Shown: in pieces, positions 1 to 64,000 of the stretch
Layout of the letters: every line of letters begins with the position of its first letter
How positions within the stretch are numbered: position 1 is the stretch's first letter
From: a virus
Virus record (IMG/VR): IMGVR_UViG_3300021335_000004
Strand: one strand, 5' to 3'
Length of the DNA: 64,000 nucleotides
Program-made: the position numbers and the translations under genes
Notes under the pieces: model-generated
Database searches by the model: none
Told to the model about the DNA's origin: nothing
Seen by the model: the letters and a program-made list of their open reading frames with translations, nothing else

Positions 1-2
1 TC

Positions 3-2168
3 AGCGATGAAGTTGACTATGTATTTCTTTGTTCTCAAGAAAAAGAAAAAATCCTAAAAAAAGACATAGATTGTGATATTGAAAAATTAAAACAAGACTA
101 TGAGATAGTAGTACCTATTGGCGCAGAAGCTCTAAAATATGTCTGTGGCCTTACAGGTATTACAAAATACAATGGGGTGTTTATTGAAAAAAAATTCTTA
201 CCACTGATTAACCCTTCTATGATTGTATTTAAGCCACAATATGAAGAAGACATTATTAAAGCTTTTAATATGCTAAATAAAATTTTACTTGGCGAAGTAG
301 ACAATACTTCTCATAAAAAAGACTATAGATTTATTGATACTCGTTCAGAATTTGAAGAATATCTTAAAGCATTACAACAAGCAGATCCTATCGTTGTAGA
401 TATTGAAACTTCTGGTCTCAATCCAAGAAGTTCTAATATTCTTGGTATTGCTCTAAGTACTAAACCACACGAAGGCATATACGCCTCTGCAGAAGTATGT
501 CATGCCTATAAAGAACAACTACATGATTTGTTTAAAACTAGAAGATGTATTTTTCATAATGGCAAGTTTGATATGGGATTTTTAATTTATGAATTTGGGT
601 TTGAATTTCCTAAATTTGATGACACAATGCTCATGCACTATTGTCTAGAAGAAGCTGTAGGTACTCACGGCCTCAAACCTTTAGCATTAAGATTTACAGA
701 TCTTGGGGATTACGAAAAAGAATTAGACGACTATAAAAAAGTATTTTGTCGCAAAAATAAAATCAAATTAGATCAATTTAATTATGGTATGATTCCTATT
801 GATATTCTAGCCCCTTATGCGGAAAAAGATGCAGACGCTACTTTTCAGTTATATAACAAATTTTGGCCTTTAATCGACCGTAGTGAAGGTTTTTCAAGTT
901 TATATAGAGATATTATGTTACCCGCGACATCTGCTCTTATGCGTCTTGAAAAAAACGGAGGTTATATTGACACTTCTATGTTAGAAAAAGTAAAAGAAGG
1001 ATATGAAATTGATATTGAAGAGTGTATCGAAGAAATATCAATGCATGAAGCAGTACAAAGATATGAAAAATTAAATGAAAAGACTTTTAACCCAAATAGC
1101 ACTATGCAGTTAAGAGAAGTATTTTTCAAAATACTTAGACTAAAATCTACTAAAAAGACATCGACAGGGGCAGAATCTACAGATAAAGAAGTACTACAAG
1201 AATTAAACCACCCACTAGCAGAAGCAATTCTTGACTTACGTGAAAAAACTAAATTGACAAATACTTATTTATCTAATATTCAAAACGGCACTGATCAAGA
1301 TAGTCGTCTGCGTTCTGGGTTTAATATTCACGGAACTACATCTGGGCGCTTATCGTCAAGCGGCAATCTTAATTATCAAAATATTCCTCGTGATAATAAA
1401 GATATTAAAAAAATGTTTAAAGCTAGACCAGGTTTTAGAATAATGCAATGTGATTTACAAACAGCTGAAGTTTATTATGCAGCAGCATTGAGTGGTGATA
1501 AGTTTTTACAAAAAGCTTTTATTGAAAAGTTAGATTTCCATTCTTATATCGCTAAACAAATATTTAATCTTCCTTGTGAAGTTGCGCAAGTAAAAAACAC
1601 TTTTGCGGATAAACGTCAACACGCTAAAGCTATTACTTTTGGTATTATGTATCAAGCAGGCCCTGCTAAAGTTGCTGAAACAGCTGGGGTTGGGTTTCAA
1701 GAAGCAAAATCTTTCATTAACAAATATTTTAATGAAGCTTATAACCTTAAACGCTGGATTGATTCTGCAAACAGACAAATTGAGAATAATGCTTATATCT
1801 ATTCTTACTTTGGTCGTAAACGTAGATTACCCGAATCTCGTTCTCCAAACCAAGGTGTTGCTAAACATGCAGTACGTTCTGGGGTAAACTTTCTAGTTCA
1901 GTCTGTCGCATCAGATATTAATGTATTAGGATTAATTGATGCTATGAAATGGATTGATAACAATAACTATCAAGACGATATTCTTCCGTTTACAGTAGTT
2001 CACGATTCAATTGTTGCCGAGGTTAGAGAAGATCTTTGCCATGATTGGGCTGTAAATTGTGTTAAAGCTTTACAAACTCCTAGAGGAGTAGAAATTGATG
2101 GGTGTCCTATTGGAGTAGATTTTGAAATCGGGGACAGTTGGGGAGAATTAGAAGGATTCACAGTATGA
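3..2168 (+). CDS. pol: T5-like family A DNA polymerase (5'-truncated by the window edge)
   Basis: The frame is open from position 3, upstream of the listed 177 start. Exo motifs DIETSG, HNGKFD, YAEKD; polymerase motifs TTSGRLSS, DLQTAE, RQHAKAITFGIMY, VHDS. Closely resembles T5 polymerase. Confidence 0.96.
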   Translation, partial: SDEVDYVFLCSQEKEKILKKDIDCDIEKLKQDYEIVVPIGAEALKYVCGLTGITKYNGVFIEKKFLPLINPSMIVFKPQYEEDIIKAFNMLNKILLGEVDNTSHKKDYRFIDTRSEFEEYLKALQQADPIVVDIETSGLNPRSSNILGIALSTKPHEGIYASAEVCHAYKEQLHDLFKTRRCIFHNGKFDMGFLIYEFGFEFPKFDDTMLMHYCLEEAVGTHGLKPLALRFTDLGDYEKELDDYKKVFCRKNKIKLDQFNYGMIPIDILAPYAEKDADATFQLYNKFWPLIDRSEGFSSLYRDIMLPATSALMRLEKNGGYIDTSMLEKVKEGYEIDIEECIEEISMHEAVQRYEKLNEKTFNPNSTMQLREVFFKILRLKSTKKTSTGAESTDKEVLQELNHPLAEAILDLREKTKLTNTYLSNIQNGTDQDSRLRSGFNIHGTTSGRLSSSGNLNYQNIPRDNKDIKKMFKARPGFRIMQCDLQTAEVYYAAALSGDKFLQKAFIEKLDFHSYIAKQIFNLPCEVAQVKNTFADKRQHAKAITFGIMYQAGPAKVAETAGVGFQEAKSFINKYFNEAYNLKRWIDSANRQIENNAYIYSYFGRKRRLPESRSPNQGVAKHAVRSGVNFLVQSVASDINVLGLIDAMKWIDNNNYQDDILPFTVVHDSIVAEVREDLCHDWAVNCVKALQTPRGVEIDGCPIGVDFEIGDSWGELEGFTV

Positions 2169-2686
2169 TTAGTAAAATGATAGATACAATAAAATATCCA
2201 GCGTTTGCTTTAAAAGACGTACCTTATAAAGTATACTATAATGATACTAGTATAGTAATTACAAAACAACCCGGTGGTAAAGAGTATATGTTTGATATTA
2301 TGGTTGATAATGTAAATTCTTATGTCGAAAGACTATTTTATATGGAAGAAGAAGTTGAAAACAGAATACAATTTGACTATACTATTCTAAATAGGGAACA
2401 ATTAGTGTTTAGCTATGAAAATATAGAATGGTGTGTAGATTCAGATGGGAAAATTTTTAATCTTGGACACAAACAAAACCTACCAGTAGAGTGTAGAAAA
2501 GTTAAAACAGTAAAAGAAGATAAAATATGGTTAGAGAAAGTTCTACACTCATTTGAATTAAAAGTTCCTTTAGAAGAAAGTAATATTGATGAACTATGGG
2601 CTACTATAGTAATGATTAATAATGAATGGTTTATAAAAAACTTTTCATATGAATATAAAAAGTATAGTAATTATTTAATTATATGA
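2165..2686 (+). CDS. hypothetical protein (conserved slot after pol in T5-like phages)
   Basis: ATG at 2165 overlaps the pol stop (ATGA). No recognisable motif. Confidence 0.7.
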   Translation: MISKMIDTIKYPAFALKDVPYKVYYNDTSIVITKQPGGKEYMFDIMVDNVNSYVERLFYMEEEVENRIQFDYTILNREQLVFSYENIEWCVDSDGKIFNLGHKQNLPVECRKVKTVKEDKIWLEKVLHSFELKVPLEESNIDELWATIVMINNEWFIKNFSYEYKKYSNYLII

Positions 2687-3981
2687 TAGATAAAATAAAA
2701 ATAAAATATGCGGAACTGTCAGATAAAATATATATTAACGGTACTCATATCAAAGACATAGAAAAGTTTGAAAGAGCATATAGTTACATACTAGATGATG
2801 TAACTTTTTATACCTATGAATATGATGAAGAAGAGGATATATATTCTGTTCCCTCAAACTCTTATTATAAATTAGATATTGAAGATTATATTGATAATAG
2901 AAACTTTTTTCTTAACGAGAAAGATAAGCATTTTACTTTTGCAGGAGATCTTCGTCAGGAGCAACAAGACGTAGTTGATTCATTCTTTAAAATAGGCAGA
3001 GTACGTAGTGGGCTATTTCAAGCACCTTGTGGGTGGGGAAAAACCTATGCTGCTTGTTCATTAATATCGCAAGCAGATATGCCTACATTAATTATTGTTC
3101 ATACTAAGTTGCTTTTTAAACAATGGCAACAAGAGTTAGAAAAATTAATTCCAAATTCTGTTATAGGATCTATAGGAGATGGGGAATTTAAAGTAACTAA
3201 TCTTACAGTCGGTATATATAAAAGTGTTCATAATAATATGGAACAAATTAAAAATAAGTTTAGTTTAATATTTGTAGACGAAGCGCACCTGTGTCCTGCT
3301 GATTTATTTTCTACTACAGTTAACAATATCAATTGTAAAATTAAGATAGCTGTTACTGCTACACCCCGTAGAAAAGATGGTAAGCATATAGTATTAAATG
3401 ATTTTTTTACTCCGTTTCGTGTTGTAGCTAGAGATGAAAAAGAACATGAAACACCTAGAATACAGGTTATCAGTACAGACGTTTCTTTTAATGTTATTGA
3501 ACCTAAAAGAGACTGGTCTAGACAAATGAATAAAGTAACCCAGAGTAAAGTGCTTCTTTCTCTTATAGCTAAAGAAGCAACTCAAGACATAGCTAATGGT
3601 AGATGTTTATTAATCTTATCAGAACGAGTAGATATGCTAAAAACTCTTCAAAAAATGATAAATAAAAGTGTACTACTTATTGGAGAAACAGGAGAAGAAG
3701 ATAGAAAAGATATATTAAAAACAGCAGGTTCTAAATATAAAGCTATTCTATCTACAAAAATATTCGATGAAGGCATCTCTTGTCATAGATTAGATACTTT
3801 GTACTTAACTTGCCCTAATAATAATCCAATAAAATTAGAACAAAGAATAGGTAGAATTATTAGAGAACATCCAGATAAAAAAGTTCCTCTAATAAAAGAT
3901 TTCTGGTTTAAAGGAGCCATTGTTAATAATCAACAAAGAAAGCGGCTAGCATGGTATCAAAGTAGGAACTATATATTATGA
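2683..3981 (+). CDS. D10: superfamily 2 DNA helicase (T5 D10-like)
   Basis: Walker A APCGWGKT, DEAH box, TATP, EQRIGRIIR; T5 synteny. Confidence 0.92.
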   Translation: MIDKIKIKYAELSDKIYINGTHIKDIEKFERAYSYILDDVTFYTYEYDEEEDIYSVPSNSYYKLDIEDYIDNRNFFLNEKDKHFTFAGDLRQEQQDVVDSFFKIGRVRSGLFQAPCGWGKTYAACSLISQADMPTLIIVHTKLLFKQWQQELEKLIPNSVIGSIGDGEFKVTNLTVGIYKSVHNNMEQIKNKFSLIFVDEAHLCPADLFSTTVNNINCKIKIAVTATPRRKDGKHIVLNDFFTPFRVVARDEKEHETPRIQVISTDVSFNVIEPKRDWSRQMNKVTQSKVLLSLIAKEATQDIANGRCLLILSERVDMLKTLQKMINKSVLLIGETGEEDRKDILKTAGSKYKAILSTKIFDEGISCHRLDTLYLTCPNNNPIKLEQRIGRIIREHPDKKVPLIKDFWFKGAIVNNQQRKRLAWYQSRNYIL

Positions 3982-4424
3982 AGTATAAGTATAGCTGGTT
4001 TGACTTGAGAGTTAAATCCAACTACGAACCAGAAGCTATATTAATCTTGACATATGCCCTAACAAAAAGCTATAATTCTATTATAGCCTGGAATTCAAAA
4101 CACCTAATGAATTCTTTAAAAATTAATAGCATACCTAGTATACTATTTAAAAAAAATTTATTAATCAATTCTAAAAAAGGCATCATAGGAAATTATACAA
4201 TTAAATTTCCCGATGCTTACTTTAAGAATAAGAAATTTTTATTCTTAAATATTCCCTTAGAATATAAGATTAATTACATATATTTATTAGGCCATAGAAA
4301 AATGTCTAATAATAATGATTATCTAAATTTAAATACTTTTAGAAACGAAATTGTAGCAAATTTAGATAATCCACTGTTAAAACACGGAAAAAACAACCTA
4401 AAATTCATATACGAAGGAGAATGA
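3978..4424 (+). CDS. hypothetical protein
   Basis: 148-aa ORF coupled to the helicase stop (ATGA). Confidence 0.65.
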   Translation: MKYKYSWFDLRVKSNYEPEAILILTYALTKSYNSIIAWNSKHLMNSLKINSIPSILFKKNLLINSKKGIIGNYTIKFPDAYFKNKKFLFLNIPLEYKINYIYLLGHRKMSNNNDYLNLNTFRNEIVANLDNPLLKHGKNNLKFIYEGE

Positions 4425-4427
4425 TAA

Positions 4428-5081
4428 ATGGTATCATGGGACAAAACACAAGGAATCAAATCACAAGGCTCTGGGGAGAGAAAAGAAATTCAAAGAATTA
4501 CTCTTCAAAACGGAGATAATAAAATTAGACTAGTTGGTGAAGTAATGCCTCGCTATGTTTATTGGCTTACTACTAAAGACGGAAAACGTATGCCTGTTGA
4601 ATGTTTAAAATTTGATAGAAACAACGAACAATTTTCAGGGACAGAAGATCCTTTTGACGAAATATCTCAAGATATTTATGCTGATAAACCGCAATTTGCT
4701 TATGTATGTAACGTAATTGATCGTAACGACAATCAAGTAAAACTTTTTGATTTAAAAGCAACTATTTATCGTCAGATTGTTGATTTTGCAAAAGATTCAG
4801 AATATGGAAACCCTGCTGACGACACTAGCGGTTACGACATCACTATTGTGAAGGAGAAAACCGGACCTCTTCCTCAAAACGTAAAATATACTGTTAGACC
4901 AGCTCGCGCCTCTACAGCATTAACTGATTCTGAGAAAGAAGCAGAACTTTTTGAATTAGATAGAATTTATAAAAGACCAGACTATACAGAACAAAAACGT
5001 TGGCTACTAGAAAATACTACTCTATTTGCGGGTGATGATGATAATTCTTTCTCACCAGAAAGCGTTGAGGATCTAGACTAA
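4428..5081 (+). CDS. D11: T5 D11-like single-stranded DNA-binding protein
   Basis: GDNKIRLVG...PRYVYW, GYDITIVKEKTGPLPQNVKY, acidic C-terminal tail; AGGAG RBS; synteny between helicase and D12. Confidence 0.82.
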   Translation: MVSWDKTQGIKSQGSGERKEIQRITLQNGDNKIRLVGEVMPRYVYWLTTKDGKRMPVECLKFDRNNEQFSGTEDPFDEISQDIYADKPQFAYVCNVIDRNDNQVKLFDLKATIYRQIVDFAKDSEYGNPADDTSGYDITIVKEKTGPLPQNVKYTVRPARASTALTDSEKEAELFELDRIYKRPDYTEQKRWLLENTTLFAGDDDNSFSPESVEDLD

Positions 5082-5932
5082 TGGCAAAAAAATATAAGCT
5101 CTCTGATATTTTAGAAGAGAATACAAAATCAAATAGTAAACAAACTCCAAAGAAAAATGACGGAGATTCGATGTCTTTACCTGCCGCAATTAAACACGTA
5201 GAAGGGAATCAAGTAACTATAGATACATCTCTGCTTAGGCAGCATAATATATTTTTCGCTACTCCTTGTTACGGAGGGCTTATAACTGACCAATTTTTCT
5301 TAAGCATGTTTAAAACGACACAAACATTAATACAACACGGTATTAATTTTAGACTTACTACTTTAAGAAATGAGAGTTTAATTTCTAGAGCAAGAAACAT
5401 TCTTACAGCTATGTTTTTAGAGAGTAATTGTACTCATTTAATGTTTATTGATGCTGATATTGAATGGGAACAAGATGCTATCATTAGAATGTTAGCGATG
5501 GATAAAGATCTTATTGCAGGAGCATATCCTAAAAAAACTTTACCAATTGATTATGCTATTAATCTAAAATTTGTTGATGAAGCACGTAAACAAGTAAGAG
5601 TAGAAAACGGCGCAGTTGAAGTACTAGATGCATCAACAGGGTTTTTCTTGGTTAAAAGAACAGTTATTGAACAGATGATTGAATCTTACCCAGAATTATT
5701 CTATGTAAATGATAGTTCAATTGATCCTAAATATAATAAATATTGTTACTCTTTCTTTGATACTATTCACGATCCTGATGATAATAGATATTTATCTGAA
5801 GACTACACTTTCTGTCGTCGTTGGCAAAAAATTGGAGGAGAAATCTGGTTAGACCCTAATACCAAACTTAATCATGTTGGTAGTTACACTTTTCAAGGTG
5901 ATGTTAATAAGGTTTTTAATTGGGATAGATAA
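5081..5932 (+). CDS. GT-A fold glycosyltransferase (GT2-like)
   Basis: ATPCYGG, SLISRARN, THLMFIDAD (DxD), TGFFLVKR, LSEDYTFC, LNHVG. Confidence 0.85.
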   Translation: MAKKYKLSDILEENTKSNSKQTPKKNDGDSMSLPAAIKHVEGNQVTIDTSLLRQHNIFFATPCYGGLITDQFFLSMFKTTQTLIQHGINFRLTTLRNESLISRARNILTAMFLESNCTHLMFIDADIEWEQDAIIRMLAMDKDLIAGAYPKKTLPIDYAINLKFVDEARKQVRVENGAVEVLDASTGFFLVKRTVIEQMIESYPELFYVNDSSIDPKYNKYCYSFFDTIHDPDDNRYLSEDYTFCRRWQKIGGEIWLDPNTKLNHVGSYTFQGDVNKVFNWDR

Positions 5933-6897
5933 TGACAAAAATATTACACTCAGCTGATTGGCATATTAATCTTCATAAGAAAAAAGTACCTATTGAGTGG
6001 CAAGAAAAACGCTTCAGGCTCATGTTTGAGAAACTGCATGAGCTTGAAGATTCTTGTGATATTCATATAATAGCAGGAGATGTTTTTGATAGAAAACCTG
6101 AACCTGATGAAATATGTTTATTTCTTTCTTATATAAATTGTGTTTCTATACCTACTTATATAATTCCAGGTAATCATGAAGCAACTAAAAAAGGCGAAAC
6201 TTTTCTAGAACATTTTTTAGAAGACGCTGTTATAACCAATACTAATGTAAGATTGTTTACAAAAAATAAAAGAATCAAAGAACCTGCCCAACCAGGAATT
6301 CAGTTTTGGCCATACGGAGAGTTACAACTTGATAACTTACCAGAATATGTAGAAGGTGATATATTAGTTGGTCATATTAGAGGAGAAGTTCCTCCTCATA
6401 TCACTGCTGAATATGATTTTGAAAAACTTAGAAAATGGGGATTAATACTTCTCGGAGACATCCATTTTCATCACAGATATCAAGATTATGGGGCTTGGTA
6501 TAGTGGAAGTCCTATAAATACTCATTTTGATAGAGACGAGTCTAAAGAATACGGAGTCAATGTTATAGATTTTATTGATAGTGCTAATTATGCAGTAAAG
6601 TTTGTAGATTTAAATCTTCCAAAATTAATTAGAAAAACTATTAAAATAGAAGAAGAAATGATTCCTAATGATTTTCATCATGTTATTTATGAAGTTGTTG
6701 GCTCTATTGATGAATTGTCTAAGATTAAAAACTCTGAATTATTAGACAAGAAAGTTTCGTATGAACCCACAGAAGAATCTAAATTAGATTTGAAAAACTT
6801 AAATACTTATGAAGAATTAAAACTTTATTTAAAGTATATGAAAGTTTCGGATATTGAAGGAACTTTAAAAGAATACATTGATTTGAAAGCACAATAA
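5932..6897 (+). CDS. D12: SbcD/Mre11-like metallophosphoesterase nuclease (T5 D12)
   Basis: HSADWH, AGDVFD, PGNHE, GHI, LGDIH, YSGSP motifs. Confidence 0.93.
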   Translation: MTKILHSADWHINLHKKKVPIEWQEKRFRLMFEKLHELEDSCDIHIIAGDVFDRKPEPDEICLFLSYINCVSIPTYIIPGNHEATKKGETFLEHFLEDAVITNTNVRLFTKNKRIKEPAQPGIQFWPYGELQLDNLPEYVEGDILVGHIRGEVPPHITAEYDFEKLRKWGLILLGDIHFHHRYQDYGAWYSGSPINTHFDRDESKEYGVNVIDFIDSANYAVKFVDLNLPKLIRKTIKIEEEMIPNDFHHVIYEVVGSIDELSKIKNSELLDKKVSYEPTEESKLDLKNLNTYEELKLYLKYMKVSDIEGTLKEYIDLKAQ

Positions 6898-7476
6898 ATG
6901 ATTAACTTACAACCTTTATTATCTAATAATACACATTCAGATCCGTATTCCTTCTTTTTAGGTGCAAAAATACCTAAATGGGATATCTATAAAAACGATG
7001 TTGTCAATTTTTCTGTCAAAACTTTTAAAAAAGATTATAATCCTACAAAAGGTTATAATGTTTTATTAGATCCTAACGAGTTAAATATTATCAATACTAT
7101 ATATGATGATTTTTTAAAAATATGTTTTCATAATTTTGATAATATAAATGTAGTACCCCATAACAGAAAAATTATGTGGGCATACGTACAAAATAAAGAA
7201 AGATATAATTCAGTTTGGCACAATCATAAAAATACTACGACTATTAATGCAGTATGGTATCCAAGTGTTCCAGACGAGTCTGGGACTCTCTCTATAAGAG
7301 ACGGAGAAGGAATAGGTGATATCGCTGTTAAAGAAGGTTGGATATATTTTTGGCCTTATTGGATGGATCACAAACCAAATCCTCAAAAACACTCTATGGA
7401 TTGGAGAGTCAGTATAAATATTGAATTATTATCTGATACTCGCCCATCTTTTAAACCCACTAACACGCTATGGTAA
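6898..7476 (+). CDS. putative 2OG-Fe(II) oxygenase (HxH...H...R, TIGR02466-like)
   Basis: MWAYVQ...WHNHKN...INAVWY...FWPYWMDHKP...RVSINIE double-stranded beta-helix pattern. Confidence 0.7.
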   Translation: MINLQPLLSNNTHSDPYSFFLGAKIPKWDIYKNDVVNFSVKTFKKDYNPTKGYNVLLDPNELNIINTIYDDFLKICFHNFDNINVVPHNRKIMWAYVQNKERYNSVWHNHKNTTTINAVWYPSVPDESGTLSIRDGEGIGDIAVKEGWIYFWPYWMDHKPNPQKHSMDWRVSINIELLSDTRPSFKPTNTLW

Positions 7477-7481
7477 TTTAA

Positions 7482-9311
7482 ATGTCTATTATTTTAAAAG
7501 AATTAAAGTTCTCTAATATGTTTAGTTATGGAGAGAATAATAAAATAAGTTTTAATAAGAACAGAATAACTCAATTAACCGCCCCTAACGGAAGTGGAAA
7601 ATCAAGCATTGCTTTAATTTTACAAGAAGTATTATATAATAAAAATATTAAAGGCATCAAAAAAGGAGATATTTTAAATAGACACAGTACTTCAAAAAAT
7701 TGGGGCGCGTCCTTATCTTTCTCAAGCCTTAATAAAGAATATGTTGTGGAAATAAAAAGAACAGGTGCAACTACTAAAGTAAAATTTCTTGAGAACGAGA
7801 CAGACTTAAGTGAACACAAAGTGTTAGATACTTATAAAAAAATTAATGAAATTATTGGGTTAGACTTTGAAGTATTTTCACAACTTACTTATCAATCTTC
7901 TACTGATTTGTTAGAGTTTCTTAAAGCAACAGACACAAATAGAAAAAAATTCTTAATAAACCTATTTAATCTAGAAAAATATATTACTATTGGAGAAGCT
8001 ATAAAAGTAAAATTAAATAGTTCTGATAGAGAACAACTAAAACTCGAAGGCGAACTAAAAGGTGTTGTTAATTTTTTAGAGAGTACTACTATTGAAGAAG
8101 AAAAAGAAACAATTAAGGTTCCTAATATAGACGATACTTTAAGAAACTCGGTTGCCAGATTAGAAAATGAATTAGCAGATTATAATGATTTATGTAAAAA
8201 AATTGATAAAAATAATATGCTAATAGATGAAAGAAATTCTTTGTCTTTTGATGTCGCAATGACAGAGCCAGAATACAAAATATATGATAATTTACAATCT
8301 GAAATTACAAAAATACAAACAGAAATACAATCTATAGATAAAGATATAGCTAAAGGAAATAAAAGTTTATCTGATTTAGATACAGCAGATACTTGTTACG
8401 CCTGTGGTCAAGCGCTTGATAATACTCATGCTGTTCAAATGAAAGAAAAACTTTGGAATGATATAAATGATTTTACTCAACACAGGAATGTAGCCAGAGA
8501 AAAATTATTTGAATTAAAAATTCAAAAAAACGAGATTCAATCAGAAATTGATGTGTTTTTAATTAATCAAAAAGCAGCTGAGAGATTTGAAAATCTTTCT
8601 CAGTTAATCGATTTTTCTTTACAAACTGATTATCCAGATTATTCTGATATTCAAAACAGATTAACAATTACAAAAGAAGAATTAAATAAACAAGAAAAAA
8701 TTTATAAAGAAGCAACTGAGCATAACGAACAAGTAAAAATACATAATACTAAGGTTGAAGCTCTAAAAGAGCAAAAAATACAATTTACAAATAGACAAAA
8801 GCTATTAGATAATGATATTATTATTTTACAAAATAAAAATAAACATTTAAATATTCTTAAAAAAGCTTTCAGCACTACAGGTATTGTTGCTTTTAAATTA
8901 GAGAATTTAACAAAAGAACTTGAAGAACAAATAAACCAGTATTTATCAGAACTATCTGATGGACAGTTTCAAGTTATTTTTAGATTAGCAGGTGAAAAAT
9001 TAAATATTGTTGTAATAAACAATGGTATTGAAACACCAATAGAAACTGTTTCAGGAGGAGAGTTCAGTCGAATTCAAACTTCCATACTATTAGCAATTAG
9101 AAAGGTTATGTCCAAGATCGGGGGTAATCACGTAAATCTATTATTCTTGGACGAAATAACAGGAGTACTAGACGATGAAGGTAAAGAAAAGTTAATAGAA
9201 GTACTAAGAGAAGAAGATGGTTTAAATGTTTTCTTAATATCTCACGATTTCACACACCCTTTAATTGATAAAATTCAAATTAAAAAAGAAAATAATGTAA
9301 GTACTATATAG
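7482..9311 (+). CDS. D13: SbcC/Rad50-like SMC ATPase (T5 D13)
   Basis: Walker A PNGSGKS, zinc hook CYAC, long coiled coil, signature SGGE, Walker B LFLDE, ISH. Confidence 0.94.
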   Translation: MSIILKELKFSNMFSYGENNKISFNKNRITQLTAPNGSGKSSIALILQEVLYNKNIKGIKKGDILNRHSTSKNWGASLSFSSLNKEYVVEIKRTGATTKVKFLENETDLSEHKVLDTYKKINEIIGLDFEVFSQLTYQSSTDLLEFLKATDTNRKKFLINLFNLEKYITIGEAIKVKLNSSDREQLKLEGELKGVVNFLESTTIEEEKETIKVPNIDDTLRNSVARLENELADYNDLCKKIDKNNMLIDERNSLSFDVAMTEPEYKIYDNLQSEITKIQTEIQSIDKDIAKGNKSLSDLDTADTCYACGQALDNTHAVQMKEKLWNDINDFTQHRNVAREKLFELKIQKNEIQSEIDVFLINQKAAERFENLSQLIDFSLQTDYPDYSDIQNRLTITKEELNKQEKIYKEATEHNEQVKIHNTKVEALKEQKIQFTNRQKLLDNDIIILQNKNKHLNILKKAFSTTGIVAFKLENLTKELEEQINQYLSELSDGQFQVIFRLAGEKLNIVVINNGIETPIETVSGGEFSRIQTSILLAIRKVMSKIGGNHVNLLFLDEITGVLDDEGKEKLIEVLREEDGLNVFLISHDFTHPLIDKIQIKKENNVSTI

Positions 9312-9322
9312 GATTATATAAA

Positions 9323-11608
9323 ATGACTGAAATAATTAAAAGAGACGGAACAAAAGAACTATTAAATATTGAAAAATTACATAAAGTAGTATTTTTTGCT
9401 TGTGAAGATATTGCAGGAGTTTCTCCTAGTGAAGTAGAGATGCATAGTCAGCTTCAGTTTTATGATGGTATTAAAAGTTCTGATATTCAAGAAACCTTAA
9501 TCAAATCAGCAGCGGATCTTATTAGTGAAGATACCCCAAACTATCAATATGTAGCTGGGCGTCTTATTACATATCACGTTCGTAAAATGGTTTATGGACA
9601 GTATGAACCTATTTCTTTGCGTGAATTAGTAGAAAAAAATATTGAACGTGGTTTTTACGATCCTGAGATATTAAACTACTACACTAAAAAAGAATTTGAT
9701 ATTCTAAATAAGCATATTAAACATAAGCGTGATGAAAATCTAACCTATGCTGCAATGGAGCAATTTAGAGGTAAATATTTAGTTCAAAACCGTGTAACAA
9801 AGCAAATATTTGAAACACCTCAAATGGCTTATATGTTAATCGCAATGACTTTATTTAATAGCTATGATAAAGAAAATAGAATTAGATGGGTAAGAGAATA
9901 TTATGATGCAATTAGTAACTTTGATATTAGTCTTCCTACTCCTGTGATGGCCGGTGTGCGCACACCACAAAGACAATTTAGCTCTTGTGTACTTATCGAA
10001 ACAGATGATTCACTTGATAGTATTAATGCTACTACTAGTAGTGTTGTTAAATATGTCAGCCAAAAAGCAGGCATTGGGATTGGAGCAGGTAGTATTAGAG
10101 CACTTGGTACTCCAATCCGGAATGGAGATGCTTACCACACAGGAGTTATTCCTTTTTATAAAATGTTTCAAGCAGCGACACGATCCTGTTCTCAAGGAGG
10201 AGTACGAAATGGTGCTGCTACTTTGTACTACCCAATTTGGCACTACGAAGTCGAAGATCTTTTAGTATTAAAAAATAATAAAGGTACAGAAGATAATAGG
10301 GTACGTCACATGGATTACGGAGTACAATTTAATAAATTAATGTACGAGCGTTTATTACAAGGAGGTGATATTACACTATTCTCTCCAAGTGACGTCCCAC
10401 ACCTATATCATTCTTTTTTTAATGATCAAGAATTGTTTAAAATTGTATATGAAAAAGCAGAAAAAAATCCTGATATTCGTAAAAAAACTATTAAAGCAAT
10501 TGATTTGTTTTCTATGTTTATGGAAGAACGTAAAAATACAGGACGCATTTATTTAATGAATGTAGACCATGCTAATACACACTCTTCTTTTGATGAAAAA
10601 TTAGCTCCGATACATCAATCTAATCTATGTTGTGAAATTGACTTACCAACAAAACCTTTACGTGATTTTAATGATCCTGACGGAGAAATTGCTCTATGTA
10701 CTCTTTCAGCAATCAATTGGGGTAATATTCGTAAACCAGAAGATTTTGCAAAACCTTGTGAACTTGCTGTTCGTGGATTAGACGCTTTGTTATCTTATCA
10801 ACACTACCCTGTTTTGGCAGCAGAAATTTCTACAGATCTTAGAAGACCTCTAGGTATTGGTATTATCAACCTAGCATATTGGTTGGCTAAAAATAATACA
10901 ACATATCAAAATCCAGATTTAGAGCTTATTGACGAATATGCAGAAGCATGGAGTTATTATTTAATTAAAGCTTCTAATGATTTAGCAATTGAACAAGGTT
11001 TTTGTCCTGGCTATGTGGAAACAAAATACGGTAAAGGTATTACTCCAAATCAAACATATAAAAAAGATGTTGATGAATTAGTACCTCATGTAGAGCGCAT
11101 GGATTGGGAATCTCTAAGAAAAAGTTTAAAAGAGCATGGTATTAGAAATTCTACTTTAATGGCTTTGATGCCTGCAGAAACCTCAGCTCAGATTTCTAAT
11201 GCTACAAACGGCATTGAGCCTCCTCGTAGTTTTGTAAGTATTAAACAATCAAAAGATGGAGTATTAAAGCAGGTTGTTCCGGGTATCCATAAACTAAAGA
11301 AAAAATATGATCTACTATGGGATCAAAAATCACCAGAAGGTTATTTAAAAATTATGGCAGTGTTACAAAAATACATTGACCAAGGCATTAGCGTAAACAC
11401 CAGTTATAATCCGGTGCATTATGAAGATGAGAAAATTCCAATGAGTACTATGATTCAGCATTTATTGATGTTTTATAAATACGGTGGAAAACAATTATAC
11501 TATTTTAATACTTACGATGGACAGGGAGAAATAGATATAAATAAATTAGATGAAGAATTACCTTTAGAAGATATTGATGAAGGAGAATGTGAAAGTTGCG
11601 TGATATGA
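9323..11608 (+). CDS. nrdA: class Ia ribonucleotide reductase alpha subunit
   Basis: N-terminal ATP cone (IIKRDG), QFSSCVL, SNLCCEI, CTLSAIN, LYY, C-terminal CESC; 761 aa, no intein. Confidence 0.98.
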   Translation: MTEIIKRDGTKELLNIEKLHKVVFFACEDIAGVSPSEVEMHSQLQFYDGIKSSDIQETLIKSAADLISEDTPNYQYVAGRLITYHVRKMVYGQYEPISLRELVEKNIERGFYDPEILNYYTKKEFDILNKHIKHKRDENLTYAAMEQFRGKYLVQNRVTKQIFETPQMAYMLIAMTLFNSYDKENRIRWVREYYDAISNFDISLPTPVMAGVRTPQRQFSSCVLIETDDSLDSINATTSSVVKYVSQKAGIGIGAGSIRALGTPIRNGDAYHTGVIPFYKMFQAATRSCSQGGVRNGAATLYYPIWHYEVEDLLVLKNNKGTEDNRVRHMDYGVQFNKLMYERLLQGGDITLFSPSDVPHLYHSFFNDQELFKIVYEKAEKNPDIRKKTIKAIDLFSMFMEERKNTGRIYLMNVDHANTHSSFDEKLAPIHQSNLCCEIDLPTKPLRDFNDPDGEIALCTLSAINWGNIRKPEDFAKPCELAVRGLDALLSYQHYPVLAAEISTDLRRPLGIGIINLAYWLAKNNTTYQNPDLELIDEYAEAWSYYLIKASNDLAIEQGFCPGYVETKYGKGITPNQTYKKDVDELVPHVERMDWESLRKSLKEHGIRNSTLMALMPAETSAQISNATNGIEPPRSFVSIKQSKDGVLKQVVPGIHKLKKKYDLLWDQKSPEGYLKIMAVLQKYIDQGISVNTSYNPVHYEDEKIPMSTMIQHLLMFYKYGGKQLYYFNTYDGQGEIDINKLDEELPLEDIDEGECESCVI

Positions 11609-12009
11609 AAAAATTAATTATGATAGGATTATTAGTCTCTACCCCTGTTTTTGCAGAAGATGCTATCGTCAACGACCATTATAAAACAGTTATTGAGCAA
11701 AAACCTTACAAAGTAGAAGTTTGTAAAGATGTTACAGTATCAGGAGATAAAACAAAAGACACTTTAATGGGAGCCATTATAGGCGGAGCAATAGGAAATA
11801 ATGTTACTAAAAATGTTGAAAATGGTGGCGCCGTTGGAGCATTGTTAGGAGGTATTATTGCTAATCAAAACAGCGATGCTACTGGAGGAACAACCAGACA
11901 GTGTTCTATAGAAACTCGTTACCAAGAAGAGTCAAAACAAGTATATAGTCATAGCACTGTTACTTTTTGGTCAAATGGAAAAAAATACAACTTAAGATTT
12001 GATAGGTGA
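11605..12009 (+). CDS. exported glycine-zipper 2TM domain protein
   Basis: Signal peptide MKKLIMIGLLVSTPVFA; GAIIGGAIGN...GAVGALLGGIIA glycine zipper; ATGA-coupled to nrdA. Confidence 0.8.
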   Translation: MKKLIMIGLLVSTPVFAEDAIVNDHYKTVIEQKPYKVEVCKDVTVSGDKTKDTLMGAIIGGAIGNNVTKNVENGGAVGALLGGIIANQNSDATGGTTRQCSIETRYQEESKQVYSHSTVTFWSNGKKYNLRFDR

Positions 12010-12013
12010 TAGG

Positions 12014-13138
12014 ATGACAATATTAAACACAAAACAGAATGATCATACAAAAGCAAAAATGTTTTTTGATGACGAAGATTTAGGTATGCAAAGATATGAT
12101 ACTCTCAAATATCGTGCATTTGATAAGCTTACTGACAAACAACTTGGTTTTTTCTGGAGGCCAGAAGAAATAGATATTTTACGTGATGCAGCTGATTTTA
12201 AAAATCTTACAGAACACGAGCAGCATATTTTTACATCTAATTTAAAGCGTCAAATTGTTTTAGACTCTGTACAAGGTCGTGCTCCTGCAGAATCCTTTGG
12301 CTCTATCGTAGGAATACCTGAACTTGAAAATTGGATTATTACTTGGACTTTTTCTGAGACTATTCATTCACGTTCTTATACTCATATTATTCGTAATATC
12401 TACCCTAATCCATCAATAGTGTTCGATGAAATGATGAATATTAGTGAAATTATAGACTGTGCAGATAGTATTTCTAAACATTATGATAAATTAATTGAAA
12501 TGACTAAATGGTATCAACTATTAGGAGAAGGTACTCACGAAGTCAATGGTAAAACAATCAAGATAGATCTTTATGAGCTTAAAAAATTACTATACTTATG
12601 TATTGCCAGTGTAAATATTCTTGAAGGAGTTCGTTTCTATGTAAGTTTTGCTTGTAGTTGGGCATTTGCTGAATTGAAGAAAATGGAAGGTAATGCTAAA
12701 ATTATTAAACTCATTGCCAGAGATGAAAATGTACACCTAGGCAGTACGCAACAAATACTAAAACTGCTTCCACAAGACGATCCCGAATTTATTAAAATCG
12801 CAAAAGAATGTGAAAAAGAAGTTATTAATATGTTTATCGAAGCAGTTGATCAAGAGAAACAATGGGCAGACTATTTGTTCAAGGACGGTTCAATGATTGG
12901 TCTTAATTCGCAACTACTAAAAGACTATATTGAATGGATTGGTAATAAGAGAATAACAGCTATAGGACTTAGCTCACCTTATTCTGTTCCTAGAGCCAAT
13001 CCATTACCTTGGACACAAAAATGGATTAGTGGTGCTGAAGTACAAGTAGCACCACAAGAAACGGAAATTTCTTCATACGTAATCGGAGGTACTAAGCAAG
13101 ATGTAACTAATGATTCGTTTAAGGGATTTTCACTTTAA
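12014..13138 (+). CDS. nrdB: class Ia ribonucleotide reductase beta subunit
   Basis: FFWRPEE, LDSVQGR, ETIHSRSYTH, EGVRFYVSF, RDENVH, VAPQETEISSY. Confidence 0.98.
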   Translation: MTILNTKQNDHTKAKMFFDDEDLGMQRYDTLKYRAFDKLTDKQLGFFWRPEEIDILRDAADFKNLTEHEQHIFTSNLKRQIVLDSVQGRAPAESFGSIVGIPELENWIITWTFSETIHSRSYTHIIRNIYPNPSIVFDEMMNISEIIDCADSISKHYDKLIEMTKWYQLLGEGTHEVNGKTIKIDLYELKKLLYLCIASVNILEGVRFYVSFACSWAFAELKKMEGNAKIIKLIARDENVHLGSTQQILKLLPQDDPEFIKIAKECEKEVINMFIEAVDQEKQWADYLFKDGSMIGLNSQLLKDYIEWIGNKRITAIGLSSPYSVPRANPLPWTQKWISGAEVQVAPQETEISSYVIGGTKQDVTNDSFKGFSL

Positions 13139-13154
13139 TAGAAAAGGAAAAAAA

Positions 13155-14234
13155 ATGAAGTATTTTGAAAAAGTGTTTCATACTATAGTAATCAGTATAT
13201 TTTTAGGTTTTATGTCAGCAATTGCTGTAGCATCAGAGCCTGTTAAGGTAGGTTTTGTATATGTCGGGCCTATCGGTGATCATGGCTGGACATATCGTCA
13301 TGACATTGGTCGTCAACAAGTAGAAGAAGCATACGGAGACAAAGTTAAAACAATCTACGCCGAAAGCGTACAATATGGCCCTGATGCAGAACGTGTAATC
13401 CGGCAGATGGCAAAAGAAGGTGCTGACATCATCTTTGCTACAAGTTTTGGTTATATGGAACCAATGCTTAAAGTTGCTAAAGACTTTCCAAATGTAAAGT
13501 TTGAACATGCGACAGGTTATAAACGTGCAGACAATATGAGTACATACGGATTGCGCTTGTATCAAGCACGCCATGTGCAAGGTGTTATTGCAGGACTAAT
13601 GACAAAGACAAACAAGATTTGTTATGTTGGTGCGTACCCTATTCCAGAAGTCATCCGTGAAATTAATACCTATTATATGGGTGCAAAGAGTGTAAATCCT
13701 AAAGTTGACATTGATGTCATTTGGGTAAACACTTGGTACGATCCTAGTAAAGAAGCAGATGCTGCCAACGTTATGATGGCAGAAGGCTGTGACATGATGG
13801 CACAACACACTGATTCACCTGCTCCATTACAGGCTGCACAACTAAAAGGCAAGTTAGGTTTTGGTCAAGCAAGTGATCAGATCAAGTTTGCTCCTAAAGC
13901 ACAACTTACAGCAACTATTGACAACTGGGGTCCTTACTACATTAAGAAAGTAGGGCAGGTTATTGATGGTAACTGGCAAGTTGAAGATTACTTTGGTCAT
14001 ATGAATGAAGATGCTGTGCAAATGGCGCCTTTTACAAATATGCCAGCAGACGTAGAAGCAAAAGCACAAGCAATTAAAGATGCTATTTCTAAAGGCGAGT
14101 ACTTTGCATTTACAGGCCCAATTAAAGACAACACTGGTAAACTGCAACTTGCAGACGGCGTTGTTGCTGACGATGCACACCTTAACAGCATGATGTATTA
14201 TGTTGAAGGTATTGACGCAACGGTACCTAAGTAA
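13155..14234 (+). CDS. BMP-family (purine/nucleoside) ABC transporter solute-binding protein
   Basis: Signal peptide without a lipobox Cys; KVGFVYVGPIGDHGWTY, IFATSFGY, FEHATGYK, PIPEVIREIN, WYDP, QHTDS; AGGA RBS before ATG 13155. Confidence 0.92.
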   Translation: MKYFEKVFHTIVISIFLGFMSAIAVASEPVKVGFVYVGPIGDHGWTYRHDIGRQQVEEAYGDKVKTIYAESVQYGPDAERVIRQMAKEGADIIFATSFGYMEPMLKVAKDFPNVKFEHATGYKRADNMSTYGLRLYQARHVQGVIAGLMTKTNKICYVGAYPIPEVIREINTYYMGAKSVNPKVDIDVIWVNTWYDPSKEADAANVMMAEGCDMMAQHTDSPAPLQAAQLKGKLGFGQASDQIKFAPKAQLTATIDNWGPYYIKKVGQVIDGNWQVEDYFGHMNEDAVQMAPFTNMPADVEAKAQAIKDAISKGEYFAFTGPIKDNTGKLQLADGVVADDAHLNSMMYYVEGIDATVPK

Positions 14235-15091
14235 TGATTCCAGTTATTGATTTCACATGTGAATCAGTATTGGAAGAGATTCGCGAAGCCTACACAACTG
14301 TGGGCTTCGCTGTTTTTACTAATACACTAAATCCCAAAGATAAACAAACCATGCATCACTGGTTTGATTACATGAAGCAGTTCTTTGAATTGGACTTAGA
14401 TACAAAAAAGAAATACAGTTATCAAGCAGAAAATAACTTAGGATACAGTGTAATGGGTGCAGAAAATGTAGACCCAACTGCTCCTAAAGATATGAAAGAA
14501 AGTTTTAATTACAATAATACTCGTATGCCTGACTCCCTATGGCCAGAGGAAGTTGACCTTCGTACAACAGGATTACAAACTATTCGTATTGCAGATGATC
14601 TAACACTGCGTATACTTGCTAAGTTTGATACTATCCTAGACTGCGGTACTACACTAGTAGATGCGCATCAGGATCCATATAATACAACACGAGTAATTCA
14701 CTACCCTGCATACACTGGTCCACTAGAAGACAAGCAAATGCGTATAGGTGAACACAGTGACTACGGCACCATCACACTGTTATGGCAGATCAATGATGTG
14801 CCAGGGCTTCAAGTACAGGATTTAGGAGGTGTCTGGCATCCTGTTCCCTATGCAGAAGATGGTGTCGTAGTTAACATTGGTGATTTGCTACAGCGTTGGA
14901 CTAATGATTATTTCGTTAGTACAAAGCACAGAGTAGTTAACACACACATTGACCAAACACGCTACAGTATGCCACACTTTGTAGATCCTACACCAGGAAC
15001 TATTGTAAGTAACCTGCGTGATGAACCTGCAAAGTATGATCCCATTGAAAGCAAAGCATACCTGATGTGGCGACTAGCACAGAGTTATTAA
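14234..15091 (+). CDS. isopenicillin-N-synthase-like 2OG-Fe(II) dioxygenase (DIOX_N + 2OG-FeII_Oxy)
   Basis: IPVIDF, VGF, FFELDL..KK, DMKESF, HYP, HSDYGTITLL, NIGDLLQRWTND, HRV, RYS. Confidence 0.92.
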   Translation: MIPVIDFTCESVLEEIREAYTTVGFAVFTNTLNPKDKQTMHHWFDYMKQFFELDLDTKKKYSYQAENNLGYSVMGAENVDPTAPKDMKESFNYNNTRMPDSLWPEEVDLRTTGLQTIRIADDLTLRILAKFDTILDCGTTLVDAHQDPYNTTRVIHYPAYTGPLEDKQMRIGEHSDYGTITLLWQINDVPGLQVQDLGGVWHPVPYAEDGVVVNIGDLLQRWTNDYFVSTKHRVVNTHIDQTRYSMPHFVDPTPGTIVSNLRDEPAKYDPIESKAYLMWRLAQSY

Positions 15092-15606
15092 TGATTAAAC
15101 AGTATATTAAAAGTTACCCAGACTTCCCTGTTGCAGACGTGGACTTTAAATGCACAGCAAGTTTATGTGCAAGTGAAGGATTTAAACTTACAAACAACTA
15201 CATGTATGATAACCTACTCAAGTATTGTCCTGTGGATAAAATTGTAGGTTTAGATGCAAGAGGTTTTATATTTGGTGCAGTGCTTGCACATAGAACAGGA
15301 AGCAGTCTTGTACTATGCCGTAAACAAGGCAAACTACCTGGTGCTACAGTAAGCAACACATTTGAACTAGAGTATGGTACTGCTACAATGGAAATACAAA
15401 AAGATAGTATCAACAGAGGCGATAGAGTTATTATTATAGACGACTTAATAGCTACTGGAGGTACTATGCAAGCCGCTATAGACATGATTTATGAACTACA
15501 CGCTACTCCTATTGCAGTAGCAGTAGCAATGGATTTAAATTTTTTAGGTGGTAGTAAAAAAATAAAAGAACAAGGTATAAATTTTTATGCTGCAACAAAG
15601 TATTAA
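15091..15606 (+). CDS. apt: adenine phosphoribosyltransferase
   Basis: PDFP, LDARGFIFG, RKQGKLPG, LEYGT, IIDDLIATGGT PRPP-binding loop; TAATG coupling at 15089-15093. Confidence 0.93.
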   Translation: MIKQYIKSYPDFPVADVDFKCTASLCASEGFKLTNNYMYDNLLKYCPVDKIVGLDARGFIFGAVLAHRTGSSLVLCRKQGKLPGATVSNTFELEYGTATMEIQKDSINRGDRVIIIDDLIATGGTMQAAIDMIYELHATPIAVAVAMDLNFLGGSKKIKEQGINFYAATKY

Positions 15607-15617
15607 AGGAGAACACA

Positions 15618-15842
15618 ATGAAAGCTATAATTTATTCAACCCCTGCTTGTGGGTATTGTAAAATGGCTAAAACTCTTATGGATAAACGTGGAATAAAATA
15701 TGAAGAGTTTATTATAGGACAAGACCTTACTAAAGAGGAACTAGTTGAAACACTTGGTAAGGAAGTCCGAACAGTCCCCCAGATTTTAGTTGACAATAAT
15801 TATGTAGGAGGTTATACTGAATTATCAAAATTTTTAGGATAA
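15618..15842 (+). CDS. glutaredoxin
   Basis: CGYC, RTVPQI, VGGYTEL; AAGGAG RBS. Confidence 0.95.
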   Translation: MKAIIYSTPACGYCKMAKTLMDKRGIKYEEFIIGQDLTKEELVETLGKEVRTVPQILVDNNYVGGYTELSKFLG

Positions 15843-15848
15843 TATAGT

Positions 15849-16295
15849 ATGGCAAGTAAAAGTAAAATAAAAGGTAGCGCGTATGAAGCTAAAATACGTG
15901 ATCTGCTTACAAAAGAATTAAAAATTGAATTTAAACGTATGCCACTAAGCGGATCGCTTGAGTATTTAAAGGGAGACCTTTGGACACCATTTGATACCGC
16001 TGCGTGGCCTTATTGTATAGAATGTAAACATTATGCTGAAATAAATTGGAATAATTTATTAACTGCTAAATCTACAGAGCTTTATCAATTTTGGACACAA
16101 ACTATTCGTGAAGCAGAGGTGATGAAAAAGAAACCCTTATTAATTTATAGATGGAATCGTTCAAAAGATTTTGTTTGTTGGAACGATGATTTAGAAATAG
16201 ATCAATATATTTATGTAAACGCTTTTGAGCATGAGTTTAAAATGGGACTATTATCAGATTGGTTAGTCAAGTATAAAAAGCTAAATAATATTTGA
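15849..16295 (+). CDS. D14: T5 D14-like PD-(D/E)xK nuclease / Holliday junction resolvase
   Basis: SKIKGSAYE, RMPLSG, KGDL, IECKH. Confidence 0.85.
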   Translation: MASKSKIKGSAYEAKIRDLLTKELKIEFKRMPLSGSLEYLKGDLWTPFDTAAWPYCIECKHYAEINWNNLLTAKSTELYQFWTQTIREAEVMKKKPLLIYRWNRSKDFVCWNDDLEIDQYIYVNAFEHEFKMGLLSDWLVKYKKLNNI

Positions 16296-16320
16296 CCGTT
16301 GCTTATTCTTATGTTATTAT
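16292..16320 (+). promoter_or_regulatory. sigma70-type promoter upstream of D15
   Basis: TTGACC-17 nt-TATTAT with an extended TG; GGAG RBS before ATG 16350. Confidence 0.7.
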
Positions 16321-16349
16321 TAATCATAAAATAAACATGGAGAGTTCTA

Positions 16350-17204
16350 ATGAACAACGCAAAAGGCTGGAATGATCTTGCAGAGATGCAAGAGGACTAT
16401 AATAATGGAAATAACCTACTTTTAGTAGATGGTAACAACTTAGCGTACCGCTGGATTCAAAGACGTAATTATGACGACTTTGAGGATGATTATATAAAAA
16501 CAGTTGAAAGCTTAAGTAAAAGTTACTCAGCTGGTCGTGTTATTGTATGTTTTGATTTTGGTAAAAGTTATTTTCGCTCAGATATGAGTGATGAGTATAA
16601 ATCTACACGTAAAAAACCTAAAGAACCAGAAGAAATTGCAAAGTATGAAGCGTTTTTTAATTGTCTAAACGCAACATATGAAAATATGCCTTTTGAAAAA
16701 ATGAAATATAGAGGTATCGAAGCTGATGACCTTATTACTTATTTTGTTGAAAATTGTAAGGCTGACCACGACCATACTTGGATTGTTTCATCAGATAGAG
16801 ATTTGTATCAACTTCTAGCCGATAATGTTTCTATTTTTAATATGTTTTCTCGCAGAGAAATTGATTTAGATTACTTAGATGAGACTATGGATATTAGTCC
16901 AGAACTATACCTATTTTCAAGATATATTGAAGGTGATAAATCTGACGCTATTTTCGGAGTAGAAGGGATTGGCCCAAAACGAGCCCAAGCTTTGTCTAAA
17001 GAATATAAAACACTAGAAGCTTTATTAGAAGCATTACCTTTAAAAGGACGTTCTAAATATATTCATAATCTGAATGATAGTACTGATCTTTTGCAAAAGA
17101 ATGAACAGATGATAAACTTAAAACGATATAATAAAGATGCCATTCTTGCAGGTAAAGATGGTGAAGAAGTATGGAAGGAATTACAAAATTATGTCAATGG
17201 TTGA
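16350..17204 (+). CDS. D15: 5'-3' flap endonuclease (T5 D15)
   Basis: LLVDGNNLAYR, YKSTRK, GIEADD, SSDRDLYQ, GDKSD..GVEGIGPKRA. Confidence 0.95.
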   Translation: MNNAKGWNDLAEMQEDYNNGNNLLLVDGNNLAYRWIQRRNYDDFEDDYIKTVESLSKSYSAGRVIVCFDFGKSYFRSDMSDEYKSTRKKPKEPEEIAKYEAFFNCLNATYENMPFEKMKYRGIEADDLITYFVENCKADHDHTWIVSSDRDLYQLLADNVSIFNMFSRREIDLDYLDETMDISPELYLFSRYIEGDKSDAIFGVEGIGPKRAQALSKEYKTLEALLEALPLKGRSKYIHNLNDSTDLLQKNEQMINLKRYNKDAILAGKDGEEVWKELQNYVNG

Positions 17205-17733
17205 TATTAAAATCGAAATTACTAAAGAAGCACAGTATTTAATTGATAGCCCTATGTTTCCTAATATTAGAAATTGGGAAATTACCCAAAATTACCCTCA
17301 CGATGCTGGTTTTGATCTTCCTGCTTGTGTTAAAGATATATGGACTTTACGTCCTGGAGGGGTACATTTATTTCCAACAGGTATAAAAGTACAGCTTCCA
17401 ATAGGGTGGGAGCTTCAAGTACGTCCTCGTAGCGGTTTAGCTTTAAAAAATGGAATTACTATTTTAAACACTCCTGGAACTGTAGACTATGCTTACAGAA
17501 GTGAAATTGGAGTAATGTTATATAATACAAGCAATAAACCTTTTGAAATTAGACCGGGCGATAGAATCGCACAAGCATGTATTCGTGCAGTTCCTACTGT
17601 GAATATCTCATATGTTGATGAGATTTCGGAAACTATTGAAGAAGAAGTTAAAGAATCTGGAACAGATCTTAAAGCTGAGATGGCTGCAAAATTAAATAAG
17701 AAACGTGGGGGATTTGGATCTTCGGGAGTTTAG
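17191..17733 (+). CDS. dut: trimeric dUTPase
   Basis: DAGFDL, RPRSGLA, GTVDYAYR, GDRIAQ, RGGFGSSG. Confidence 0.96.
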   Translation: MSMVDIKIEITKEAQYLIDSPMFPNIRNWEITQNYPHDAGFDLPACVKDIWTLRPGGVHLFPTGIKVQLPIGWELQVRPRSGLALKNGITILNTPGTVDYAYRSEIGVMLYNTSNKPFEIRPGDRIAQACIRAVPTVNISYVDEISETIEEEVKESGTDLKAEMAAKLNKKRGGFGSSGV

Positions 17734-18791
17734 TATTGTATATTTCCAGTAGTTCTATAATTGGCAGTTCCTTTTCCTGTATTTCCTATATTTGTTGATG
17801 TTTGATCAGAAGCAAAGGGAAATTTGTCTATTCTATTATTAGTTGGATATCCATGTGTCATATATCCCGATATATTTGAACTAGTTCCTCCATGCATAGA
17901 ATTTCCAGTAGAAAGTTCTGCAATGTCCGAAGAAGGTGTGTCAGCCGCATAAGTAAATTTTTGTAGTACATCTGCGTCAGTAATTCCTCCACTTACATAA
18001 ATATGTGTCTCAGACTGGTGTCCGTGTTGTGATCTATTAACTGCAACTAATGTAGCAGGTTGGTTTGAAGAAGAATTAGAAGCAAAAGGGAACTTTTCGA
18101 TCGCGTTTGTATCTGCAGGAGTCTCTCCGCCGATAACATAGCCAGCAGTTTCTGAACAAGAACCAGCTCCCCAATATCTAGGAGTGCTTAAACTTGCTAC
18201 ATTTGTTGCATTTCCAGGAGATACTGTTGGATAACGATTCATCATAGACATATTTGTACCTAAACCACCAACATTATACCCACGATCATTAGCCAGATCT
18301 GCAATACCACCACACGATAAACGAGTAGCTGCTGTTAGTTGTCCGACATCAGCAGCTACACCTGCCGGATTAGCAAATGGAAAACGTAATATATTGTTAG
18401 AGGCAGCTAACGATGCAGTTCCTTGCTGACCTCCTACAACATACCCATATGAACCAGAAGCTGTACCAGTGGACTCAAATACTTTATAACCAGAAGGGCT
18501 GCCAGGTCCTAGCTGTCCTACATTTATTGTGTCTGTATCAGAAGAAAAAGGATATGCGTAAATAAATTCCCCATTTGTTGAGCTGCCTCCTACATCATAA
18601 CCAAAATTAGTTCCTGAGTAGTAAGCTCCAGAAGGTGCAGGCGCTCCTCCACCTCCTCCTGCTAAAGGAGCTGAAGGTCCGAAAATAGTTTGAATAGCTC
18701 CATTTGCTCCGACAGCAAGATTAGATTGATGAATAGCAGCATTAGCTGTTCTAAATTGTATATATGCTAAATCAATTTTTTTATCTGCCAT
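17730..18791 (-). CDS. beta-propeller (Kelch-like) repeat protein, putative adhesin/virion protein
   Basis: About 6 repeats GYxxGG...I(D/E)KFPFASD...(V/I)G.L. Confidence 0.7.
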   Translation of the reverse strand: MADKKIDLAYIQFRTANAAIHQSNLAVGANGAIQTIFGPSAPLAGGGGGAPAPSGAYYSGTNFGYDVGGSSTNGEFIYAYPFSSDTDTINVGQLGPGSPSGYKVFESTGTASGSYGYVVGGQQGTASLAASNNILRFPFANPAGVAADVGQLTAATRLSCGGIADLANDRGYNVGGLGTNMSMMNRYPTVSPGNATNVASLSTPRYWGAGSCSETAGYVIGGETPADTNAIEKFPFASNSSSNQPATLVAVNRSQHGHQSETHIYVSGGITDADVLQKFTYAADTPSSDIAELSTGNSMHGGTSSNISGYMTHGYPTNNRIDKFPFASDQTSTNIGNTGKGTANYRTTGNIQY

Positions 18792-18800
18792 AATTACCTC

Positions 18801-19814
18801 TTATACCTGTGTTCCTGATGATCCATAAACAGCTACAGTTAATTCTCCTACATCTATAGCACTAACATCAGAAGAGTGGGGATTTTTATCTATAGTAGTT
18901 GATCCTGTATTATTACCTCCCCCCATTACAAATCCGTCTGTAGTAGAGTTAGCTCCAGCAACATAAGTTCTAGCTTCTGTTGATGCTCCTGCTACAGTAC
19001 TTCGTATTACGTCTGAAGAAAATGGAAATTTGGATCGGTTGCTGGTTCCACCAAAAGCACTAGTAATATATCCATCAGTTTCACTACTGTGTCCTGTTCC
19101 CTGATATAAACTCGGACCGGCAGGGTTAATTAACGTCCAAGAAGTATCCGATGCAAAAGATGATTTTCTATCTCTACCGCTATAACCAGTTACATAAAAA
19201 TTTTCATTACTATTTGACCCTTGAGCCCAGACAGCTTCTTCATTTGCAGATTCAGCTATATCTGTAGCATTAGTATCAGAAGAAAAAGGATATTTATCTA
19301 CAGTAGAAGTTCTTCCTGATGTGCTCGAGTTAGTAGAGCCTGTAAGAGCATATCCGTGTGTTGAGCTTTGCGAACCTACTACTCCTGTACGAGCAGAAGT
19401 CATATTACCTATACTTAGAACAGGTGTACCTGAAGAAAAAGGAAATTTTGTTATTGTAGAATAAACAGTAGGGCCAGGAAAGTAATTGCCTCCTGCCATA
19501 TACCCATCAGTTCTAGAAGCTGTTGATTGTGCTCCTATATAATAAAGTTGAAATAAACCACTAGTAGTTACTGCAGTAGTTGTACCAGAAGCAAAAGAAA
19601 ATGAGTCTAGTCTATTTTGAATAGTACCTGGCCCAGTTCTTCCACCCATATTATACCCATCAGCAGAACCTTGTGCATATGGAGGCAAGGGTGCAGCAGT
19701 AAAAGTATCAGTACTTAAACGCACAGCACCACTATAAAAATCATAAGAAAGTTTAGTACCATCTACTGTTGTATTAGCTACTTTTAACGCGTGAATAGGA
19801 AATTTTTGTGTCAT
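18801..19814 (-). CDS. beta-propeller (Kelch-like) repeat protein, paralog 2
   Basis: Repeats GYxxGG...KFPFSS.T...; GAGG RBS downstream serves the next gene; ends GTQV like paralog 3. Confidence 0.7.
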   Translation of the reverse strand: MTQKFPIHALKVANTTVDGTKLSYDFYSGAVRLSTDTFTAAPLPPYAQGSADGYNMGGRTGPGTIQNRLDSFSFASGTTTAVTTSGLFQLYYIGAQSTASRTDGYMAGGNYFPGPTVYSTITKFPFSSGTPVLSIGNMTSARTGVVGSQSSTHGYALTGSTNSSTSGRTSTVDKYPFSSDTNATDIAESANEEAVWAQGSNSNENFYVTGYSGRDRKSSFASDTSWTLINPAGPSLYQGTGHSSETDGYITSAFGGTSNRSKFPFSSDVIRSTVAGASTEARTYVAGANSTTDGFVMGGGNNTGSTTIDKNPHSSDVSAIDVGELTVAVYGSSGTQV

Positions 19815-20887
19815 ACTTGAGTTCCTGCCGCATAATATCTTAATTGAGTTAAATTACCAATGTCGGTTGCATCTGTGTCTGAAGTAAATGGAAAAATGTC
19901 AATTATATTAGTAATTCCACTAGGGCCAGTACCACCACTAGCATATCCATGAGTAGTACTTGATTGTCCAGCTACTTGATACCTTGATGCAGTTATATCG
20001 CCAATATTGGTTGCGTCTTCGTCTGCGGTAAAACTAAACTTATCAATAGTGGTTGTAAAGGGAGAAATTCCATTTTCAGTACCCCCACTAGTGTATCCAT
20101 GCGTAACGCTTGATTGTCCAGCCATACCGTGCCTTTTAACAGAAGTATCACCAACATCGGTTGCATCTACATCTGAGCTAAAAGAAAATTTATCAATTGT
20201 GTTCACAGAGTCTGATGATGCCACGCTAAAACCCCCTGAAGAGTACCCATGAGTACCGCTTGTCTGCCCAGCGTGTTGGTATCTTATTACAGTTAGATCG
20301 CCAACATCAGTTGCGTTTGTATCTGAGCTAAAAGGAAATTTATCAATTATATTATACGACGAAGCACCTTCGCCCCCAGTATTGTACCCATGAGTAGTGC
20401 TTGACTGTCCTGTTGTACCATATCTACCTGTTTGCAAATCACCAACGTCTGATGCGTTTGTATCTGAGCTGAAAGGAAACTTATCAATTGTTAAGTATGT
20501 GTATGATGTTTCAAAACCCCCACTAGTGTATCCATGAGTAGTGCTTGACTGTCCTGTTACGTAATATCTTGATAAAGTTACATCACCGACATCAGTTGCG
20601 TCTGTATTTGAGCTAAAAGGAAACTTATCAATTACATTACTTACTGCACTGGATTGGCCTGTTGCGGTGTATCCAGCAGTACTTCCCGGAAAATGATTAG
20701 TGAGTGACTCTGGCACATCATCAACAAATGTACCTCTATACAAACCTGCTCGTTTTTGGTATAATCCCACACCAGTATTAAAAGTAGTATTGCCCAAGAA
20801 TACTACATTAGCACCATTAAGAGTATTAGCAGTATTATTAGCGAGCCTAAAATTAATTAGTGATACTGGAACAGTAGTTAAACTCAT
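19811..20887 (-). CDS. beta-propeller (Kelch-like) repeat protein, paralog 3
   Basis: Six highly similar repeats IDKFPFSSDTNATDVGDLT..RY..GQSSTTHGYxSGG. Confidence 0.75.
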   Translation of the reverse strand: MSLTTVPVSLINFRLANNTANTLNGANVVFLGNTTFNTGVGLYQKRAGLYRGTFVDDVPESLTNHFPGSTAGYTATGQSSAVSNVIDKFPFSSNTDATDVGDVTLSRYYVTGQSSTTHGYTSGGFETSYTYLTIDKFPFSSDTNASDVGDLQTGRYGTTGQSSTTHGYNTGGEGASSYNIIDKFPFSSDTNATDVGDLTVIRYQHAGQTSGTHGYSSGGFSVASSDSVNTIDKFSFSSDVDATDVGDTSVKRHGMAGQSSVTHGYTSGGTENGISPFTTTIDKFSFTADEDATNIGDITASRYQVAGQSSTTHGYASGGTGPSGITNIIDIFPFTSDTDATDIGNLTQLRYYAAGTQV

Positions 20888-21039
20888 TTTTTTCTTACCT
20901 GTTTACGAATAGGAGCATTAGCAATTCCATAAGAAAAACTAGGGCTTTTAGTAGATCTCTTACGGGCATTATATAGTTTTTTAATTTGTTTTTTAGAAGC
21001 TATAGTAGAAGTAAAAGCATCTACACTAGTGATTGACAT
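20884..21039 (-). CDS. small basic protein, 51 aa (not in ORF track)
   Basis: MSITSVDAFTSTIASKKQIKKLYNARKRSTKSPSFSYGIANAPIRKQVRKK; AAGGAG RBS; ATGA-coupled to the next gene. Confidence 0.7.
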   Translation of the reverse strand: MSITSVDAFTSTIASKKQIKKLYNARKRSTKSPSFSYGIANAPIRKQVRKK

Positions 21040-21050
21040 GTTTTCTCCTT

Positions 21051-21092
21051 AAAAAAATATAGAGGAAATGCCTTTCGACAGTTCCTCTATAT
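21051..21092 (-). terminator. Rho-independent terminator
   Basis: Minus strand ATATAGAGGAA-C-TGTC-GAAA-GGCA-T-TTCCTCTATAT followed by a T run. Confidence 0.8.
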
Positions 21093-21113
21093 GAACTACT
21101 GTTAAAGCACTTC

Positions 21114-21407
21114 TTATTTACTGAAGTTTTTGTGTTTTACAACTTTTGGCTTATATACAGTACCATCTGATGAAGAAAATTCTCCGACCATAGTAACATT
21201 TTCAAGAGAAGCTCTATTATTCATAACTCTATTAGCTTCATCATATTTCAAAATATTTTCAAGATCTTTATTAACTTCATTACCTGCAATAGTTCTATAC
21301 AAACTGCCGCCAACCGGTTCTACTTTTCCTTCTCCTCTGAGTTTTTTAGAACGCTCTAAACGCTGTTCAAAAGACTCTCTTTCAGGTCCTGCATATTTTT
21401 CAGCCAT
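21114..21407 (-). CDS. hypothetical protein
   Basis: 97-aa ORF, tightly packed behind the upstream gene. Confidence 0.65.
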   Translation of the reverse strand: MAEKYAGPERESFEQRLERSKKLRGEGKVEPVGGSLYRTIAGNEVNKDLENILKYDEANRVMNNRASLENVTMVGEFSSSDGTVYKPKVVKHKNFSK

Positions 21408-21408
21408 T

Positions 21409-21693
21409 TTACTTCATATCCTTAATCATGTTAGGAAATTTACCACGACCGTTTCCACCCATATTACGAGAACCACTTGATCCTCCAACAGATGATTTTT
21501 TAGTCATTGCGCCTTCTGCCTCAACACCGTCTACAGTAGCAGAATAACCTGACATTCCAGAATTTCCGTAATTAGTTGCTTGTTTCATTTTTTTGTTTGT
21601 ATTCATTGGTCCTTTATCGGTTCCACCGATTGGGGCACCTGGTTGTGATTTAAGACCTAAATCTACACCCTGTCCACTTACCATTCTAGCCAT
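21409..21693 (-). CDS. Gly/Lys-rich low-complexity small protein
   Basis: AGGAG RBS; 94 aa, likely disordered. Confidence 0.7.
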   Translation of the reverse strand: MARMVSGQGVDLGLKSQPGAPIGGTDKGPMNTNKKMKQATNYGNSGMSGYSATVDGVEAEGAMTKKSSVGGSSGSRNMGGNGRGKFPNMIKDMK

Positions 21694-21696
21694 AAT

Positions 21697-21942
21697 TTAT
21701 CTCCTTTTTCTTTTGTAGAATTCTTTTCTACTCATTGCTTGATTTTTAAAAGGTGTGTAATACGCACACCATTCTTCGTTTGATAATCCAGAACCACTAG
21801 GACGTCTTTTATGAGGTCGAGTTACCATTCTACCTGCTGGAGTATAAAAAGCACATAAAGGAGGTCTGTCAAATGCTCGTACATCTGAACTCATTCTCTC
21901 CCAAGCCTTAGTTCCGTTTGTTACTTTTCTTCTTATTCTCAT
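21697..21942 (-). CDS. Arg/Lys-rich small protein
   Basis: 81 aa with two CA(F/Y)YTP motifs; ATG lies 5 nt after a -10 box. Confidence 0.65.
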   Translation of the reverse strand: MRIRRKVTNGTKAWERMSSDVRAFDRPPLCAFYTPAGRMVTRPHKRRPSGSGLSNEEWCAYYTPFKNQAMSRKEFYKRKRR

Positions 21943-21947
21943 AGCTT

Positions 21948-21976
21948 ATTATGACTTATTTATCATGAGTTGACAA
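21948..21976 (-). promoter_or_regulatory. sigma70-type promoter, probably leaderless transcript
   Basis: TTGTCA-17 nt-CATAAT-aagct-ATG. Confidence 0.65.
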
Positions 21977-22170
21977 ATATTTTATTTAAATTTTGCTCTA
22001 CTAATATAAAAAAGTTTTAGCTATGACTATATTATTTTTTATACTCTCTATTTTTATATCTAAATTAGTTTTTTCATAAGGAATATAAAAATTTTCTACT
22101 TTGTCGTAAGCATATGCACCATAAAATATTAGTCCTATTAAATAAATTAGAGCTATTAAGAAAAGATATA

Positions 22171-22644
22171 TCATGATGCAAACAGTGCTACAAAAAAAGC
22201 ACCACACCCAAGAACAACACAACCGCCAACAATTAAAAATAATTTAACTTGTTCCCAGAATTCTGATTCTTCTTGACGTTTTTTAATCCTAGCTAATCTT
22301 GCTGCTTCTTTCTGTTCTGTTATTCGTTTTGCTCTTTCATCAATAATAGATTGCCAAGTTCCAGGGCCAAATCGCATATCAACAAGAGTTTTTACTTCTT
22401 GCATTTTTTCTTGGGCTATTTTAGCATCTATCATTTCTTGGGCAACAGAATCAATGCCGAATTGGTCTTTGAGACCTATTCCTGCTTTTTTATTTCTTTG
22501 CTTATCAAGTTCTTGTTGACCTTGAAATACGCTGTCTATAGCTCCTGCTATTTCTCCAATATCTTTAGCAGTGTCTATATTAGATTTAATAAAATCTACA
22601 CCAGCCTTTAAAAGAGATAACGCAGCTAATCCTTCTGCTATCAT
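22171..22644 (-). CDS. membrane-anchored coiled-coil protein
   Basis: Helical/coiled-coil body with a hydrophobic C-terminal TM segment; GAGG RBS. Confidence 0.7.
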   Translation of the reverse strand: MIAEGLAALSLLKAGVDFIKSNIDTAKDIGEIAGAIDSVFQGQQELDKQRNKKAGIGLKDQFGIDSVAQEMIDAKIAQEKMQEVKTLVDMRFGPGTWQSIIDERAKRITEQKEAARLARIKKRQEESEFWEQVKLFLIVGGCVVLGCGAFFVALFAS

Positions 22645-22728
22645 TTTTCCTCATCCAATTTCTCCCCTTCATTTTTATTATATTCTGTACAACTTTTTAG
22701 GGTGTACTAAGTTCTAGAAACGATATAA

Positions 22729-23244
22729 TTATCTATTAGCAAGAGGGTTATCTAAAGCTCTTTGAAGTTGCTTTTCCATATCAGATTCTAGGGTTTCAAT
22801 TTTCGTTTCAAGTATATCACGTGTTGCTGTATTTTCACGAATCAGAAGATCTTTCTGTGCTACATACTGATTGAGCAGATCTTGTCTTTTAACTTCAAAT
22901 CTTTCTTCTGCATCATCAATTGTAGTACGTACATCATCCTCTACATTGTTAATATCATCTTCAACCTTATCTACTATACGCTCAATACGAACAATATCAT
23001 CTCTTAAACCATTCTTAATGTCGCGTGAATATTCCAATGCTTCGTCTAGTTTAGTTTCAAGTACATCATTACGTGCGTCAATTGCGGCTGTATCAATATT
23101 CTGAATAATCTCTTTCATATTCATATAATCTTTATAGAACTCAAAACCAGCCCACAAGCCGCCACCAAGTGTTCCTATTAGTGGAAGTATAAGCAGTAGT
23201 TTAGAACCTCCAACTTTTATTCCCCCATATTCTATTTCTGCCAT
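22729..23244 (-). CDS. N-terminal TM plus coiled-coil protein
   Basis: LLLILPLIGTLGGGLWAGF TM segment, acidic heptads, ends ALDNPLAN; AGGAG RBS. Confidence 0.75.
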   Translation of the reverse strand: MAEIEYGGIKVGGSKLLLILPLIGTLGGGLWAGFEFYKDYMNMKEIIQNIDTAAIDARNDVLETKLDEALEYSRDIKNGLRDDIVRIERIVDKVEDDINNVEDDVRTTIDDAEERFEVKRQDLLNQYVAQKDLLIRENTATRDILETKIETLESDMEKQLQRALDNPLANR

Positions 23245-23252
23245 CGTGTCTC

Positions 23253-25337
23253 CTATTGGTATTGTAAGTTTTCCATTGCAGCAAAACCAGGATCATTTAA
23301 GAACCATCTTGCAAATGCGTGATCTACAGTTGGTTTTGGTGGGTAGAAATTAATTTGATTTATTTGTTCTTTCTCTGCATATGTCTTGAAATCTGGTACA
23401 AAGGATATCAAAGCAAGTAATCTACGCTGTATTTCCATTTGTTGTTCTAATGTAACAGCAGCTTCAAGTTCTTTTACAGTTTCTATAGCTTTCATTGCAA
23501 TAAGTAACCTCATCTTATTATTTTTCGAAGTAACAGGATCAACTTTAGGCATTGCCTTGCCCGGTATATTCTCAACGTATTCAGGTTTAGAATTTTCTAA
23601 CTCAGCTAATTCTTTTTCAATGTCGTCTTCTTGATTAGTATTACCCACACCTGTCTCTGAACTATCACCTTTATTACTAGATTCTTCTTCTAATTTAGCT
23701 AGCTCTGCATCGATGTCATCCATCATTTCGAGCTCGCCCAGCTCCTCATTTATATCATCATCCACAGTTTGAAAACCTGAATCTGCTTCTGCTTGCTCCT
23801 GTTCAATAACTATTTCTTCTTGAGCTACTGTATCAACAGGTGTTTCATATATCTCTGGTTGAATAGATTCAGCATTAATTATATCATCTACAAGAGGAGA
23901 TAAAACTGTAAACTCTCCATCATTACCAGACAAATCAACATAACCAGGGCATGTATTGTCGTACTGAGGATCTAACGAACACTGCTGATTAAAGTAAGCA
24001 ACATCATAATCAACACAACCCCTATCATATAATGGATCTTCTTTACACATTGCAATATAGTAATCAGGGCATTGAGGATCTGATTTAGGATTTGTATTAC
24101 ACTGTTGTGTAAATTGAGCATTGTTATAACCACTACAATTAGGATCATATAAAGGGTTCAAACTACACTGCTGATTAAAATATGCAGTAGCATAACCTGA
24201 ACAGTTAGTATCAATTAAAGGATTGATAGTACATGCGTTAAAGTTATTAGTGTAGTCAGGACATAAACTATCGTTAAGATGGTAGTTTGTAACACATGTG
24301 TTATAAGCAGTCTTATAACCATAACAATTACTATCATACAATGCATTGATTACACAGTTTTGTGTATTAGTAGCATAGTTAGGACACTTGCTATCATTCA
24401 AGTGATAGTTAGTATTACACGTAGCTAAAGCTGTTTGATAACCTGGACATCCTACATCATATAGCGGGTCTATTATACACTGTTGATTGTAATACGCTAC
24501 TGCATAACCTGGGCAGGTTGGATCAACTAAAGGGTTTGCTGCGCATTGCTGTTGCAACCATGCTGCTTGATACCCTGGACAGCTTGGATCATATAGCGGG
24601 TTCTGTGTACATTGCTGATTAAATAACGCTTGTGCATAACCCGGACAGGCAGGATCATATAGTTGATTATTATAACAAGGATCAGCTGAATAGTTCACGT
24701 AGATATATGACTCGTCTGCTCTGAACTCAGGCCCCCAATAACCAGCCTGCCCAGCAATATCTTGTCCAGTAACCAGTATTTCCACGTTACCAAAATAACT
24801 TGGTGTCAGAAAGTTCTGATTGAAAGTTTCTGTGCCTTGGTCATACGTCCAGTTTGCAAAATTCTGTCCATAGTCATACTTGTAACTTTTGAATAGATTA
24901 CCGTTTGAGTCGTATACGTTGACAACAATCTCAAAAGGGTCTACTCCACCACCGCCGGGTTGTCCAGAAAAATAGTTTGAGTTACCATTTTTGTAAACCC
25001 ATTGATAGTCAAACCCATCAACTTGAATACCGGCTGCCTGTAGTGCTTGATTTATTGCGATTGTATTTGAAAGGGTTTGTTGTGTACCACTCCAATAGTA
25101 AGTAGTACCATTGGCAGTTTGTTGTGCCTCGTGAATGTCACCTTGATCAGTAGTACCTGCCCAACAATCGACATTTTGAGTACACTGACTCAATGTTCCT
25201 GTCCAGCCATTTCCTAATACTATTATATCCCCAGTTTGACCACTAGTTGTTGCTTGTTGTGCACTAGAGGAGGAGTAGTAACAGAGCGAGAGAAATACCG
25301 CCAGCAGCAATCGCGCCATTGCGTTTCTGAACATCAC
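23253..25337 (-). CDS. exported protein with 12 Cys-pair repeats
   Basis: Signal peptide; 12 copies of C-x9/10-C-x-x-Y (C..NPLYDP.CPGY); acidic linker; helical C-terminus. Confidence 0.8.
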   Translation of the reverse strand: MMFRNAMARLLLAVFLSLCYYSSSSAQQATTSGQTGDIIVLGNGWTGTLSQCTQNVDCWAGTTDQGDIHEAQQTANGTTYYWSGTQQTLSNTIAINQALQAAGIQVDGFDYQWVYKNGNSNYFSGQPGGGGVDPFEIVVNVYDSNGNLFKSYKYDYGQNFANWTYDQGTETFNQNFLTPSYFGNVEILVTGQDIAGQAGYWGPEFRADESYIYVNYSADPCYNNQLYDPACPGYAQALFNQQCTQNPLYDPSCPGYQAAWLQQQCAANPLVDPTCPGYAVAYYNQQCIIDPLYDVGCPGYQTALATCNTNYHLNDSKCPNYATNTQNCVINALYDSNCYGYKTAYNTCVTNYHLNDSLCPDYTNNFNACTINPLIDTNCSGYATAYFNQQCSLNPLYDPNCSGYNNAQFTQQCNTNPKSDPQCPDYYIAMCKEDPLYDRGCVDYDVAYFNQQCSLDPQYDNTCPGYVDLSGNDGEFTVLSPLVDDIINAESIQPEIYETPVDTVAQEEIVIEQEQAEADSGFQTVDDDINEELGELEMMDDIDAELAKLEEESSNKGDSSETGVGNTNQEDDIEKELAELENSKPEYVENIPGKAMPKVDPVTSKNNKMRLLIAMKAIETVKELEAAVTLEQQMEIQRRLLALISFVPDFKTYAEKEQINQINFYPPKPTVDHAFARWFLNDPGFAAMENLQYQ

Positions 25338-25875
25338 TTTTTGTCTCCATATCTTCTATGGGCGGAATACGGCCTGGATTAGCTTCCCAACTATCAGCAG
25401 CTTTATCGCCAATTTTACCAAGATATGGACAAGGCGTTCCAGCCATTTCCATTGCATCATATACTCTACGATCTTGACAAAGTACAGATACAGCTGCAAC
25501 TTTCATCCCCATATCATATAATGTCTTACTTATTTTAAGTCTTTCACAGTTTTTATCCCTGACCATCTCACCTGATGAGATACCAAGTATTTGAGTTTGT
25601 ACTGCGCCAGAAACTCCGGACAGACATAGATCTGATGATGAAGAACCTACACCAGGCGATATAGCACTTGGCGGTGGAGATACAACTATAGTACGAGAAC
25701 TTGCATCTGTTTCAACTTTTGAATTTGATTTAGAATCTGTAATAACTGTTGATGCAGTCTGCGCAATTGCTTGATTTTCATTAGCAAAGACCAGAATGAA
25801 AAATACTACGACAAGCAAACTTATCATAGTACATAATGGTAATACTACCTCTGTCTTTTCTCTTATTTTTACCAT
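25264..25875 (-). CDS. membrane/exported Cys-containing protein
   Basis: N-terminal TM/signal; PPPSAISP..DLC, D.NCERLK.SK.LYDMGMKVAAVS.LCQD.RV..AM.MAGTPCP; C-terminal TM. Confidence 0.8.
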   Translation of the reverse strand: MVKIREKTEVVLPLCTMISLLVVVFFILVFANENQAIAQTASTVITDSKSNSKVETDASSRTIVVSPPPSAISPGVGSSSSDLCLSGVSGAVQTQILGISSGEMVRDKNCERLKISKTLYDMGMKVAAVSVLCQDRRVYDAMEMAGTPCPYLGKIGDKAADSWEANPGRIPPIEDMETKSDVQKRNGAIAAGGISLALLLLLL

Positions 25876-25894
25876 TTATTAGCATTTTCCCCAT

Positions 25895-26143
25895 TCATCT
25901 ATGCGATCTAGTTTTCTTTGCTATTTTCTTAGGCTGTTTAACAAACTGCTTACCAGCTTTGGAACCTTTGCGTTTAGCACTATTAGTAGCAGCTTTTTCG
26001 CCAGAAGATAACGAAGACCAAGCAGATTTAGGTAAATACCTACCTCGCTTTTTACGAGGTTTTTTACTTTCATCTTTATTAGAGTATCCCCATTCTTGGC
26101 GAGTCCAATTAACTAAAGATTGTTGAGTAGGTTTTCTAGCCAT
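25895..26143 (-). CDS. small basic protein (C-terminal half of a DUF5872-like module)
   Basis: QQSL..WT.QEW...GRYLPKSAW..LS..EK.ATN..KRKG...GKQFV. Confidence 0.7.
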   Translation of the reverse strand: MARKPTQQSLVNWTRQEWGYSNKDESKKPRKKRGRYLPKSAWSSLSSGEKAATNSAKRKGSKAGKQFVKQPKKIAKKTRSHR

Positions 26144-26328
26144 TATTTTTTATACCCTCCACCAGCTGACTTATATGCTTTAGCTAGCATTTGTGCTTTA
26201 CGTGCGCTCCATTGTCCTGGTGCGCCGCCTTTTCCGCCTGATTTAATTCTTTGAAATAAGCGTTTTCTCATGGTTGGTTTAGTATAAACTTTAGCTTCGT
26301 TAACTCTAGACTTAGGTTTTTTTGCCAT
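26143..26328 (-). CDS. small basic protein (N-terminal half of a DUF5872-like module)
   Basis: YTKPTMRKRLF..IK.GGKGG.PGQWSARKAQMLA..YK..GGGY; TAATG-coupled to the next ORF. Confidence 0.75.
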   Translation of the reverse strand: MAKKPKSRVNEAKVYTKPTMRKRLFQRIKSGGKGGAPGQWSARKAQMLAKAYKSAGGGYKK

Positions 26329-26443
26329 TTTCTTTTCTCTTTTTCATTCGCTCAATAAACTTTTTTCTAACTGTATCTTCCCACTCTTTTTCAGCAGTTT
26401 TAGTTTCTTTAGTTTTAAATATATTTTTTAATTTATCAATCAT
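26312..26443 (-). CDS. small Lys-rich protein, 43 aa (not in ORF track)
   Basis: MIDKLKNIFKTKETKTAEKEWEDTVRKKFIERMKKRKENGKKT; ATGA-coupled to the upstream ORF. Confidence 0.5.
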   Translation of the reverse strand: MIDKLKNIFKTKETKTAEKEWEDTVRKKFIERMKKRKENGKKT

Positions 26444-27045
26444 TTTATAAAAGCACCTATTCTACCGTGTAAATCTGGATATTCAACATATTTCCAATCT
26501 TCAGGGGGTTGGGTATTATCATCTTCCCATACCGGAATAAAATCAGAATTATCCCATTGAAAATCTAAATTACGTCTTAATTGACATTCAATTAATTTAT
26601 TACCAATAAACTCACAATTTATATAATCATAAGGTATATTATTAAGTATAGTCGGGAAACTAACTATTTTTTCTAAGGCTGGAAAGTCATCAACTTTAGA
26701 CCAAGCATCCCAATACATTAGTTCTTCTGGATCTTTAAAACCTTCTACACACAATACTACTTTTTTATTTCTATAATCAACAGATAAATGTCTACCCTTA
26801 AACCACTCACACCAAAAATATCCTATTGGTAAATTATCAGTATCTTTATCAATCCAAACACGCTCTGCTCCAAATCCTAATCCCATAAGATTCATTATAG
26901 GTCTGACTATATACCAGCCAGGTTTTGGAACATCAACTCCTATAGGTCCACATACGTATCCTAATTTTTTAGATAAGATTAACTTATCATAAATCCAAAT
27001 ATCTTCAGGCTTTAAAATAGCCCACACCTCGTCTTCAGTATTCAC
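26440..27045 (-). CDS. ATP-grasp-like protein
   Basis: YDKL, YIVRP..N..G.G.GA, FWCEWF.G.HLSVD, INCEFIG.KLIECQLR resemble the ATP-grasp motifs DK, VxKP-G-G-G, QEY-G-E-SVD, EvNxR; GTGA coupling. Confidence 0.55.
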   Translation of the reverse strand: MNTEDEVWAILKPEDIWIYDKLILSKKLGYVCGPIGVDVPKPGWYIVRPIMNLMGLGFGAERVWIDKDTDNLPIGYFWCEWFKGRHLSVDYRNKKVVLCVEGFKDPEELMYWDAWSKVDDFPALEKIVSFPTILNNIPYDYINCEFIGNKLIECQLRRNLDFQWDNSDFIPVWEDDNTQPPEDWKYVEYPDLHGRIGAFIK

Positions 27046-27218
27046 TTCTTTTTCTTTTTTGCTAAAATAGCTTTCTGAAGTGCAGGAGGAAGTTTCTTTT
27101 GGGCAGCGCTTAATCCTGCACCATTAGGTTTTTTCTTAGCATCAGCTTTTTTAGAGGTATTTTTACTCATAAAAGCTGGTTTACCGTTCTTCATCGGCAT
27201 CTTTTTATGTTTAGCCAT
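27042..27218 (-). CDS. small Lys-rich protein, 58 aa (not in ORF track)
   Basis: MAKHKKMPMKNGKPAFMSKNTSKKADAKKKPNGAGLSAAQKKLPPALQKAILAKKKKK; GGAG RBS; its stop overlaps the GTG of the next gene. Confidence 0.75.
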   Translation of the reverse strand: MAKHKKMPMKNGKPAFMSKNTSKKADAKKKPNGAGLSAAQKKLPPALQKAILAKKKKK

Positions 27219-27264
27219 TGTTTATTCTCCAATCTCAAGTCAAAATTATCACGTAAATAAAGTA

Positions 27265-27315
27265 GCGGAGACTCCGTCTCCGCGTTGTGCCACTTCGTGG
27301 CATCTTGTTGCAACA
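27265..27315. repeat. tandem GC-rich inverted repeats (two triloop hairpins and a palindrome)
   Basis: GCGGAGAC-TCC-GTCTCCGC (27265-27283), TGCCAC-TTC-GTGGCA (27288-27302), TGTTGCAACA (27306-27315). Confidence 0.85.
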
Positions 27316-27393
27316 TAGGGGAAAGCCATGTTCATTCTATGTTCAATTAAGTAAAAATAAAATTTTATGTTGATTGCATCTAAGTTCAAACTA

Positions 27394-27422
27394 ATAGTAA
27401 CACAAATTTTGCTATTCTGCAA
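27394..27422 (-). promoter_or_regulatory. sigma70-type promoter with a long leader
   Basis: TTGCAG-17 nt-TACTAT with extended TG; about 170 nt to the next ATG (27218). Confidence 0.55.
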
Positions 27423-27433
27423 ACATAATATTT

Positions 27434-27646
27434 TTACTTTCGTTTTTTACTCTGAGCACTAGACTTTCCTGCTGCGCTTAGTGCGATTGCTACAGCCTGC
27501 CTACGGCGAGCCTTGCTTGTAGATTCGCCAGTGCGCTTTGCTAGTGTGCTAATAGATTTTGAACGAGTTTTAGAAGGGCTCTTTTTAATTAGCTCACGAA
27601 TATTAGTAGAAATTGTTTTTTGAGATTTACCACGTTTTAAAGGCAT
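27434..27646 (-). CDS. small basic protein
   Basis: MPLKRGKSQKTIS.NIREL...QAVAIALS.AGKS; 21 of 70 residues are K/R. Confidence 0.75.
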   Translation of the reverse strand: MPLKRGKSQKTISTNIRELIKKSPSKTRSKSISTLAKRTGESTSKARRRQAVAIALSAAGKSSAQSKKRK

Positions 27647-28321
27647 TTAGCAATCCTCTGTTTTTATTTCTACAATCATTTCTTTTGTATCTTCTTCGTC
27701 AGACTCATTCATACCAGCAAGTTCACGAATTTTCGCTACATGTGTTGCCTCAACGTAAGCATGCTCTTCACGAAGACCCATCATACCTGCTAAAAACATT
27801 ATTTCATCTGCTATGTTTTCTGCCATTTGAACATCTGAAACATTAGCTTGATCATTTTCAATAGCCATCTTTTCCATATAGAAGAGTACGTCTTGTAATT
27901 TTGCAGTACGCTCTGCGACATCCATAGAATCTGAATCTATCTGACTTTCAATAGATTTATAAAGTGTTTCAGCACTAGGACAAATATCAAAATGTTTTGT
28001 GGTATAAGATCCGACTTCTATACCTCCATCTTCGTTTACAACTTCAAACCTCATATCATCATTTTTTACAGAGAATAGAGATTTTGGCGGTGCTACTAAG
28101 TCAGTATTATCACGAGTTTCTTCAATATCTGACGAATACATAAGATAATCTCTAGCAGAATTTAAATAGGCTGAAGAAACGGCAAGTTTATTAGTCCACC
28201 AAGTTGGAAGCTCAGCTTCGCCGTCTTGTGGAAGTGTTCTCATAATATCTCCTACATCTTCCATAATGGTTCTACACATTCTACGAGAAGATGCTACATC
28301 TGTATGTCCGTCTTTTTTCAT
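27647..28321 (-). CDS. acidic hypothetical protein, possible internal virion protein
   Basis: ELPTWWTNKLAVSSAYLNSARDYL motif; strongly acidic; ATGA coupling. Confidence 0.65.
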   Translation of the reverse strand: MKKDGHTDVASSRRMCRTIMEDVGDIMRTLPQDGEAELPTWWTNKLAVSSAYLNSARDYLMYSSDIEETRDNTDLVAPPKSLFSVKNDDMRFEVVNEDGGIEVGSYTTKHFDICPSAETLYKSIESQIDSDSMDVAERTAKLQDVLFYMEKMAIENDQANVSDVQMAENIADEIMFLAGMMGLREEHAYVEATHVAKIRELAGMNESDEEDTKEMIVEIKTEDC

Positions 28322-28515
28322 TTTTTCCTCTTTCTAAATCCAATTGGTTTGGAATATTTAATTGGCCATCCACTATTACGAGACTTTGTAATAAAGGTTT
28401 CAAGTTCTTTTTCAGTTAAAACACCTGACGTAGCTTTACGACGTATTCTTTCATTTCTAGGAATACGTGGTGCTGTCGGTCTAACAAAAGTAAATTTTCC
28501 AACTTTCTTTTTCAT
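28318..28515 (-). CDS. small basic protein
   Basis: 21 of 65 residues are K/R; ATG 5 nt after a perfect TATAAT. Confidence 0.7.
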   Translation of the reverse strand: MKKKVGKFTFVRPTAPRIPRNERIRRKATSGVLTEKELETFITKSRNSGWPIKYSKPIGFRKRKK

Positions 28516-28520
28516 GCTTT

Positions 28521-28549
28521 ATTATAACTTTTATCTTAGTAGTGCGCAA
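28521..28549 (-). promoter_or_regulatory. sigma70-type promoter, probably leaderless transcript
   Basis: TTGCGC-17 nt-TATAAT-aaagc-ATG. Confidence 0.7.
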
Positions 28550-28559
28550 ATATTAATTT

Positions 28560-29864
28560 TTAAACTTTCAACACACATTCTACTAGTTTTTCCTCTGAAT
28601 TACTGTTAGATTCTAAAGCAACTCCTACTAACATACCTTTACCTTCTGCTTTAGCAACTCCTGACGAGCTTGTAAAAATTCTAGAACCCTTAGTAACTTC
28701 ACCTATAATTCTAATTGGCAGACGTCCTTTAAGACCAATATATTGACCTTCTGTATCTGCGTTCATTTTAAAGGCAGGATTTTCAGAAATAACACCAATA
28801 GCGCATCCTCCTTCACTACAAGCCTCTGTCTCAAATTTATTAGAAGTAGAAACCATCATCACTGTTCCAATAGAATACTCTTCATCAGTAGTATATTTCT
28901 CAGCCAAGTCAGCATATTTGGCAGTAGTTGCTAATCCAAAAAATTCACCACTAGCATACATATTTCTAAACTGATTACCAGTAGCCCCAACATCAATTGT
29001 TGCAGTAGTTGGAAGTAAATTAACAGCAAAATCAACACTATTAGAGTCAATGCTCATACGTTTAGTACCACCAGTAGTAAATCCTATATCATCTGTTCCT
29101 TCACGGAAAATACCAGTATCAGTATCATCTTCAAAAGTTATAGAAGGGGCTGCTTGAGTACCATCTTGAAATTGGGCTCCGTCTAATTGTAAAAAACCAC
29201 CAGTAGCATTTAGAGAAATATGATCTACAGAAGTACCAATTAGCACTGCATTTGAAAAATAACCATCTCTGTATCTATATGTCCAGTCTCCAAAATCAAC
29301 AGTAGCATCTGTAATAGGTTCTACTTTTGCATCAAGAGCTAAATGATGAGGCTTAACCGACCCTGGATAAGGGATACCTACATCAATAAATCCAGTTTGT
29401 GCTGCTCCGTTTGATACTTTCATATATAAACGGTTATTAGAAGAAGCTCCTAGTCCAGACTCAGAAACTCTTCTTATACTAGTCTGAGTTGTGTCTGAAG
29501 AATTTACTACAGCAACTAGTTCTCCAATTTCATAATCTCTCATGTCCATAGTAGAAAGTTGAGTAGTAAAACTTGTTGCTATTCCATATCTAGTAAAATT
29601 GTTTCCCGGCCATAATCCCGTTCCTCCAGAAGGAGGTTTAGCGTGATTTGTATCCTTTATATATAATCTACCATTTATAGAATCTCTCCAAAAAACCCCA
29701 TTAGGGATAGTTCCTGTTGACCCTTCATCGTTAAAATCAGTTCCTAACGGTTGTTCTTGCCCATAAAAATTTCTACTAATTGCTCTTAAACTAGAATTAA
29801 AGTCATTCCTTGAAAGAGCAATTGTTCTAGAAAAAGCAGGCAATAAAAATTGTTCATTTGACAT
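28560..29864 (-). CDS. tail fibre/spike protein with a C-terminal chaperone-like domain
   Basis: GTQAAPSITF..DTDTGIF fibre motif; AKYADLAEKY...GTV...IGVIS.NPA..MN...LKGR.P...VGVALE autocleaving-chaperone-like C-terminus; last gene of the tail-tip block. Confidence 0.75.
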   Translation of the reverse strand: MSNEQFLLPAFSRTIALSRNDFNSSLRAISRNFYGQEQPLGTDFNDEGSTGTIPNGVFWRDSINGRLYIKDTNHAKPPSGGTGLWPGNNFTRYGIATSFTTQLSTMDMRDYEIGELVAVVNSSDTTQTSIRRVSESGLGASSNNRLYMKVSNGAAQTGFIDVGIPYPGSVKPHHLALDAKVEPITDATVDFGDWTYRYRDGYFSNAVLIGTSVDHISLNATGGFLQLDGAQFQDGTQAAPSITFEDDTDTGIFREGTDDIGFTTGGTKRMSIDSNSVDFAVNLLPTTATIDVGATGNQFRNMYASGEFFGLATTAKYADLAEKYTTDEEYSIGTVMMVSTSNKFETEACSEGGCAIGVISENPAFKMNADTEGQYIGLKGRLPIRIIGEVTKGSRIFTSSSGVAKAEGKGMLVGVALESNSNSEEKLVECVLKV

Positions 29865-29879
29865 TTATTTTCTCCTTAA

Positions 29880-32800
29880 TTATATTCCTCTAGCTTCAAA
29901 TTGTATATCCTGACCAGTAACAGTACTTCCTGTTTCGTCATATACACTTACATTACAGCTTGTTGTTGTTATATCTCTCATCATTATTGTATAAGATCCT
30001 GCTGGTGCATTTATCATTTGCCCATTAACAAATGGAACTCCTAAAAACTCAGCGCTACTATAATCTATATTCCAGTTTTCACCATCTACACCTACATCCC
30101 TAATAAATAATTTATCTTTAAGATCCACACTATATCTAAACTTATCTAAGTTAAAACTACCGATTGACGGATCAAAATTTTCTACATTATATCTAATTTG
30201 AAAAAACTGAAATTCTTTATCAAAGCCGCCTACTGTTAGATAACCATCTTTGGTAGCAGTGTTAGCACTAAACGTGCTAATATTTACGTTTCCATTAGCA
30301 TAAAAAGGATTAGATACAGCATATCTTATTTGTACGTTCTGATTAATAATACTCGGATCTATACCTACAAAAGTAGATTCTAAGTCATCTCTGTACTGCC
30401 CTAAATTAACTAATTGATAAGTAGCCCCAGAATCTGAAGTAGCTGTAGTTAGATTAGGCAAGGCATTAGTTACTGAATAGTTAGCCCCTATTTCATGAGC
30501 TAATTTACCAGCACTATCTTTAATAGGATTACCATTAGCAAAATATGCTTGTCCTAAAGAAAGAGCATTTGCATTAGCAATTCCCGATATTAAAGCGTAA
30601 GAATTCGTATTTGAAATGTCTCCTGTAAATTGCCCCGGATTCCACACAGCATAAACTGACCCTCTAAAGTTAGCTGCTGTAATAGTAGAAACTAAATCTA
30701 AAGCATCAGTACCAGTTCTAGAAGTAATAGTATTATTAATTAGACTATCATATATAACAGTAGACTCTCCAGAATCTAATACTCCGTGCGGAGATTCTAC
30801 TTGAAAATATGTTCCTACACCATTAGCACTAGGACTACCTATAGTACCACTTATATTTCTATCAACTAATATAGTACTATCATTAGATACTTCTGTGGAG
30901 CTGGTGTTTACGATCTCATATTCACTATGCCAAGATCTAGTACCGAAAGGCTGACCTGAAGTATCAAGAATTACTTTTCCTTTAATGATAGAGCCTACAT
31001 CTCTAATCTGAGTTACATATGAAGCATTTGCAGAGGCTTGTAAATCAGTCACATCTGAAACAGTTGCCCAACCAGAAGCAAAACCGTTCGATAAATCAAT
31101 TAAAGTAGCTCCTGGAGCAGAAGTACCTCCTGTTAAAGTATTTTGGCTTGGAAAATTACCATGTTGAAGTTCTTCGGATTCATTATTATTAGTAATACTT
31201 TGTCCTCTATAATTAACTGCAAAATCTAGATCTGGATTATCCTCACTAAAAGCTAGAAAAGTATGTAAGTCTGCTGGTCTAGCAGGTGTAAACACTGTCG
31301 CTACAATACTACTTTTATTACCACTAGTATCGATTGCTTGAGCCATATAAGTAGAAGTACCAAATGTAGGAATCGGTATACTAGCAGAGCTAGAAGGTGA
31401 AGAAACAGAAACAAGAATAGCTCCTGCACCAAATTCTTGTAAAACTATTTCTGGGCTACTTACATCAATAGATTTTCCTACGCGTCTAATTTCAATTTTT
31501 TCTAAATCTAAGTCTCTTAAACTTCCTGAAACATCTCGTTGTAGCTGCCACGAAAATACTAATTGATCTAATAACTGACCTACTTGAAACTCTCTTACTG
31601 GTAGAGGAGGAGTTCTTTTACCAGGTAAAGAGGTAAATACTTCTACAGGTTCTCCTCTAATACTACCATTTAAAGGAGTTACTTTTACTAAAATTCTATT
31701 TGGATTATTTCTTGGACCTCTATCTAAATTATTAATAGTAAAACTTATTTTTTCTATACCTGCTTCTGTAGATGTAGTATTATTTGGTACTTTCACTACA
31801 TTAAAATTAGTTAAATTAATAATAGTATTATTATCACCTTCTAAAGTAGTTCTTGTAGAGCCTGCCAGTTTATAAGCTATTTCATAATCGGTCACATCTC
31901 TAAAATTAATCTTATCAAATTTAACTGTTACTCTTAAACTAACTCCTCTAAGTACGTCGATATATAAGGAATCGTCAACAACTAGATTTTGTACTCTAGG
32001 AATAGGAATATTTCTAATAAATACTGATTGAGTATTATATTCACTTCTTCTTCTAGCTGTATTTATATTTCTAGCACGTACTAAAGTTAACCCAATCGGA
32101 TTATCTTTTATTATTCTCTGACCGGTTGAACCGAAAAAAAGATCTTCAAAATCTGCGGTGCTACTTAAAGAGTATCCACCGGTATTAGCCAAGTTAAAGT
32201 AACCAGGATACGTAGTAGCTTCGTAACCAAAACTTACAGTTCCTTTCTTACTACCTGCAACAGCAACTACATTAGAAATAGTTCCCAAAGGATCTTCTGT
32301 TATATTAGTAGCCGTTCTTCCAGATAAAATAGCTCTTGGAGCTTCTGAAAGTTTGACTCGATAAATTGAGTTTGCTGTTAAAGCAGCATTGTAACTTGGA
32401 TCAGTAGGATCATAGCTTACATTAGCTATAGAATAAGTATTACCCGAAAGAATTGATATATTATCGCCTTTTTCTATTAAAGGCTCACTATAATGATCAA
32501 CCTCTGTTCTAATCTTATTTGCTGAGATAGCCGCTCCTGGTGTTCTAAAAGCATCTAAGTTTACTGTTACATACTTAGTATTAGGTATGTGTGTAAAAGA
32601 ACTATCTTCTACCCCATCAATAAATACTTTAATAAAACTTGAATCTTTAGGCACAACACCAAGTGGTTGGTTAAAGGCTGCAGAGCTTATAGTAGAAACT
32701 GAATTTTCTTTAATTACTTTTCTTTTATTTCCTCTTATGTAAACTGAATTATTAGCTGCTAAGTTTACCTCTACTAATTGTGAAATACTAACATAAAAAG

Positions 32801-33239
32801 GAGGATCAGGAAGTTTGTCTATTAAAGATCCTGTACCACTCGTATCATTATTAATTTCAACAAAACCAAGAGTAGTATTATAATTAACTATTTCTGAAGT
32901 ATATTGAGTAACTTTTGGTCTAAAGGCTGAAAATTTTTCAACAAACGAATCTGTTAGTTTTTCATTTATTGGAAAAGCTAAGAAGTCTTCTCCTTTTAAT
33001 CTGTCAGGAAATAAATTAACATCATTTACTTCTAGTACGTGTTTATGAAAATTTTCATCAAAACAATTATCAAGAGAATTAATCGTAAATCTAACATTAC
33101 TATTTACTATTTCAAAAGAATCACAAAGTAATCTAATATCTCCAACAGTAGTTGTAAAACCATTTTTACCAAACAAAACAGCAGTTTCTGTGTTTGAAAA
33201 AGGTTCAATATTTGCAACTGTAAAATTTAAAATGGTCAT
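29880..33239 (-). CDS. large tail-tip/central fibre protein with FnIII-like domains (gpJ C-terminal-like)
   Basis: GKRTPPLPV..F......LVFSW...DL..IEIR, GTSTYMAQAIDTSGN FnIII patterns; TAATG-coupled to the gpJ-like gene. Confidence 0.7.
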   Translation of the reverse strand: MTILNFTVANIEPFSNTETAVLFGKNGFTTTVGDIRLLCDSFEIVNSNVRFTINSLDNCFDENFHKHVLEVNDVNLFPDRLKGEDFLAFPINEKLTDSFVEKFSAFRPKVTQYTSEIVNYNTTLGFVEINNDTSGTGSLIDKLPDPPFYVSISQLVEVNLAANNSVYIRGNKRKVIKENSVSTISSAAFNQPLGVVPKDSSFIKVFIDGVEDSSFTHIPNTKYVTVNLDAFRTPGAAISANKIRTEVDHYSEPLIEKGDNISILSGNTYSIANVSYDPTDPSYNAALTANSIYRVKLSEAPRAILSGRTATNITEDPLGTISNVVAVAGSKKGTVSFGYEATTYPGYFNLANTGGYSLSSTADFEDLFFGSTGQRIIKDNPIGLTLVRARNINTARRRSEYNTQSVFIRNIPIPRVQNLVVDDSLYIDVLRGVSLRVTVKFDKINFRDVTDYEIAYKLAGSTRTTLEGDNNTIINLTNFNVVKVPNNTTSTEAGIEKISFTINNLDRGPRNNPNRILVKVTPLNGSIRGEPVEVFTSLPGKRTPPLPVREFQVGQLLDQLVFSWQLQRDVSGSLRDLDLEKIEIRRVGKSIDVSSPEIVLQEFGAGAILVSVSSPSSSASIPIPTFGTSTYMAQAIDTSGNKSSIVATVFTPARPADLHTFLAFSEDNPDLDFAVNYRGQSITNNNESEELQHGNFPSQNTLTGGTSAPGATLIDLSNGFASGWATVSDVTDLQASANASYVTQIRDVGSIIKGKVILDTSGQPFGTRSWHSEYEIVNTSSTEVSNDSTILVDRNISGTIGSPSANGVGTYFQVESPHGVLDSGESTVIYDSLINNTITSRTGTDALDLVSTITAANFRGSVYAVWNPGQFTGDISNTNSYALISGIANANALSLGQAYFANGNPIKDSAGKLAHEIGANYSVTNALPNLTTATSDSGATYQLVNLGQYRDDLESTFVGIDPSIINQNVQIRYAVSNPFYANGNVNISTFSANTATKDGYLTVGGFDKEFQFFQIRYNVENFDPSIGSFNLDKFRYSVDLKDKLFIRDVGVDGENWNIDYSSAEFLGVPFVNGQMINAPAGSYTIMMRDITTTSCNVSVYDETGSTVTGQDIQFEARGI

Positions 33240-35791
33240 TAGTTTATACTTTCAATTTCTGAAAAACCATCAGGTCTGGCTAGTTGATACTCTGTAGCTA
33301 TTTGAATAGGGTAATCAGTAACGTCTGTTCCTTGTGATACTAAAAGGTCGTATCTTACTGTACCGTCTTGATTTTTTCTAACTACTAAATCTAAATCTAA
33401 ATCCGGAGTAGGCGGAGGCTTTCCTGGGCTAAATACTTGTTTATATGCAACTGGTTTATAAGATATTGTAGATTCAGAATCAATATACACATTAGATATA
33501 TATTCTACGGCGTCTATTTTAATAGTTTCAACACTATCTCTTTGCAGTTGTACTATTTTAAAAAGCTTGTCATTTGTTCCTCTATAGAAATTAGAAGGGT
33601 CAGTCTCGCCTAAACTCCAAATATCGCCTCTAGTTGGTTTATTAGTACTATCAAAACCAGAAAAATTATCAAAAGTTTTTGTAGAAGGATTAAATTGTTT
33701 AACTACAGTAAAATCAACAAAATCTAATCCACTACTTACATTTTGATTAGTTAATTCTGTTGACTGATAGCTTTGTCCGTTAGAATAAACTCCTTTATGT
33801 ATATTTTTAACATACGTTGTAGTGCCAGATTGAAAGTTAGTATTTGACAAAATATATAAATCTGTTTTATCTGTTTCAAACTTAGTAACTCTTAAAGCTA
33901 AAGGAAGAGTGTTACTGGTTATTGTATTATTTGTAAGAGCAGGGCTAGAAAAGTGCTCTATGTAAACATTAGAAGTGCTTATAGTACTATTTGATCTTAC
34001 TTTTCCACCATAACCCCACGCAAGACCTTGAGTTTGTTGCTGCACAGCGATAATATCTCCAGGGATTAAATCCAAAGCAGTTACATCAGTACCAAAAGCA
34101 ATAGACCTTCTTAAATATTTATTTACAGCAAGTAAATACTGACCATACCTAATAGCCTGACTTCTACGAGTAACTCCGTGTAAATCTATGGAAGTAATAT
34201 TTTCTACCATATTTCTTTCTCTTAGAGCTTTATCATCATCTAATTGTATACTTTCTCTTTTATAGTGATTAGATGGATTAATAAAAGTGACTTCAACCCC
34301 TGTTAGTTGAGCACTTTCCATAGTTCCTGAAATAGTAAAACTGTCTTTTAATATGTTAGTTTCATTAAAAATAACCGAAGGAATCTCTCCTGGTTTATCT
34401 ATGTTGATAGAAAGTCCTCTTGGGGTATAAACTAAAATAGCTCTTAATGTCGCACATATTTTCTCTAATAATTCAAATCCTTGACTCCTATCAGCTATAA
34501 TACCATCATATATAAAACGCCTTTCTAATACAGAGGTTCCTTCGCTTAATCCTTGTAATTTTTGACGAGGAGCCGAAAAATAGGTTCTTGGTTTATATCT
34601 ATAACTTCCGTCAGCTATTCCAGATACTCCTACAAACTGTCCAGTAACAGGGTCACAAGCATCACAATATTGAGCAATCTCATAAAACTTATATTTATCA
34701 ATATTTTCTTCGTTTATTCCAAGACCATAAGAATCATTAGTTAATAAATCATAGATAACCCAAACAGGATTTTGAGTCCACGAATAGACAAAAGTTCCAT
34801 CCCAAGCACCTCTGTAAATAACAGGGGTACTATATTTAATTGTGCTTCCAGTACTTGCTTGTCGATATCCTACGTAGCTATAAGAAAGATTACCACTGCT
34901 AGGCACCTCTACTTCTCTCCAATCAATTTCTCCATCTGATAAAGTAGGTTGATCATAATTAGAAGGTACTTTTACTAATAATCCCTTAATGACAGAAGTA
35001 AATCTAGGAATTTGTCCAGTATACTCATTATGCGCCTCTAAAGAATAACCAACTATAGCTGTTCTAGGATACGCTACAGGATCATTTTCTATTTCTGTCC
35101 AACCTAGTACTGCTATATTTTCTTGAGTTCTACTACTATCCGTATCATTACTGGTTTTTTCTATTGTAAATTTATAACCATTGCTATCAAAGTTTTTTAT
35201 AACGACATCAACATCTACTTTATATGCAACATTAGTTTTTCCAGATATTCTATAAGGTACGGGATCAGCAGCTAAAGTTAACCCATCACTTTTAAATACT
35301 GTAATTTTAAAAGTCACGCTATGGTCAAGAATATTACCGTCATCGTCCATTTTTTGTAGAGAATTAAGCAAAAACTTAAAACGTATTGCATCCCAAGCAA
35401 ATGAAGAAGTAGGCTGAAGCACTACTTTTGTAGCAGGAACACCTTCAAGATTACCTTTTTTAAGTACTATTGCACTGCCGAATTGTTGTACTTGTGTAGT
35501 TTCCTCACCAAAAAGAGGTAAAGCAGATTGATTTACGGTACCGTTTCTACTAACATATATGAACCTATCAGTAATCATAGTGCCATCATCATAATTAATA
35601 AAAGCGTCTGGACTAGATTCATTTATTTCTATATCAAAAACACCATTAGGATTAACTTTATAAACAGGTCCTTCACTGACACCAGTAGTAAGTAGCATTA
35701 AGTCTTGTGAAAACAGGTTATTATCAGCCTCAAAATTACCTCCTGAGCCTCCTTTACCTCCTTTATGTCCACTTACTTCAAATACTTTCAT
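33239..35791 (-). CDS. tip attachment / host specificity protein J-like
   Basis: GHKGGKGG start, SEGP, YPRTA, VKVPSNY, YRGAWDGTF..WTQNPVW..YDLLTN..YGLG, AQYCD, GVTRRSQA.R, PGDII. Confidence 0.9.
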   Translation of the reverse strand: MKVFEVSGHKGGKGGSGGNFEADNNLFSQDLMLLTTGVSEGPVYKVNPNGVFDIEINESSPDAFINYDDGTMITDRFIYVSRNGTVNQSALPLFGEETTQVQQFGSAIVLKKGNLEGVPATKVVLQPTSSFAWDAIRFKFLLNSLQKMDDDGNILDHSVTFKITVFKSDGLTLAADPVPYRISGKTNVAYKVDVDVVIKNFDSNGYKFTIEKTSNDTDSSRTQENIAVLGWTEIENDPVAYPRTAIVGYSLEAHNEYTGQIPRFTSVIKGLLVKVPSNYDQPTLSDGEIDWREVEVPSSGNLSYSYVGYRQASTGSTIKYSTPVIYRGAWDGTFVYSWTQNPVWVIYDLLTNDSYGLGINEENIDKYKFYEIAQYCDACDPVTGQFVGVSGIADGSYRYKPRTYFSAPRQKLQGLSEGTSVLERRFIYDGIIADRSQGFELLEKICATLRAILVYTPRGLSINIDKPGEIPSVIFNETNILKDSFTISGTMESAQLTGVEVTFINPSNHYKRESIQLDDDKALRERNMVENITSIDLHGVTRRSQAIRYGQYLLAVNKYLRRSIAFGTDVTALDLIPGDIIAVQQQTQGLAWGYGGKVRSNSTISTSNVYIEHFSSPALTNNTITSNTLPLALRVTKFETDKTDLYILSNTNFQSGTTTYVKNIHKGVYSNGQSYQSTELTNQNVSSGLDFVDFTVVKQFNPSTKTFDNFSGFDSTNKPTRGDIWSLGETDPSNFYRGTNDKLFKIVQLQRDSVETIKIDAVEYISNVYIDSESTISYKPVAYKQVFSPGKPPPTPDLDLDLVVRKNQDGTVRYDLLVSQGTDVTDYPIQIATEYQLARPDGFSEIESIN

Positions 35792-35805
35792 TTATTTCAC
35801 CTGTT

Positions 35806-36525
35806 TTAAAAGCTTAAGCCGGGGTATTTATTCTCAAAAATTCTTTTCATTATATATTCTGTGCTTCTCTCGGGGCCTTTGTCTATAGTTCTTACTTCTC
35901 CACTTAATAAATGTCCGGCTACTCTGTGTCTACCATATACTAAAGGAATAGGAGTTCCAGAATTTAGGGTGTGTTGTAAGGGGCCAAAAGCATCGTTTTG
36001 TCTAGCAGCAGCATCTCCTGAACCATCTGATTTTGGGGGTTTCATAATTTCCATCATCACAGCACCAATCATCATTGATACACCGACTGTCATTACAGCG
36101 GTGCCTAATGCGGTTGCGGTACCACCAGCGGCAACCGCTGTTCCGCTTACCGCTGCTCCCTCTACCATTGTCGCTCCTAATTGAGGAGCATAAATAGCTA
36201 CAGCAATAATTGCAGCAGCAACAAGGGCTGTTTCTAAACTAGATTTACTGCCTGCAATAATAGGGAGTAAACAAAGTTTTGCACTTTTAATCTTTTTAGA
36301 AAAATAGTCTTGAAAAGTTAGTATCTTATTATTAACTAAATCTACTATACTAAAATTATCTGTAATTTGCTTATTTTTAATCTGATTAATAACCGTCTTT
36401 AATTTAGGGAAAGTAGCTTCAAGAGCAGATATAAGTTGTCCATAAGTTGCTACATCAAAAGTTATTTCCCTAACTTCATCAGTATATTTTAACAAACTTT
36501 TATGAAAACGCATTTCTACTTTCAT
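35806..36525 (-). CDS. tail assembly protein I-like
   Basis: Ubiquitin-like N-terminus ending PIIAGS, hydrophobic Gly/Ala stretch, F....T...GTPIPLVYG...VAG.LLS. Confidence 0.85.
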   Translation of the reverse strand: MKVEMRFHKSLLKYTDEVREITFDVATYGQLISALEATFPKLKTVINQIKNKQITDNFSIVDLVNNKILTFQDYFSKKIKSAKLCLLPIIAGSKSSLETALVAAAIIAVAIYAPQLGATMVEGAAVSGTAVAAGGTATALGTAVMTVGVSMMIGAVMMEIMKPPKSDGSGDAAARQNDAFGPLQHTLNSGTPIPLVYGRHRVAGHLLSGEVRTIDKGPERSTEYIMKRIFENKYPGLSF

Positions 36526-36887
36526 TTTAACATATCTTCCTGTAACTTTTTAAACCTTGTACTTTGAATATCTTTATCATACCAATAAACAAAAACATTC
36601 TCTTCCCAACCTACTAAATAAGTATATTCTTCGTCTGCTATCTTTTTTCCATCTAAAATTGAAGGAGTAGGGGCTTCATCTGGGTGTGAATGAAAAAACC
36701 CCCAACAATCATCTTCATACTCTAACAAAGCTAAAGGGTCTAATATAAAATTATTTATTGGGTCTTTACTAATATTTTTACAAGGAATATATTTAAAATC
36801 TTTTGTGATAATACCACATGCTTCTTTTGGATACTCCTTAAAAGAGTGTTTTCTAAATTCTTCTTTTAGAAATTGAAGTTTTTCCAT
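36522..36887 (-). CDS. JAB/MPN metalloprotease (lambda gpK N-domain-like)
   Basis: YPKEACG, PCKN, FHSHPD...PS..D. Confidence 0.88.
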   Translation of the reverse strand: MEKLQFLKEEFRKHSFKEYPKEACGIITKDFKYIPCKNISKDPINNFILDPLALLEYEDDCWGFFHSHPDEAPTPSILDGKKIADEEYTYLVGWEENVFVYWYDKDIQSTRFKKLQEDMLK

Positions 36888-37300
36888 CTATATACCCCCA
36901 CTGTATATCTTTTGTACCATTTTCCATATGGCGCAATCCACGAAGTATGGTCTACCATAGTTTGTAGCATTTTATTATTACCAATATACAAAGCGCAATG
37001 ATTTGCTATATTTGAACTTCCTATATTCATTACTATTATATCAAAAGGTTGCAAAATGTCAACCTCTACAAAATTATTTTTTTCATTTTTGAAAAAATTT
37101 TCCATCACTCTTTCATGGGTTTTATTGTACCACGTTTCTTCTACAATATTACAATGATCCCAAGTATGTACTTTAAAATCTTCGCCAGTTTGATCAAAAA
37201 TTACTTTAGCGCATAAATTACCACAATCTATACCAACGGTTAAATCATTTCCTAAATGTCTGTACGGTATTCCTAAATAAGTAGTAATCCAATCAGGCAT
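36866..37300 (-). CDS. NlpC/P60 peptidase (lambda gpK C-domain-like)
   Basis: YLGIPY...G.....GIDC, QPFDII, NHCALYIG..KMLQ; likely ATG at 37300. Confidence 0.85.
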   Translation of the reverse strand: MPDWITTYLGIPYRHLGNDLTVGIDCGNLCAKVIFDQTGEDFKVHTWDHCNIVEETWYNKTHERVMENFFKNEKNNFVEVDILQPFDIIVMNIGSSNIANHCALYIGNNKMLQTMVDHTSWIAPYGKWYKRYTVGVYRWKNFNF

Positions 37301-37322
37301 ACTACGTAAAGCTTTTTCATAA

Positions 37323-38840
37323 CTATTGCGGCAAGTTTCTTCCTGTTGCAATGAATCCCCCAAAATGAATTTGATTATTTCTCAAAGAGCATGCTTCGTA
37401 ATTTTTAGCACAAACATCCTGTGCTGAATCGCCTGTTGTAGAATTACTTACTGTAAAAAACCCATTAGCTGATTTAGTTTTACCATTAGGATAACCAGGA
37501 ATAGTGCCAGTACCATCTGTAGGATATTGACACTCTTCTCCTTTATATACCCATTGACAACTGTTTTTATAAAATCTTCTTTTTGGCAATACAAACTTAA
37601 AAAATTCTAACCAATTACTAAGACTAAACTGAGCTGCTACTCTATTCAAGCCCGCTAAACTTTCTATTTTAAACACATCTTCGACATATGCATGGGGGTC
37701 TCTAGTAGGATTTACGATATAAAGTTTATCTCCTATAATAGTATCTATTGAATTTTTAAGTTGCAAAAAGTTTCCTCTAACTTCTCTAACTTCTGAATGT
37801 TGAGTAGAGCTACCGGCTACGATAACATTATCACCTACTCTATAGGGTAATGTAGAATATACTTCTACTACGTTTGCTCTAGTTTCTCTAACAGTACTAT
37901 ATTCTGGCCAATAATCTAAACAAGCTGAAAAAGTAGTTTTTACTTCTACTATTCCTCCTAATAAGTCTCTAGAATCTTGTTTTAGTTGCTGCCATTCTCC
38001 GTTTACTGCTAAGGTTTGTTCGTATGTAAAAGCAGAATTAGCTTTTCCAGCATATATAGAGTTTAAAATTGTTTCATCATAATCTGTATGGGTTGGGTTA
38101 GTTCTTGGATCAATATTAGATACTACTTGACCACCTACAGTAGCAAATACAGAATTACTAGTATTATTACCAGAAATATATGGATTTTCTACAATTGAGG
38201 CAACCAAATTATCATAATTGGAAATCTCAAGAGTAGTTTGATTAACTCGGCCATCAGAAGAAACATCTACACCACCAAAATTAAGAGGATAAACTAAATA
38301 CTCTACCCCGCCGTGGTGCGCTCTATAGTCAATATCGGATAAAAAATCTCCTTGAATAGAAGCAAAATGATATGGAAAATCTAAAGGCCACGCTAGGCCC
38401 TCTCCATCATTAGAAGGGTTACCAAATTGATTAGGTGGGTAAAACTCTCCAGGATAATATATCGAAACAAGCCTAACTAGAGGAGATTGCTCAGTAGCAT
38501 TTTTAAATGCAGCAAACCCTGTTTCTTCTATAGCATCAACAGTTCTAGAATAAAAACTTGAAGTACTAGAGTAAGCTGGAACACTAAAATCAAGATCTCC
38601 GAAAGATAGATTAGTATTACCACTACTACTAACAATAGATTGAATACTGACTGATTCCGCATCAGTAAAAGTGTGATTAGTATTTGCTACTTTAACTTTA
38701 ATTTTACTATTAGCTTTATCAACATCTACTATTCTTCCTTCGGTAGAAGAACTACTACCTACAACAACGTTTCCGGAAAAATAATTATCTAAACTTCCCC
38801 CAGATAGTGTTAAAGTATAATCATAAACACGTGTGGACAT
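37323..38840 (-). CDS. minor tail protein L-like (Fe-S cluster C-terminus)
   Basis: LPKR.FYKNSCQWVYKGEECQY...DVCAK..EACSLR...FGGF four-Cys gpL signature. Confidence 0.85.
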   Translation of the reverse strand: MSTRVYDYTLTLSGGSLDNYFSGNVVVGSSSSTEGRIVDVDKANSKIKVKVANTNHTFTDAESVSIQSIVSSSGNTNLSFGDLDFSVPAYSSTSSFYSRTVDAIEETGFAAFKNATEQSPLVRLVSIYYPGEFYPPNQFGNPSNDGEGLAWPLDFPYHFASIQGDFLSDIDYRAHHGGVEYLVYPLNFGGVDVSSDGRVNQTTLEISNYDNLVASIVENPYISGNNTSNSVFATVGGQVVSNIDPRTNPTHTDYDETILNSIYAGKANSAFTYEQTLAVNGEWQQLKQDSRDLLGGIVEVKTTFSACLDYWPEYSTVRETRANVVEVYSTLPYRVGDNVIVAGSSTQHSEVREVRGNFLQLKNSIDTIIGDKLYIVNPTRDPHAYVEDVFKIESLAGLNRVAAQFSLSNWLEFFKFVLPKRRFYKNSCQWVYKGEECQYPTDGTGTIPGYPNGKTKSANGFFTVSNSTTGDSAQDVCAKNYEACSLRNNQIHFGGFIATGRNLPQ

Positions 38841-39850
38841 TAATCAAATACCTCAACTAGATCAAAACTAACACTATAGAAATTATCAATAGGGTTATTT
38901 CCTGACGATAATACTTGTTCAATTTGTAAACTACCATCAAACCTTACTGTAACAGTTCCTGGTTCGTTTATATGAGTTAGTTCAAATAAAAATGCTTGAA
39001 ATCCTCCTGATCTTGCTCTATAAAACTCTTCAATAGCTGATTTTACTATTCCAGTAATATTAGTGTAACTAATTGAATATTTTCTTTTAGGGCGTCGGCT
39101 TACCAATCTTCTTTTTTCATAACCTACTTGTGATTCTGCTACGCTATAGTTAAAATTTTCTTCATAGTTAATACCTAACCTATCTGGTTTTCTATCTTTC
39201 ATTGATTCTAGTCTTGAAATACTAAAGTTTTTATTAAAAGTGGTAATAGACATAGTTTCAATACCACCAGAAGGATCAGCAGCAACATTAGAATAAGGAA
39301 TAGTACCTGCAGCATTTGTTCCTATAGTTATTCCCTGTTTTCCTAAAGTAGTAGAAGGAAAAATAAATTCGGAAGCATTTTGAGTAACACCACCAATACT
39401 AACTATAAGATCGTCTTTTGCGTCTATTCTACTATTTCTTGGAAGAGCAAAATTTAACTGGTTTCCGTCTATTGCATAGCTGTTAGAGTTAACACTAACA
39501 TTGGCTCCTGAATAAGTAATTGATTTAACATCTGGAAAACTTCTTAATATTGCCATAGAGGGAGGTATTCTAATTACTCTTAATTCTACATCTAAGCTAG
39601 AAATAGGGGCTTCATCAAAAACAACTGTATTTTTTAAACTTGCATTTAAAGAATTTACATTGCTTAAAGTATATGTGTCAGTAGATTGAACAACACCGTT
39701 TATGAGAGCAATAACTTCTCCTACTTTTTCTGCTGGTTCAGCTAAGTTAAAATTAGTCTGGGTACCAGAAGCGGTATGATTAATTCTAGAAAGAGCAGGA
39801 ATTAATATTGGATTAAAAAGTGCGTCATTAGGATATCTTGCTATTGCCAT
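38840..39850 (-). CDS. distal tail protein (gpM/DUF2460-like) with N-terminal accessory domains
   Basis: Directly after the tape measure gene; C-terminal GYEKRR...PKRKY.ISY...FYRARSG.F..F.F...VRFD. Confidence 0.75.
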   Translation of the reverse strand: MAIARYPNDALFNPILIPALSRINHTASGTQTNFNLAEPAEKVGEVIALINGVVQSTDTYTLSNVNSLNASLKNTVVFDEAPISSLDVELRVIRIPPSMAILRSFPDVKSITYSGANVSVNSNSYAIDGNQLNFALPRNSRIDAKDDLIVSIGGVTQNASEFIFPSTTLGKQGITIGTNAAGTIPYSNVAADPSGGIETMSITTFNKNFSISRLESMKDRKPDRLGINYEENFNYSVAESQVGYEKRRLVSRRPKRKYSISYTNITGIVKSAIEEFYRARSGGFQAFLFELTHINEPGTVTVRFDGSLQIEQVLSSGNNPIDNFYSVSFDLVEVFD

Positions 39851-39852
39851 AA

Positions 39853-42800
39853 TTAACCTCTCATCGCTTTTCTTACACGACCATTATTTTTAATATCTTT
39901 AACAACCAAATCAATAATCATTTGACCTGTATCAGTCCTCACTTGAGTAGTTTCTACTTGCTGAGGTGTTCCATTATTTTGAACATTTACAACTACATTA
40001 TTACCAGAATTCATTTTGCCAGTTGCATTAAGTTGATTAAGAGCTGATCCTCCAATAGCTTTAGCAGCTGGTTTTCTTATAACAAACTCTCCAGGCTCTA
40101 GTAAAGCAGGCACTCTGTCTCTTCTAGCAACAACAGAACCACCCCCAGCGTATCCCTGAACTTTATTACCAAAAGGTACTGAGCCGCCGTGTGCTGCTCC
40201 AGCCCCAAAAGAAGCTACTGCTTTTTGAATAGCAATTTCTAAAAACATTTGTGCAAAAGTAGCAATCATAGCAGTTTTGAAATCACCAGTAGCCGCCGCA
40301 ACTGTAGCAAAAGTAGCTACTGTAGCTCCAGATATATTATCTAAAAACCCAGTAGTTTGTTCTTGTGTGCCTTGTAATAAATCAGCAGTTTTTTTCTTTT
40401 CTGCATTAACATCAAGACCTCTATCAGAACCGACTATTGTGCCTCCATGTCTTAAAGCAATAGGATCAGTGACAGCACTCGATGCTCCGCCGGTTAATCT
40501 AGCAGAAGCGTCAGCTGATCTACCTGTGTTAGTTCCTGATGCAGCACTAATTCCGCCAGAAAGTGTTTGGTTTAGTTGTTTTAAGGTCATATTAAGATCT
40601 TCTAGAACTTTACGTTGTTGGGCTTCCAACTGATCTTTAGCTTTATCTGCAAACCCTGATAATCCAGGAAGCTTGGTAATACTTTCTTTAAGATAATCAG
40701 TAATAGGAGTTACAAGACCTTCTTGAATAATGCTCTTTTGAATATCCGCTAATATATTGTATAGAAATTGATTAAAGCCATCTCTGAAACCTTTTAAAGT
40801 TAGAGTACCTTTAGCAATTGATTCAAATAAAGATTCTAAAGACCCTTGCAAATTAGTTTCAAATGATTGAACAAATGTAGAAACTACAGCAGCTAACATA
40901 CTATTACTTGCTTCTATTTGAGCAAGAAAAACACTAAAACCTACTGTAAGATTTTGTATAGCCGCTTCAGTTTCCTTATATTTTATTTCAACACTTTTTA
41001 ATAGAGCAGCTCTTTCTTCTTCTAAAGCATTTGTTCTTGCTTGCCCTTTGTTTGCATTAATTTGTGCTTGAGCAGCATTATTTGTAGCATTAGCACTTGC
41101 CCTGACAGCTTTTTCATATTTAGTAATAGCAACCTGATAATCTTTTTGAAGATCATTGCTTATACGTTGTGCACCGCTTAAGTCATTTAAAGCAGCTATT
41201 CCCCCAGTTTGAATTCTTACAAATTCTTTTCTGACTTCCTCAAGACTGTCAGCTTTAAAGTCCTGTAATCCTAAAGTCTTACCTAGCTGCGTTGGGCTTG
41301 TTTTTGGGTCTACTTTAGCAAATGCTTCCTGAAATCTAGATTGGGCTAAAGCCTCAGCGATACCTTTAACATGTCCTTTATAAAGCTCTCCCTCTTGTAT
41401 AATGAAATTAGCTCTTCTTTCAAAACTTTCTCTTTGTAATCTTGACGAGGCTATCTGTGCTTCTGCTGTTTTTTGAGCAACATCTGCTTGTTTCTCAAAA
41501 GCTACTTTTTGTAATCTTTGAGTCTCTATCTCTACTTTAATTTTATTATCTAATATTTTTGCTTGAAGAGCAGTAGATTTTGCAAAAGAATTAAATTCAG
41601 CTATTAAATCAGCTAAAGAGTCTTCAAAAGCTCTTGTTTCAAGTTCAATTTTTAATTCTCTTTTTTGTGAAGAACTTAATAATGCTCCTAAAGGAGTACC
41701 GCTCAAAGCTTCTTGAAGTGTTAACTCAAAATCTCTAGCTGTTCTATTAACTTCATTTAAAGCTGAGGCTAATTGTCTACTTTGTTGAACTTGTTTAATT
41801 TGAACAGTCAATGATTGATTTCTGAGATCATAATTAGATTTTAATAGTTCTTGTGCCTGTTTATTTAAAGTAATAAATGTTTTATCATTAAGCTCTCTAG
41901 CTTGTTTTGTTAATTGACTGGTTTGTTTTTTAAGTTCATCTGTAATTTTTTTCTGTGCTTGGAAATTTTTCTCAGCTGCACCAACTAAGGCTTTTCTCGT
42001 AGTTAACAGCAATACTTCTAAATCTTTGGTTCTTTGACCTTCATCACCGCTTTCTTTAGCGATGGCTAATTCAAGTTGTGCGTTTGCTACTGTTTCTTTT
42101 AAATACCTGACCTGATTTAACCTTCTCTCTTCAGCCGTTGCAGCAAACTTACCTTCTTTGTCAGCATAACCAAGTAAAGATTCATAAGCTTTTATTTCGG
42201 CACCAAATACTTGTACTATTTTTTTTCTTTCTGTAACAAGCACACTAGTTTGTTCAGTCTGAATTTTTAATATTTCTGCCGCTTGTTTAAGAGTAGATAG
42301 TGCCTTTTGATTTTCTTCATTTAAATTACCTAAAGACTCAAGCTCTTTAATTCTTGTTAATATACCTGATAGTTGTCTTGCAGAATCTTCCGCGTTAGTT
42401 AATCCTTTTTGAAAATCTCCAGCTAGTTTAGTCACAGAAACAAGTGTTTCTTGTATTTTTTTACTTCCAGTAGCGTCTGTTTCAAATTTAAAACCTTTTT
42501 GAAGAGTCTCTGCAATTGCGTCAGTAAAAGCTGGTGCTAATTCATTTTTTATAGCTAATCTAAATTTGTCACTATTAGCACCTACACCTTTGATAAGCTC
42601 AGTTTCAAATTTGTCAGTAATTTGTTGACCTGCAATACCTAGAGAATCTGCTAAGGCTCCTATTTGCTCTACTCCAGCTCCTTCAGCATTTTTAACCGCG
42701 TTTATAATTGCTAGTTGTATAGCGCTAGCAAGAGGTTTTTCTGCTTCACTAAAATCTTTTGCACTTTTTCCAAGAAGTGATTCAATAGCGTCTTGTGCTA

Positions 42801-44580
42801 TTTTTGCAGTTTGGGTGTTGTCTGCTCCTGATTTTATAGCAGTAGAAACACTAGATTGAATGGTTTTTTCTATATCGTCTGCTTTAATTTGTTCTGTAAT
42901 TGTTTTACTAAATGGTCCGAATCCTATATCTATTTTTATTTCCATACCATCAAAGTTTTTTAATTCTTTTTGTGCTTGTATTGCGCTGTTTGTAATAGCT
43001 GTTATACCTTCTGCTGCTTCTTTCGACCCGCCGTTAGCTGTTTTTAAATATCTACCAAATGTTGTTAAAACTCTGTTTAGTTTTTCTGTAACACCTAACC
43101 AGTCAGAGAGTACTGACACTACAGCTGCTATAGCAGTACCGAATAGAACAAGAAAGTTAACTATTCTTCCTATAATACCTAAAGCTTTACCGATACCTCT
43201 TATACTTTTTTCTACAAATAGTAGACTTTTAGCAGTGGTTCTTGCAATAATACCTTGTCTTTTTAGAACTACGTTTGTTCTTTGAATAGCTGCGGCTAAT
43301 TGTATTTCAGAAGCTGTTCTTGATTTTAATTGGCCTTCTAATGTCTTAGTACTTCTACCAGCCGCTTTAGCTGTTGCTATGCGTTTTTCTAAATCTTTAA
43401 TTGTTTTTTTAACAGCAGCTTGTTCTCTTAGCAAAGCTTTTTCTAATCTATTAACTCCTGCTATATCTAAATTACCTTCTCTGCCTTTTTGTACAAGGCC
43501 TGAAATATCTGCTTTACCGTCTTTAGTAAGTCTAGACAATTCAAAACTTTTAGGGTCTAATCCTTTTTGAAGATTTTTTAGAGAAGCGGTAGCTTTTTTA
43601 GTACTTGTAGTCCAGGCATTAATCTTATTAATACCTGTATCTATGTAAGCAGACATGCCAGCAAAAGTTTTTGTACCGAAACTGCCAAGTTCTCTTAATG
43701 CGACACCAAAAACTTTTACTCCTACAACAGCGAATAAAGTAACTTTGGCTAATAGATTTTCTGTAAAAAATTCTGCTAGTGGAGCTAAATATTTAGTTAA
43801 CACGCTGCCTATATTATAACCCAGATCTATAAAAGAAGCAGAAAAAGCTTCAAATGCCTCTGCAGTAGTAGGAGTTACAGTATTAATAGCTCCAAATTTA
43901 CGCTGACCTTCTTCGATAGCCGCGTTTACAAAAGCCTGTCTTCTTTCAAATGATGTAAGGGAAGCGGCGGATTTGCCTAAAGATACCGCGTAAGCTTCTA
44001 CGGCTGGTTCTATTCTAGTAAAAATACCAAGTTCGTCCAAAAGTTCTGGTTCTAGTTTCGCAGTACCTCTAGTTAATCGGGTAAGAGCATCAGTTAAATT
44101 TCTTCCTAAAGCTCTTGATGCTTTAAGAGAAACCTGTGTTAATCCTTCAATTTGTGTTTGATTGAATCCCGCTGATAAAGCGATGTTTACAGATCTAGAA
44201 GCCTCAATTAATGTTAATTGTCCTTTAGTAATTTCTCTAACACTATTAAGAATTTCTGTACCATTAGCACCTACAGCGGCTGCTAAAGTATTAGTACCTT
44301 GAATAATTTGATCAAATTGAGCAGCCGCAGATAGAGCTGAAAAAGCTTGTTGAAGTGCGAAAACTGTTGCAGCAGCACCAGCATAAGCAGACACTAAACC
44401 ACCTAAACCTTGAGATTGGGCAGCAAATTGTCTTCCTGAAGAAGCAGATGCTTTACCTAGATTTTGTTGAGCCCTAATAGTTTTATTTTGTGAATCACCT
44501 AAAGTTTTAACTTCACTAGCAGCTTTTTTAAAACCTTTAGCTTCTGCTTTTATAGTAACTTTTTGTATTTTAGCTGCCAT
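39853..44580 (-). CDS. tape measure protein
   Basis: 1575 aa, Ala/Lys/Gln-rich helical; T5 pb2-like N-terminus GRQFAAQSQGLGGLV.AYA, KLEPELLDELGI; C-terminal DRVPALLEPGEFVI. Confidence 0.93.
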   Translation of the reverse strand: MAAKIQKVTIKAEAKGFKKAASEVKTLGDSQNKTIRAQQNLGKASASSGRQFAAQSQGLGGLVSAYAGAAATVFALQQAFSALSAAAQFDQIIQGTNTLAAAVGANGTEILNSVREITKGQLTLIEASRSVNIALSAGFNQTQIEGLTQVSLKASRALGRNLTDALTRLTRGTAKLEPELLDELGIFTRIEPAVEAYAVSLGKSAASLTSFERRQAFVNAAIEEGQRKFGAINTVTPTTAEAFEAFSASFIDLGYNIGSVLTKYLAPLAEFFTENLLAKVTLFAVVGVKVFGVALRELGSFGTKTFAGMSAYIDTGINKINAWTTSTKKATASLKNLQKGLDPKSFELSRLTKDGKADISGLVQKGREGNLDIAGVNRLEKALLREQAAVKKTIKDLEKRIATAKAAGRSTKTLEGQLKSRTASEIQLAAAIQRTNVVLKRQGIIARTTAKSLLFVEKSIRGIGKALGIIGRIVNFLVLFGTAIAAVVSVLSDWLGVTEKLNRVLTTFGRYLKTANGGSKEAAEGITAITNSAIQAQKELKNFDGMEIKIDIGFGPFSKTITEQIKADDIEKTIQSSVSTAIKSGADNTQTAKIAQDAIESLLGKSAKDFSEAEKPLASAIQLAIINAVKNAEGAGVEQIGALADSLGIAGQQITDKFETELIKGVGANSDKFRLAIKNELAPAFTDAIAETLQKGFKFETDATGSKKIQETLVSVTKLAGDFQKGLTNAEDSARQLSGILTRIKELESLGNLNEENQKALSTLKQAAEILKIQTEQTSVLVTERKKIVQVFGAEIKAYESLLGYADKEGKFAATAEERRLNQVRYLKETVANAQLELAIAKESGDEGQRTKDLEVLLLTTRKALVGAAEKNFQAQKKITDELKKQTSQLTKQARELNDKTFITLNKQAQELLKSNYDLRNQSLTVQIKQVQQSRQLASALNEVNRTARDFELTLQEALSGTPLGALLSSSQKRELKIELETRAFEDSLADLIAEFNSFAKSTALQAKILDNKIKVEIETQRLQKVAFEKQADVAQKTAEAQIASSRLQRESFERRANFIIQEGELYKGHVKGIAEALAQSRFQEAFAKVDPKTSPTQLGKTLGLQDFKADSLEEVRKEFVRIQTGGIAALNDLSGAQRISNDLQKDYQVAITKYEKAVRASANATNNAAQAQINANKGQARTNALEEERAALLKSVEIKYKETEAAIQNLTVGFSVFLAQIEASNSMLAAVVSTFVQSFETNLQGSLESLFESIAKGTLTLKGFRDGFNQFLYNILADIQKSIIQEGLVTPITDYLKESITKLPGLSGFADKAKDQLEAQQRKVLEDLNMTLKQLNQTLSGGISAASGTNTGRSADASARLTGGASSAVTDPIALRHGGTIVGSDRGLDVNAEKKKTADLLQGTQEQTTGFLDNISGATVATFATVAAATGDFKTAMIATFAQMFLEIAIQKAVASFGAGAAHGGSVPFGNKVQGYAGGGSVVARRDRVPALLEPGEFVIRKPAAKAIGGSALNQLNATGKMNSGNNVVVNVQNNGTPQQVETTQVRTDTGQMIIDLVVKDIKNNGRVRKAMRG

Positions 44581-44591
44581 TTGTTACATCC

Positions 44592-44960
44592 CTACCTCGT
44601 TTTACTTTTAGCTCTAGCTTCTGCTTGTTTACGTTGTTGTTCGTAATGTTTACCATATTCCTGAATACAGATTTGTAGCATTTCAAAAGTATCTTTCCAA
44701 TCTATCATCTGATATATATTCATTATATCTGTTAAACCTGCATATTCTTTTCCAAGCCAAACACCACTCATTCCCTCAACTTTATCTGGCAAGATATTCA
44801 TAAGAATTAAGGCTTGTTGAGCAGATATTGACAAATCGCTAGGGTCTAAAGGCTCATCATCAAAATCAGTCCAACCCATTTGATCAGCCATTTGCCAGTA
44901 TACTTCTTTACTAATACCACCCCCAACAAAACTAGTTTGAAGGTAGTGTATTAGTTTTTT
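44592..44960 (-). CDS. tail assembly chaperone GT extension (reached by -1 frameshift)
   Basis: The -1 frame is open from the A AAA AAC slippery site into ORF 44592-44891. Confidence 0.75.
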   Translation of the reverse strand, partial: KKLIHYLQTSFVGGGISKEVYWQMADQMGWTDFDDEPLDPSDLSISAQQALILMNILPDKVEGMSGVWLGKEYAGLTDIMNIYQMIDWKDTFEMLQICIQEYGKHYEQQRKQAEARAKSKTR

Positions 44961-45382
44961 TCCGCAGTCTCTTTCTTCTTAGTAGAAAAAGTTTCTAAAT
45001 CACTCATACAATCAGTAACAAACTGATCAAAAAGTGAAGAGTTTTTAATTAAGAATAAAGCTTCTTCTTCTGAATAAGGAATTGTTTCATCTAATTTAGA
45101 ACTAGATAAATCAACTGGCAATAAGTTAGGAAGATCTTTCATTTTTAAACCTTTCCAACCTCTAATAGCTTTTTTTGTATACGCTTCTAAGAATTTATCG
45201 TTATCGATTTCTTCTTCTCTTTGACGAGTGCGTTTATTAAAAGCGTATTTTAAACTTGCATTTCTAATTTTAACTAAGTCTTCTCTATTTAGATAAGCAA
45301 TCTTAATAAAAAAACCTTCAATATCTGGATATTCTACTTCTGAAATTGTTTCAGTTGCAATTAAATTTTGAATTTTACTCAT
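44951..45382 (-). CDS. tail assembly chaperone (gpG-like)
   Basis: Lies between the tail tube and tape measure genes; ends GCG GAA AAA AAC TAA. Confidence 0.85.
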   Translation of the reverse strand: MSKIQNLIATETISEVEYPDIEGFFIKIAYLNREDLVKIRNASLKYAFNKRTRQREEEIDNDKFLEAYTKKAIRGWKGLKMKDLPNLLPVDLSSSKLDETIPYSEEEALFLIKNSSLFDQFVTDCMSDLETFSTKKKETAEKN

Positions 45383-45403
45383 TTTTCCCCCTAGTTAGGT
45401 TAT

Positions 45404-45503
45404 AAAAAAAGGGTGTTCATCATATATTAGCTTAGGCTAAGCTGAGGGGGAAGCTTGCTTTCGCTGATGATGAACACCCACATGAAATTTATTACCCCCT
45501 CAG
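45404..45503 (-). ncRNA. structured cis-regulatory RNA / terminator after the major tail gene
   Basis: 13-bp stem GGGTGTTCATCAT/ATGATGAACACCC followed by T7, interleaved with a 9-bp CTGAGGGGG/CCCCCTCAG pairing. Confidence 0.6.
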
Positions 45504-45516
45504 ATAATATCATATA

Positions 45517-46821
45517 TTAATTATTGTCACTCTTTACAAAGAACTGAATTTCGTCTCCACCACCTCTTTGCTTTTCTTGTGCAAGAAAATCAACTGACAT
45601 TCCGAGAACATCATCAATTTGATGAACTGGGAAATTAAACTGAACAGCCGGCATATTGATATGTAAATATGGAGCTACACCACCGCCAATTTGGATATTG
45701 GCAGAACTGGTAGACGCATGTGACACACGAGAATCGTTAACAACTTTATTCAAGAACTGTGCTGAGTTAGCTCTAACAGAGGTCTCAGAGGCAGATCTTA
45801 GATATGCTGTAAATGAACCAGTAATTGTTCTAGATCCAGTAAACTGTCCAATTGGAGTATTCAATGCTGCTAGCTCTTCAGGTGTTAAGTATGTAACATC
45901 ATTTGAATAGCTGAAAGATAGTCCTGTTACTGGGAACGAGTAAATATTCGCTCCTTCTATAGCACTTCCTTGGTGACTAATAGAAATCGCACTTAAGCGG
46001 TTTTTAATAAAGTCAACAGTATAAGTACTACCCTCTACATTCATAGTAGCATAAGGATGATGAGCAGCTTCTGCGTCCATACTAATACTAGCATTAGGAG
46101 TAACAGTAGATCCATCGTTTCCAACACCACCAAATACTGCAATAGCCTTAGCTCTTGCATCTCCAGTAAGTTCTACCATCTCGGTACCAAAACCGCTCCA
46201 GGTAGTAGTAGCAATTCCATCAACAGAAGCGTCGATTTCACCAGTATTAACAATAGCACTTTTAACTTGGTATACAAGGTTATCAAGCTTAAAATACATA
46301 TGATTTTCTTGTGCAATAGCGAAGTTTGATCTACTTGAGTGGGTATTAGCAGAACCTGCTGTATTAGCAGATGCTAACTTAGCAGAACTAGTAGCTGTAT
46401 CATAGTGCCAAATAGATTGCTCTCCGCCGTTAGAAGATGCGGGCTTAGTGTTACTTACAAGAGCTTGCCAGAGATACCAATCAGCAACAGGTTTAGTATT
46501 GCCTGTTTCTGCAAGACCAGTTCCTTGTGAGCCATTGTTTACTTCTGCTCCTGTAGGGCGTAAATATGTTTGGAAATTCCATTCCACGGGGTTTCTTGCT
46601 GTGTTAAAGCGCTGAACGCTTCTATCTGGGTCTAATCCACTTTCTAATGAAGTGATATCTTGCACCGCAGAATCAGCAGAAAGTGCATATCCAGCTAGAA
46701 CCTCAATTCTCCAAGTATTTTGAGGGGTAAGGTCAGTAGCTGCGGTAGCACTTAGACTTAGATCTTCTACAGAGTAGAAGACTTTAGTATTTCTTTGTAG
46801 GTTTAGCTGAGTACCTGCCAT
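45517..46821 (-). CDS. major tail tube protein (T5 pb6-like)
   Basis: LQRNTKVF.S, TW.IEVL.GY, RFNTA.NPVEW.F.TYLRP, N..TYLTPEEL..LN.PIG.FTG.R.ITGS.TAYL; AAGGAG RBS. Confidence 0.9.
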   Translation of the reverse strand: MAGTQLNLQRNTKVFYSVEDLSLSATAATDLTPQNTWRIEVLAGYALSADSAVQDITSLESGLDPDRSVQRFNTARNPVEWNFQTYLRPTGAEVNNGSQGTGLAETGNTKPVADWYLWQALVSNTKPASSNGGEQSIWHYDTATSSAKLASANTAGSANTHSSRSNFAIAQENHMYFKLDNLVYQVKSAIVNTGEIDASVDGIATTTWSGFGTEMVELTGDARAKAIAVFGGVGNDGSTVTPNASISMDAEAAHHPYATMNVEGSTYTVDFIKNRLSAISISHQGSAIEGANIYSFPVTGLSFSYSNDVTYLTPEELAALNTPIGQFTGSRTITGSFTAYLRSASETSVRANSAQFLNKVVNDSRVSHASTSSANIQIGGGVAPYLHINMPAVQFNFPVHQIDDVLGMSVDFLAQEKQRGGGDEIQFFVKSDNN

Positions 46822-46831
46822 TTTTAACTCC

Positions 46832-47284
46832 TTAGTTTTCTATATCTAATTCATAATCAATTATAATTTCTATTTCTGATATTCCGTAAGGTTTTACTAA
46901 TCCCTCATCAGTATCTATACTAGAAATAATTATATCACGGATACTGTAAACTCCAGTATCTAAGTTGTATATTATGTGTTCTATGTCTTGAATCAAACTA
47001 TCTAAACTACCAGACGATTCTTCATCATTGACATAAATTCTAAGAGTTAGTGGTATTAAACCTGTGGTATTACCTGAAGTATTGTATACCCTAACTTCTT
47101 CTCCGACTTGAAAAAATATTGATGGAAAGTCATTTACTTCATCTAAAAATTTTACTTTTCTAAATACATTGCTAAATATATTGTTTTGAAAAGTATAATT
47201 AGAGTTTAATGAAGAAATAGACCCATCTATAAGTTTTAAATTTGTAAGAATATGGTTTATTATGTTTCTTCTTTGATTCGACAT
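46832..47284 (-). CDS. tail terminator protein (T5 p142-like)
   Basis: FLDEVNDFPSI, TDEGLVKPYG; synteny. Confidence 0.8.
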   Translation of the reverse strand: MSNQRRNIINHILTNLKLIDGSISSLNSNYTFQNNIFSNVFRKVKFLDEVNDFPSIFFQVGEEVRVYNTSGNTTGLIPLTLRIYVNDEESSGSLDSLIQDIEHIIYNLDTGVYSIRDIIISSIDTDEGLVKPYGISEIEIIIDYELDIEN

Positions 47285-47288
47285 TATT

Positions 47289-47317
47289 AGTATAACACCT
47301 TAAACTTGTGCTGGCAA
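47289..47317 (-). promoter_or_regulatory. sigma70-type promoter, probably leaderless transcript
   Basis: TTGCCA-17 nt-TATACT-aata-ATG with extended TG. Confidence 0.65.
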
Positions 47318-47328
47318 ATTAAAAATTT

Positions 47329-48642
47329 TTAAGTCTTAATTATTCTAAACTGTCTTCCAAATAATTCTTGAACAGTTTTTCTTATAGTAGGTCTTATCAA
47401 TCTTTGTCCTACTGCGTATGGCCGTCTATGAAATTTATCAAAATATTCTGATACAGGGGGTTTGGCAAAGTAACTTACTAGCTGCCTTTTATAATCTATT
47501 GTAAATTGTAAAGAATTTACAAAACGTCCTGTTCTATATTTTAATCCTTCAGTAGGGTTTGCGGGGCCAAGCTTTGGCATTTTATTTTCAATCCTATCCT
47601 GAAGTATACTTGTAAACTGCGCAGAAGATATTAACTTAGTAGTAGTTTCTTTACCTTCTCTTTCTTGACTTACATATTTGCCTGTTTTTACTTTACCAGT
47701 TACTCTCGGTATAGAACCTCCAGTAGGTACGCCATATAATATTTCGTAATCTAAGGGAGGCGCTCCTGCAAATTCTTTTGAGGTTAGTTTCTTTTTTCCG
47801 CTAATTGAATCTAAAATTTTTGTAAACTCATCAGCAGATTTAGCTATAATAGGAGGACCTGTTTCTCCTAATTGCCTATATAAATCTTTTTCAAAAGCAT
47901 CACCTAAGTTATACTGAATTCCTGCAGATTTACCTTTTCCTTTTAATTCCGTAGTAAAAGGGGGAGATCTAAAGTTAGAAAAAGGAAAATAAATATTAAT
48001 TACATCAACAGAAGTAACTTTGTTGCCTACTATATTTGCTTTCGATATCAAAAGATTTTTAGCTTTGTTATAAAAGGCTTTGTGTAAATCTGGATCGTAT
48101 TTTGCAATTAAATCGAAAAAACCTCTACCACCTATTTTAGCTCTGACTGCTTTTAAAACTTCTTCAGGATTATTAACGTCAAAAGTTTCTATACCCTTTT
48201 TTCCAAAGTCTTTATCTGTTTTTAATAAACCTTCTTCTTGTGATTGTGTAGCTAACAATTTAAGTTGGTCTAGATAACCGCTGCCAAAAGCAGAATAAGC
48301 TCTTTGACCTATTGTAGATCCTGGAGATCCACCTCTTTTTGCTTTAACTTCTGGAGTTAAAACATCTTCTATATCAGCCCCAAAAGATCTAGCTAAGGCT
48401 TTTGCTACTCGATCACTAGTTATTTCTAAGTCTGGTACAGCGGCTACGTTCTTTTCAGCTTGTTGAGATACTCGACCTCCATAATATTTAGCTAAACTTT
48501 GCTCAATAGCATCTCCCCAATATTTTTCACTTCTTCTTGTGCCTTTACCTGCTGTTATTTTACCTACAGATTGTAAAAGACCTGTATAATTATTTATTAG
48601 TTCAGGGTCTGTTACAGAAATTTTATAAGCTACTACAGTCAC
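47329..48642 (-). CDS. tail completion protein (T5 p143-like) with an extended N-terminus
   Basis: C-terminal L.YRTGRF.NS...LI..TIR motif; position between head completion and tail terminator genes. Confidence 0.7.
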   Translation of the reverse strand: MTVVAYKISVTDPELINNYTGLLQSVGKITAGKGTRRSEKYWGDAIEQSLAKYYGGRVSQQAEKNVAAVPDLEITSDRVAKALARSFGADIEDVLTPEVKAKRGGSPGSTIGQRAYSAFGSGYLDQLKLLATQSQEEGLLKTDKDFGKKGIETFDVNNPEEVLKAVRAKIGGRGFFDLIAKYDPDLHKAFYNKAKNLLISKANIVGNKVTSVDVINIYFPFSNFRSPPFTTELKGKGKSAGIQYNLGDAFEKDLYRQLGETGPPIIAKSADEFTKILDSISGKKKLTSKEFAGAPPLDYEILYGVPTGGSIPRVTGKVKTGKYVSQEREGKETTTKLISSAQFTSILQDRIENKMPKLGPANPTEGLKYRTGRFVNSLQFTIDYKRQLVSYFAKPPVSEYFDKFHRRPYAVGQRLIRPTIRKTVQELFGRQFRIIKT

Positions 48643-49958
48643 TACATTACCACACGATACATTTCAAGAACCCTACGAATATGTGGAGGAAAGTTAGCAC
48701 TTAATCCGTGTGATTTACCACTTTCTCCTTGTAAAGAGAATCCAGCGTTTTCTTGTGTTTGCTTATGTAATATCTTAATATAATCTAATGTAGCTACTTT
48801 AATATCACGAGGTATAATACTAAATCCAGCATCATAAGTAACTTTTATCCCTCTAGGATAATTTCTAAAGATGGTTTCGGGAATAACAGAAATATTTGTT
48901 ATACCCTGTACTCCAGCTGTGTATCTTCTAATTCCTCCAGTTTCTGAATTCCAAATATATTCTGGAGTAGTTCTAGAATCGTCTTTCAACGTACTATCGT
49001 TATTTTTTCCATTAAAATGTAAAAGTAATACTGTATTTTCATCTGTTGCGTTAGGAGTAGTAGGAACAGAAAATGATTTATCATATTTTGAATCTATAGT
49101 AATTCTAAATTCATCTAAATATCCTTTAAAATAGTTTTCACTACCTGTTACTCCGGTTTTACCTAAATACAGAGGAGTACTAACAGATATAGTAGGAAGA
49201 GAGTTTGAAGTAGTCTGAGTATTGACTAAAGTACCATCAATAAACATACGTATATCATTATCTTTTCTACTTACTGCGTAATGATTAAATGAATTAGCTT
49301 TAGGTAAATAATAACTTGAAGTAGAAGAAGTACTAGTAAAATGGTGTACATTAGCTACTTCAGTATCGGAATTTAAAGCTCTAAAGTTAACTCCTAGATA
49401 AGGACTATAACCTAATTCTATTTTAGTGTTAGCATCTCCTCTAGATACCATTGCTTTAGTACTAGAAAGGTCTTCAAACCTAAACCATCCTTCAATAGTA
49501 AAATCATCAGTTTGAAAATCAAATTTAGGATTACTGGTTTCTGGATCATTTGATGATACAAAAGCTGATCCATCAAAATAGACAGAACTTTCTCCAAATT
49601 TTTTTCTTCTTGTTTTTAAGGTAGCTGTAGAAGTAATAGTTGAAGTATCAAAGTCCCCACTTACAAAAGATCCATCAGAACTAGGGCCTATTAGTGTTTT
49701 ATGAGTACTTCCGTCATATTCAGTAATTGTCTTTACGCCGTTTAAAGGCAATCTAGAAACAAATACCTGAGAAGCTCCTCCATTAAAAACCTCTGTATAA
49801 ACGTTGTTTTTAATTTCTCTACCTACATAACTTTCTACCACTGAACAAGCATAAGAAATTAGATTACTTATTCTAGTATCATAAGTATTACTATTTATCT
49901 GTAGATATTCTTTAACTTCGCCTAAAGATACATAAGGAACTGTTACAGGTTGTGCCAT
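48642..49958 (-). CDS. head completion / head-tail connector with an inserted LamG (ConA-like) domain
   Basis: N-terminal YVSL.EVKEYL...D..I..LI..AC..VESY.GR; C-terminal KVTYDAG...IP.DIK.AT...FPPHIRRVLEMYR; internal DFTIEGWF...HYAVSR...FIDG...YFKGYLDEFRIT. Confidence 0.82.
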   Translation of the reverse strand: MAQPVTVPYVSLGEVKEYLQINSNTYDTRISNLISYACSVVESYVGREIKNNVYTEVFNGGASQVFVSRLPLNGVKTITEYDGSTHKTLIGPSSDGSFVSGDFDTSTITSTATLKTRRKKFGESSVYFDGSAFVSSNDPETSNPKFDFQTDDFTIEGWFRFEDLSSTKAMVSRGDANTKIELGYSPYLGVNFRALNSDTEVANVHHFTSTSSTSSYYLPKANSFNHYAVSRKDNDIRMFIDGTLVNTQTTSNSLPTISVSTPLYLGKTGVTGSENYFKGYLDEFRITIDSKYDKSFSVPTTPNATDENTVLLLHFNGKNNDSTLKDDSRTTPEYIWNSETGGIRRYTAGVQGITNISVIPETIFRNYPRGIKVTYDAGFSIIPRDIKVATLDYIKILHKQTQENAGFSLQGESGKSHGLSANFPPHIRRVLEMYRVVM

Positions 49959-49961
49959 GTT

Positions 49962-50186
49962 CTACTCCTCATCAAGAGTATTTGATACTGATGTCTCTGT
50001 CACTACTTTTTTTGTGGAAAACGCTGACTGCATTGATCTATTAGTTGTAGAAGGTACAGGTTTTCTTTTTTCTTTCCACTTTTTTTTCATTTCTTCATTA
50101 TCTACGCTGTAAGATTTTAATTTAAGTAAAAATTCTTGATAGTCATCGATGGAAAGTAATCTCTCTATAGGATCTCTTTTTGCCAT
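49962..50186 (-). CDS. hypothetical protein
   Basis: AAGGAG RBS; 74 aa. Confidence 0.65.
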   Translation of the reverse strand: MAKRDPIERLLSIDDYQEFLLKLKSYSVDNEEMKKKWKEKRKPVPSTTNRSMQSAFSTKKVVTETSVSNTLDEE

Positions 50187-50205
50187 TATAAATTCTCCTT
50201 TTAGT

Positions 50206-50240
50206 AAAATAGGGCAGGCGTTGTATACACCTGCCCTGTT
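50206..50240 (-). terminator. Rho-independent terminator after the capsid gene
   Basis: AGGGCAGGTG-TATACAA-CGCCTGCCCT-ATTTT on the minus strand. Confidence 0.75.
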
Positions 50241-50279
50241 GCATTAACGCTTTTTTACGCTATATGACTAGTTTTAAAA

Positions 50280-51692
50280 TTAGCCAGCTGCGATATTACA
50301 AGCGAATGAGTAAGATGAGCTCAAAGTTGGGCTTGAAGCAGTTCCTGCAGTAGTCAAGGCTTTAAAGTCAAAGCGTGTTGACATATACATTGCAGTTACC
50401 TGCTGGCGTGGTTCGTACTCACTTTCGATTTCCATTCCACGTCTCTCACCGATAACAAATCCCGGCTTGTAAACAAGAGTTCCAAGAGTGTTCCATGAAG
50501 TTCCTGCGTTATCCATAAATTCAGAGATAACAACTGGAATTCCATAAATAGCTCCAAGAGCACCTGTTAAATAAGTGGCATTAGGGCCGAACTTATCTAC
50601 AGTACGGAAGTCTGACTCAGCTACAAGTGAGTTATAACCTTCAACACCAGTGATATATACTAATTGATCACCTAACTGAAGACCATACTTACCAAGAGTT
50701 GCACGTGCATCTGCGATTTCAGCAGGAGCAGCTTTAGCAGTAGAAGAACCGGTCTGTTGTTGTAACGCAGCAGCATTAGCAAGCTTAGTAATACCAGTAA
50801 TTACAGAAGCAAAACCAGTACCTGCTGTAATTGCGGCAGCGTTAGCAGTAAAGCCTGAGCTAGCACCAGTACCACGAAGGATTGATTTATCGATAGCACG
50901 GGCAATACGACGAGTTGTCGAAGCACGTAAGAAATCAATAAGAGGAAGAATTGTATCTTCTTCTTCATCCTTAGCAAGATGGGTTGAAGTCATAAACTTA
51001 TGTGGTGTTAAATCAATTGATTTAATCACGTTCTGATGTGAATCAGGAACGTTGCTGCTATCACCAATACCGGTAGCATATGTTCCAGACTCAAATTGAG
51101 CTACACCATCATTACTACCTGAGAAACCGTCATCTTCGTCAGCGACTGGGATACGGAAAGTTTTTGCATCAACTTGTACACGGTTGAACATTGGAGCAAC
51201 AACTAATTGCTGCTGCATTTCTTCATAGATGTTAGTTGAGAAGTTAGAAATAAAGTTCTCACCAGATTGAACAACAGCTTTCATTTTAGTACCAAGTCTA
51301 GTGTCCATTACATCACGTCTGTTAAGAGCGTATCCAAGCATAACAGCGTTAGCCATTTCTTTAGCAGAATATGGGTTTTCTTTACGCTGTGACTCTTGCC
51401 ACACCATTTTGCTATTTTGAAGAGCAGCAATTTCGTCTCTGTACTTCTCCATTTGAGCTTTAAGTTCAGCAACAGCTTCGTTTTCACGAGGTGTATATGC
51501 TGATTTTTCTTCAACAAGTTCTTGTCTATCACGAACGTCTGCTTGTTCCATGATAGCTTCACCAGTCTTTTGAACTAATTCGGCCACTCTAGGCTCTTGT
51601 ACCTCTATAGTGGCGGCTTTAGCTTCTGCTTGATTATTTTCGGCTGCACCAGTATCAATAGTTAGTACATCGCCTGCAGTTTGAGTAGCCAT
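50280..51692 (-). CDS. major capsid protein from an internal in-frame start (470 aa)
   Basis: AAAGGAG-AAAGACGAT-ATG GCT ACT CAA inside the fusion ORF, same frame. Confidence 0.72.
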   Translation of the reverse strand: MATQTAGDVLTIDTGAAENNQAEAKAATIEVQEPRVAELVQKTGEAIMEQADVRDRQELVEEKSAYTPRENEAVAELKAQMEKYRDEIAALQNSKMVWQESQRKENPYSAKEMANAVMLGYALNRRDVMDTRLGTKMKAVVQSGENFISNFSTNIYEEMQQQLVVAPMFNRVQVDAKTFRIPVADEDDGFSGSNDGVAQFESGTYATGIGDSSNVPDSHQNVIKSIDLTPHKFMTSTHLAKDEEEDTILPLIDFLRASTTRRIARAIDKSILRGTGASSGFTANAAAITAGTGFASVITGITKLANAAALQQQTGSSTAKAAPAEIADARATLGKYGLQLGDQLVYITGVEGYNSLVAESDFRTVDKFGPNATYLTGALGAIYGIPVVISEFMDNAGTSWNTLGTLVYKPGFVIGERRGMEIESEYEPRQQVTAMYMSTRFDFKALTTAGTASSPTLSSSYSFACNIAAG

Positions 51693-53030
51693 ATCGTCTT
51701 TCTCCTTTGTTTCGACAATCATTTGCCCATGTAATTTTAGGGCTAGATCTCTATGATCATTTGGGTTCATTTTATTCAATTCATGAATAATATTATTTAA
51801 GTAATTTGCAAAAACATAATCAGAATCTGACCAATCTTCGCCGTTTGCTTTTAGATTTAAAAGTTTGTTTAATTTCTCTTGTAAGTCTAAACTGTTAGTA
51901 ATAGATTCTTCGTCTTTTAAAGAGAATAAATATTGTTCAGTTGCATTATTTGTATTTTTATATGCTTCTTTAATTTCTTCTCTTACAGAATCGGATAATC
52001 TTGGTGTATTAGTATTAATTACATGAATATCATATTTTGTACCGATATCCCAAGTATTTACTACAGCCATTTCCTCTGCCGGAACTGTATCTATATTATC
52101 CACTGTTTTTCCATTTACGTCAACCTCTAAAAATTTAAAATTTGGAGATTCGGCAGTAGCAATCTTAGTAATTTTAAATCTTTTTCCTTCGTATTTTATA
52201 AAGGTATCAGTACTCAATGAAGAGGTTTCAGCAGATAAAAGATTTACAAAAGGAATTGGATCCATAGGATTAATTTCTTCTAATTCTTCTTCAGAAAGCT
52301 CTAAAGATGTTTCTTCCAAAATATCTTTAGTTTCTTCTGCTAGTTCTACTGTAATTTCTTCAGAGAGATCTTCATTTGAAGAATCATTTGTAGCTTTTTC
52401 TTCAACTTCAATCGCTTCTGCAGTTTCTACAGATTCAACAATGTCTGTTTCGGAAATGGCTTCAGACTTTTCTTCAATAGTATTATCTTCTGTGTCCATT
52501 TCTTCCTCGCTTTCTCCGTTTTTAAAGCTTTTTACAAATTCTTCATACTCAGAATCACCTTCAAAGCTTTTTCTAACACTAAATAGTGAGTTTTGATTAG
52601 CAGGTACACTAACCACGCTAATTTCTAACAACTCTACTTCTGTAATAGTCATAGAATCGTTATTTGCATCATACTTACCGTCTTTAACGCGAAAACCTAC
52701 TGAAAAACTTTTTAAAGCACCATCTTTAATTAAAGTTTGTACTCCGTGTAATTTTTCAGCAGCATCACTGACCATAGCATCTACATAAATTCCTTTTTTA
52801 TCAACAGTGACCTTATCTACTTTTCCAATAGGTTGATCATGTTTATGTTGATATAATAAAACAGGGTTTTTTCTATAATTTGCAACGCCTTTTGCCCATG
52901 CTTGAGCAGTTACTACGTCTCCGACCCTGTCTTTATCCGTAGTATTAGCATAGCCAGCAATTTTTAAACCATTAGAGTTTTTAATTCTTTTAGTTTCAAA
53001 AGCACTGTTCAGATAAAATGTTTTTTCCAT
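50280..53030 (-). CDS. HK97-type prohead protease fused in frame to the major capsid protein
   Basis: N-terminal IAGYANT..KDR.GD, NPVLLYQH...PIG, LKSFSVGF, LLEISVVSVPAN; C-terminal T5 pb8-like capsid (FSTNIYEE.QQQLVVAP.F, EEEDTILPL). Confidence 0.92.
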   Translation of the reverse strand: MEKTFYLNSAFETKRIKNSNGLKIAGYANTTDKDRVGDVVTAQAWAKGVANYRKNPVLLYQHKHDQPIGKVDKVTVDKKGIYVDAMVSDAAEKLHGVQTLIKDGALKSFSVGFRVKDGKYDANNDSMTITEVELLEISVVSVPANQNSLFSVRKSFEGDSEYEEFVKSFKNGESEEEMDTEDNTIEEKSEAISETDIVESVETAEAIEVEEKATNDSSNEDLSEEITVELAEETKDILEETSLELSEEELEEINPMDPIPFVNLLSAETSSLSTDTFIKYEGKRFKITKIATAESPNFKFLEVDVNGKTVDNIDTVPAEEMAVVNTWDIGTKYDIHVINTNTPRLSDSVREEIKEAYKNTNNATEQYLFSLKDEESITNSLDLQEKLNKLLNLKANGEDWSDSDYVFANYLNNIIHELNKMNPNDHRDLALKLHGQMIVETKEKDDMATQTAGDVLTIDTGAAENNQAEAKAATIEVQEPRVAELVQKTGEAIMEQADVRDRQELVEEKSAYTPRENEAVAELKAQMEKYRDEIAALQNSKMVWQESQRKENPYSAKEMANAVMLGYALNRRDVMDTRLGTKMKAVVQSGENFISNFSTNIYEEMQQQLVVAPMFNRVQVDAKTFRIPVADEDDGFSGSNDGVAQFESGTYATGIGDSSNVPDSHQNVIKSIDLTPHKFMTSTHLAKDEEEDTILPLIDFLRASTTRRIARAIDKSILRGTGASSGFTANAAAITAGTGFASVITGITKLANAAALQQQTGSSTAKAAPAEIADARATLGKYGLQLGDQLVYITGVEGYNSLVAESDFRTVDKFGPNATYLTGALGAIYGIPVVISEFMDNAGTSWNTLGTLVYKPGFVIGERRGMEIESEYEPRQQVTAMYMSTRFDFKALTTAGTASSPTLSSSYSFACNIAAG

Positions 53031-53042
53031 TTTTTATTCCTT

Positions 53043-54278
53043 TTACTCGCTTGTACCGGAATCAGAAGACTCAGGTCTTCCTCCTATTGCTGGGTTAACA
53101 GCACTTCCAGTTATGTTTTGAGGTATTCGTATTTGATCATTCTCTTCACCCTCTAAGAAACTAAACCCAAGACCTTCTCTAGCCTCATTAACTGTTATAA
53201 TACCAGTATTGACTAATGTAGAAAAATACACCGCTTGAGTTTTATTATCTGGTTGTAAAGCAGGTATAGATGTTTTATCAGGTTTAATTAAAACACCCCC
53301 ATTGAAATAATGGGAAAAAGCACTACAAAACATATTTAAAAGAGGTAATACTGTAAGGTTATAAAACATAACTTCATTTGCATGAATATTAGCATTATTA
53401 CCACTTTTTAATAGTACGTAAGGTACACCAATTGATTTAGCAATATCTTGTTGAATTCTTTCAATCGAGTTTTCAAAATCTAATTCATTAAAATTAATAT
53501 TAGAAAACCTATCTATCTTTAATCCGCCATCTAAAATTGCAGGGTTCCTAGCACCTTTAAATAAAGAAGAATAATTTGATCTCCAAGCTTCTAATAATCT
53601 TTCTTTTACTTTTGGACTTAATACACTGTCTGTTTGTAAAACTAACCCTGGAACAGCATTATTCTTAAAAAATAATCTCTGAAACTCGGTCATTTGATAA
53701 TAGAGTTCAAATAGTCTTTCTAGATTTTTTAGTCTACTAACTCCTCTAAAAATACTATCTTCATTATCTGCTTTTACATGAATAATCTCATCAGGGGTAA
53801 AAGTTATTTTTTCTTGTTTAGAAGATTGGCTTTGTCCAAAACCAAAATAAGCAGAAGTATTAGTATTATGAATTAGAAAATTATAATGACTTACAAATGT
53901 TTTTGAATCTGCAACTACTTCAACATCGTTAGCAGGGAGTAAATATAATCCACCGTTCTCTTTATCATAATAGAAAAATGCATTACCGTCAAGATAAAAA
54001 TCTAAAATTGCCCTTCTAAATAAACGTGTTCTATCCTCAAAAGGATTAGGTTTGGCGTTCATAATTTTATGAATTTTTTTAGCTGCACCACCCTCTACAA
54101 GTAAAGGAACACTAACAGCCGCATTAATAATAACCTCTACCGACCTATGAACAATTTCTATCTCTCTATAGGCAGATTCAAATTCTACAATATTCTCTGG
54201 AAGATTGTATGGATCTCTAGAAGCTATATAAGACTGCGCAGGGTTTAATTTTTCTACTAACCATTCTCTAATTGCCAT
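53043..54278 (-). CDS. portal protein (T5 pb7-like)
   Basis: EKLNPAQ, PNPF, LDGNAF, EIIH, RGVSRL, FFKNNAVPG, GVP..LL.SGNNAN, GIITVNEARE.LG. Confidence 0.95.
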   Translation of the reverse strand: MAIREWLVEKLNPAQSYIASRDPYNLPENIVEFESAYREIEIVHRSVEVIINAAVSVPLLVEGGAAKKIHKIMNAKPNPFEDRTRLFRRAILDFYLDGNAFFYYDKENGGLYLLPANDVEVVADSKTFVSHYNFLIHNTNTSAYFGFGQSQSSKQEKITFTPDEIIHVKADNEDSIFRGVSRLKNLERLFELYYQMTEFQRLFFKNNAVPGLVLQTDSVLSPKVKERLLEAWRSNYSSLFKGARNPAILDGGLKIDRFSNINFNELDFENSIERIQQDIAKSIGVPYVLLKSGNNANIHANEVMFYNLTVLPLLNMFCSAFSHYFNGGVLIKPDKTSIPALQPDNKTQAVYFSTLVNTGIITVNEAREGLGFSFLEGEENDQIRIPQNITGSAVNPAIGGRPESSDSGTSE

Positions 54279-54642
54279 TATGTTTCTCTTTTTGAATATT
54301 TATCCAGTTAATTATTTTTTTGTCAAAAGAAATAGGGTAAACTTGACCGTATAAATTGTGTAATAAAGCATGATGAAAATTACATAAAGTAAACAGATTT
54401 TTGCTGCTTAGATATTCATCATAATCTTCTTTAAATTTAATTCTTATTTCTTTAATGTACGCTACATCTTCTATTTTGTCAATTTTATTTTCTTTACACC
54501 AGCGTTGAAACAGTTCAGAAATAGAATATACATGATGTAGTTCTAATTTATCTTTAGATCCGCATATGTAACAACAAGTATCATATTTATACTCTTTTTT
54601 TATGTAATCTCTTATATATTTAATAGGTATTCTTTTAAGCAT
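54268..54642 (-). CDS. HNH nicking endonuclease (T5-type, between terminase and portal)
   Basis: KYIRD, CYICG...LELHH, TLCNFHH..LH..YG; likely ATG at 54642. Confidence 0.85.
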   Translation of the reverse strand: MLKRIPIKYIRDYIKKEYKYDTCCYICGSKDKLELHHVYSISELFQRWCKENKIDKIEDVAYIKEIRIKFKEDYDEYLSSKNLFTLCNFHHALLHNLYGQVYPISFDKKIINWINIQKEKHNGN

Positions 54643-55909
54643 AAATACTAACTTGACCCCTAAGATCGGAATAGATTGCATACCTTATAGCATCACAACA
54701 GTGAGAGGTCCAATCATGAATAGGTTTTTGCTTTTCTGTTCTCTCATTCCACCTATATGCTGCCATGGAATCAAAAGAGTGCCTAGCATTATCTATATCA
54801 AAACTAAGACTATCATGATCTACTAAATTTGCTATAGACAAAATTCCATCATTAACACTTTTTTGAGCATTTTCACAATATATATCATAATCATATGCTA
54901 AATCTGCTTTGGTTTGCTGCGCTGCAGAGTCAATGTAAATAGCATCTACATCCCATTTATCTGCAATTTCTTTTATGTGTATAGCATGAGTAGAAGTAGT
55001 TCCCTCTTTTGCTACATATTCATCAACTACATAAAACTTACCTTCAGAATCCTTTGCAAGAACTACAAAAGCGGTCTCATCTCTATACCCAATATCTAAA
55101 CCACCAATAAATTCATATCTGTAGTCTCCAGGAACAACTTCTTCTATTTGTCGTAGATGTTTATTTTCGTCAATATTATATACTTTACCTTCAAGAGTTA
55201 TCCAGTCACATTCATATTCTTGTCCAAATAGATTTTTACTCATACTTTTACGAGCTTCATCTATATCAATTTGATTTAATAAAGGGTTAGCTCTCCAAGT
55301 GAATCTTGCACTGCCCCAAGTTTCAAACTCAGGATCTTGGCCTCTTAAATAATATTCATATAAATAATTTCCCTTACCTCTAGGAGTAGAAATCCATAAA
55401 CAACGTGAGTCAGGAAAGGTTGATAAAGCAGGACGTAAATCTCTAGTAAAATATTCTTCGTTAGGTATAATCGCTGCTTCGTCTACAATTAACAAGTTAG
55501 CAGCTCTACCAATTAAACTATCTCTATTATTCGCAGATAATAATCTAAAAGTGCTTCCATTAACAAGCCTAATTACTTTATCTTTTTGATTAAAGCGTTC
55601 AGTCTCTAAAGATAAGTCTCTAATTATTTGAGTAGTATAATCCCAAATAATTGAAGATAAAGAGAAATTTGGAGCAACAACCATAACTTGAGTTCCTGGC
55701 TCTAATAATTTAGCAAAAGCTAAAATAGCCGCTGCATAAGATTTACCAGTACGTCTCGCAGATATATGTACCCAAAAACGATTGTTTTCAAGACCTTCTA
55801 CCATACCCCACTGGCTTTCATTCAACTTAAGATCAAGTTGATTAACCATAGGTATTTTTTGTAATAGTTTTTCTAAGTTTATTTTAAAAAATTTATCTTT
55901 ATCGCTCAT
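54635..55909 (-). CDS. terL: terminase large subunit
   Basis: ARRTGKS, VDEAA, ISTPRG.N, F.QEY.C, GLDIGYRD.TA, SHCCDAIRY. Confidence 0.96.
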   Translation of the reverse strand: MSDKDKFFKINLEKLLQKIPMVNQLDLKLNESQWGMVEGLENNRFWVHISARRTGKSYAAAILAFAKLLEPGTQVMVVAPNFSLSSIIWDYTTQIIRDLSLETERFNQKDKVIRLVNGSTFRLLSANNRDSLIGRAANLLIVDEAAIIPNEEYFTRDLRPALSTFPDSRCLWISTPRGKGNYLYEYYLRGQDPEFETWGSARFTWRANPLLNQIDIDEARKSMSKNLFGQEYECDWITLEGKVYNIDENKHLRQIEEVVPGDYRYEFIGGLDIGYRDETAFVVLAKDSEGKFYVVDEYVAKEGTTSTHAIHIKEIADKWDVDAIYIDSAAQQTKADLAYDYDIYCENAQKSVNDGILSIANLVDHDSLSFDIDNARHSFDSMAAYRWNERTEKQKPIHDWTSHCCDAIRYAIYSDLRGQVSIYA

Positions 55910-56208
55910 TTAAAAACACTAATTGTAGTATAAATAAAACTAAGTAGTCCTGCAATAAAAACTCCTATAAACACTAAAGTTTTAAGGCTTGTTTTACCTT
56001 GTGTCGCAAGTTTTTTTAAATCTTGAACTTCTTCAAAAGTATATTGTATCTGTTCTTGAAGTCTTTCAAAATTTTCCATTATTTTTTCATATCTTGCAGC
56101 ACAAACGGCTTCATGAGTAGCAAACTCAGACTTAGTAAGTTGAGTTCTTTCGTGAAGAGTTTCAATATCTTTATGAATTTGATCGAGTTCTCTCTCAGTA
56201 CCCATCAT
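55906..56208 (-). CDS. coiled-coil protein with a C-terminal TM helix (holin-like candidate)
   Basis: HEAVCAARY coiled coil plus hydrophobic C-terminus; GGAG RBS before ATG 56208. Confidence 0.6.
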   Translation of the reverse strand: MMGTERELDQIHKDIETLHERTQLTKSEFATHEAVCAARYEKIMENFERLQEQIQYTFEEVQDLKKLATQGKTSLKTLVFIGVFIAGLLSFIYTTISVFK

Positions 56209-56249
56209 TTTCTCCAAAAACTCCCCCTCAAGTTTTATCTAATTGTTAA

Positions 56250-56597
56250 TTATTGACTGGCAGTAAATGTATCCCACCAAGAACCCATCGCTGTTATTAG
56301 CTCCTCATCTGTGTAAGGAACAGGGTCAGCGTCAAAATCAGGACTACCATCTTCTAACAAGGCAGGTTCGCTGTATATAGGGTAACTGGCATGAATAGTT
56401 TGCATACGGGTAATAAAAGAATCTTTAGTTTGTACCTCCAAAGTAGAAGGTATATAGTATTCTACGTCATCCCTAATATAGCCAATATAACTATTGTTAA
56501 TTTGACTATACCAATGCCCACCGTTATCAATCCAAATTGGGGTTTTCTTTGCGTCAGAACGGGCTCTTACTTTTTGTAATTTATATTCTACAATCAT
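56250..56597 (-). CDS. hypothetical protein
   Basis: GAGGAG RBS; 115 aa. Confidence 0.7.
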   Translation of the reverse strand: MIVEYKLQKVRARSDAKKTPIWIDNGGHWYSQINNSYIGYIRDDVEYYIPSTLEVQTKDSFITRMQTIHASYPIYSEPALLEDGSPDFDADPVPYTDEELITAMGSWWDTFTASQ

Positions 56598-56599
56598 TG

Positions 56600-57499
56600 T
56601 TAATTCTCCTCTGAATTGCTTTCAGACTTTTTAGGGAGAAATATAGCATCATTGTCATGATGATTTCGTAGTCCTTGAAGCTGCATACGGACATCATCTA
56701 CTTTTAATTGATCAAGAAGTTTTACGCACATATCTTCTAAAAATTCATACATAGGTCTTACAGTATAATCATCTATTTTTTGTTCATAGTCTAAAAAACC
56801 AAGCATATCTAAAGTAATTTTTCCAGGATTAACACCTATCTGTTCTAAATATTCTTGTTCTCCTTTAGTGATTCTACCACTTTGCCTAACATCTCTTAGA
56901 CACTGTACTAAACTTCTCTTTAAATGAGACCTTGCTTCTTCTTTTTCAAAATCTTCTTCATTATAATCACTATATTTTTCCTTTAAGTCATCGTAAAGGT
57001 TAGAAAGAGTCAATACATCTTTCATTGCTCCTTCAACATATTTCATTCCATTAGCCATTCCACTTTTTAACTGAGCTATATCTATCTCAAGTAATTGTGC
57101 TTTTAGAGAGTCTTTCTCTTTGGCTAGTCTATCTTCTTTTTGTTTTAATTTAATCTCATTCTTCATATAATTCCACTTAGCCTCTTCTAATGCTTCTCTT
57201 TTTCTTGTCATTTCAGCACTAATTTGTCTAAGATTTTTCATAGGAGCAGCATAACTTAAATTAATATGCCTCCAAGTCCATTGAGAATGAGACCTATTCC
57301 AAATTCTTTCTGTTTCTGTTACATTAGAAATAGCTAAATCTACTTTTTTAGCGTTTTCAGCTAAAGTTAATCCTCCAAAACTTTTAACCTCTGCTAAATT
57401 AGAAGTCTGAAAAACTTCGGCAATAGATTTACCCTTTGCTTGTTCAGCAACATCTACTAAATCTTTATTTTCTTTATTTGTTGTCGTTAAATCAGACAT
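56600..57499 (-). CDS. coiled-coil hypothetical protein
   Basis: 299 aa, heptad-rich; GAGGGG RBS. Confidence 0.75.
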   Translation of the reverse strand: MSDLTTTNKENKDLVDVAEQAKGKSIAEVFQTSNLAEVKSFGGLTLAENAKKVDLAISNVTETERIWNRSHSQWTWRHINLSYAAPMKNLRQISAEMTRKREALEEAKWNYMKNEIKLKQKEDRLAKEKDSLKAQLLEIDIAQLKSGMANGMKYVEGAMKDVLTLSNLYDDLKEKYSDYNEEDFEKEEARSHLKRSLVQCLRDVRQSGRITKGEQEYLEQIGVNPGKITLDMLGFLDYEQKIDDYTVRPMYEFLEDMCVKLLDQLKVDDVRMQLQGLRNHHDNDAIFLPKKSESNSEEN

Positions 57500-57508
57500 A
57501 TTTTCCCC

Positions 57509-58075
57509 TCATTCTATATTAAAACTGATCGATATTCTGTCTTGAGTATTTTTATTCGGTTCAACATAATGCTCTAACCATGATGGAAATAGTATACATG
57601 AACCTGATTCAGGTGTCAAACCATAATTTTTTATTCTAATCCGGCTGGTCTCTGATCTACCTGCGGGATTTACTAAAACTAATTTTCCAGAATTTTCTGG
57701 TGCGGATACCCAATATACACCGCTTAAAGTACCACTATGTACATGATGAGCATTATAAGAGTATTGAGAATTAATATTTGCCCACATAGAGTCAATAAAA
57801 ACTTCTTTATTAATTCTTTCACTAAAATCTTTCGCAATATTATTACTTATATCTAAAAGAGGTTGGATTAATGGTTTTAAAAAATTGCTATATTCTTGAT
57901 ATATATAATCATGACTTTGCCAACCTAGAAAATTAGATCTATTTTTTCCTTCTGTGGTATCTCGTAACCAGTAAACAAAATCAAGTAGCTCTTCATTAAA
58001 AGAGCTACTATCAGGTATATTAAACCCCCATATTGGAACAGATAAAATTTCTTCTTTAAAATCTAAATGATTCAT
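57509..58075 (-). CDS. 2OG-Fe(II) oxygenase (TIGR02466-like)
   Basis: SN..GWQS, MWANIN..YN..HVH..LSGVYW, LFPSWLEHYV.PN...RISISFN. Confidence 0.9.
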   Translation of the reverse strand: MNHLDFKEEILSVPIWGFNIPDSSSFNEELLDFVYWLRDTTEGKNRSNFLGWQSHDYIYQEYSNFLKPLIQPLLDISNNIAKDFSERINKEVFIDSMWANINSQYSYNAHHVHSGTLSGVYWVSAPENSGKLVLVNPAGRSETSRIRIKNYGLTPESGSCILFPSWLEHYVEPNKNTQDRISISFNIE

Positions 58076-58689
58076 TATCTAAAGTGTGAGTACCCTTGCA
58101 CCCAAATAACCAAAGACCAGCGTGTGCCTCTAGTAACAGGAGTTACTCTATGTCTCATATAGCTTGGAAATAAAATTACACTTCCTCTTTCTTTTGGCAT
58201 TACAACTTCTGATCCTTCATCTACCTGAAGCTCTCCTCCGTCATAGTCTGCAGGGTCAGAAAGTTGTACAATCATAGAAATTTTTCTACCATAAGAACTC
58301 CCACCTCCTACATCTATATGCCATCCATAGTGTTGTTTAGTTTCATTACTAGTATACTCAAGTAATTGAAGTCCGTGCATGATTCCTGCTATTTCAAAAT
58401 CAAAATGATGTTGATTTGTAACATCAGCGATAAACATCATTTTTTCAAATAGACCATTAGTTTTTTCGTTTAAGAATATATTTCTTACATATACATCACG
58501 AATTTCTCTACGAACTTCACCTCCATTTTCTCCAACTGAAGCAAATTGAGGATACTCTTGATTACCGTAATTAATTACCCAATCACACTCATCGGGTGTA
58601 AAATATAATTCTTTCTTTGAGTGTTCTGCGGTATGAGCAACAAAACCCGGAGTTCTAGGTTTTTGTCTTGGAGCCATAAATTTTGCCAT
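58075..58689 (-). CDS. 2OG-Fe(II) oxygenase (PKHD / prolyl-hydroxylase-like)
   Basis: YGWHID, RKISMIVQLSDP.DYDGGEL, FPSYMRHRVTPVTRGTRWSLV.W. Confidence 0.92.
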   Translation of the reverse strand: MAKFMAPRQKPRTPGFVAHTAEHSKKELYFTPDECDWVINYGNQEYPQFASVGENGGEVRREIRDVYVRNIFLNEKTNGLFEKMMFIADVTNQHHFDFEIAGIMHGLQLLEYTSNETKQHYGWHIDVGGGSSYGRKISMIVQLSDPADYDGGELQVDEGSEVVMPKERGSVILFPSYMRHRVTPVTRGTRWSLVIWVQGYSHFR

Positions 58690-59459
58690 TATTCACCTAC
58701 CTTAAATTCAAAGTTTTGAGGAAGAGGACGACCTGAAGGTCTAGAACTTGTCATAGATTGTTCTTGAGTTTTTAACCAAGGTTTTTGTAATTCTTGCTGA
58801 GTATGGTTAACCTGTTGAAAGTTTTGATTTTGCTGCTGATTCGTAGCAACTTGTTGAGTTTTTGATATCCCTAACATAGGTCTACCATCAAATTTACACT
58901 CTTCTGCATACGGACCATCCGCGTCTACATAATGTACAAATACTTGAGCTTGCCACTCTCCTTTATAAACAGGTCTCCAATGAGGAATATCACAACCCCT
59001 ATATAATAACATTTCTCCTATATCAAGATCAATCTGTTTACCTACTTTATCATTTTCATCTTTACCTACATATATAGGCCAAATCGGTTCTCCTTGTTTT
59101 CTTCCAAGAGTTAAAGTACCTGAAATTTCACATGAAGGCCTATCTTTATGATACTTTAGCTCTTCGCCTGTTTGATAAATTCTAGAATAAGTATAAGCTG
59201 GGATAAGGTTTATTCCTATTAGATTGCTTAATTGAGGGGCAAGTCTTGCTAGTAGGGTATCAAATAAAGGATCTCCATAAATTGACCAAGACAAAGGACA
59301 TTGTGAATCATCCCCTCCTAAAGATACAGGAGGTACTAATAGTCCTGCATCTCTTTTGACAAATAAATAATCAGTCATAAGACTTGCCATCTCATGACTG
59401 ATTACTTCGTTAAATACAATATATTTTTGATTATTAAACATTTCTGGTATTGAATTCAT
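58689..59459 (-). CDS. 2OG-Fe(II) oxygenase with a Gln-rich tail
   Basis: YSRIY..GEEL..HKDRPSCEIS.TL, GEMLLYRGC...HWR, QVFVHYV. Confidence 0.88.
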   Translation of the reverse strand: MNSIPEMFNNQKYIVFNEVISHEMASLMTDYLFVKRDAGLLVPPVSLGGDDSQCPLSWSIYGDPLFDTLLARLAPQLSNLIGINLIPAYTYSRIYQTGEELKYHKDRPSCEISGTLTLGRKQGEPIWPIYVGKDENDKVGKQIDLDIGEMLLYRGCDIPHWRPVYKGEWQAQVFVHYVDADGPYAEECKFDGRPMLGISKTQQVATNQQQNQNFQQVNHTQQELQKPWLKTQEQSMTSSRPSGRPLPQNFEFKVGE

Positions 59460-59500
59460 AATTAGTTTTTTCTCCCTCTTCTATTTATGATATATAAGTA

Positions 59501-59529
59501 ATTATATACTAAATTTTTTAAGGAGTCAA
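59501..59529 (-). promoter_or_regulatory. near-consensus sigma70 promoter for the oxygenase/terminase block
   Basis: TTGACT-17 nt-TATAAT, then AGAGGGAG RBS before ATG 59459. Confidence 0.8.
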
Positions 59530-59542
59530 GAAGAATTATAAT

Positions 59543-60619
59543 TTATCCAACAGCCGGTAGGTGACGTACAGAGACCACAGTATTGTTAGCAATAGGTGCG
59601 GTATTATTAAGAGTAAGAGTAGTGCTAGCAACAGAATAGTTATTAGAAGGTGCTCCTGGTGATTGTAATATTCCACCAACTACTACCATTATAGAACTAC
59701 TAGAAACAGGAGTTTGAGTTAGAGTAAAGGTATTAGCAGCCCCTGAAGCAGTATATACATCGTTTAGAAGATTAGAGGTAGAAGTCTCTGTTAAAATATA
59801 ACGAGCTTCAACTTCTGTGTTTGCAACTATAGGAACAACATTTGCAATTGTTAAAGTTGATCCACTAACAAAATAATCATCTTCAGGTGTTTGTAATAAT
59901 CCATCAATCGCTACAAACATATTTGTTGCATTAGACACAGTGCGTGACATCGTAAAAGTGTTAGCAGACCCAGAAGCGACCATAACTTGAGAGGAATAAG
60001 AATATGCAAATTGTGGAGAAGTAACACTAACCGTTACTGTATTAGCACTTCCTGTAGGTGTTGCAGCTAATCCAGCACCAAATACAATGTTAGCAATTGC
60101 TCCATCAATAACTCCAGCAGCATTTTCAACTTTTACGGCTCCTCCGCCGCCACCAAACGTAGTATTAGCATATGTACCAAAAGTATCTAAAATACTTTTA
60201 TTAGCAGTAATAGTGGTAGCGTTAGTAGCTACATTATCTTGTACTACGTTAAGATTAGTATCAGTAGCAAAAGTAGTATTAGCATATGTACCAAAAGTAT
60301 CTAAAATAGATTTATTAGCAGTAATAGTGGTAGCGTTAGTAGCGACATTATCTTGTACCACGTTAAGATTAGTATCAGTAGCAAAAGTAGTATTAGCATA
60401 CGTGCCGAAAGTATCTGAAATAGTTTTATTATTTGTAATAGAAGTAGCGTTAGTAGCCACGTTATCTTGTACGGTGTCTATAGAAGTAGATAAACTACTA
60501 GTATCTACAGCAACAGAACCAAACTCAATTTGACTATTTGCTGATACATATACTAATGCATCTCCATCCGATGCTCCTGTTGTTTTTAATAATTTAGGAT
60601 TTAGTTTATCTATTGTCAT
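59543..60619 (-). CDS. tail fibre-like protein with 38-aa repeats
   Basis: About 3 copies of VQDNVATNAT.IT.NK.I.DT.GTYANTTFATDTNLNV; two C-terminal NTFT...V.IDGLLQ.P..Y beta domains. Confidence 0.78.
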   Translation of the reverse strand: MTIDKLNPKLLKTTGASDGDALVYVSANSQIEFGSVAVDTSSLSTSIDTVQDNVATNATSITNNKTISDTFGTYANTTFATDTNLNVVQDNVATNATTITANKSILDTFGTYANTTFATDTNLNVVQDNVATNATTITANKSILDTFGTYANTTFGGGGGAVKVENAAGVIDGAIANIVFGAGLAATPTGSANTVTVSVTSPQFAYSYSSQVMVASGSANTFTMSRTVSNATNMFVAIDGLLQTPEDDYFVSGSTLTIANVVPIVANTEVEARYILTETSTSNLLNDVYTASGAANTFTLTQTPVSSSSIMVVVGGILQSPGAPSNNYSVASTTLTLNNTAPIANNTVVSVRHLPAVG

Positions 60620-60621
60620 TA

Positions 60622-61890
60622 TTAGACTCCTCCACCGTCTATAGTTCCTGGGAATATAAATTGTAAATATCTAACATCAACATTAATTCCAGCAGGTAAG
60701 GGCGCTACGTTAGAAATTGTTAACGTAGTATCATTAACAGTATATGTATCAGGTGATTGAATTAATCCATCTAAAATTACAAATATATTATTTACATTAG
60801 ATATTGATTGTACTAATGTAAAGGTATTAGTACTAGCATCAACAGCATAATTATCACTAGCTACGTTAGCAGCAACAGTTGTCACAAATGTTGCGTTAGC
60901 GTATGTACTAAAAGCACCTAGATCAGATTGCAAAGCAGTTACATTACTTTGTATAGCAGTTACATTTCCGGTAGCAAATGTTGCGTTAGCATACGTACCT
61001 AGAGTATCTGAAATAGTTTTGTTATTAGTAATAGAAGTAGCGTTTGTTGCTACATTATCTTGTACTGTATTAATATTAGTGTTTATAGCAGTAATAGAAG
61101 AAGCGTTAGTAGCGACATTATCTTGTACTACGTTAAGATTAGTATCAGTAGCAAAGGTTGAGTTAGCATACGTACCTAGAACATCTAATTCAGAGTTAAC
61201 TGCATCAGTATTACTTGAAATTGAGTTGATTTGATTAGTAAGTGTAACCGAAAGGTTAGCATCATTACCTAAGGCTGCTGCTAATTCATTAAGAGTATCA
61301 AGAGTTGCTGGAGCACTATCTACTATACCAGCCACCTCTGTATCTACATAGCTTGTTGTAGCAAAAGTTGAATTAGAGTAAGTACCTAGAGTATCTGAAA
61401 TAGTTTTGTTATTAGTAATAGAAGTAGCGTTTGTTGCTACGTTATCTTGTACTGTATTAATATTAGTGTTTATAGCAGTAATAGAAGAAGCGTTAGTAGC
61501 GACATTATCTTGTACTACGTTAAGATTAGTATCAGTAGCGAAGGTTGTATTAGCATACGTACCTAGAGTATCTGAAATAGTTTTGTTATTTGTAATAGAA
61601 GTAGCGTTGGTTGCTACATTATCTTGTACTACGTTAAGATTAGTATCAGTAGCGAAGGTTGTATTAGCATACGTACCTAGAGTATCGGAAATAGTTTTGT
61701 TATTTGTAATAGAAGTAGCGTTGGTTGCTACGTTATCTTGTACTGTGTTTATAGACGTAGATAAACTACTAGTGTCTACGGCAACAGAACCAAACTCTAG
61801 TTTATCGTTAGCAGACACATAAACTAACGCATCTCCATCACTAGCTCCAGCGGTTTCTATTAGTACCGGGTTTAGTTTATCAATAGCCAT
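60622..61890 (-). CDS. tail fibre-like protein with 38-aa and 21-aa repeats
   Basis: Same repeats plus the common fibre motif VDSAP.TLDTLNELAAALGND. Confidence 0.8.
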   Translation of the reverse strand: MAIDKLNPVLIETAGASDGDALVYVSANDKLEFGSVAVDTSSLSTSINTVQDNVATNATSITNNKTISDTLGTYANTTFATDTNLNVVQDNVATNATSITNNKTISDTLGTYANTTFATDTNLNVVQDNVATNASSITAINTNINTVQDNVATNATSITNNKTISDTLGTYSNSTFATTSYVDTEVAGIVDSAPATLDTLNELAAALGNDANLSVTLTNQINSISSNTDAVNSELDVLGTYANSTFATDTNLNVVQDNVATNASSITAINTNINTVQDNVATNATSITNNKTISDTLGTYANATFATGNVTAIQSNVTALQSDLGAFSTYANATFVTTVAANVASDNYAVDASTNTFTLVQSISNVNNIFVILDGLIQSPDTYTVNDTTLTISNVAPLPAGINVDVRYLQFIFPGTIDGGGV

Positions 61891-61892
61891 TA

Positions 61893-63998
61893 TTAAACTC
61901 CTCCACCATCTATGGTTCCTGGGAATACAAACTGTAAATATCTAACATCTACGTTTATTCCCGCAGGTAGTGGTGCTACATTAGAAACAGTTAATGTTGT
62001 ATCATTAACAGTATACGTATCAGGGGACTGAATTAGTCCATTCATCATTAAAAGTATGTTATTTACGTTAGACACTGATTGTGCTAAAGTAAAAGTATTA
62101 GTACTAGCATCAACAGCATAATTATCATTTCCTACATTAGCCGCAGTACTAGTTAAGAAGTTAGCATTTGCATAAGTCGCATAAGCGTCTAAATTATTCT
62201 GAACATTTCCTATATTGCCAGAAGCAAAAGTTGAATTAGCATAAGAAGCAAAGCTATCTAAATTACTAAGTACTAGATTAACAGAATTATTTGCTCCTGT
62301 CAATCCAGAAATTACTGAATCTACATTAGAAGATACTGTATTTAGTTCTGTATTTAAAGCAAAAGTTGAATTAGCATAAGAAGCAAAGCTATCTAAATTA
62401 GCTTCAACAATATTAGCATCTCCACTACCGCTGCCAAAAGTAGAATTAGCATAAGAAGCAAATGTAGTTAATTCTGTATCTAAAGCAGTAATAGTAGTAG
62501 CATTAGTTGCTACATTGTCTTGTACTGTGTTAATCTTAGTATCAGTAGCAAACGTTGTATTAGCATAAGTACCTAAAGTATCTAGATTAGTAGAGTTAGT
62601 CGCTGCATTAGCAGAGACTGTACCAATTGCGTTTGTAAGAGTTACAGATAAATTAGCGTCATTGCCTAAAGCAGCAGCTAACTCGTTAAGAGTATCAAGA
62701 GTAGATGGAGCGCTATCTACTAGACCTGCTACTTCTGTATCTACATAGCTTGTTGTAGCAAAAGTTGAATTAGCATATGTACCTAGAGTATCTAATACAG
62801 ATCTATTAGTAGTAATAGTGGTAGCGTTAGTAGCTACATTATCTTGTACTAGATCTACACTAGCTTGAGATACACCACTAGAAAACGTTGAATTAGCGTA
62901 AGTACCGAAAGCATCTAATTCAGAGTCTAACGCTGTAATAGAAGAAGCGTTAGTAGCGACATTATCTTGTACTGTGTTAAGATTAGTATCAGTAGCAAAC
63001 GTTGCATTAGAGTAAGTACCTAAAGTATCAGATATAGTTTTATTAGTAGTGATAGTAGTAGCGTTAGTCGCTACATTATCTTGTACTACGTTAAGATTTG
63101 TATCTGTAGCAAACGTTGTATTAGCATATGTACCTAGAGTATCTAATTCAGAGTCTAACGCTGTAATAGAAGAAGCGTTAGTAGCGACATTATCTTGTAC
63201 AGTATTGAGACTTGTATCAAGAGCAAAAGTAGAGTTAGCATACGAAGCAAAAGTATCTAAATTAGTCTCTACTATTGTAACATTTGATTGTACTGTATTA
63301 ATATTAGTATTAGCAGTAACACTATCACCTTGATCGCCAATTAGACTAATAGTCATAAAGACTTCGTCACCATTACTTATAGATGCCCAGTTATCTCTAT
63401 CAATATATTCAATATCTAAAGTTCTCCAGGTGCCATTATCAGTTTGCCCAGTAACATAGAACTTAGCATTTATTGTTGGATTCGATTTTTTGTAAAGTAC
63501 AATTAAAGCCTTATTAGTATTAGTCGAAGTTGTAAGAGTATCAAGTAATGGGCCAATTCCTGTTGTATCGTTATCCGTTTCACTTACATAAGCACTGTAG
63601 GAACTTCCTGGACTACCAGTTGTCCAATCAATACTAAATCTAAAATCACCTGTACCAGGATCTGCAGCAGTGGTTGCTGTATCAAAGTTATATTTAATAC
63701 CATAAGTATCAATACCAGCTGAAGTTGCAAAAGTTGAATTAGCATATGTACCAAACTGGTCTGAAATGCTCTTATTAACTGTAATAGTGGTAGCGTTGGT
63801 AGCTACATTGTCTTGTACTGTGTTAAGATTAGTTTCTAGAGTAGAGATAGATGAAGCGTTAGTCGCTACATTATCTTGTACTGTATTGATATTAGTATCT
63901 AGAGTAGAGATAGATGAAGCGTTAGTAGCTACATTATCTTGTACTACGTTAAGATTAGTATCTGTAGCAAACGTTGTATTAGCATAAGTACCTAGAGT
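61893..63998 (-). CDS. long tail fibre-like repeat protein (5'-truncated by the window edge)
   Basis: The frame stays open from 63998 into the listed 63356 ATG (642 nt, no stop). Contains the repeats, a YNFDTATTAADPGTGDFRF domain and the SAPSTLDTLNELAAALGND motif. Confidence 0.8.
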   Translation of the reverse strand, partial: TLGTYANTTFATDTNLNVVQDNVATNASSISTLDTNINTVQDNVATNASSISTLETNLNTVQDNVATNATTITVNKSISDQFGTYANSTFATSAGIDTYGIKYNFDTATTAADPGTGDFRFSIDWTTGSPGSSYSAYVSETDNDTTGIGPLLDTLTTSTNTNKALIVLYKKSNPTINAKFYVTGQTDNGTWRTLDIEYIDRDNWASISNGDEVFMTISLIGDQGDSVTANTNINTVQSNVTIVETNLDTFASYANSTFALDTSLNTVQDNVATNASSITALDSELDTLGTYANTTFATDTNLNVVQDNVATNATTITTNKTISDTLGTYSNATFATDTNLNTVQDNVATNASSITALDSELDAFGTYANSTFSSGVSQASVDLVQDNVATNATTITTNRSVLDTLGTYANSTFATTSYVDTEVAGLVDSAPSTLDTLNELAAALGNDANLSVTLTNAIGTVSANAATNSTNLDTLGTYANTTFATDTKINTVQDNVATNATTITALDTELTTFASYANSTFGSGSGDANIVEANLDSFASYANSTFALNTELNTVSSNVDSVISGLTGANNSVNLVLSNLDSFASYANSTFASGNIGNVQNNLDAYATYANANFLTSTAANVGNDNYAVDASTNTFTLAQSVSNVNNILLMMNGLIQSPDTYTVNDTTLTVSNVAPLPAGINVDVRYLQFVFPGTIDGGGV

Positions 63999-64000
63999 AT

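Follow-up and report, generated by a model that had tools for sequence, protein, structure and literature searches.

Among the described binding proteins of the BMP family, the two closest to the phage protein reported here are AtzT of Pseudomonas sp. ADP (6pi5, guanine), which binds guanine with a Kd of 0.11 µM and adenine with a Kd of 2.5 µM, and the 'basic membrane lipoprotein' of Brucella melitensis (3s99), in whose structure adenine has been modelled (PMC6834077). For the oxygenase encoded next to it, the closest described enzyme is thymine 7-hydroxylase (T7H) of Neurospora crassa (5c3p-5c3s). A phage precedent for an orphan binding component is PstS, which is thought to raise host phosphate uptake: cyanophages encode the periplasmic binder only, and the membrane components of the host are needed. 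This likeness is one of analogy and not of homology. The phage BMP protein belongs to another fold family, concerns another nutrient, and invariably comes together with an oxygenase of the cytoplasm.

In gene order, the nearest systems are BMP-type ABC operons of bacteria (Nitrospina MAGs, Pseudomonas, Azotobacter, and Agarivorans), where a BMP gene is likewise followed by the gene of an IPNS-family oxygenase. These oxygenases share 29-44% identity with the phage enzyme and, in contrast to the phage locus, their operons include permeases and an ATPase. No characterization of the bacterial operons was found in the literature, nor was a published description of the phage cassette found in the literature on BMP/PF02608, on APRT with a binding protein, or in the pelagimyophage AMG paper.

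Dissolved purines are now regarded as one of the main goods that ocean microbes cross-feed to each other (PMC11698098). The reading that we favor, at a probability of about 0.68, is that the phage uses the cassette to scavenge and salvage free purine base, as an auxiliary module within the operon by which this T5-like marine siphovirus supplies nucleotides. If this is true, hundreds of uncultured phages would carry a high-affinity purine binder, and viruses would thereby draw directly on the dissolved-purine pool.

The cassette in its phage genome

The window, a stretch of 64,000 nucleotides from the IMG/VR record IMGVR_UViG_3300021335_000004, belongs to a distant T5-like siphovirus. The contig also carries T5-like genes for PolA, helicase, SbcC, tail, and head; on the strength of these replication and structural genes, bacterial contamination or mis-binning was ruled out. 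The phage genome is AT-rich (66% A+T; GC 34%), and its record of 70.8 kb is about 61% complete.

The genes from nrdA to the dUTPase gene all lie on the plus strand. The upstream part of the operon, assigned with Pfam, consists of nrdA (9323-11608) and nrdB (11999-13138), between which a secreted glycine-zipper protein is encoded (11605-12009; Pfam and translation). Directly after nrdB follow the genes of a BMP-family periplasmic substrate-binding protein of 359 amino acids (13155-14234; Pfam PF02608), a cytoplasmic IPNS/DIOX_N Fe(II)/2-oxoglutarate (2OG) oxygenase of 285 amino acids (14234-15091; Pfam), and an adenine phosphoribosyltransferase (APRT) of 171 amino acids (15091-15606; NCBIfam NF002636). 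Farther downstream, the operon continues with a glutaredoxin, a PD-(D/E)XK nuclease, a 5'-3' flap exonuclease, and a dUTPase (15618-17733; Pfam). The cassette is thus embedded in the nucleotide and replication block of the phage, with nrdAB upstream and grx to dUTPase downstream.

The preliminary description had read these as three genes joined by TAATG overlaps after nrdB, and the ORF coordinates and overlaps bear this out: one TAATG (14232-14236) holds the BMP stop and the oxygenase start, a second (15089-15093) the oxygenase stop and the APRT start. The gaps between nrdB and BMP and between APRT and grx measure only 11-16 nt. The BMP gene starts at the ATG at 13155, and the 16-nt gap that separates it from the nrdB stop at 13138 contains an AAAGGA ribosome-binding site. 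A scan for promoters and terminators returned no excess over shuffled sequences.

It had further been proposed that the segment is GC-richer and was captured as a unit. This holds for the BMP gene (GC 0.405, GC3 0.30) and the oxygenase gene (GC 0.402, GC3 0.32), set against the GC3 of 0.14-0.23 measured for 12 further genes in the window, but not for the APRT gene, which resembles the backbone (GC 0.353, GC3 0.22). The captured unit consists of BMP and oxygenase only, and APRT is a variable add-on.

No permease or ATPase had been noticed beside the cassette, and the same is true across the 70.8-kb record at its completeness of about 61%: the BPD_transp_2 permease (PF02653) has no match in it, and the sole match to ABC_tran (PF00005), weak and below threshold, is the SbcC-like gene. 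A complete BMP-type ABC importer, which besides the binder has a pair of BPD_transp_2 permeases and an ABC ATPase, is not encoded there, and the phage BMP protein is an orphan binding protein.

Inside the oxygenase ORF, 49 nt past the BMP stop, lies a conserved stem-loop (14283-14310, codons 17-26 of the oxygenase) with a 12-bp stem followed by a T-rich tract. Its minimum free energy is -25.8 kcal/mol (z -6.4), and 93.6% of cells are paired over 59 distinct viral sequences, compared with 35-48% when the structure is slid. Compensatory GC-to-AU changes are present, and synonymous variation occurs only where pairing is kept. Rfam contains no match to the element, and the bacterial BMP-oxygenase operons lack the form seen in the phage clade, save for a weak 7-bp version in Nitrospina. 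It is a candidate partial terminator, mRNA 3' stabilizer, or translational brake and probably sets a high ratio of BMP to oxygenase expression.

The encoded proteins

The BMP gene product matches Pfam PF02608 over residues 45-311 (E 3e-53; 181.2 bits, cut-off 24.1), and its full-length matches in the PDB include 3s99 (E 2e-118) and AtzT 6pi5 (E 3e-105). The seven ligand-contact positions of AtzT (Y45, S97, F98, E165, W194, N218, and N220) correspond in the phage protein to W45, S97, F98, E165, W194, H218, and D220, which are invariant across 19 phage copies. With AtzT it shares S97, F98, E165, and W194; with 3s99 it is identical at all seven positions, including the aromatic sandwich W45/W194, S97, the F98 backbone, E165, and the pair H218/D220. 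By its sequence, the phage BMP protein falls in the purine-base-binding clade of 3s99 and AtzT with the ligand residues kept, which supports the earlier proposal of a purine binder. It differs from both in being encoded without permease or ATPase, in that its ligand is a predicted one, and in its Sec-type signal peptide, which as read from the sequence (MKYFEKVFHTIVISIFLGFMSAIAVA/SE) lacks a lipobox Cys. PHROGs holds no family matching the protein.

The product of the third gene is a predicted adenine phosphoribosyltransferase. It scores 164.7 bits against the NCBIfam equivalog model NF002636 (cut-off 125), while four other APRT equivalog models stay below their own cut-offs, including TIGR01090 (155.6 vs 185.85). 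Solved APRTs in the PDB match at E 8e-36, and the PRPP-binding loop VIIIDDLIATGGT (D-D-L-I-A-T-G-G-T) is present. Of 54 evaluable viral loci, 16 (about 30%) contain an APRT gene, which is directly adjacent in 12. Because it is missing from about 70% of these loci, adenine salvage is not an invariant output of the pair.

The oxygenase carries the Pfam domains DIOX_N (E 2e-16) and 2OG-FeII_Oxy (E 8e-21), and both its iron triad H174-x-D176...H232 and its 2OG anchor R243-x-S245 are invariant among 30 homologues. Domains, triad, anchor, and the double-stranded beta-helix fold of the AlphaFold model (pLDDT 92.9) together assign it to the IPNS/DIOX_N subfamily of the Fe(II)/2OG oxygenases. PHROGs places it in phrog_30382 (unknown function). 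The relation to the IPNS family and to T7H that had been suggested before is upheld, T7H being the nearest solved relative both by sequence (E 3e-25, best among solved structures) and by fold (best Foldseek match, 5c3p, TM 0.86, 31% identity). The two enzymes have in common the metal triad and the 2OG-binding R/S/Y, and the free-base sandwich of T7H (R190, Y217, F292, and N87) recurs as R153, Y177, F249, and N68. Of six T7H substrate residues, four are kept, and these four recur throughout the bacterial subfamily at large; the other two are changed (E122 to N92 and N294 to D251). The phage enzyme is moreover shorter (285 vs 343 amino acids), and its gene is partnered with a purine binder and APRT, not with pyrimidine salvage genes. 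We do not class it as a T7H. No active-site residues specific to the BMP-linked oxygenases were found: the T7H-like pocket residues also occur in homologues unlinked to BMP and therefore give no pointer to a purine substrate.

These features bear on the possibility, proposed earlier in more general form, that the oxygenase repairs modified adenines, demethylating or dealkylating imported N6-, 1-, or 3-methyladenine or a cytokinin-like N6-substituted adenine, with APRT using the freed adenine. It would fit such a role that T7H acts on the methyl group of a free base, that the BMP pocket equals the adenine-containing 3s99 at H218/D220, and that APRT directly follows the oxygenase in the 12 loci mentioned. 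However, the pocket residues are shared with enzymes that have no BMP partner, most loci lack APRT, and on general reasoning one would expect modified adenines to be much scarcer than adenine; we consider this role rather unlikely.

Occurrence of the pair in phages and bacteria

The BMP protein is present on 241 IMG/VR contigs. Linkage of the genes elsewhere had been set beforehand as a test on which the preliminary description could fail, and the oxygenase gene was found to adjoin BMP in 77 of 80 viral loci. The three-gene unit as first described stands only in part: BMP and oxygenase are strictly linked, but APRT is not a regular member. It is BMP and oxygenase together that make up the true unit, and the BMP gene has the oxygenase gene as an obligate partner. 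Around none of 85 viral loci was a permease seen. The isolate phages of INPHARED yielded no close match to the BMP protein or to the oxygenase; the top matches, unannotated gut 'Bacteriophage sp.' records, reach no more than 40%. The cassette is old and widespread among phages, not a one-off capture, and as host-like metabolic genes that recur across phages and here lie on a bona fide phage, its genes are phage auxiliary metabolic genes.

In cells, distant homologues of the oxygenase stand beside BMP in 13 of 80 BMP loci, including Pseudomonas with ABC genes upstream. The gene order in Nitrospina is permease-permease-BMP-oxygenase-BMP, and the pair was also found in a gammaproteobacterial MAG and with a 40% homologue. 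Such strict coupling in cells and phages points to an unmapped reaction of nucleobase metabolism, for the testing of which two small soluble proteins suffice. A preprint on nitrogen use in P. putida by RB-TnSeq mentions no oxygenase in purine use.

The cellular neighbors of related pairs (AtzE-family amidohydrolase, formamidase, and XdhC) suggest catabolism rather than salvage. Accordingly, the pair might serve nitrogen harvesting: BMP would import a purine or another N-rich heterocycle, the oxygenase would perform a molybdenum-independent ring hydroxylation, for which the fungal XanA offers an analogous logic, and host enzymes would then catabolize the product to ammonium for an N-limited cell, APRT being an unrelated nucleotide gene. 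In Nitrospina, the pair lies beside an AtzE-family amidohydrolase and a small AtzG-like ORF, and in the gammaproteobacterial MAG beside a formamidase (570 bits), AtzE/G/H-like genes, an isochorismatase-family gene, and XdhC. The frequent lack of APRT in viral loci agrees with this, as does an AsnA-like gene (class II synthetase fold) that follows the oxygenase in 12 of them. A precedent exists in SAR11, where an ABC transporter serves nitrogen-harvesting purine use (PMC11698098). Against it, the pair of the window sits in an nrdAB-grx-dUTPase nucleotide operon with APRT joined by a TAATG overlap, and downstream catabolic genes were seen in no viral locus. Nitrogen harvesting is an unlikely function of the phage pair.

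SAR116, the host permease, and the proposed role

Apart from the proteins of four SAR116 (Candidatus Puniceispirillaceae) genomes, all sampled cellular proteins share only 50-60% identity with the phage BMP, which forms a separate clade. In trees from quick searches with SH-aLRT support only, this clade is sister to the ordinary BMP of Puniceispirillaceae (SH-aLRT 96). Ordinary SAR116 genomes have an ATPase-permease-permease-BMP operon. In the four genomes, the orthologous ATPase-permease-permease operon is without BMP, the phage-type pair is located elsewhere, and the only other Bmp gene is of a different type. An oxygenase at 63-65% identity occurs in only those 4 of 81 genomes, and the stem-loop is found in all four SAR116 copies. 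By these comparisons, the phage-type BMP seems to have replaced the native binder. It had been proposed that the phage binder uses an ABC permease of the host, and the co-occurrence of the phage-type pair with a BMP-less native operon lends comparative support to this inference. With a phage-type binder in place of the missing native one, these SAR116 genomes amount to a natural experiment on whether an orphan viral binder can serve a host permease. SAR116 is also the likely host lineage, at least ancestrally, and offers a starting point for finding the hosts of a large group of uncultured marine phages, T4-like as well as T5-like. The GC content, 34% in the phage and 44-54% in the SAR116 loci, speaks against this host, and no tRNAs that could serve as a host clue were found.

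An orphan binder without transporter genes could also be a periplasmic sink or sensor, which would, for example, recapture adenine after a host defence has cleaved ATP, with APRT rebuilding the adenylate pool, or signal via a host receptor. This is very improbable: in SAR116 the phage-type BMP co-occurs with a permease operon of matching type that lacks its binding protein, as transport predicts, and a sink or sensor would not explain why BMP is so strictly paired with an oxygenase of the cytoplasm.

Under purine scavenging and salvage, the reading favored above, the BMP protein would be exported via its signal peptide to the host periplasm and bind a free purine base in its adenine-type pocket. 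It would hand the purine to the BMP-type ABC permease and ATPase of the host, leading to more uptake during infection. In the cytoplasm, the oxygenase may oxidize the compound taken up or a molecule closely derived from it, most likely by hydroxylation or oxidative N-dealkylation of the nucleobase. Where present, APRT would convert adenine and PRPP to AMP and, after phosphorylation, NrdAB and glutaredoxin would make deoxynucleotide for the AT-rich genome.

A broader proposal, which we put forward tentatively and hold to be possible but short of probable, is that the oxygenase founds a new class of Fe/2OG oxygenases acting on free purine or purine-like nucleobases, dedicated as cytoplasmic partners to BMP-type importers in SAR116, Nitrospina, Pseudomonas, and hundreds of ocean phages. 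The class might perform a step missing from the maps of purine salvage and catabolism, for example the oxidative removal of alkyl groups from modified adenines or a hydroxylation of purines that needs no molybdenum, and phages would use it to redirect the flux of dissolved purines, with the in-ORF hairpin tuning the ratio of binder to enzyme.

In other contigs, the cassette is surrounded by T4-type lysozyme, spanin, and DsbA contexts. In a nucleotide search with one T4-like cassette contig, the sole match was a weak one to the lysozyme of Pelagibacter phages, on which we based no host assignment. A PBP_like_2 (PstS-type) gene adjoins the cassette in one T4-like contig (L085).

Cassette and phage backbone

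The preliminary description placed three genes directly after nrdB, and their ORFs were correctly located: BMP (13155-14234), encoding a binding protein of the PF02608 family, an oxygenase gene (14234-15091), and APRT (15091-15606), all on the + strand and joined by TAATG overlaps at 14232-14236 and 15089-15093. They belong to a + strand block that reads nrdA, small secreted glycine-zipper protein, nrdB, BMP, oxygenase, APRT, glutaredoxin, PD-(D/E)XK nuclease, flap exonuclease, and dUTPase, and the gaps flanking the cassette measure 11-16 nt. The best-supported account, to which we give a probability of roughly two in three, is that of a purine scavenging and salvage module. The secreted binder would capture a free purine base for a host permease, the oxygenase would act on the imported compound, and APRT, where present, would make AMP, which once phosphorylated could feed the adjacent reductase.

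The 70.8-kb IMG/VR virus record containing the window has an estimated completeness of 61%. The cassette contig encodes replication proteins (PolA-type DNA polymerase, helicase, and SbcC-like nuclease subunit), nucleotide and nuclease enzymes (class I ribonucleotide reductase, flap exonuclease, and dUTPase), and tail proteins (J-like central tail fibre and major tail protein). The nearest isolates for its fused prohead protease/major head gene are ~110-kb T5-like phages of Vibrio, Serratia, and E. coli (~30% identity). Judged by these replication, head, and tail genes, the window phage is a distant T5-like siphovirus. The fused gene is one 916-aa ORF (50280-53030, - strand), prohead-protease-like at residues ~11-240 and major-head-protein-like at residues ~477-891; in the matched T5-like isolates, the two parts are separate genes. 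The glycine-zipper gene (11605-12009; signal peptide MKKLIMIGLLVSTPVFA; Rick_17kDa_Anti match) sits between nrdA and nrdB, overlapping both, and homologues (36-65%) lie just upstream of, or at most 2 kb from, the BMP gene in ~12 other viral loci.

Predicted ligand and candidate reactions of the encoded proteins

The BMP product (359 aa) matches Pfam Bmp and carries an N-terminal Sec-type signal peptide without a lipobox cysteine. Among solved structures, it has full-length matches to the Brucella 'basic membrane lipoprotein' 3s99 (E 2e-118) and to AtzT 6pi5 (E 3e-105). AtzT binds guanine with a Kd of 0.11 uM, adenine with 2.5 uM, and pyrimidines weakly, and adenine has been modelled in 3s99 (PMC6834077). 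The AtzT ligand residues are Y45, S97, F98, E165, N169, W194, N218, and N220 (PMC6834077), numbers that in HMMER alignments are the phage BMP's own. At these positions the phage BMP has W45, S97, F98, E165, W194, H218, and D220, with no variation among 19 phage copies. All seven core ligand positions are the same in 3s99, including 218 and 220, whereas AtzT differs from both proteins at these two. The best ligand inference is thus a free purine base, probably adenine-like.

The oxygenase (285 aa, DIOX_N and 2OG-FeII_Oxy domains) is without a signal peptide, and its iron triad H174/D176/H232 and 2OG anchor R243/S245 are unchanged in 30 phage and bacterial homologues. The closest structure to its AlphaFold model (pLDDT 92.9) is Neurospora thymine 7-hydroxylase (T7H; TM 0.86, 31% identity), which is also its best sequence match. 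The key T7H residues R190, Y217, F292, N87, E122, and N294 (PMC4787775) correspond to R153, Y177, F249, N68, N92, and D251 of the phage enzyme. These residues also occur in oxygenase homologues without BMP linkage; they show that the active site is built like that of T7H but do not point to a purine substrate. Oxidative dealkylation of modified adenines, as first proposed from the sequence alone, remains a candidate reaction and is consistent both with the T7H analogy and with the presence of APRT. The APRT product scores above one NCBIfam APRT equivalog cut-off and aligns with solved APRTs (E 8e-36), its PRPP loop being intact. At 50-88% identity, it is related to unnamed proteins from marine metagenomes; the closest named bacterial matches reach at most 46%, and a MAG labelled Euryarchaeota 53%.

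Distribution and probable origin of the pair

BMP relatives (75-99% identity) occur on 241 contigs in an IMG/VR scan, and the gene-order counts rest on 80 loci fetched from these matches. The oxygenase directly follows BMP in 77 of the 80, and lies 3.4 kb downstream in one; the other two loci stop at BMP. In an exhaustive profile-free search, the phage oxygenases form one single 50% cluster. APRT is found in 16 of the 54 viral loci with enough downstream sequence, directly adjoining in 12. The linkage expected elsewhere holds for BMP and oxygenase and only variably for APRT, and the cassette's unit is the BMP-oxygenase pair. The proposal that a GC-richer segment was captured as a unit fares similarly: GC3 is 0.30 for BMP and 0.32 for the oxygenase but 0.22 for APRT, which resembles twelve other genes of the window (0.14-0.23). 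By this difference, the pair, but not APRT, seems to have entered the window's backbone relatively recently. Across 61 loci, pair GC follows flank GC (r 0.78) and is slightly higher than the flanks in 57.

The commonest upstream neighbours of the pair are T4-type lysozyme, a HAD phosphatase without signal peptide, and GTP cyclohydrolase I. Longer pair contigs (150-170 kb) carry T4 spanin, phage DsbA, a PstS-type gene, and UvdE, so that the pair sits not only in T5-like siphoviruses but also in T4-like myoviruses. No close homologue of BMP or oxygenase was found in the isolate phages of INPHARED. In 12 other viral loci, where APRT is absent, a class II aminoacyl-tRNA-synthetase-fold gene (AsnA-like) directly follows the oxygenase; in viral locus L066 (7962-8807), its product has 281 aa and the catalytic domain only. 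A 61-kb contig labelled Legionellales MAG (GCA_002722435.1, PBLX01000022.1) resembles a phage genome that was binned with a MAG. It carries many unannotated small genes, FolE, PTPS, the BMP-oxygenase-APRT cassette, and a second phosphoribosyltransferase. Its cargo also includes an S8 peptidase of 1073 aa and a full-length gene for cytochrome b, which is unusual for a phage.

Among 401 sampled alphaproteobacterial genomes, one has an 81% BMP, and in its family, a BMP of the phage-related clade occurs in 70 of 81 sampled genomes. Most are 'ordinary' copies (66 genomes, 36-58% identity, nearly all 52-58%); four genomes have a phage-type BMP (77-81%), each followed by a 62-65% oxygenase. Exact-sequence look-up of these four oxygenases identified the family as Candidatus Puniceispirillaceae, the SAR116 clade. 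The best-covered pair locus is plainly chromosomal (254-kb contig, 45% GC), with sugar-acid dehydratases, gluconolactonase, and an EamA transporter as neighbours.

No ABC permease or ATPase genes lie beside the pair in the viral loci examined. Ordinary SAR116 genomes have an ATPase-permease-permease-BMP operon, and all four genomes with the phage-type pair retain the orthologous ATPase-permease-permease operon with no BMP after it. Their only other Bmp-family gene is of a different, PnrA-like type, which in the one genome checked (G291) adjoins its own two permease genes. The most economical interpretation is that the native SAR116 permease uses the phage-type binder, which lends comparative support to the earlier idea of docking on a host permease; a non-transport role of the binder is disfavoured, as the SAR116 operons speak against it.

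In a quick maximum-likelihood BMP tree, phage and SAR116-pair copies form one clade (SH-aLRT 99), with the four SAR116 copies branching among phage ones and ordinary SAR116 BMP as sister (SH-aLRT 96). In the oxygenase tree, the phage and SAR116-pair copies again form a clade (93), the SAR116 copies being basal without resolution and Nitrospina-type enzymes next. We take these topologies to mean that the phage BMP probably arose in the SAR116 lineage and was later exchanged in one or both directions. SAR116 is the most likely host, at least ancestrally; T4 and T5 infecting E. coli are precedents for a phage of 34% GC growing on a host of 45-55% GC.

In SAR116 genomes G446 (C1:169059-170861) and G420 (C112:1310-3057), the second, PnrA-like Bmp gene comes directly after another oxygenase paralogue of ~280 aa, which is 31-32% identical to the phage enzyme, so that binder and oxygenase are neighbours in a second BMP subfamily too. 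Three of the four SAR116 pair loci, L183 (at 11852-12523), L184, and L186, have a Glyoxalase_3 (VOC-fold) gene that follows the oxygenase and overlaps its end; the viral loci yielded no homologue of this gene.

The pairing predates the phages. Across 185,579 species genomes, the best cellular BMP matches have 50-60% identity, and an oxygenase homologue (29-34%) follows BMP in 13 of the best 80 cellular loci (Pseudomonas, Azotobacter, Stutzerimonas, Agarivorans, and Parathalassolituus), one Pseudomonas locus having an ABC ATPase and two permeases upstream. The next best full-length oxygenase relatives beyond the phage cluster have 44%, 40%, and 37% identity. The first, from Nitrospina MAGs, lies in a permease-permease-BMP-oxygenase-BMP operon, after which come an AtzG-like ORF and an AtzE-family amidohydrolase; with these genes a nitrite oxidiser may take up an N-heterocycle and release its nitrogen. 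The second also directly follows a BMP gene, and the third belongs to a gammaproteobacterial ABC-permease-permease-BMP-formamidase-oxygenase cluster; a 38% cyanobacterial homologue has no BMP linkage. With amidohydrolase, formamidase, and XdhC beside cellular pairs, and APRT missing from most viral loci, ring hydroxylation for nitrogen harvest also remains a candidate for the oxygenase reaction. On the Nitrospina contigs (L167-L169), the AtzG-like ORF has 69 aa and the amidohydrolase scores 340 bits, under the 461-bit cut-off. In the gammaproteobacterial MAG locus (L170), a divergent BMP and the oxygenase flank the formamidase (570 bits, over cut-off), and the opposite strand close by encodes AtzH-like, amidase, AtzG-like, isochorismatase-family, and XdhC proteins.

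Orphan binding proteins carried by phages are a known kind, as are phage genes of nucleotide metabolism; a search of full-text papers, mostly from outside subscription journals, found no description of a purine-type binder that is tied to an oxygenase in both cells and phages.

A stem-loop inside the oxygenase ORF

A stem-loop (14283-14310, + strand) with a 12-bp stem and a 4-nt loop, followed by the T-tract TGTTTTTAC, lies 49 nt into the oxygenase ORF (-25.8 kcal/mol, z -6.4). It matched no Rfam family. The hairpin occupies the same place in viral loci L002-L081 and is kept in all four SAR116 copies (L183-L186), although their proteins share only 62-64% identity with the phage enzyme; the Pseudomonas and gammaproteobacterial homologues lack it. 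Across 59 distinct viral sequences, the stem pairs in 93.6% of cells, compared with 35-48% when partners are slid, a control that is generous because the structure was derived from those same sequences. The synonymous-site pattern is the stronger argument: third-codon positions change only while keeping pairing (TAC/TAT, GTG/GTA, and TTC/TTT), GC is replaced by AU or UA at two stem pairs, and GCC Ala and GGC Gly are nearly fixed although the genomes are AT-rich. We favour reading it as a putative partial terminator or 3' stabiliser that would yield more binder than enzyme.

Follow-up and report, generated by a model that had tools for sequence, protein, structure and literature searches.

A 201-aa open reading frame (ORF) in the window, a 64,000-nucleotide stretch of viral DNA (part of the 70.8-kb IMG/VR record IMGVR_UViG_3300021335_000004), encodes a predicted active ATP-grasp enzyme, which we infer to be most likely a carboxylate-amine ligase. 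The gene is flanked by genes for small basic proteins, and a previous sequence-only reading of the locus had taken these for the substrates of the enzyme. We favor, with moderate confidence, a different explanation, in which an active minimal ligase sits within an operon of basic microproteins that predates it there, with neighbors that are incidental. Sequence comparison suggests that the ATP-grasp gene landed by chance among small lysine-rich genes, and the genes that now adjoin it most likely do not determine its substrate. The protein belongs to an unrecognized, shortened family that is common in ocean phages and lies inside a well-known enzyme superfamily.

Gene arrangement at the locus

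All ORFs considered here are on the minus strand, and their coordinates agree with those of the sequence-only reading. A gene for a 70-aa basic protein (27434–27646) is followed by a 215-nt gap holding a conserved non-coding leader (27219–27433, minus strand) with promoter-like sites and two GC hairpins. Next comes an ORF for a 58-aa basic peptide ending in KKKKK (27042–27218), whose TGA stop overlaps the GTG start of the 201-aa ORF (26440–27045) in the tetranucleotide GTGA (27042–27045). The stop of the 201-aa ORF in turn overlaps the ATG of a 43-aa Lys/Glu-rich ORF (26312–26443) in an ATGA (26440–26443). Two further basic proteins are encoded downstream: one of 61 aa (26143–26328; phrog_17747, E 2.3e-31; motif GQWSARKAQ...GGGY), which overlaps the 43-aa ORF by 17 nt, and one of 82 aa (25895–26143; phrog_14910, E 5.3e-28), joined to the 61-aa ORF through a TAATG overlap. 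The earlier description of this layout, with the enzyme gene coupled on one side to a KKKKK-ending peptide and on the other to a Lys/Glu-rich ORF with two more basic proteins behind it, was thus accurate in each of its parts.

By sequence comparison, the 58-aa ORF genuinely codes for a protein, and its C-terminus is under strong protein-level selection, because this end hardly varies despite many synonymous codon changes: 19 columns of the last 24 residues are identical in 28 relatives, forming a near-invariant module (...AAQKKLPPALQKAI.AKKKKK). Relatives of the peptide fall into 49 clusters, and a tblastn search of cultured phage records returned no match to it. The 43-aa ORF is conserved, with conservative substitutions, at three related loci (L003, L006, and L013).

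Predicted fold of the 201-aa protein

The predicted structure confirms the 201-aa protein as a member of the ATP-grasp superfamily by fold. The AlphaFold2 model, computed from an alignment with 75 diverse relatives, has a pLDDT of 95.5 and a pTM of 0.90. In a Foldseek search of the PDB, every match among those listed was an ATP-grasp enzyme, the best being PylC (E 4e-6), 3df7, PsnB, and PurK, with probability 1.00. The best 50 rows of a VIA-align comparison with structure representatives were likewise all ATP-grasp enzymes, covering residues 1–201 and led by BacD (3vmm, Z 12.4), 3df7 (Z 12.1), PurK (Z 11.9), and PurD (Z 11.6); a rerun on the Foldseek matches raised PurK (4mam) to a Z of up to 13.0, again spanning residues 1–201. 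The nearest named clusters in the ESM Atlas were PurP and ATP-grasp_3, and a viral structure library returned one family member first, followed by named ATP-grasp proteins. The sequence-only reading had called the fold from motif resemblance and proposed a predicted structure searched with Foldseek as the check; that search bears the call out. An RNA-ligase-type ATP-grasp was also considered and rejected, since it is carboxylate-amine ligases that the model matches.

The model contains the two-part catalytic fold of the superfamily (a RAGNYA domain plus a kinase-like domain) and lacks the N-terminal pre-ATP-grasp domain, which is found in most members and is not catalytic. Full-length ATP-grasp chains match it only from about residue 47–106 of their own sequence onward, so the phage protein appears to be the catalytic module alone. 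The gene directly upstream is that of the 58-aa basic peptide. No longer fused forms of the family occurred in the searched collection, and the extensions of its longer members (243–287 aa) contain no Pfam domain.

Catalytic positions

The catalytic positions of the superfamily were defined by Burroughs et al. 2015 (PMC4431377). Profile comparison of E. coli AccC with the family (hhalign; hmmsearch) gave no usable alignment, so our mapping of residues rests on motif position and the order of strands in the AlphaFold2 model rather than on residue-level superposition. Counted over 238 relatives, the putative linker lysine, K21, in the helix that precedes the first strand, is K in 234 and R in 2. 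Position 48, at the end of the second RAGNYA strand (43–49), is basic in 236/238 (R in 224, K in 12), and is followed by a Gly-rich loop (N52-x-x-G55-x-G57-x-G59) ahead of the strand at 61–65. E145, in the fourth kinase-like strand (141–147), is kept by 236 of the 238, E153, at the end of the fifth (150–155), by 233, and R157 by 232. The asparagine of the ExN motif is replaced at position 155, by H in 210/238 and by Q in 20/238, the latter including the window and its 17 closest relatives. The "ATP-grasp-like motifs" of the sequence-only reading are real: they sit in a predicted ATP-grasp fold and, by this mapping, fall at the positions described for the superfamily (PMC4431377).

By analogy with PurK, the L-amino-acid ligases, PurD, biotin carboxylase, and PylC, K21 and R48 would hold the ATP phosphates beneath the short Gly-rich loop, while E145, E153, and H/Q155 would hold Mg2+. 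A carboxylate would then be converted to an acyl-phosphate with the assistance of R157, and the acyl group transferred to an amine.

Alternatively, the protein may not be a ligase at all. It could be an ATP-grasp-fold kinase, as the inositol-phosphate kinases are, or a protein without catalytic activity that binds ATP or has a structural role. The inositol-phosphate kinases do match the model (Z 6.8–8.6), and ExH or ExQ stands in place of the canonical ExN. However, ligases score clearly higher (Z 11–13), and the conservation of the four catalytic positions and R157 in about 94–99% of the 238 relatives argues against a dead enzyme, as do the polar substitutes for the ExN asparagine reported in active ATP-grasp families (PMC4431377). 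We regard a non-ligase as very improbable.

Comparison with known ATP-grasp enzymes

The closest structural likeness is to PurK (N5-carboxyaminoimidazole ribonucleotide synthetase) and biotin carboxylase: 4mam superposes with an rmsd of 3.2 over 195 residues at its Z of 13.0, E. coli 3rv3 reaches Z 11.5, and the E-x-(N/H/Q)-x-R at the end of the family's last core strand resembles the EMNTR of E. coli AccC. Identity to these enzymes is only 8–13%, though, and the phage protein differs in its missing N-terminal domain (they align from about residue 47–80), its shorter lid region, and its H or Q in place of N. The L-amino-acid ligases and PylC also score highly (BacD as above, 3vot 11.8, and PylC, the best Foldseek match, 10.8). 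BacD/YwfE, RizA, and PylC ligate carboxylates to amines, with amino acids or a Lys side chain as substrates, and this is the chemistry we propose for the phage enzyme, but they have 350–470 residues with an N-terminal domain, and the phage protein has no sequence-level match to them. The tightest superposition is with 3df7, a putative ATP-grasp protein of Archaeoglobus fulgidus (rmsd 2.8 over 171 residues, 14% identity), which differs in being archaeal, in its length of 301 residues, and in having an N-terminal part.

These likenesses could indicate a small-molecule auxiliary metabolic enzyme, performing a purine or nucleotide reaction (PurK-, PurT-, PurD-, or PurP-like) or an amino-acid ligation on a metabolite that many marine hosts share. 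The best structural matches (PurK, L-amino-acid ligases, PurD, and PurT) fit such a role, as do the PurP clusters of the ESM Atlas. In addition, some family members lie beside ribonucleotide reductase, identified by Pfam, and beside genes that look by sequence like PRPP synthetase or cytidylyltransferase. The Z-scores of the different ATP-grasp families are nevertheless within about 1–2 of each other, so their ranking does not pick out a subfamily. The N-terminal domain of these metabolic enzymes helps to bind the ribonucleotide or acceptor substrate, and it is this domain that the phage protein lacks. Furthermore, no metabolic partner is consistently linked to the gene across contexts, whether from the purine pathway, biotin-related, or other. 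A dedicated metabolic role is therefore rather unlikely in our judgment, although it retains some weight.

RimK, LysX/ArgX (which act with LysW), the graspetide ligases PsnB and CdnC, and TTL/TTLL share the fold of the phage enzyme, and a phage gene for such an enzyme beside one for a small protein has a layout like that of LysX-LysW and RiPP clusters. These peptide- and protein-modifying enzymes score lower, however: 9.7–9.8 for LysX/ArgX, 7.7 for RimK, 7.7 for TTLL (TTLL11), and 6.9 for CdnC. Their substrates also present Glu or Asp carboxylates, but acidic residues are nearly absent from the 58-aa peptide, and the phage pairing of enzyme and peptide is not conserved across the family.

The R2K clade (Cdc123, R2K.2/DUF4343, and R2K.3) has been noted in phages before, and its phage-borne ATP-grasp members have a proposed role in protein modification (PMC4431377, PMC7824862). 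It is characterized by absence of the linker lysine, a second Lys/Arg in the strand 2–3 loop, and absence of the Gly-rich motif (PMC4431377). We rejected membership of this clade because the phage family has both the linker lysine (K21) and the Gly-rich loop (N52..G55xG); in Pfam scans of the family, no model matched as R2K or otherwise above threshold.

Size and distribution of the family

The 201-aa protein corresponds to phrog_3577 (E 1.2e-45), listed in PHROGs as of unknown function. Searches of Pfam, NCBIfam, and PADLOC recognized no family in it, and phmmer and profile searches of PDB sequences returned nothing. Pfam ATP-grasp_3 reaches only 2/75 family members, at E 0.04. A weak match to the VapB antitoxin was rejected as a short motif coincidence.

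The family, almost wholly viral, falls into 832 clusters when grouped at 90% identity and into 509 when grouped at 50%. Among 185,579 prokaryotic species genomes it is found at only 11 loci, mostly in metagenome bins, while the 50 phage records that hold it are all of Synechococcus phages, with S-T4 and ACG-2014f as cultured carriers. Hundreds of ocean-phage sequence clusters, together with a few bacterial metagenome bins, that were "hypothetical" wherever searched can now be labeled as minimal ATP-grasp enzymes with conserved putative catalytic residues. This label brings with it a concrete, testable chemistry, in which ATP would drive the ligation of a carboxylate with an amine.

Relationship between the enzyme and its neighbors

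The sequence-only reading proposed that the enzyme acts on the neighboring Lys-rich microproteins, tailing or cross-linking them or making a RiPP-like product. Under such a reading, the enzyme might lengthen the C-terminal run of lysines in the 58-aa peptide, much as RimK- and TTL-type enzymes attach amino acids at the C-terminal carboxylate of a specific protein. It might instead acylate Lys side chains, as in PylC, or cross-link the 43-aa peptide. Part of the evidence is consistent with this reading. The ATP-grasp gene is stop-start coupled on both sides, and all close relatives (ATP-grasp proteins at least 66% identical) keep a 57/58-aa peptide directly upstream, with a 4-nt overlap or an abutting start codon, the C-terminal module of which is under the strong selection described above. 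In cyanomyoviruses the enzyme gene likewise directly follows that of a small basic peptide, and its start in S-T4 is overlapped by an unannotated ORF of 34 aa that ends in KKRKKKK. In a sister clade (L008 and L081) its coupling partner is a DUF3008 protein. The structural matches include PylC, LysX/ArgX, and PsnB, and with the N-terminal domain missing the active site would be open and might accommodate a macromolecule as substrate.

The wider distribution argues against such a role. The family of the 58-aa peptide occurs in the absence of the ATP-grasp gene in four other phage contexts (L055–60 and L073–79): an HMM search of L055–60 found no ATP-grasp, and the called-gene lists of L073–79 contain no gene of its size. 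One of these enzyme-free homologs is 73% identical to the peptide of the window. Similarly, the 48-aa peptide of cyanophages is present in 395 phage records versus 50 with the enzyme. The 43-aa ORF is replaced in L010 and L011 by a gene for a 154-aa membrane-like protein. Moreover, graspetide-type cross-linking within the 58-aa peptide is impossible, and the peptide cannot be the core of such a product, because it has a single acidic residue (one Asp, no Glu). A graspetide (microviridin-type) system has a precursor peptide beside its ligase and conserved along with it, with Thr/Ser/Lys and Asp/Glu in the core to be cross-linked through their side chains; the locus does not fit this description.

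In some 30 distinct contexts, the neighbors of the enzyme are unrelated or of no note, mostly without a basic peptide. Pfam identifies DNA polymerase B and ribonucleotide reductase among them; further ones look, from their N-terminal sequence, like PRPP synthetase, cytidylyltransferase, bilin reductase with heme oxygenase, and glycosyltransferase, and the bacterial bins add further neighborhoods. By a crude count, basic ORFs make up 8/72 of those adjacent to the enzyme versus 22/303 of those not adjacent (Fisher p=0.33), which is no enrichment. The neighborhood conservation that the sequence-only reading had named as a check extends to the 57/58-aa peptide of close relatives and is lost across the wider family, where homologs mostly lack adjacent peptides, which is the comparative part of the outcome that it had named as refuting it. 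The repeated pairings with basic proteins could still reflect a real functional link that such a crude test misses.

Since peptides and enzyme each occur without the other, modification of the neighboring peptides by the enzyme is unlikely. A broader version, in which a phage ligase tails or acylates basic microproteins in general, namely the 58-aa peptide (with its ...LPPALQKAILAKKKKK end), the DUF3008 proteins of the sister clade, and the 34/48-aa peptides of cyanomyoviruses, is in our estimation quite unlikely as well. Were it true, phages carrying the enzyme would adjust how long or how charged their microproteins are, and phages lacking it would use them unmodified.

The arrangement of the enzyme-free loci fits the explanation we favor, that of an incidental position in an older operon. 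At L055–57, the stop of the peptide gene overlaps (ATGA) the start of a gene for an 83-aa basic protein homologous to the 82-aa protein of the window, and this junction is the exact site that the ATP-grasp gene fills in the window. At L058–60 and L076–79, the 82-aa homolog begins 1–2 nt past the peptide stop with no ATP-grasp between them. DNA matches to the 61-aa/43-aa/82-aa stretch, the best centered on the 61-aa gene, occur in Pelagibacter, Puniceispirillum, Roseobacter, and Methylophilales phages, none of which is among the 50 phage records with the enzyme. In this phage lineage, an operon for basic microproteins (58-aa, 61-aa, 82-aa, and others), which other phages have on its own, would already have existed when the ATP-grasp gene was inserted into it, and the stop-start coupling would have survived the insertion. 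The substrate would then be encoded elsewhere, as a host or phage protein, or would be a metabolite. The family as a whole does not conserve the arrangement of an enzyme with neighboring peptide substrates, and annotation pipelines should therefore not call such a locus a RiPP or peptide-modification cluster from its layout alone.

The conserved leader

The 215-nt leader has 89% column identity across relatives whose ATP-grasp proteins share only 66–86%. The sequence-only reading had placed both a promoter and a structured leader before the 58-aa gene. Promoter-like sites are present, TTGCAG-17-TACTAT at 27422–27394 and a second at 27389–27362; such sites are no commoner in 25500–28700 than in shuffled sequence (15 found versus 11.4 expected). 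The leader matched no Rfam family, and its fold z-score is −2.66. It contains two perfect GC hairpins (27302–27288 and 27283–27265), both 100% paired across relatives, with three compensatory changes, all from one relative. A U-rich run follows the second hairpin, which resembles a terminator.

Results and discussion

In Synechococcus phage S-T4 (MH412654.1; locus L001), the ATP-grasp homologue begins within the last 4 nt of an unannotated 34-aa ORF ending KKRKKKK (2876-2980), a layout that matches the window, and a second unannotated basic ORF of 49 aa lies just 5' of the 34-aa ORF. In all, 395 cyanophage records carry a conserved basic peptide of 48-51 aa with no annotated function (pattern ..KKSRQG..TKY..SRN.ARK.YRGQG; loci L021, 1498-1644, and L024, 2837-2992), located upstream of the baseplate gp25 region in the loci examined.

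The basic-microprotein module (window 25895-27218) also recurs, in varying gene order and without the ATP-grasp gene, in several marine phage lineages (L055, 2275-2913; L059, 994-2912; L073, 2001-3060). It comprises a 58-aa type with a near-invariant C-terminal end (...AAQKKLPPALQKAI.AKKKKK), a 61-aa type containing GQWSARKAQ, an 82-87-aa type and a type of ~100 aa. In some close relatives (L003, 4925-5497; likewise L004 and L005), an inserted 190-aa Methyltransf_24 gene separates the 60-aa basic gene from the 82-aa one, which shows that the basic-gene operon tolerates insertions.

Upstream of the 58-aa gene, the intergenic leader (27219-27433, minus strand) has a column identity of 89% in the alignment of relatives, above that of the flanking genes, and contains two GC hairpins with GNA-type triloops, which covary in relative L006. 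A U-run lies 3' of the second hairpin. Possible roles are transcription termination, attenuation or RNA stabilisation; the leader matches no Rfam family.

ATP-grasp homologues with 42-45% identity also occur in soil bacterial metagenome bins (L065-L068), on GC-rich contigs of up to 238 kb, with no obvious phage genes in the stretches examined. A 161-aa protein that looks PhnB/VOC-like is encoded nearby, and L067 and L068 also have a neighbouring gene for a small, apparently MqsA-like zinc-finger protein. In a sister clade (L008, 3078-4004; L081, 2001-2501), the ATP-grasp gene directly follows a gene encoding a DUF3008-containing protein and overlaps the end of that gene, the overlap being 4 nt long in L008 and 1 nt in L081; a family-B DNA polymerase is encoded a few genes downstream.

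What the first reader, a model, noticed from the sequence alone, without database searches (positions are those of the whole stretch)
45380..45516. Pseudoknot/attenuator-like RNA switch between the major tail gene and its chaperone
Seen (transcript order): A=CUGAGGGGG (45503-45495), B=GGGUGUUCAUCAU (45479-45467), a GC-GAAA-GC mini-hairpin, A'=CCCCCUCAG (45450-45442), an AGCUUA-GCC-UAAGCU hairpin overlapping the end of A', B'=AUGAUGAACACCC (45423-45411), U7, then the chaperone RBS AGGGGG (45392-45387). A-B-A'-B' is an interleaved pseudoknot topology with perfect 9- and 13-bp helices. B:B' plus U7 resembles a terminator with an oversized structured loop, and A' is also complementary to the downstream RBS. 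A begins 13 nt after the tail-tube stop, within reach of a terminating ribosome. Inference: a translation-coupled switch setting the tube : chaperone : tape-measure ratio, or an undescribed structured ncRNA.
Basis: partly seen in the sequence, partly recalled or inferred. Interest (0 to 1): 0.75.

Follow-up and report, generated by a model that had tools for sequence, protein, structure and literature searches.

The report
Conserved kissing-loop RNA after tail-tube gene
The gap between the major tail gene and the tail-chaperone gene of this uncultured T5-like marine phage encodes a conserved, undescribed folded mRNA element, found in every relative examined, which probably sets how much chaperone and tape-measure protein is made relative to tail tube.

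Summary
The 134-nt gap (45383-45516, minus strand) holds the perfect 9-bp (A:A') and 13-bp (B:B') pairings, the U7 run and the AGGGGG ribosome site. Related phage contigs all carry the same element at the same junction, once each, on the sense strand: 132 loci, 62 distinct sequences, tail protein 48-98% identical.

Four helices covary strongly (covariation 0.53, against 0.20 shuffled and about 0.1 slid):
- P1, a hairpin displaying UGAGGGG
- P2 (B:B'), P3 and P4, a 67-77-nt rod whose apical loop is CCCCUCA

The loop-loop core GAGGGG:CCCCUC is invariant in all 62, and its flanking pairs covary.

A U-rich tail follows P2 in 48 of 62. The chaperone ribosome site is complementary to the C-rich loop in 51 of 62. 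Neither feature is universal.

There is no Rfam match, and I found no paper describing it. T5 and the cultured relatives checked lack it.

Best reading: a cis-acting mRNA element combining a leaky terminator or stabiliser with a decoy-SD / anti-SD toggle. The mechanism is inferred, not shown.

First readers of this scan noted the same motif independently in three other genomes.

The parts
45517..46821 (-). Major tail (tube) protein gene, 434 aa, a T5 pb6 homologue. Its TAA stop is at 45519-45517.
   Evidence: PHROG 3575, major tail protein, E 3.8e-45. tblastn to T5 pb6 and relatives, 25-30% identity.
45490..45509 (-). P1 hairpin. Stem UAUUA (45509-45505) pairs with UAAUA (45494-45490). The 10-nt loop UCUGAGGGGG (45504-45495) displays the SD-like motif A.
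   Evidence: CM alignments A3 and A5. All P1 pairs counted show changes on both sides: 6 of 6, and the 4 outer pairs. Constrained single-sequence folds also recover it.
45495..45503 (-). Motif A, CUGAGGGGG, a decoy-SD-like loop sequence. The core GAGGGG is invariant in the family.
45480..45489 (-). Linker J1/2 between P1 and P2. Its length varies across the family; in the window's clade P1 can extend into it.
45411..45479 (-). Rod P2-P3-P4, 69 nt. P2 is B (45479-45467) with B' (45423-45411). P3 is AGC (45465-45463) with GCU (45431-45429). P4 is GCAAGC (45458-45453) with the 3' strand 45442-45436, which has one bulged A. The apical loop is UUCCCCCUCA (45452-45443).
   Evidence: RNAalifold on the plain MAFFT alignment: 12 of 13 P2 pairs compensatory. 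P2 98.6% paired, P3 4 of 4 and P4 6 of 6 pairs with double changes. Rod length is 67-77 nt in the cleanly parsed variants.
45442..45450 (-). Motif A', CCCCCUCAG, an anti-SD-like apical loop. The core CCCCUC is invariant. It pairs with A (kiss) or, alternatively, with the chaperone RBS.
45404..45410 (-). U7 tract directly after P2. Together they have the form of an intrinsic terminator.
   Evidence: In the family, at least 5 of the 8 nt after P2 are U in 48 of 62 variants.
45385..45392 (-). Chaperone ribosome-binding region AGGGGGAA, 8 bp complementary to the A' loop.
   Evidence: I8. It is the second-strongest complement to A' among 58 gene starts in the window.
44951..45382 (-). Tail assembly chaperone gene (G-like, 143 aa), the first gene downstream of the element.
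   Evidence: PHROG 313, tail assembly chaperone. Its start AUG AGU AAA is conserved in relatives.

Best explanation
The gap between the tail-tube gene and the tail-chaperone gene encodes a conserved cis-acting mRNA structure.

Shown:
- A short hairpin (P1), starting 1-15 nt after the tube stop codon, displays the Shine-Dalgarno-like loop UGAGGGG.
- A long interrupted hairpin (P2-P3-P4) displays the complementary loop CCCCUCA.
- The two loops can kiss over 6-11 bp.
- P2 is usually followed by a U-rich tail.
- The chaperone ribosome site, usually GAGGGG, lies 18-36 nt further on.

Inferred mechanism: the element sets the step down in expression from the abundant tube protein to the chaperone, tape measure and later tail genes, in two layers.
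1. The rod acts as a leaky intrinsic terminator and/or 3'-end protector. This enriches tube mRNA.
2. In read-through transcripts the C-rich loop is an anti-SD. It is normally neutralised by the decoy A. When A is made unavailable, it can instead sequester the real chaperone SD. The most likely trigger is a ribosome terminating on, or held at, the tube stop and unwinding P1. Chaperone initiation would then depend on tube translation.
For: - The structure is real. Model R1 hits once per locus, always at this junction, with 66-138 bits on the sense strand and at most 23.5 bits antisense.
- On 62 distinct sequences, 90.4% of cells pair against 71.3% shuffled. Covariation is 0.530 against 0.201 +/- 0.006 (0 of 500 shuffles reach it), and slid controls give 0.09-0.12.
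- Abundant G-U pairs fix the strand as RNA sense.
- The kiss: the core is invariant in 62 of 62. Flank pairs covary: GC 47, AU 5, GU 4 at one position; AU 23, UA 6, GU 3, GC 1 at the next. One-sided changes give G-U (L037 and L063; L203).
- Invariance of both loops, while every helix has been rewritten, fits a third constraint such as the ribosome site or 16S rRNA.
- A' is complementary to the chaperone SD at -10 kcal/mol or better in 51 of 62 variants (mean -12.7). Other gene starts in the window average -6.5 +/- 3.8.
- A:A' is always the stronger pairing (mean -19.8), as expected of a decoy.
- In 9 variants the SD region repeats UGAGGGG exactly.
- GAGGGG is kept even where it lies 10-13 nt from the AUG, a poor SD spacing.
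- A U-rich tail follows P2 in 48 of 62 variants, against a background U fraction of 0.28.
- The other most abundant structural gene (capsid) is followed by only a plain hairpin. The extra parts at the tail junction are therefore specific to it.
Against: - There are no expression or probing data.
- SD:A' complementarity is at background level in 11 of 62 variants (L044, L045/46/49 and the L089 group), although A and A' are unchanged there. The toggle therefore cannot be the universal function.
- The U-rich tail is poor or absent in 14 of 62 variants.
- The association between C-run length in A' and G-run length in the SD is 46 of 52 against 1 of 16 in raw counts. It rests on only 4 phylogenetically independent pairs (sign test p 0.5).
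- In the largest clade only 8-9 nt separate P2 from the SD. A' could reach the SD only if the rod bends.
- The covariation counts use an alignment fitted to the model. However, P2 was recovered from plain MAFFT, and the other helices from single-sequence folds.
Confidence: 0.45

Rival explanations
1. It is an mRNA-stability and termination element only. The rod is a leaky terminator or processing site. The kiss with P1 merely compacts the 3' end of tube mRNA into an exonuclease-resistant knot, so tube mRNA outlasts the downstream message. The resemblance of the loops to SD and anti-SD, and of the chaperone SD to A, would be incidental.
For: - A U-rich tail follows P2 in 48 of 62 variants.
- The capsid gene also ends in a hairpin followed by AUUUUAC.
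- A and A' stay unchanged in the clades whose SD no longer matches A'.
- G/C-rich 6-7-bp kisses are the most stable kind (established knowledge of kissing complexes).
Against: - It does not explain why both loops are invariant in sequence while all helices covary freely.
- It does not explain why the chaperone uses the uncommon GAGGGG site. The window's chaperone site is the second-best complement to A' of 58 gene starts.
- It does not explain why GAGGGG is kept at poor spacing from the AUG.
- 14 variants lack a good U tract.
Confidence: 0.3
2. It is a protein-binding operator. A phage or host protein recognises the GAGGGG and CCCCUC loops, or the kissed complex next to the ribosome site, and represses or activates translation of the chaperone operon. 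This would resemble T4 gp32 or RegA, or ribosomal-protein operators.
For: - Strict sequence invariance of both loops over 62 variants is typical of protein or rRNA contact.
- The element abuts a ribosome site.
Against: - No candidate RNA-binding protein was identified.
- The two invariant motifs are exactly complementary, with covarying flanks. Pairing explains this without a protein.
Confidence: 0.12
3. It is a stand-alone small RNA. The roughly 110-nt P1-plus-rod piece, ending at the terminator, accumulates as a 3'-UTR-derived RNA.
For: - Two other window genes carry UGAGGGG ribosome sites (56224-56230 and 57505-57511). The first pairs with A' as well as A does, at -19.8 kcal/mol.
- Short linkers make an intramolecular kiss geometrically demanding.
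Against: - No promoter or processing site is known for a 5' end.
- There is no Rfam pRNA or other sRNA match.
- The element always lies in one fixed cis position next to the chaperone start.
- The C-rich loop is masked by A in the same molecule.
Confidence: 0.08
4. It is a chance inverted repeat or a non-functional remnant.
For: None beyond the AT-rich context, which makes short repeats common.
Against: Covariation in four helices, presence in every relative that spans the junction, and strand specificity.
Confidence: 0.01

Closest known systems
Intrinsic (Rho-independent) terminators and attenuators placed after abundant phage structural genes
   Same: P2 has a G/C-rich base followed by a U-rich tail (U7 in the window). 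It lies directly after the most abundant tail protein gene. The capsid gene in the same window ends the same way.
   Different: The hairpin carries a conserved 43-nt structured insert (P3, P4 and an invariant loop) and a partner hairpin upstream. The U tract is poor in 14 of 62 variants.
SD-sequestering RNA switches with an anti-SD and an anti-anti-SD (riboswitch expression platforms, erm-type leaders, the long-range pairing that couples MS2 replicase translation to coat translation). Recalled from established knowledge.
   Same: There are three mutually exclusive partners: decoy A, anti-SD A' and the real SD. The upstream cistron's stop codon is close enough for a ribosome to be the trigger.
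   Different: No ligand-binding core is present. Both alternative pairings are loop-mediated pseudoknots rather than nested hairpins. The ground state leaves the SD free. The SD match is missing in some clades.
Recalled from established knowledge.
   Same: Two hairpin loops share a 6-7-bp G/C-rich invariant complementary core, the length typical of loop-loop helices.
   Different: No sequence or model similarity to any of them (Rfam search). The kiss is within one mRNA, between a short hairpin and the tip of a terminator-like rod.
C-rich-loop small RNAs that mask G-rich ribosome sites (RsaE/RoxS type). Recalled from established knowledge.
   Same: A CCCC-containing hairpin loop is complementary to G-rich SD sequences.
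   Different: This element is cis-encoded beside its presumed target and carries its own decoy. There is no Rfam hit.
Tail region of T5 and cultured T5-like phages (Demerecviridae)
   Same: Homologous tube protein (25-30% identity), tail terminator, chaperone and tape measure in the same order.
   Different: In T5, Vibrio phage Thalassa and Vibrio phage D308 the tube gene is followed within 0-14 nt by a p140-like minor tail gene. There is no long gap and no hit to the model.

Membership tests
Any Rfam 15 family | Covariance-model match at or near the gathering score | tested here: not met
   No hit in the gap even at E up to 10. No gathering-level hit in the whole window.
Intrinsic terminator | G/C-rich stem directly followed by a U-rich tract | tested here: met
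   Window: 13-bp P2 with a GGGUG/CACCC base, followed by U7. Family: at least 5 U in 8 nt in 48 of 62 variants, a U run of 5 or more in 28 of 62, and a poor tract in 14 of 62.
Intrinsic terminator | Compact hairpin with a small loop; termination actually occurs | not testable with these tools
Pseudoknot / kissing-loop RNA | Loop bases pair with bases outside their own hairpin, supported by conservation or covariation | tested here: met
   The core of 6 bp is invariant in 62 of 62 variants. Three flank pairs show changes on both sides, and one-sided changes give G-U. Invariance of the core itself says nothing for or against pairing.
Anti-SD / anti-anti-SD translational switch | An anti-SD complementary to the SD of the regulated gene | tested here: inconclusive
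   The duplex is -10 kcal/mol or better in 51 of 62 variants and at background in 11. The window site ranks second of 58 gene starts. Co-variation of A' and the SD is not separable from ancestry.
Anti-SD / anti-anti-SD translational switch | A competitor for the anti-SD and a trigger that shifts the balance | not testable with these tools
   The competitor A exists and always pairs more strongly. The trigger (a terminating ribosome) is inferred only from P1 starting 1-15 nt after the stop.
Riboswitch | Conserved unpaired nucleotides forming a ligand pocket in junctions or internal loops | tested here: not met
   Apart from the two complementary loops, there are no invariant unpaired positions. 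Internal loops and the linker vary in sequence and length.
Self-cleaving ribozymes | Match to a known class, or a conserved catalytic core | tested here: not met
   No Rfam ribozyme hit and no conserved core. An unknown class cannot be excluded by computation.
Translational bypass (T4 gene 60 type) | Matched take-off and landing codons flanking the gap | tested here: not met
   The last sense codon of the tube gene varies (AAU, AAC, AAA, AAG, AGC, UCU, GUC and others) with no matching landing codon.
phi29-type packaging RNA | Own transcript; intermolecular loop-loop ring; similarity to the pRNA model | tested here: not met
   No Rfam pRNA hit. The element lies inside an operon gap. Intermolecular pairing was not testable.

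The most novel reading that the evidence does not exclude
The element may be more than a passive attenuator. It could be a ribosome-operated device built from a cis copy of the SD:anti-SD helix. In that reading, a ribosome finishing the tube protein is captured by, or unwinds, the decoy SD loop. This releases the anti-SD loop and decides on the spot whether the chaperone and tape-measure genes are transcribed through and translated. Alternatively, the terminated 110-nt piece survives as an RNA that multimerises or acts in trans through its complementary loops.
Probability: 0.15. Interest if true: 0.85.

Novelty: new variant of a known kind. Interest (0 to 1): 0.66.

Why it matters
Long-tailed phages must make far more tail-tube protein than chaperone or tape measure. 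How this ratio is set is known in only a few models, and there mainly through the G/GT frameshift.

This is a well-supported, undescribed RNA family that sits exactly at that step in a widespread group of uncultured marine and estuarine T5-like phages. It has an unusual design: a decoy ribosome site kissing an anti-ribosome-site loop at the tip of a terminator-like rod. It is small (about 130 nt), with clear predictions for compensatory mutants. Whether translation of one cistron gates the next through a loop-loop switch is therefore directly testable.

It is also a ready candidate for a new Rfam family, and a marker for this phage group.

Tried and rejected
- Rfam at a permissive threshold on the gap, and at gathering threshold on the whole window: nothing.
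- blastn of the region against cultured phages: nothing.
- Literature searches for a tail-gene intergenic RNA, for a kissing loop with SD in phage, and for structured phage RNAs: nothing relevant. One search was too broad to be useful. The 224-motif paper mentions phage tail protein only in a DGR context.
- Translational bypass or read-through joining tube to chaperone: rejected. There are no matched codons, and several stops follow in all frames.
- A conserved small ORF served by motif A: rejected. An 18-codon ORF exists only in the window's clade.
- The 11-nt direct repeat TAATATATGAT as a target-site duplication of an inserted element: rejected. It is not conserved in close relatives, and near-matches occur at chance frequency.
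- Phylogenetically corrected test of A' against SD co-variation: underpowered, with 4 independent pairs.
- My first U-tract count was distorted by extra outer pairs in some folds. I replaced it with a column-anchored count.
- Host assignment: only two 5-kb MAG contigs, binned to SAR86 and Melainabacteria. These are too weak to use.

Full report
**What is in the window.** The late genes run on the minus strand. They are, in order:
- a tail terminator (46832-47284)
- a 434-aa major tail protein (45517-46821, PHROG 3575)
- a 143-aa tail assembly chaperone (44951-45382, PHROG 313)
- a second chaperone reading frame (44592-44891)
- a 1575-aa tape measure (39853-44580)

The tube protein is a distant homologue of T5 pb6, at 25-30% identity to 908 cultured T5-like phages. 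The window is an IMG/VR virus record of 70.8 kb.

**The observation.** The repeat finder gives A:A' as 9 nt, B:B' as 13 nt, and the A'-to-RBS match as 8 nt, all 100% complementary. CTGAGGGGG occurs nowhere else in 64 kb, against 0.07 expected. The nested fold has -41.6 kcal/mol, z = -3.07.

**Relatives.**
- A search of viral contigs with the tube protein gave 71 loci at 48-98% protein identity. A profile search gave 80 more of 338 candidates. A third search, from a distant member, gave another clade.
- In all 132 loci that hold both genes, the gap is 126-159 nt, with 62 distinct sequences.
- A covariance model built from 32 sequences hits once per locus. The hit is always between the tube stop and the chaperone start, at 66-138 bits on the sense strand. 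The antisense strand never exceeds 23.5 bits.
- The only loci without a hit end at or just after the tube gene (locus lengths).
- Two 5-kb contigs in MAG bins carry it too.
- T5, Vibrio phage Thalassa and Vibrio phage D308 have a p140-like gene directly after the tube gene, no gap, and no model hit.

**Structure.**
- RNAalifold on the plain MAFFT alignment recovers P2 (B:B') with compensatory changes in 12 of 13 pairs.
- Folding each sequence on its own, with the two G/C motifs held open, shows the same plan almost everywhere. A hairpin P1 encloses UGAGGGG. A long hairpin P2-P3-P4 has CCCCUCA as its apical loop.
- On the model-fitted alignment of 62 distinct sequences, 90.4% of cells pair against 71.3% after shuffling. 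The covariation score is 0.530 against 0.201 +/- 0.006 (0 of 500 shuffles). Sliding the partners by 1-3 columns gives 0.09-0.12.
- P1, P3 and P4 have double changes in all counted pairs. P2 is 98.6% paired.
- Frequent G-U pairs (for example 30 of 62 at one P4 position) show that the structure belongs to the sense RNA, not to DNA or an antisense transcript.
- The rod is 67-77 nt in the cleanly parsed variants.

**The kiss.**
- GAGGGG and CCCCUC are invariant in all 62 sequences. The next pairs outward covary: GC 47, AU 5, GU 4; then AU 23, UA 6, GU 3, GC 1.
- Individual variants show one-sided changes that keep a wobble pair (L037 and L063; L203) or shift the paired register (L096 and L088).
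- The invariant 6-7 bp is the usual size of a loop-loop helix (established knowledge).
- Because the core never varies, it gives no covariation evidence of its own. The argument rests on exact complementarity plus the flanks.
- Both loops are frozen while every helix has been rewritten. This points to a further constraint on their sequence.

**Terminator aspect.** Anchored on the last P2 column, the next 8 nt hold at least 5 U in 48 of 62 variants, and a U run of 5 or more in 28. Background U is 0.28. Fourteen variants are poor and one has none. The window itself has U7. In the same window the protease-capsid ORF is followed by a plain 11-bp hairpin, AUUUUAC, then AAGGAG. A hairpin after an abundant structural gene is therefore the local habit, and the tail junction is a decorated version of it.

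**Ribosome-site aspect.**
- Most genes in the window use AAGGAG or GGAG-type sites. GAGGGG or AGGGGG is used by three.
- The duplex between A' and the 25 nt before the chaperone AUG is -15.7 kcal/mol. That is second of 58 gene starts, whose mean is -6.5 with sd 3.8.
- Across the family the mean is -12.7, and 51 of 62 variants are at -10 or better. A:A' is always stronger, at a mean of -19.8.
- Nine variants repeat UGAGGGG exactly at the ribosome site. Several keep GAGGGG although it lies 10-13 nt from the AUG.
- Against the switch: three clades (L044; L045/46/49; the L089 group) have ordinary GAGGA or GAGAGG sites with only background complementarity, yet keep A and A' unchanged.
- C-run length in A' tracks G-run length in the site (46 of 52 against 1 of 16). 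On the tube-protein tree this reduces to four independent pairs, never in the opposite direction, p 0.5.

**Mechanism.**

Shown: a conserved, strand-specific, pseudoknotted mRNA structure at a fixed operon position, with a terminator-like base and loops that mimic an SD and an anti-SD.

Inferred:
- The rod lowers downstream transcription and/or protects the tube mRNA 3' end.
- In read-through RNA the C-rich loop toggles between the decoy and the real site.
- The likely trigger is a ribosome terminating at the tube stop, because P1 begins 1-15 nt after it.

I put 0.45 on this combined reading, 0.30 on a pure stability and termination element, 0.12 on a protein operator, 0.08 on a stand-alone RNA, and about 0.01 on chance.

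**Rejected ideas.** Bypass or read-through, a conserved small ORF, an inserted element with a target duplication, and the two small clade-specific hairpins.

**Known or new.** There is no Rfam family. No relevant paper appeared in four searches, one of which was too broad to be informative, or in two readings. The logic (terminator, SD sequestration, kissing loops) is known. This architecture and family are not described as far as I could find.

First readers of this scan independently noted the same motif, with the same switch idea, in three other genomes. Those are unchecked notes. The related sequences I analysed bear them out as far as structure goes.

**Limits.**
- There are no expression, probing or termination data.
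- The host is unknown.
- Pair counts for P1, P3 and P4 come from a model-fitted alignment.
- Whether the kiss forms within one molecule or between molecules cannot be told from sequence.

Noticed in passing
window 44954-44960 (minus strand), with the -1 frame open from 44978 to 44592: The chaperone G gene ends with the slippery heptamer A_AAA_AAC directly before its TAA. The 99-aa ORF downstream is in the -1 frame and open back across this site. This is the classic G/GT tail-chaperone frameshift arrangement.
   Followed up: partly
window 50211-50237 (minus strand): A plain 11-bp terminator-like hairpin followed by AUUUUAC and an AAGGAG ribosome site. It lies in the 93-nt gap after the 916-aa protease-capsid ORF. 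It is the simple counterpart of the elaborate tail-junction element.
   Followed up: partly
window 56224-56230 and 57505-57511 (minus strand): Two other genes use UGAGGGG ribosome sites. The first (CUUGAGGGGGAG, before the 103-aa ORF 55906-56217) could pair with the C-rich loop as strongly as motif A does (-19.8 kcal/mol). It is a possible trans target, or simply this phage's variant of the ribosome site.
   Followed up: no
window 45509-45519 and 45419-45429: An exact 11-nt direct repeat TAATATATGAT, 90 nt apart. One copy overlaps the tube stop and the other the start of B'. It is not kept in the 92%-identical relative L007, and near-matches occur at chance frequency.
   Followed up: yes
window 45426-45482 (minus strand): An 18-codon ORF (AUG at 45482) runs through P2, P3 and P4 in the window's clade. 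It is not conserved in other clades and has poor spacing from motif A.
   Followed up: yes
L203 and L204 (genome contigs): Two 5-kb contigs carrying the tube gene and the RNA element are binned in MAGs labelled Candidatus Melainabacteria and SAR86 cluster. They are probably phage fragments. SAR86 is at best a weak host lead.
   Followed up: no
L151 (T5), L152 (Thalassa), L153 (D308) compared with window 44951-46821: Cultured T5-like phages have a p140-like minor tail or baseplate tube gene between the tube gene and the chaperone. This uncultured group has the structured RNA gap there instead, followed directly by the chaperone.
   Followed up: partly
whole window: No tRNA genes, and no Rfam family at gathering score, anywhere in the 64 kb.
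   Followed up: yes
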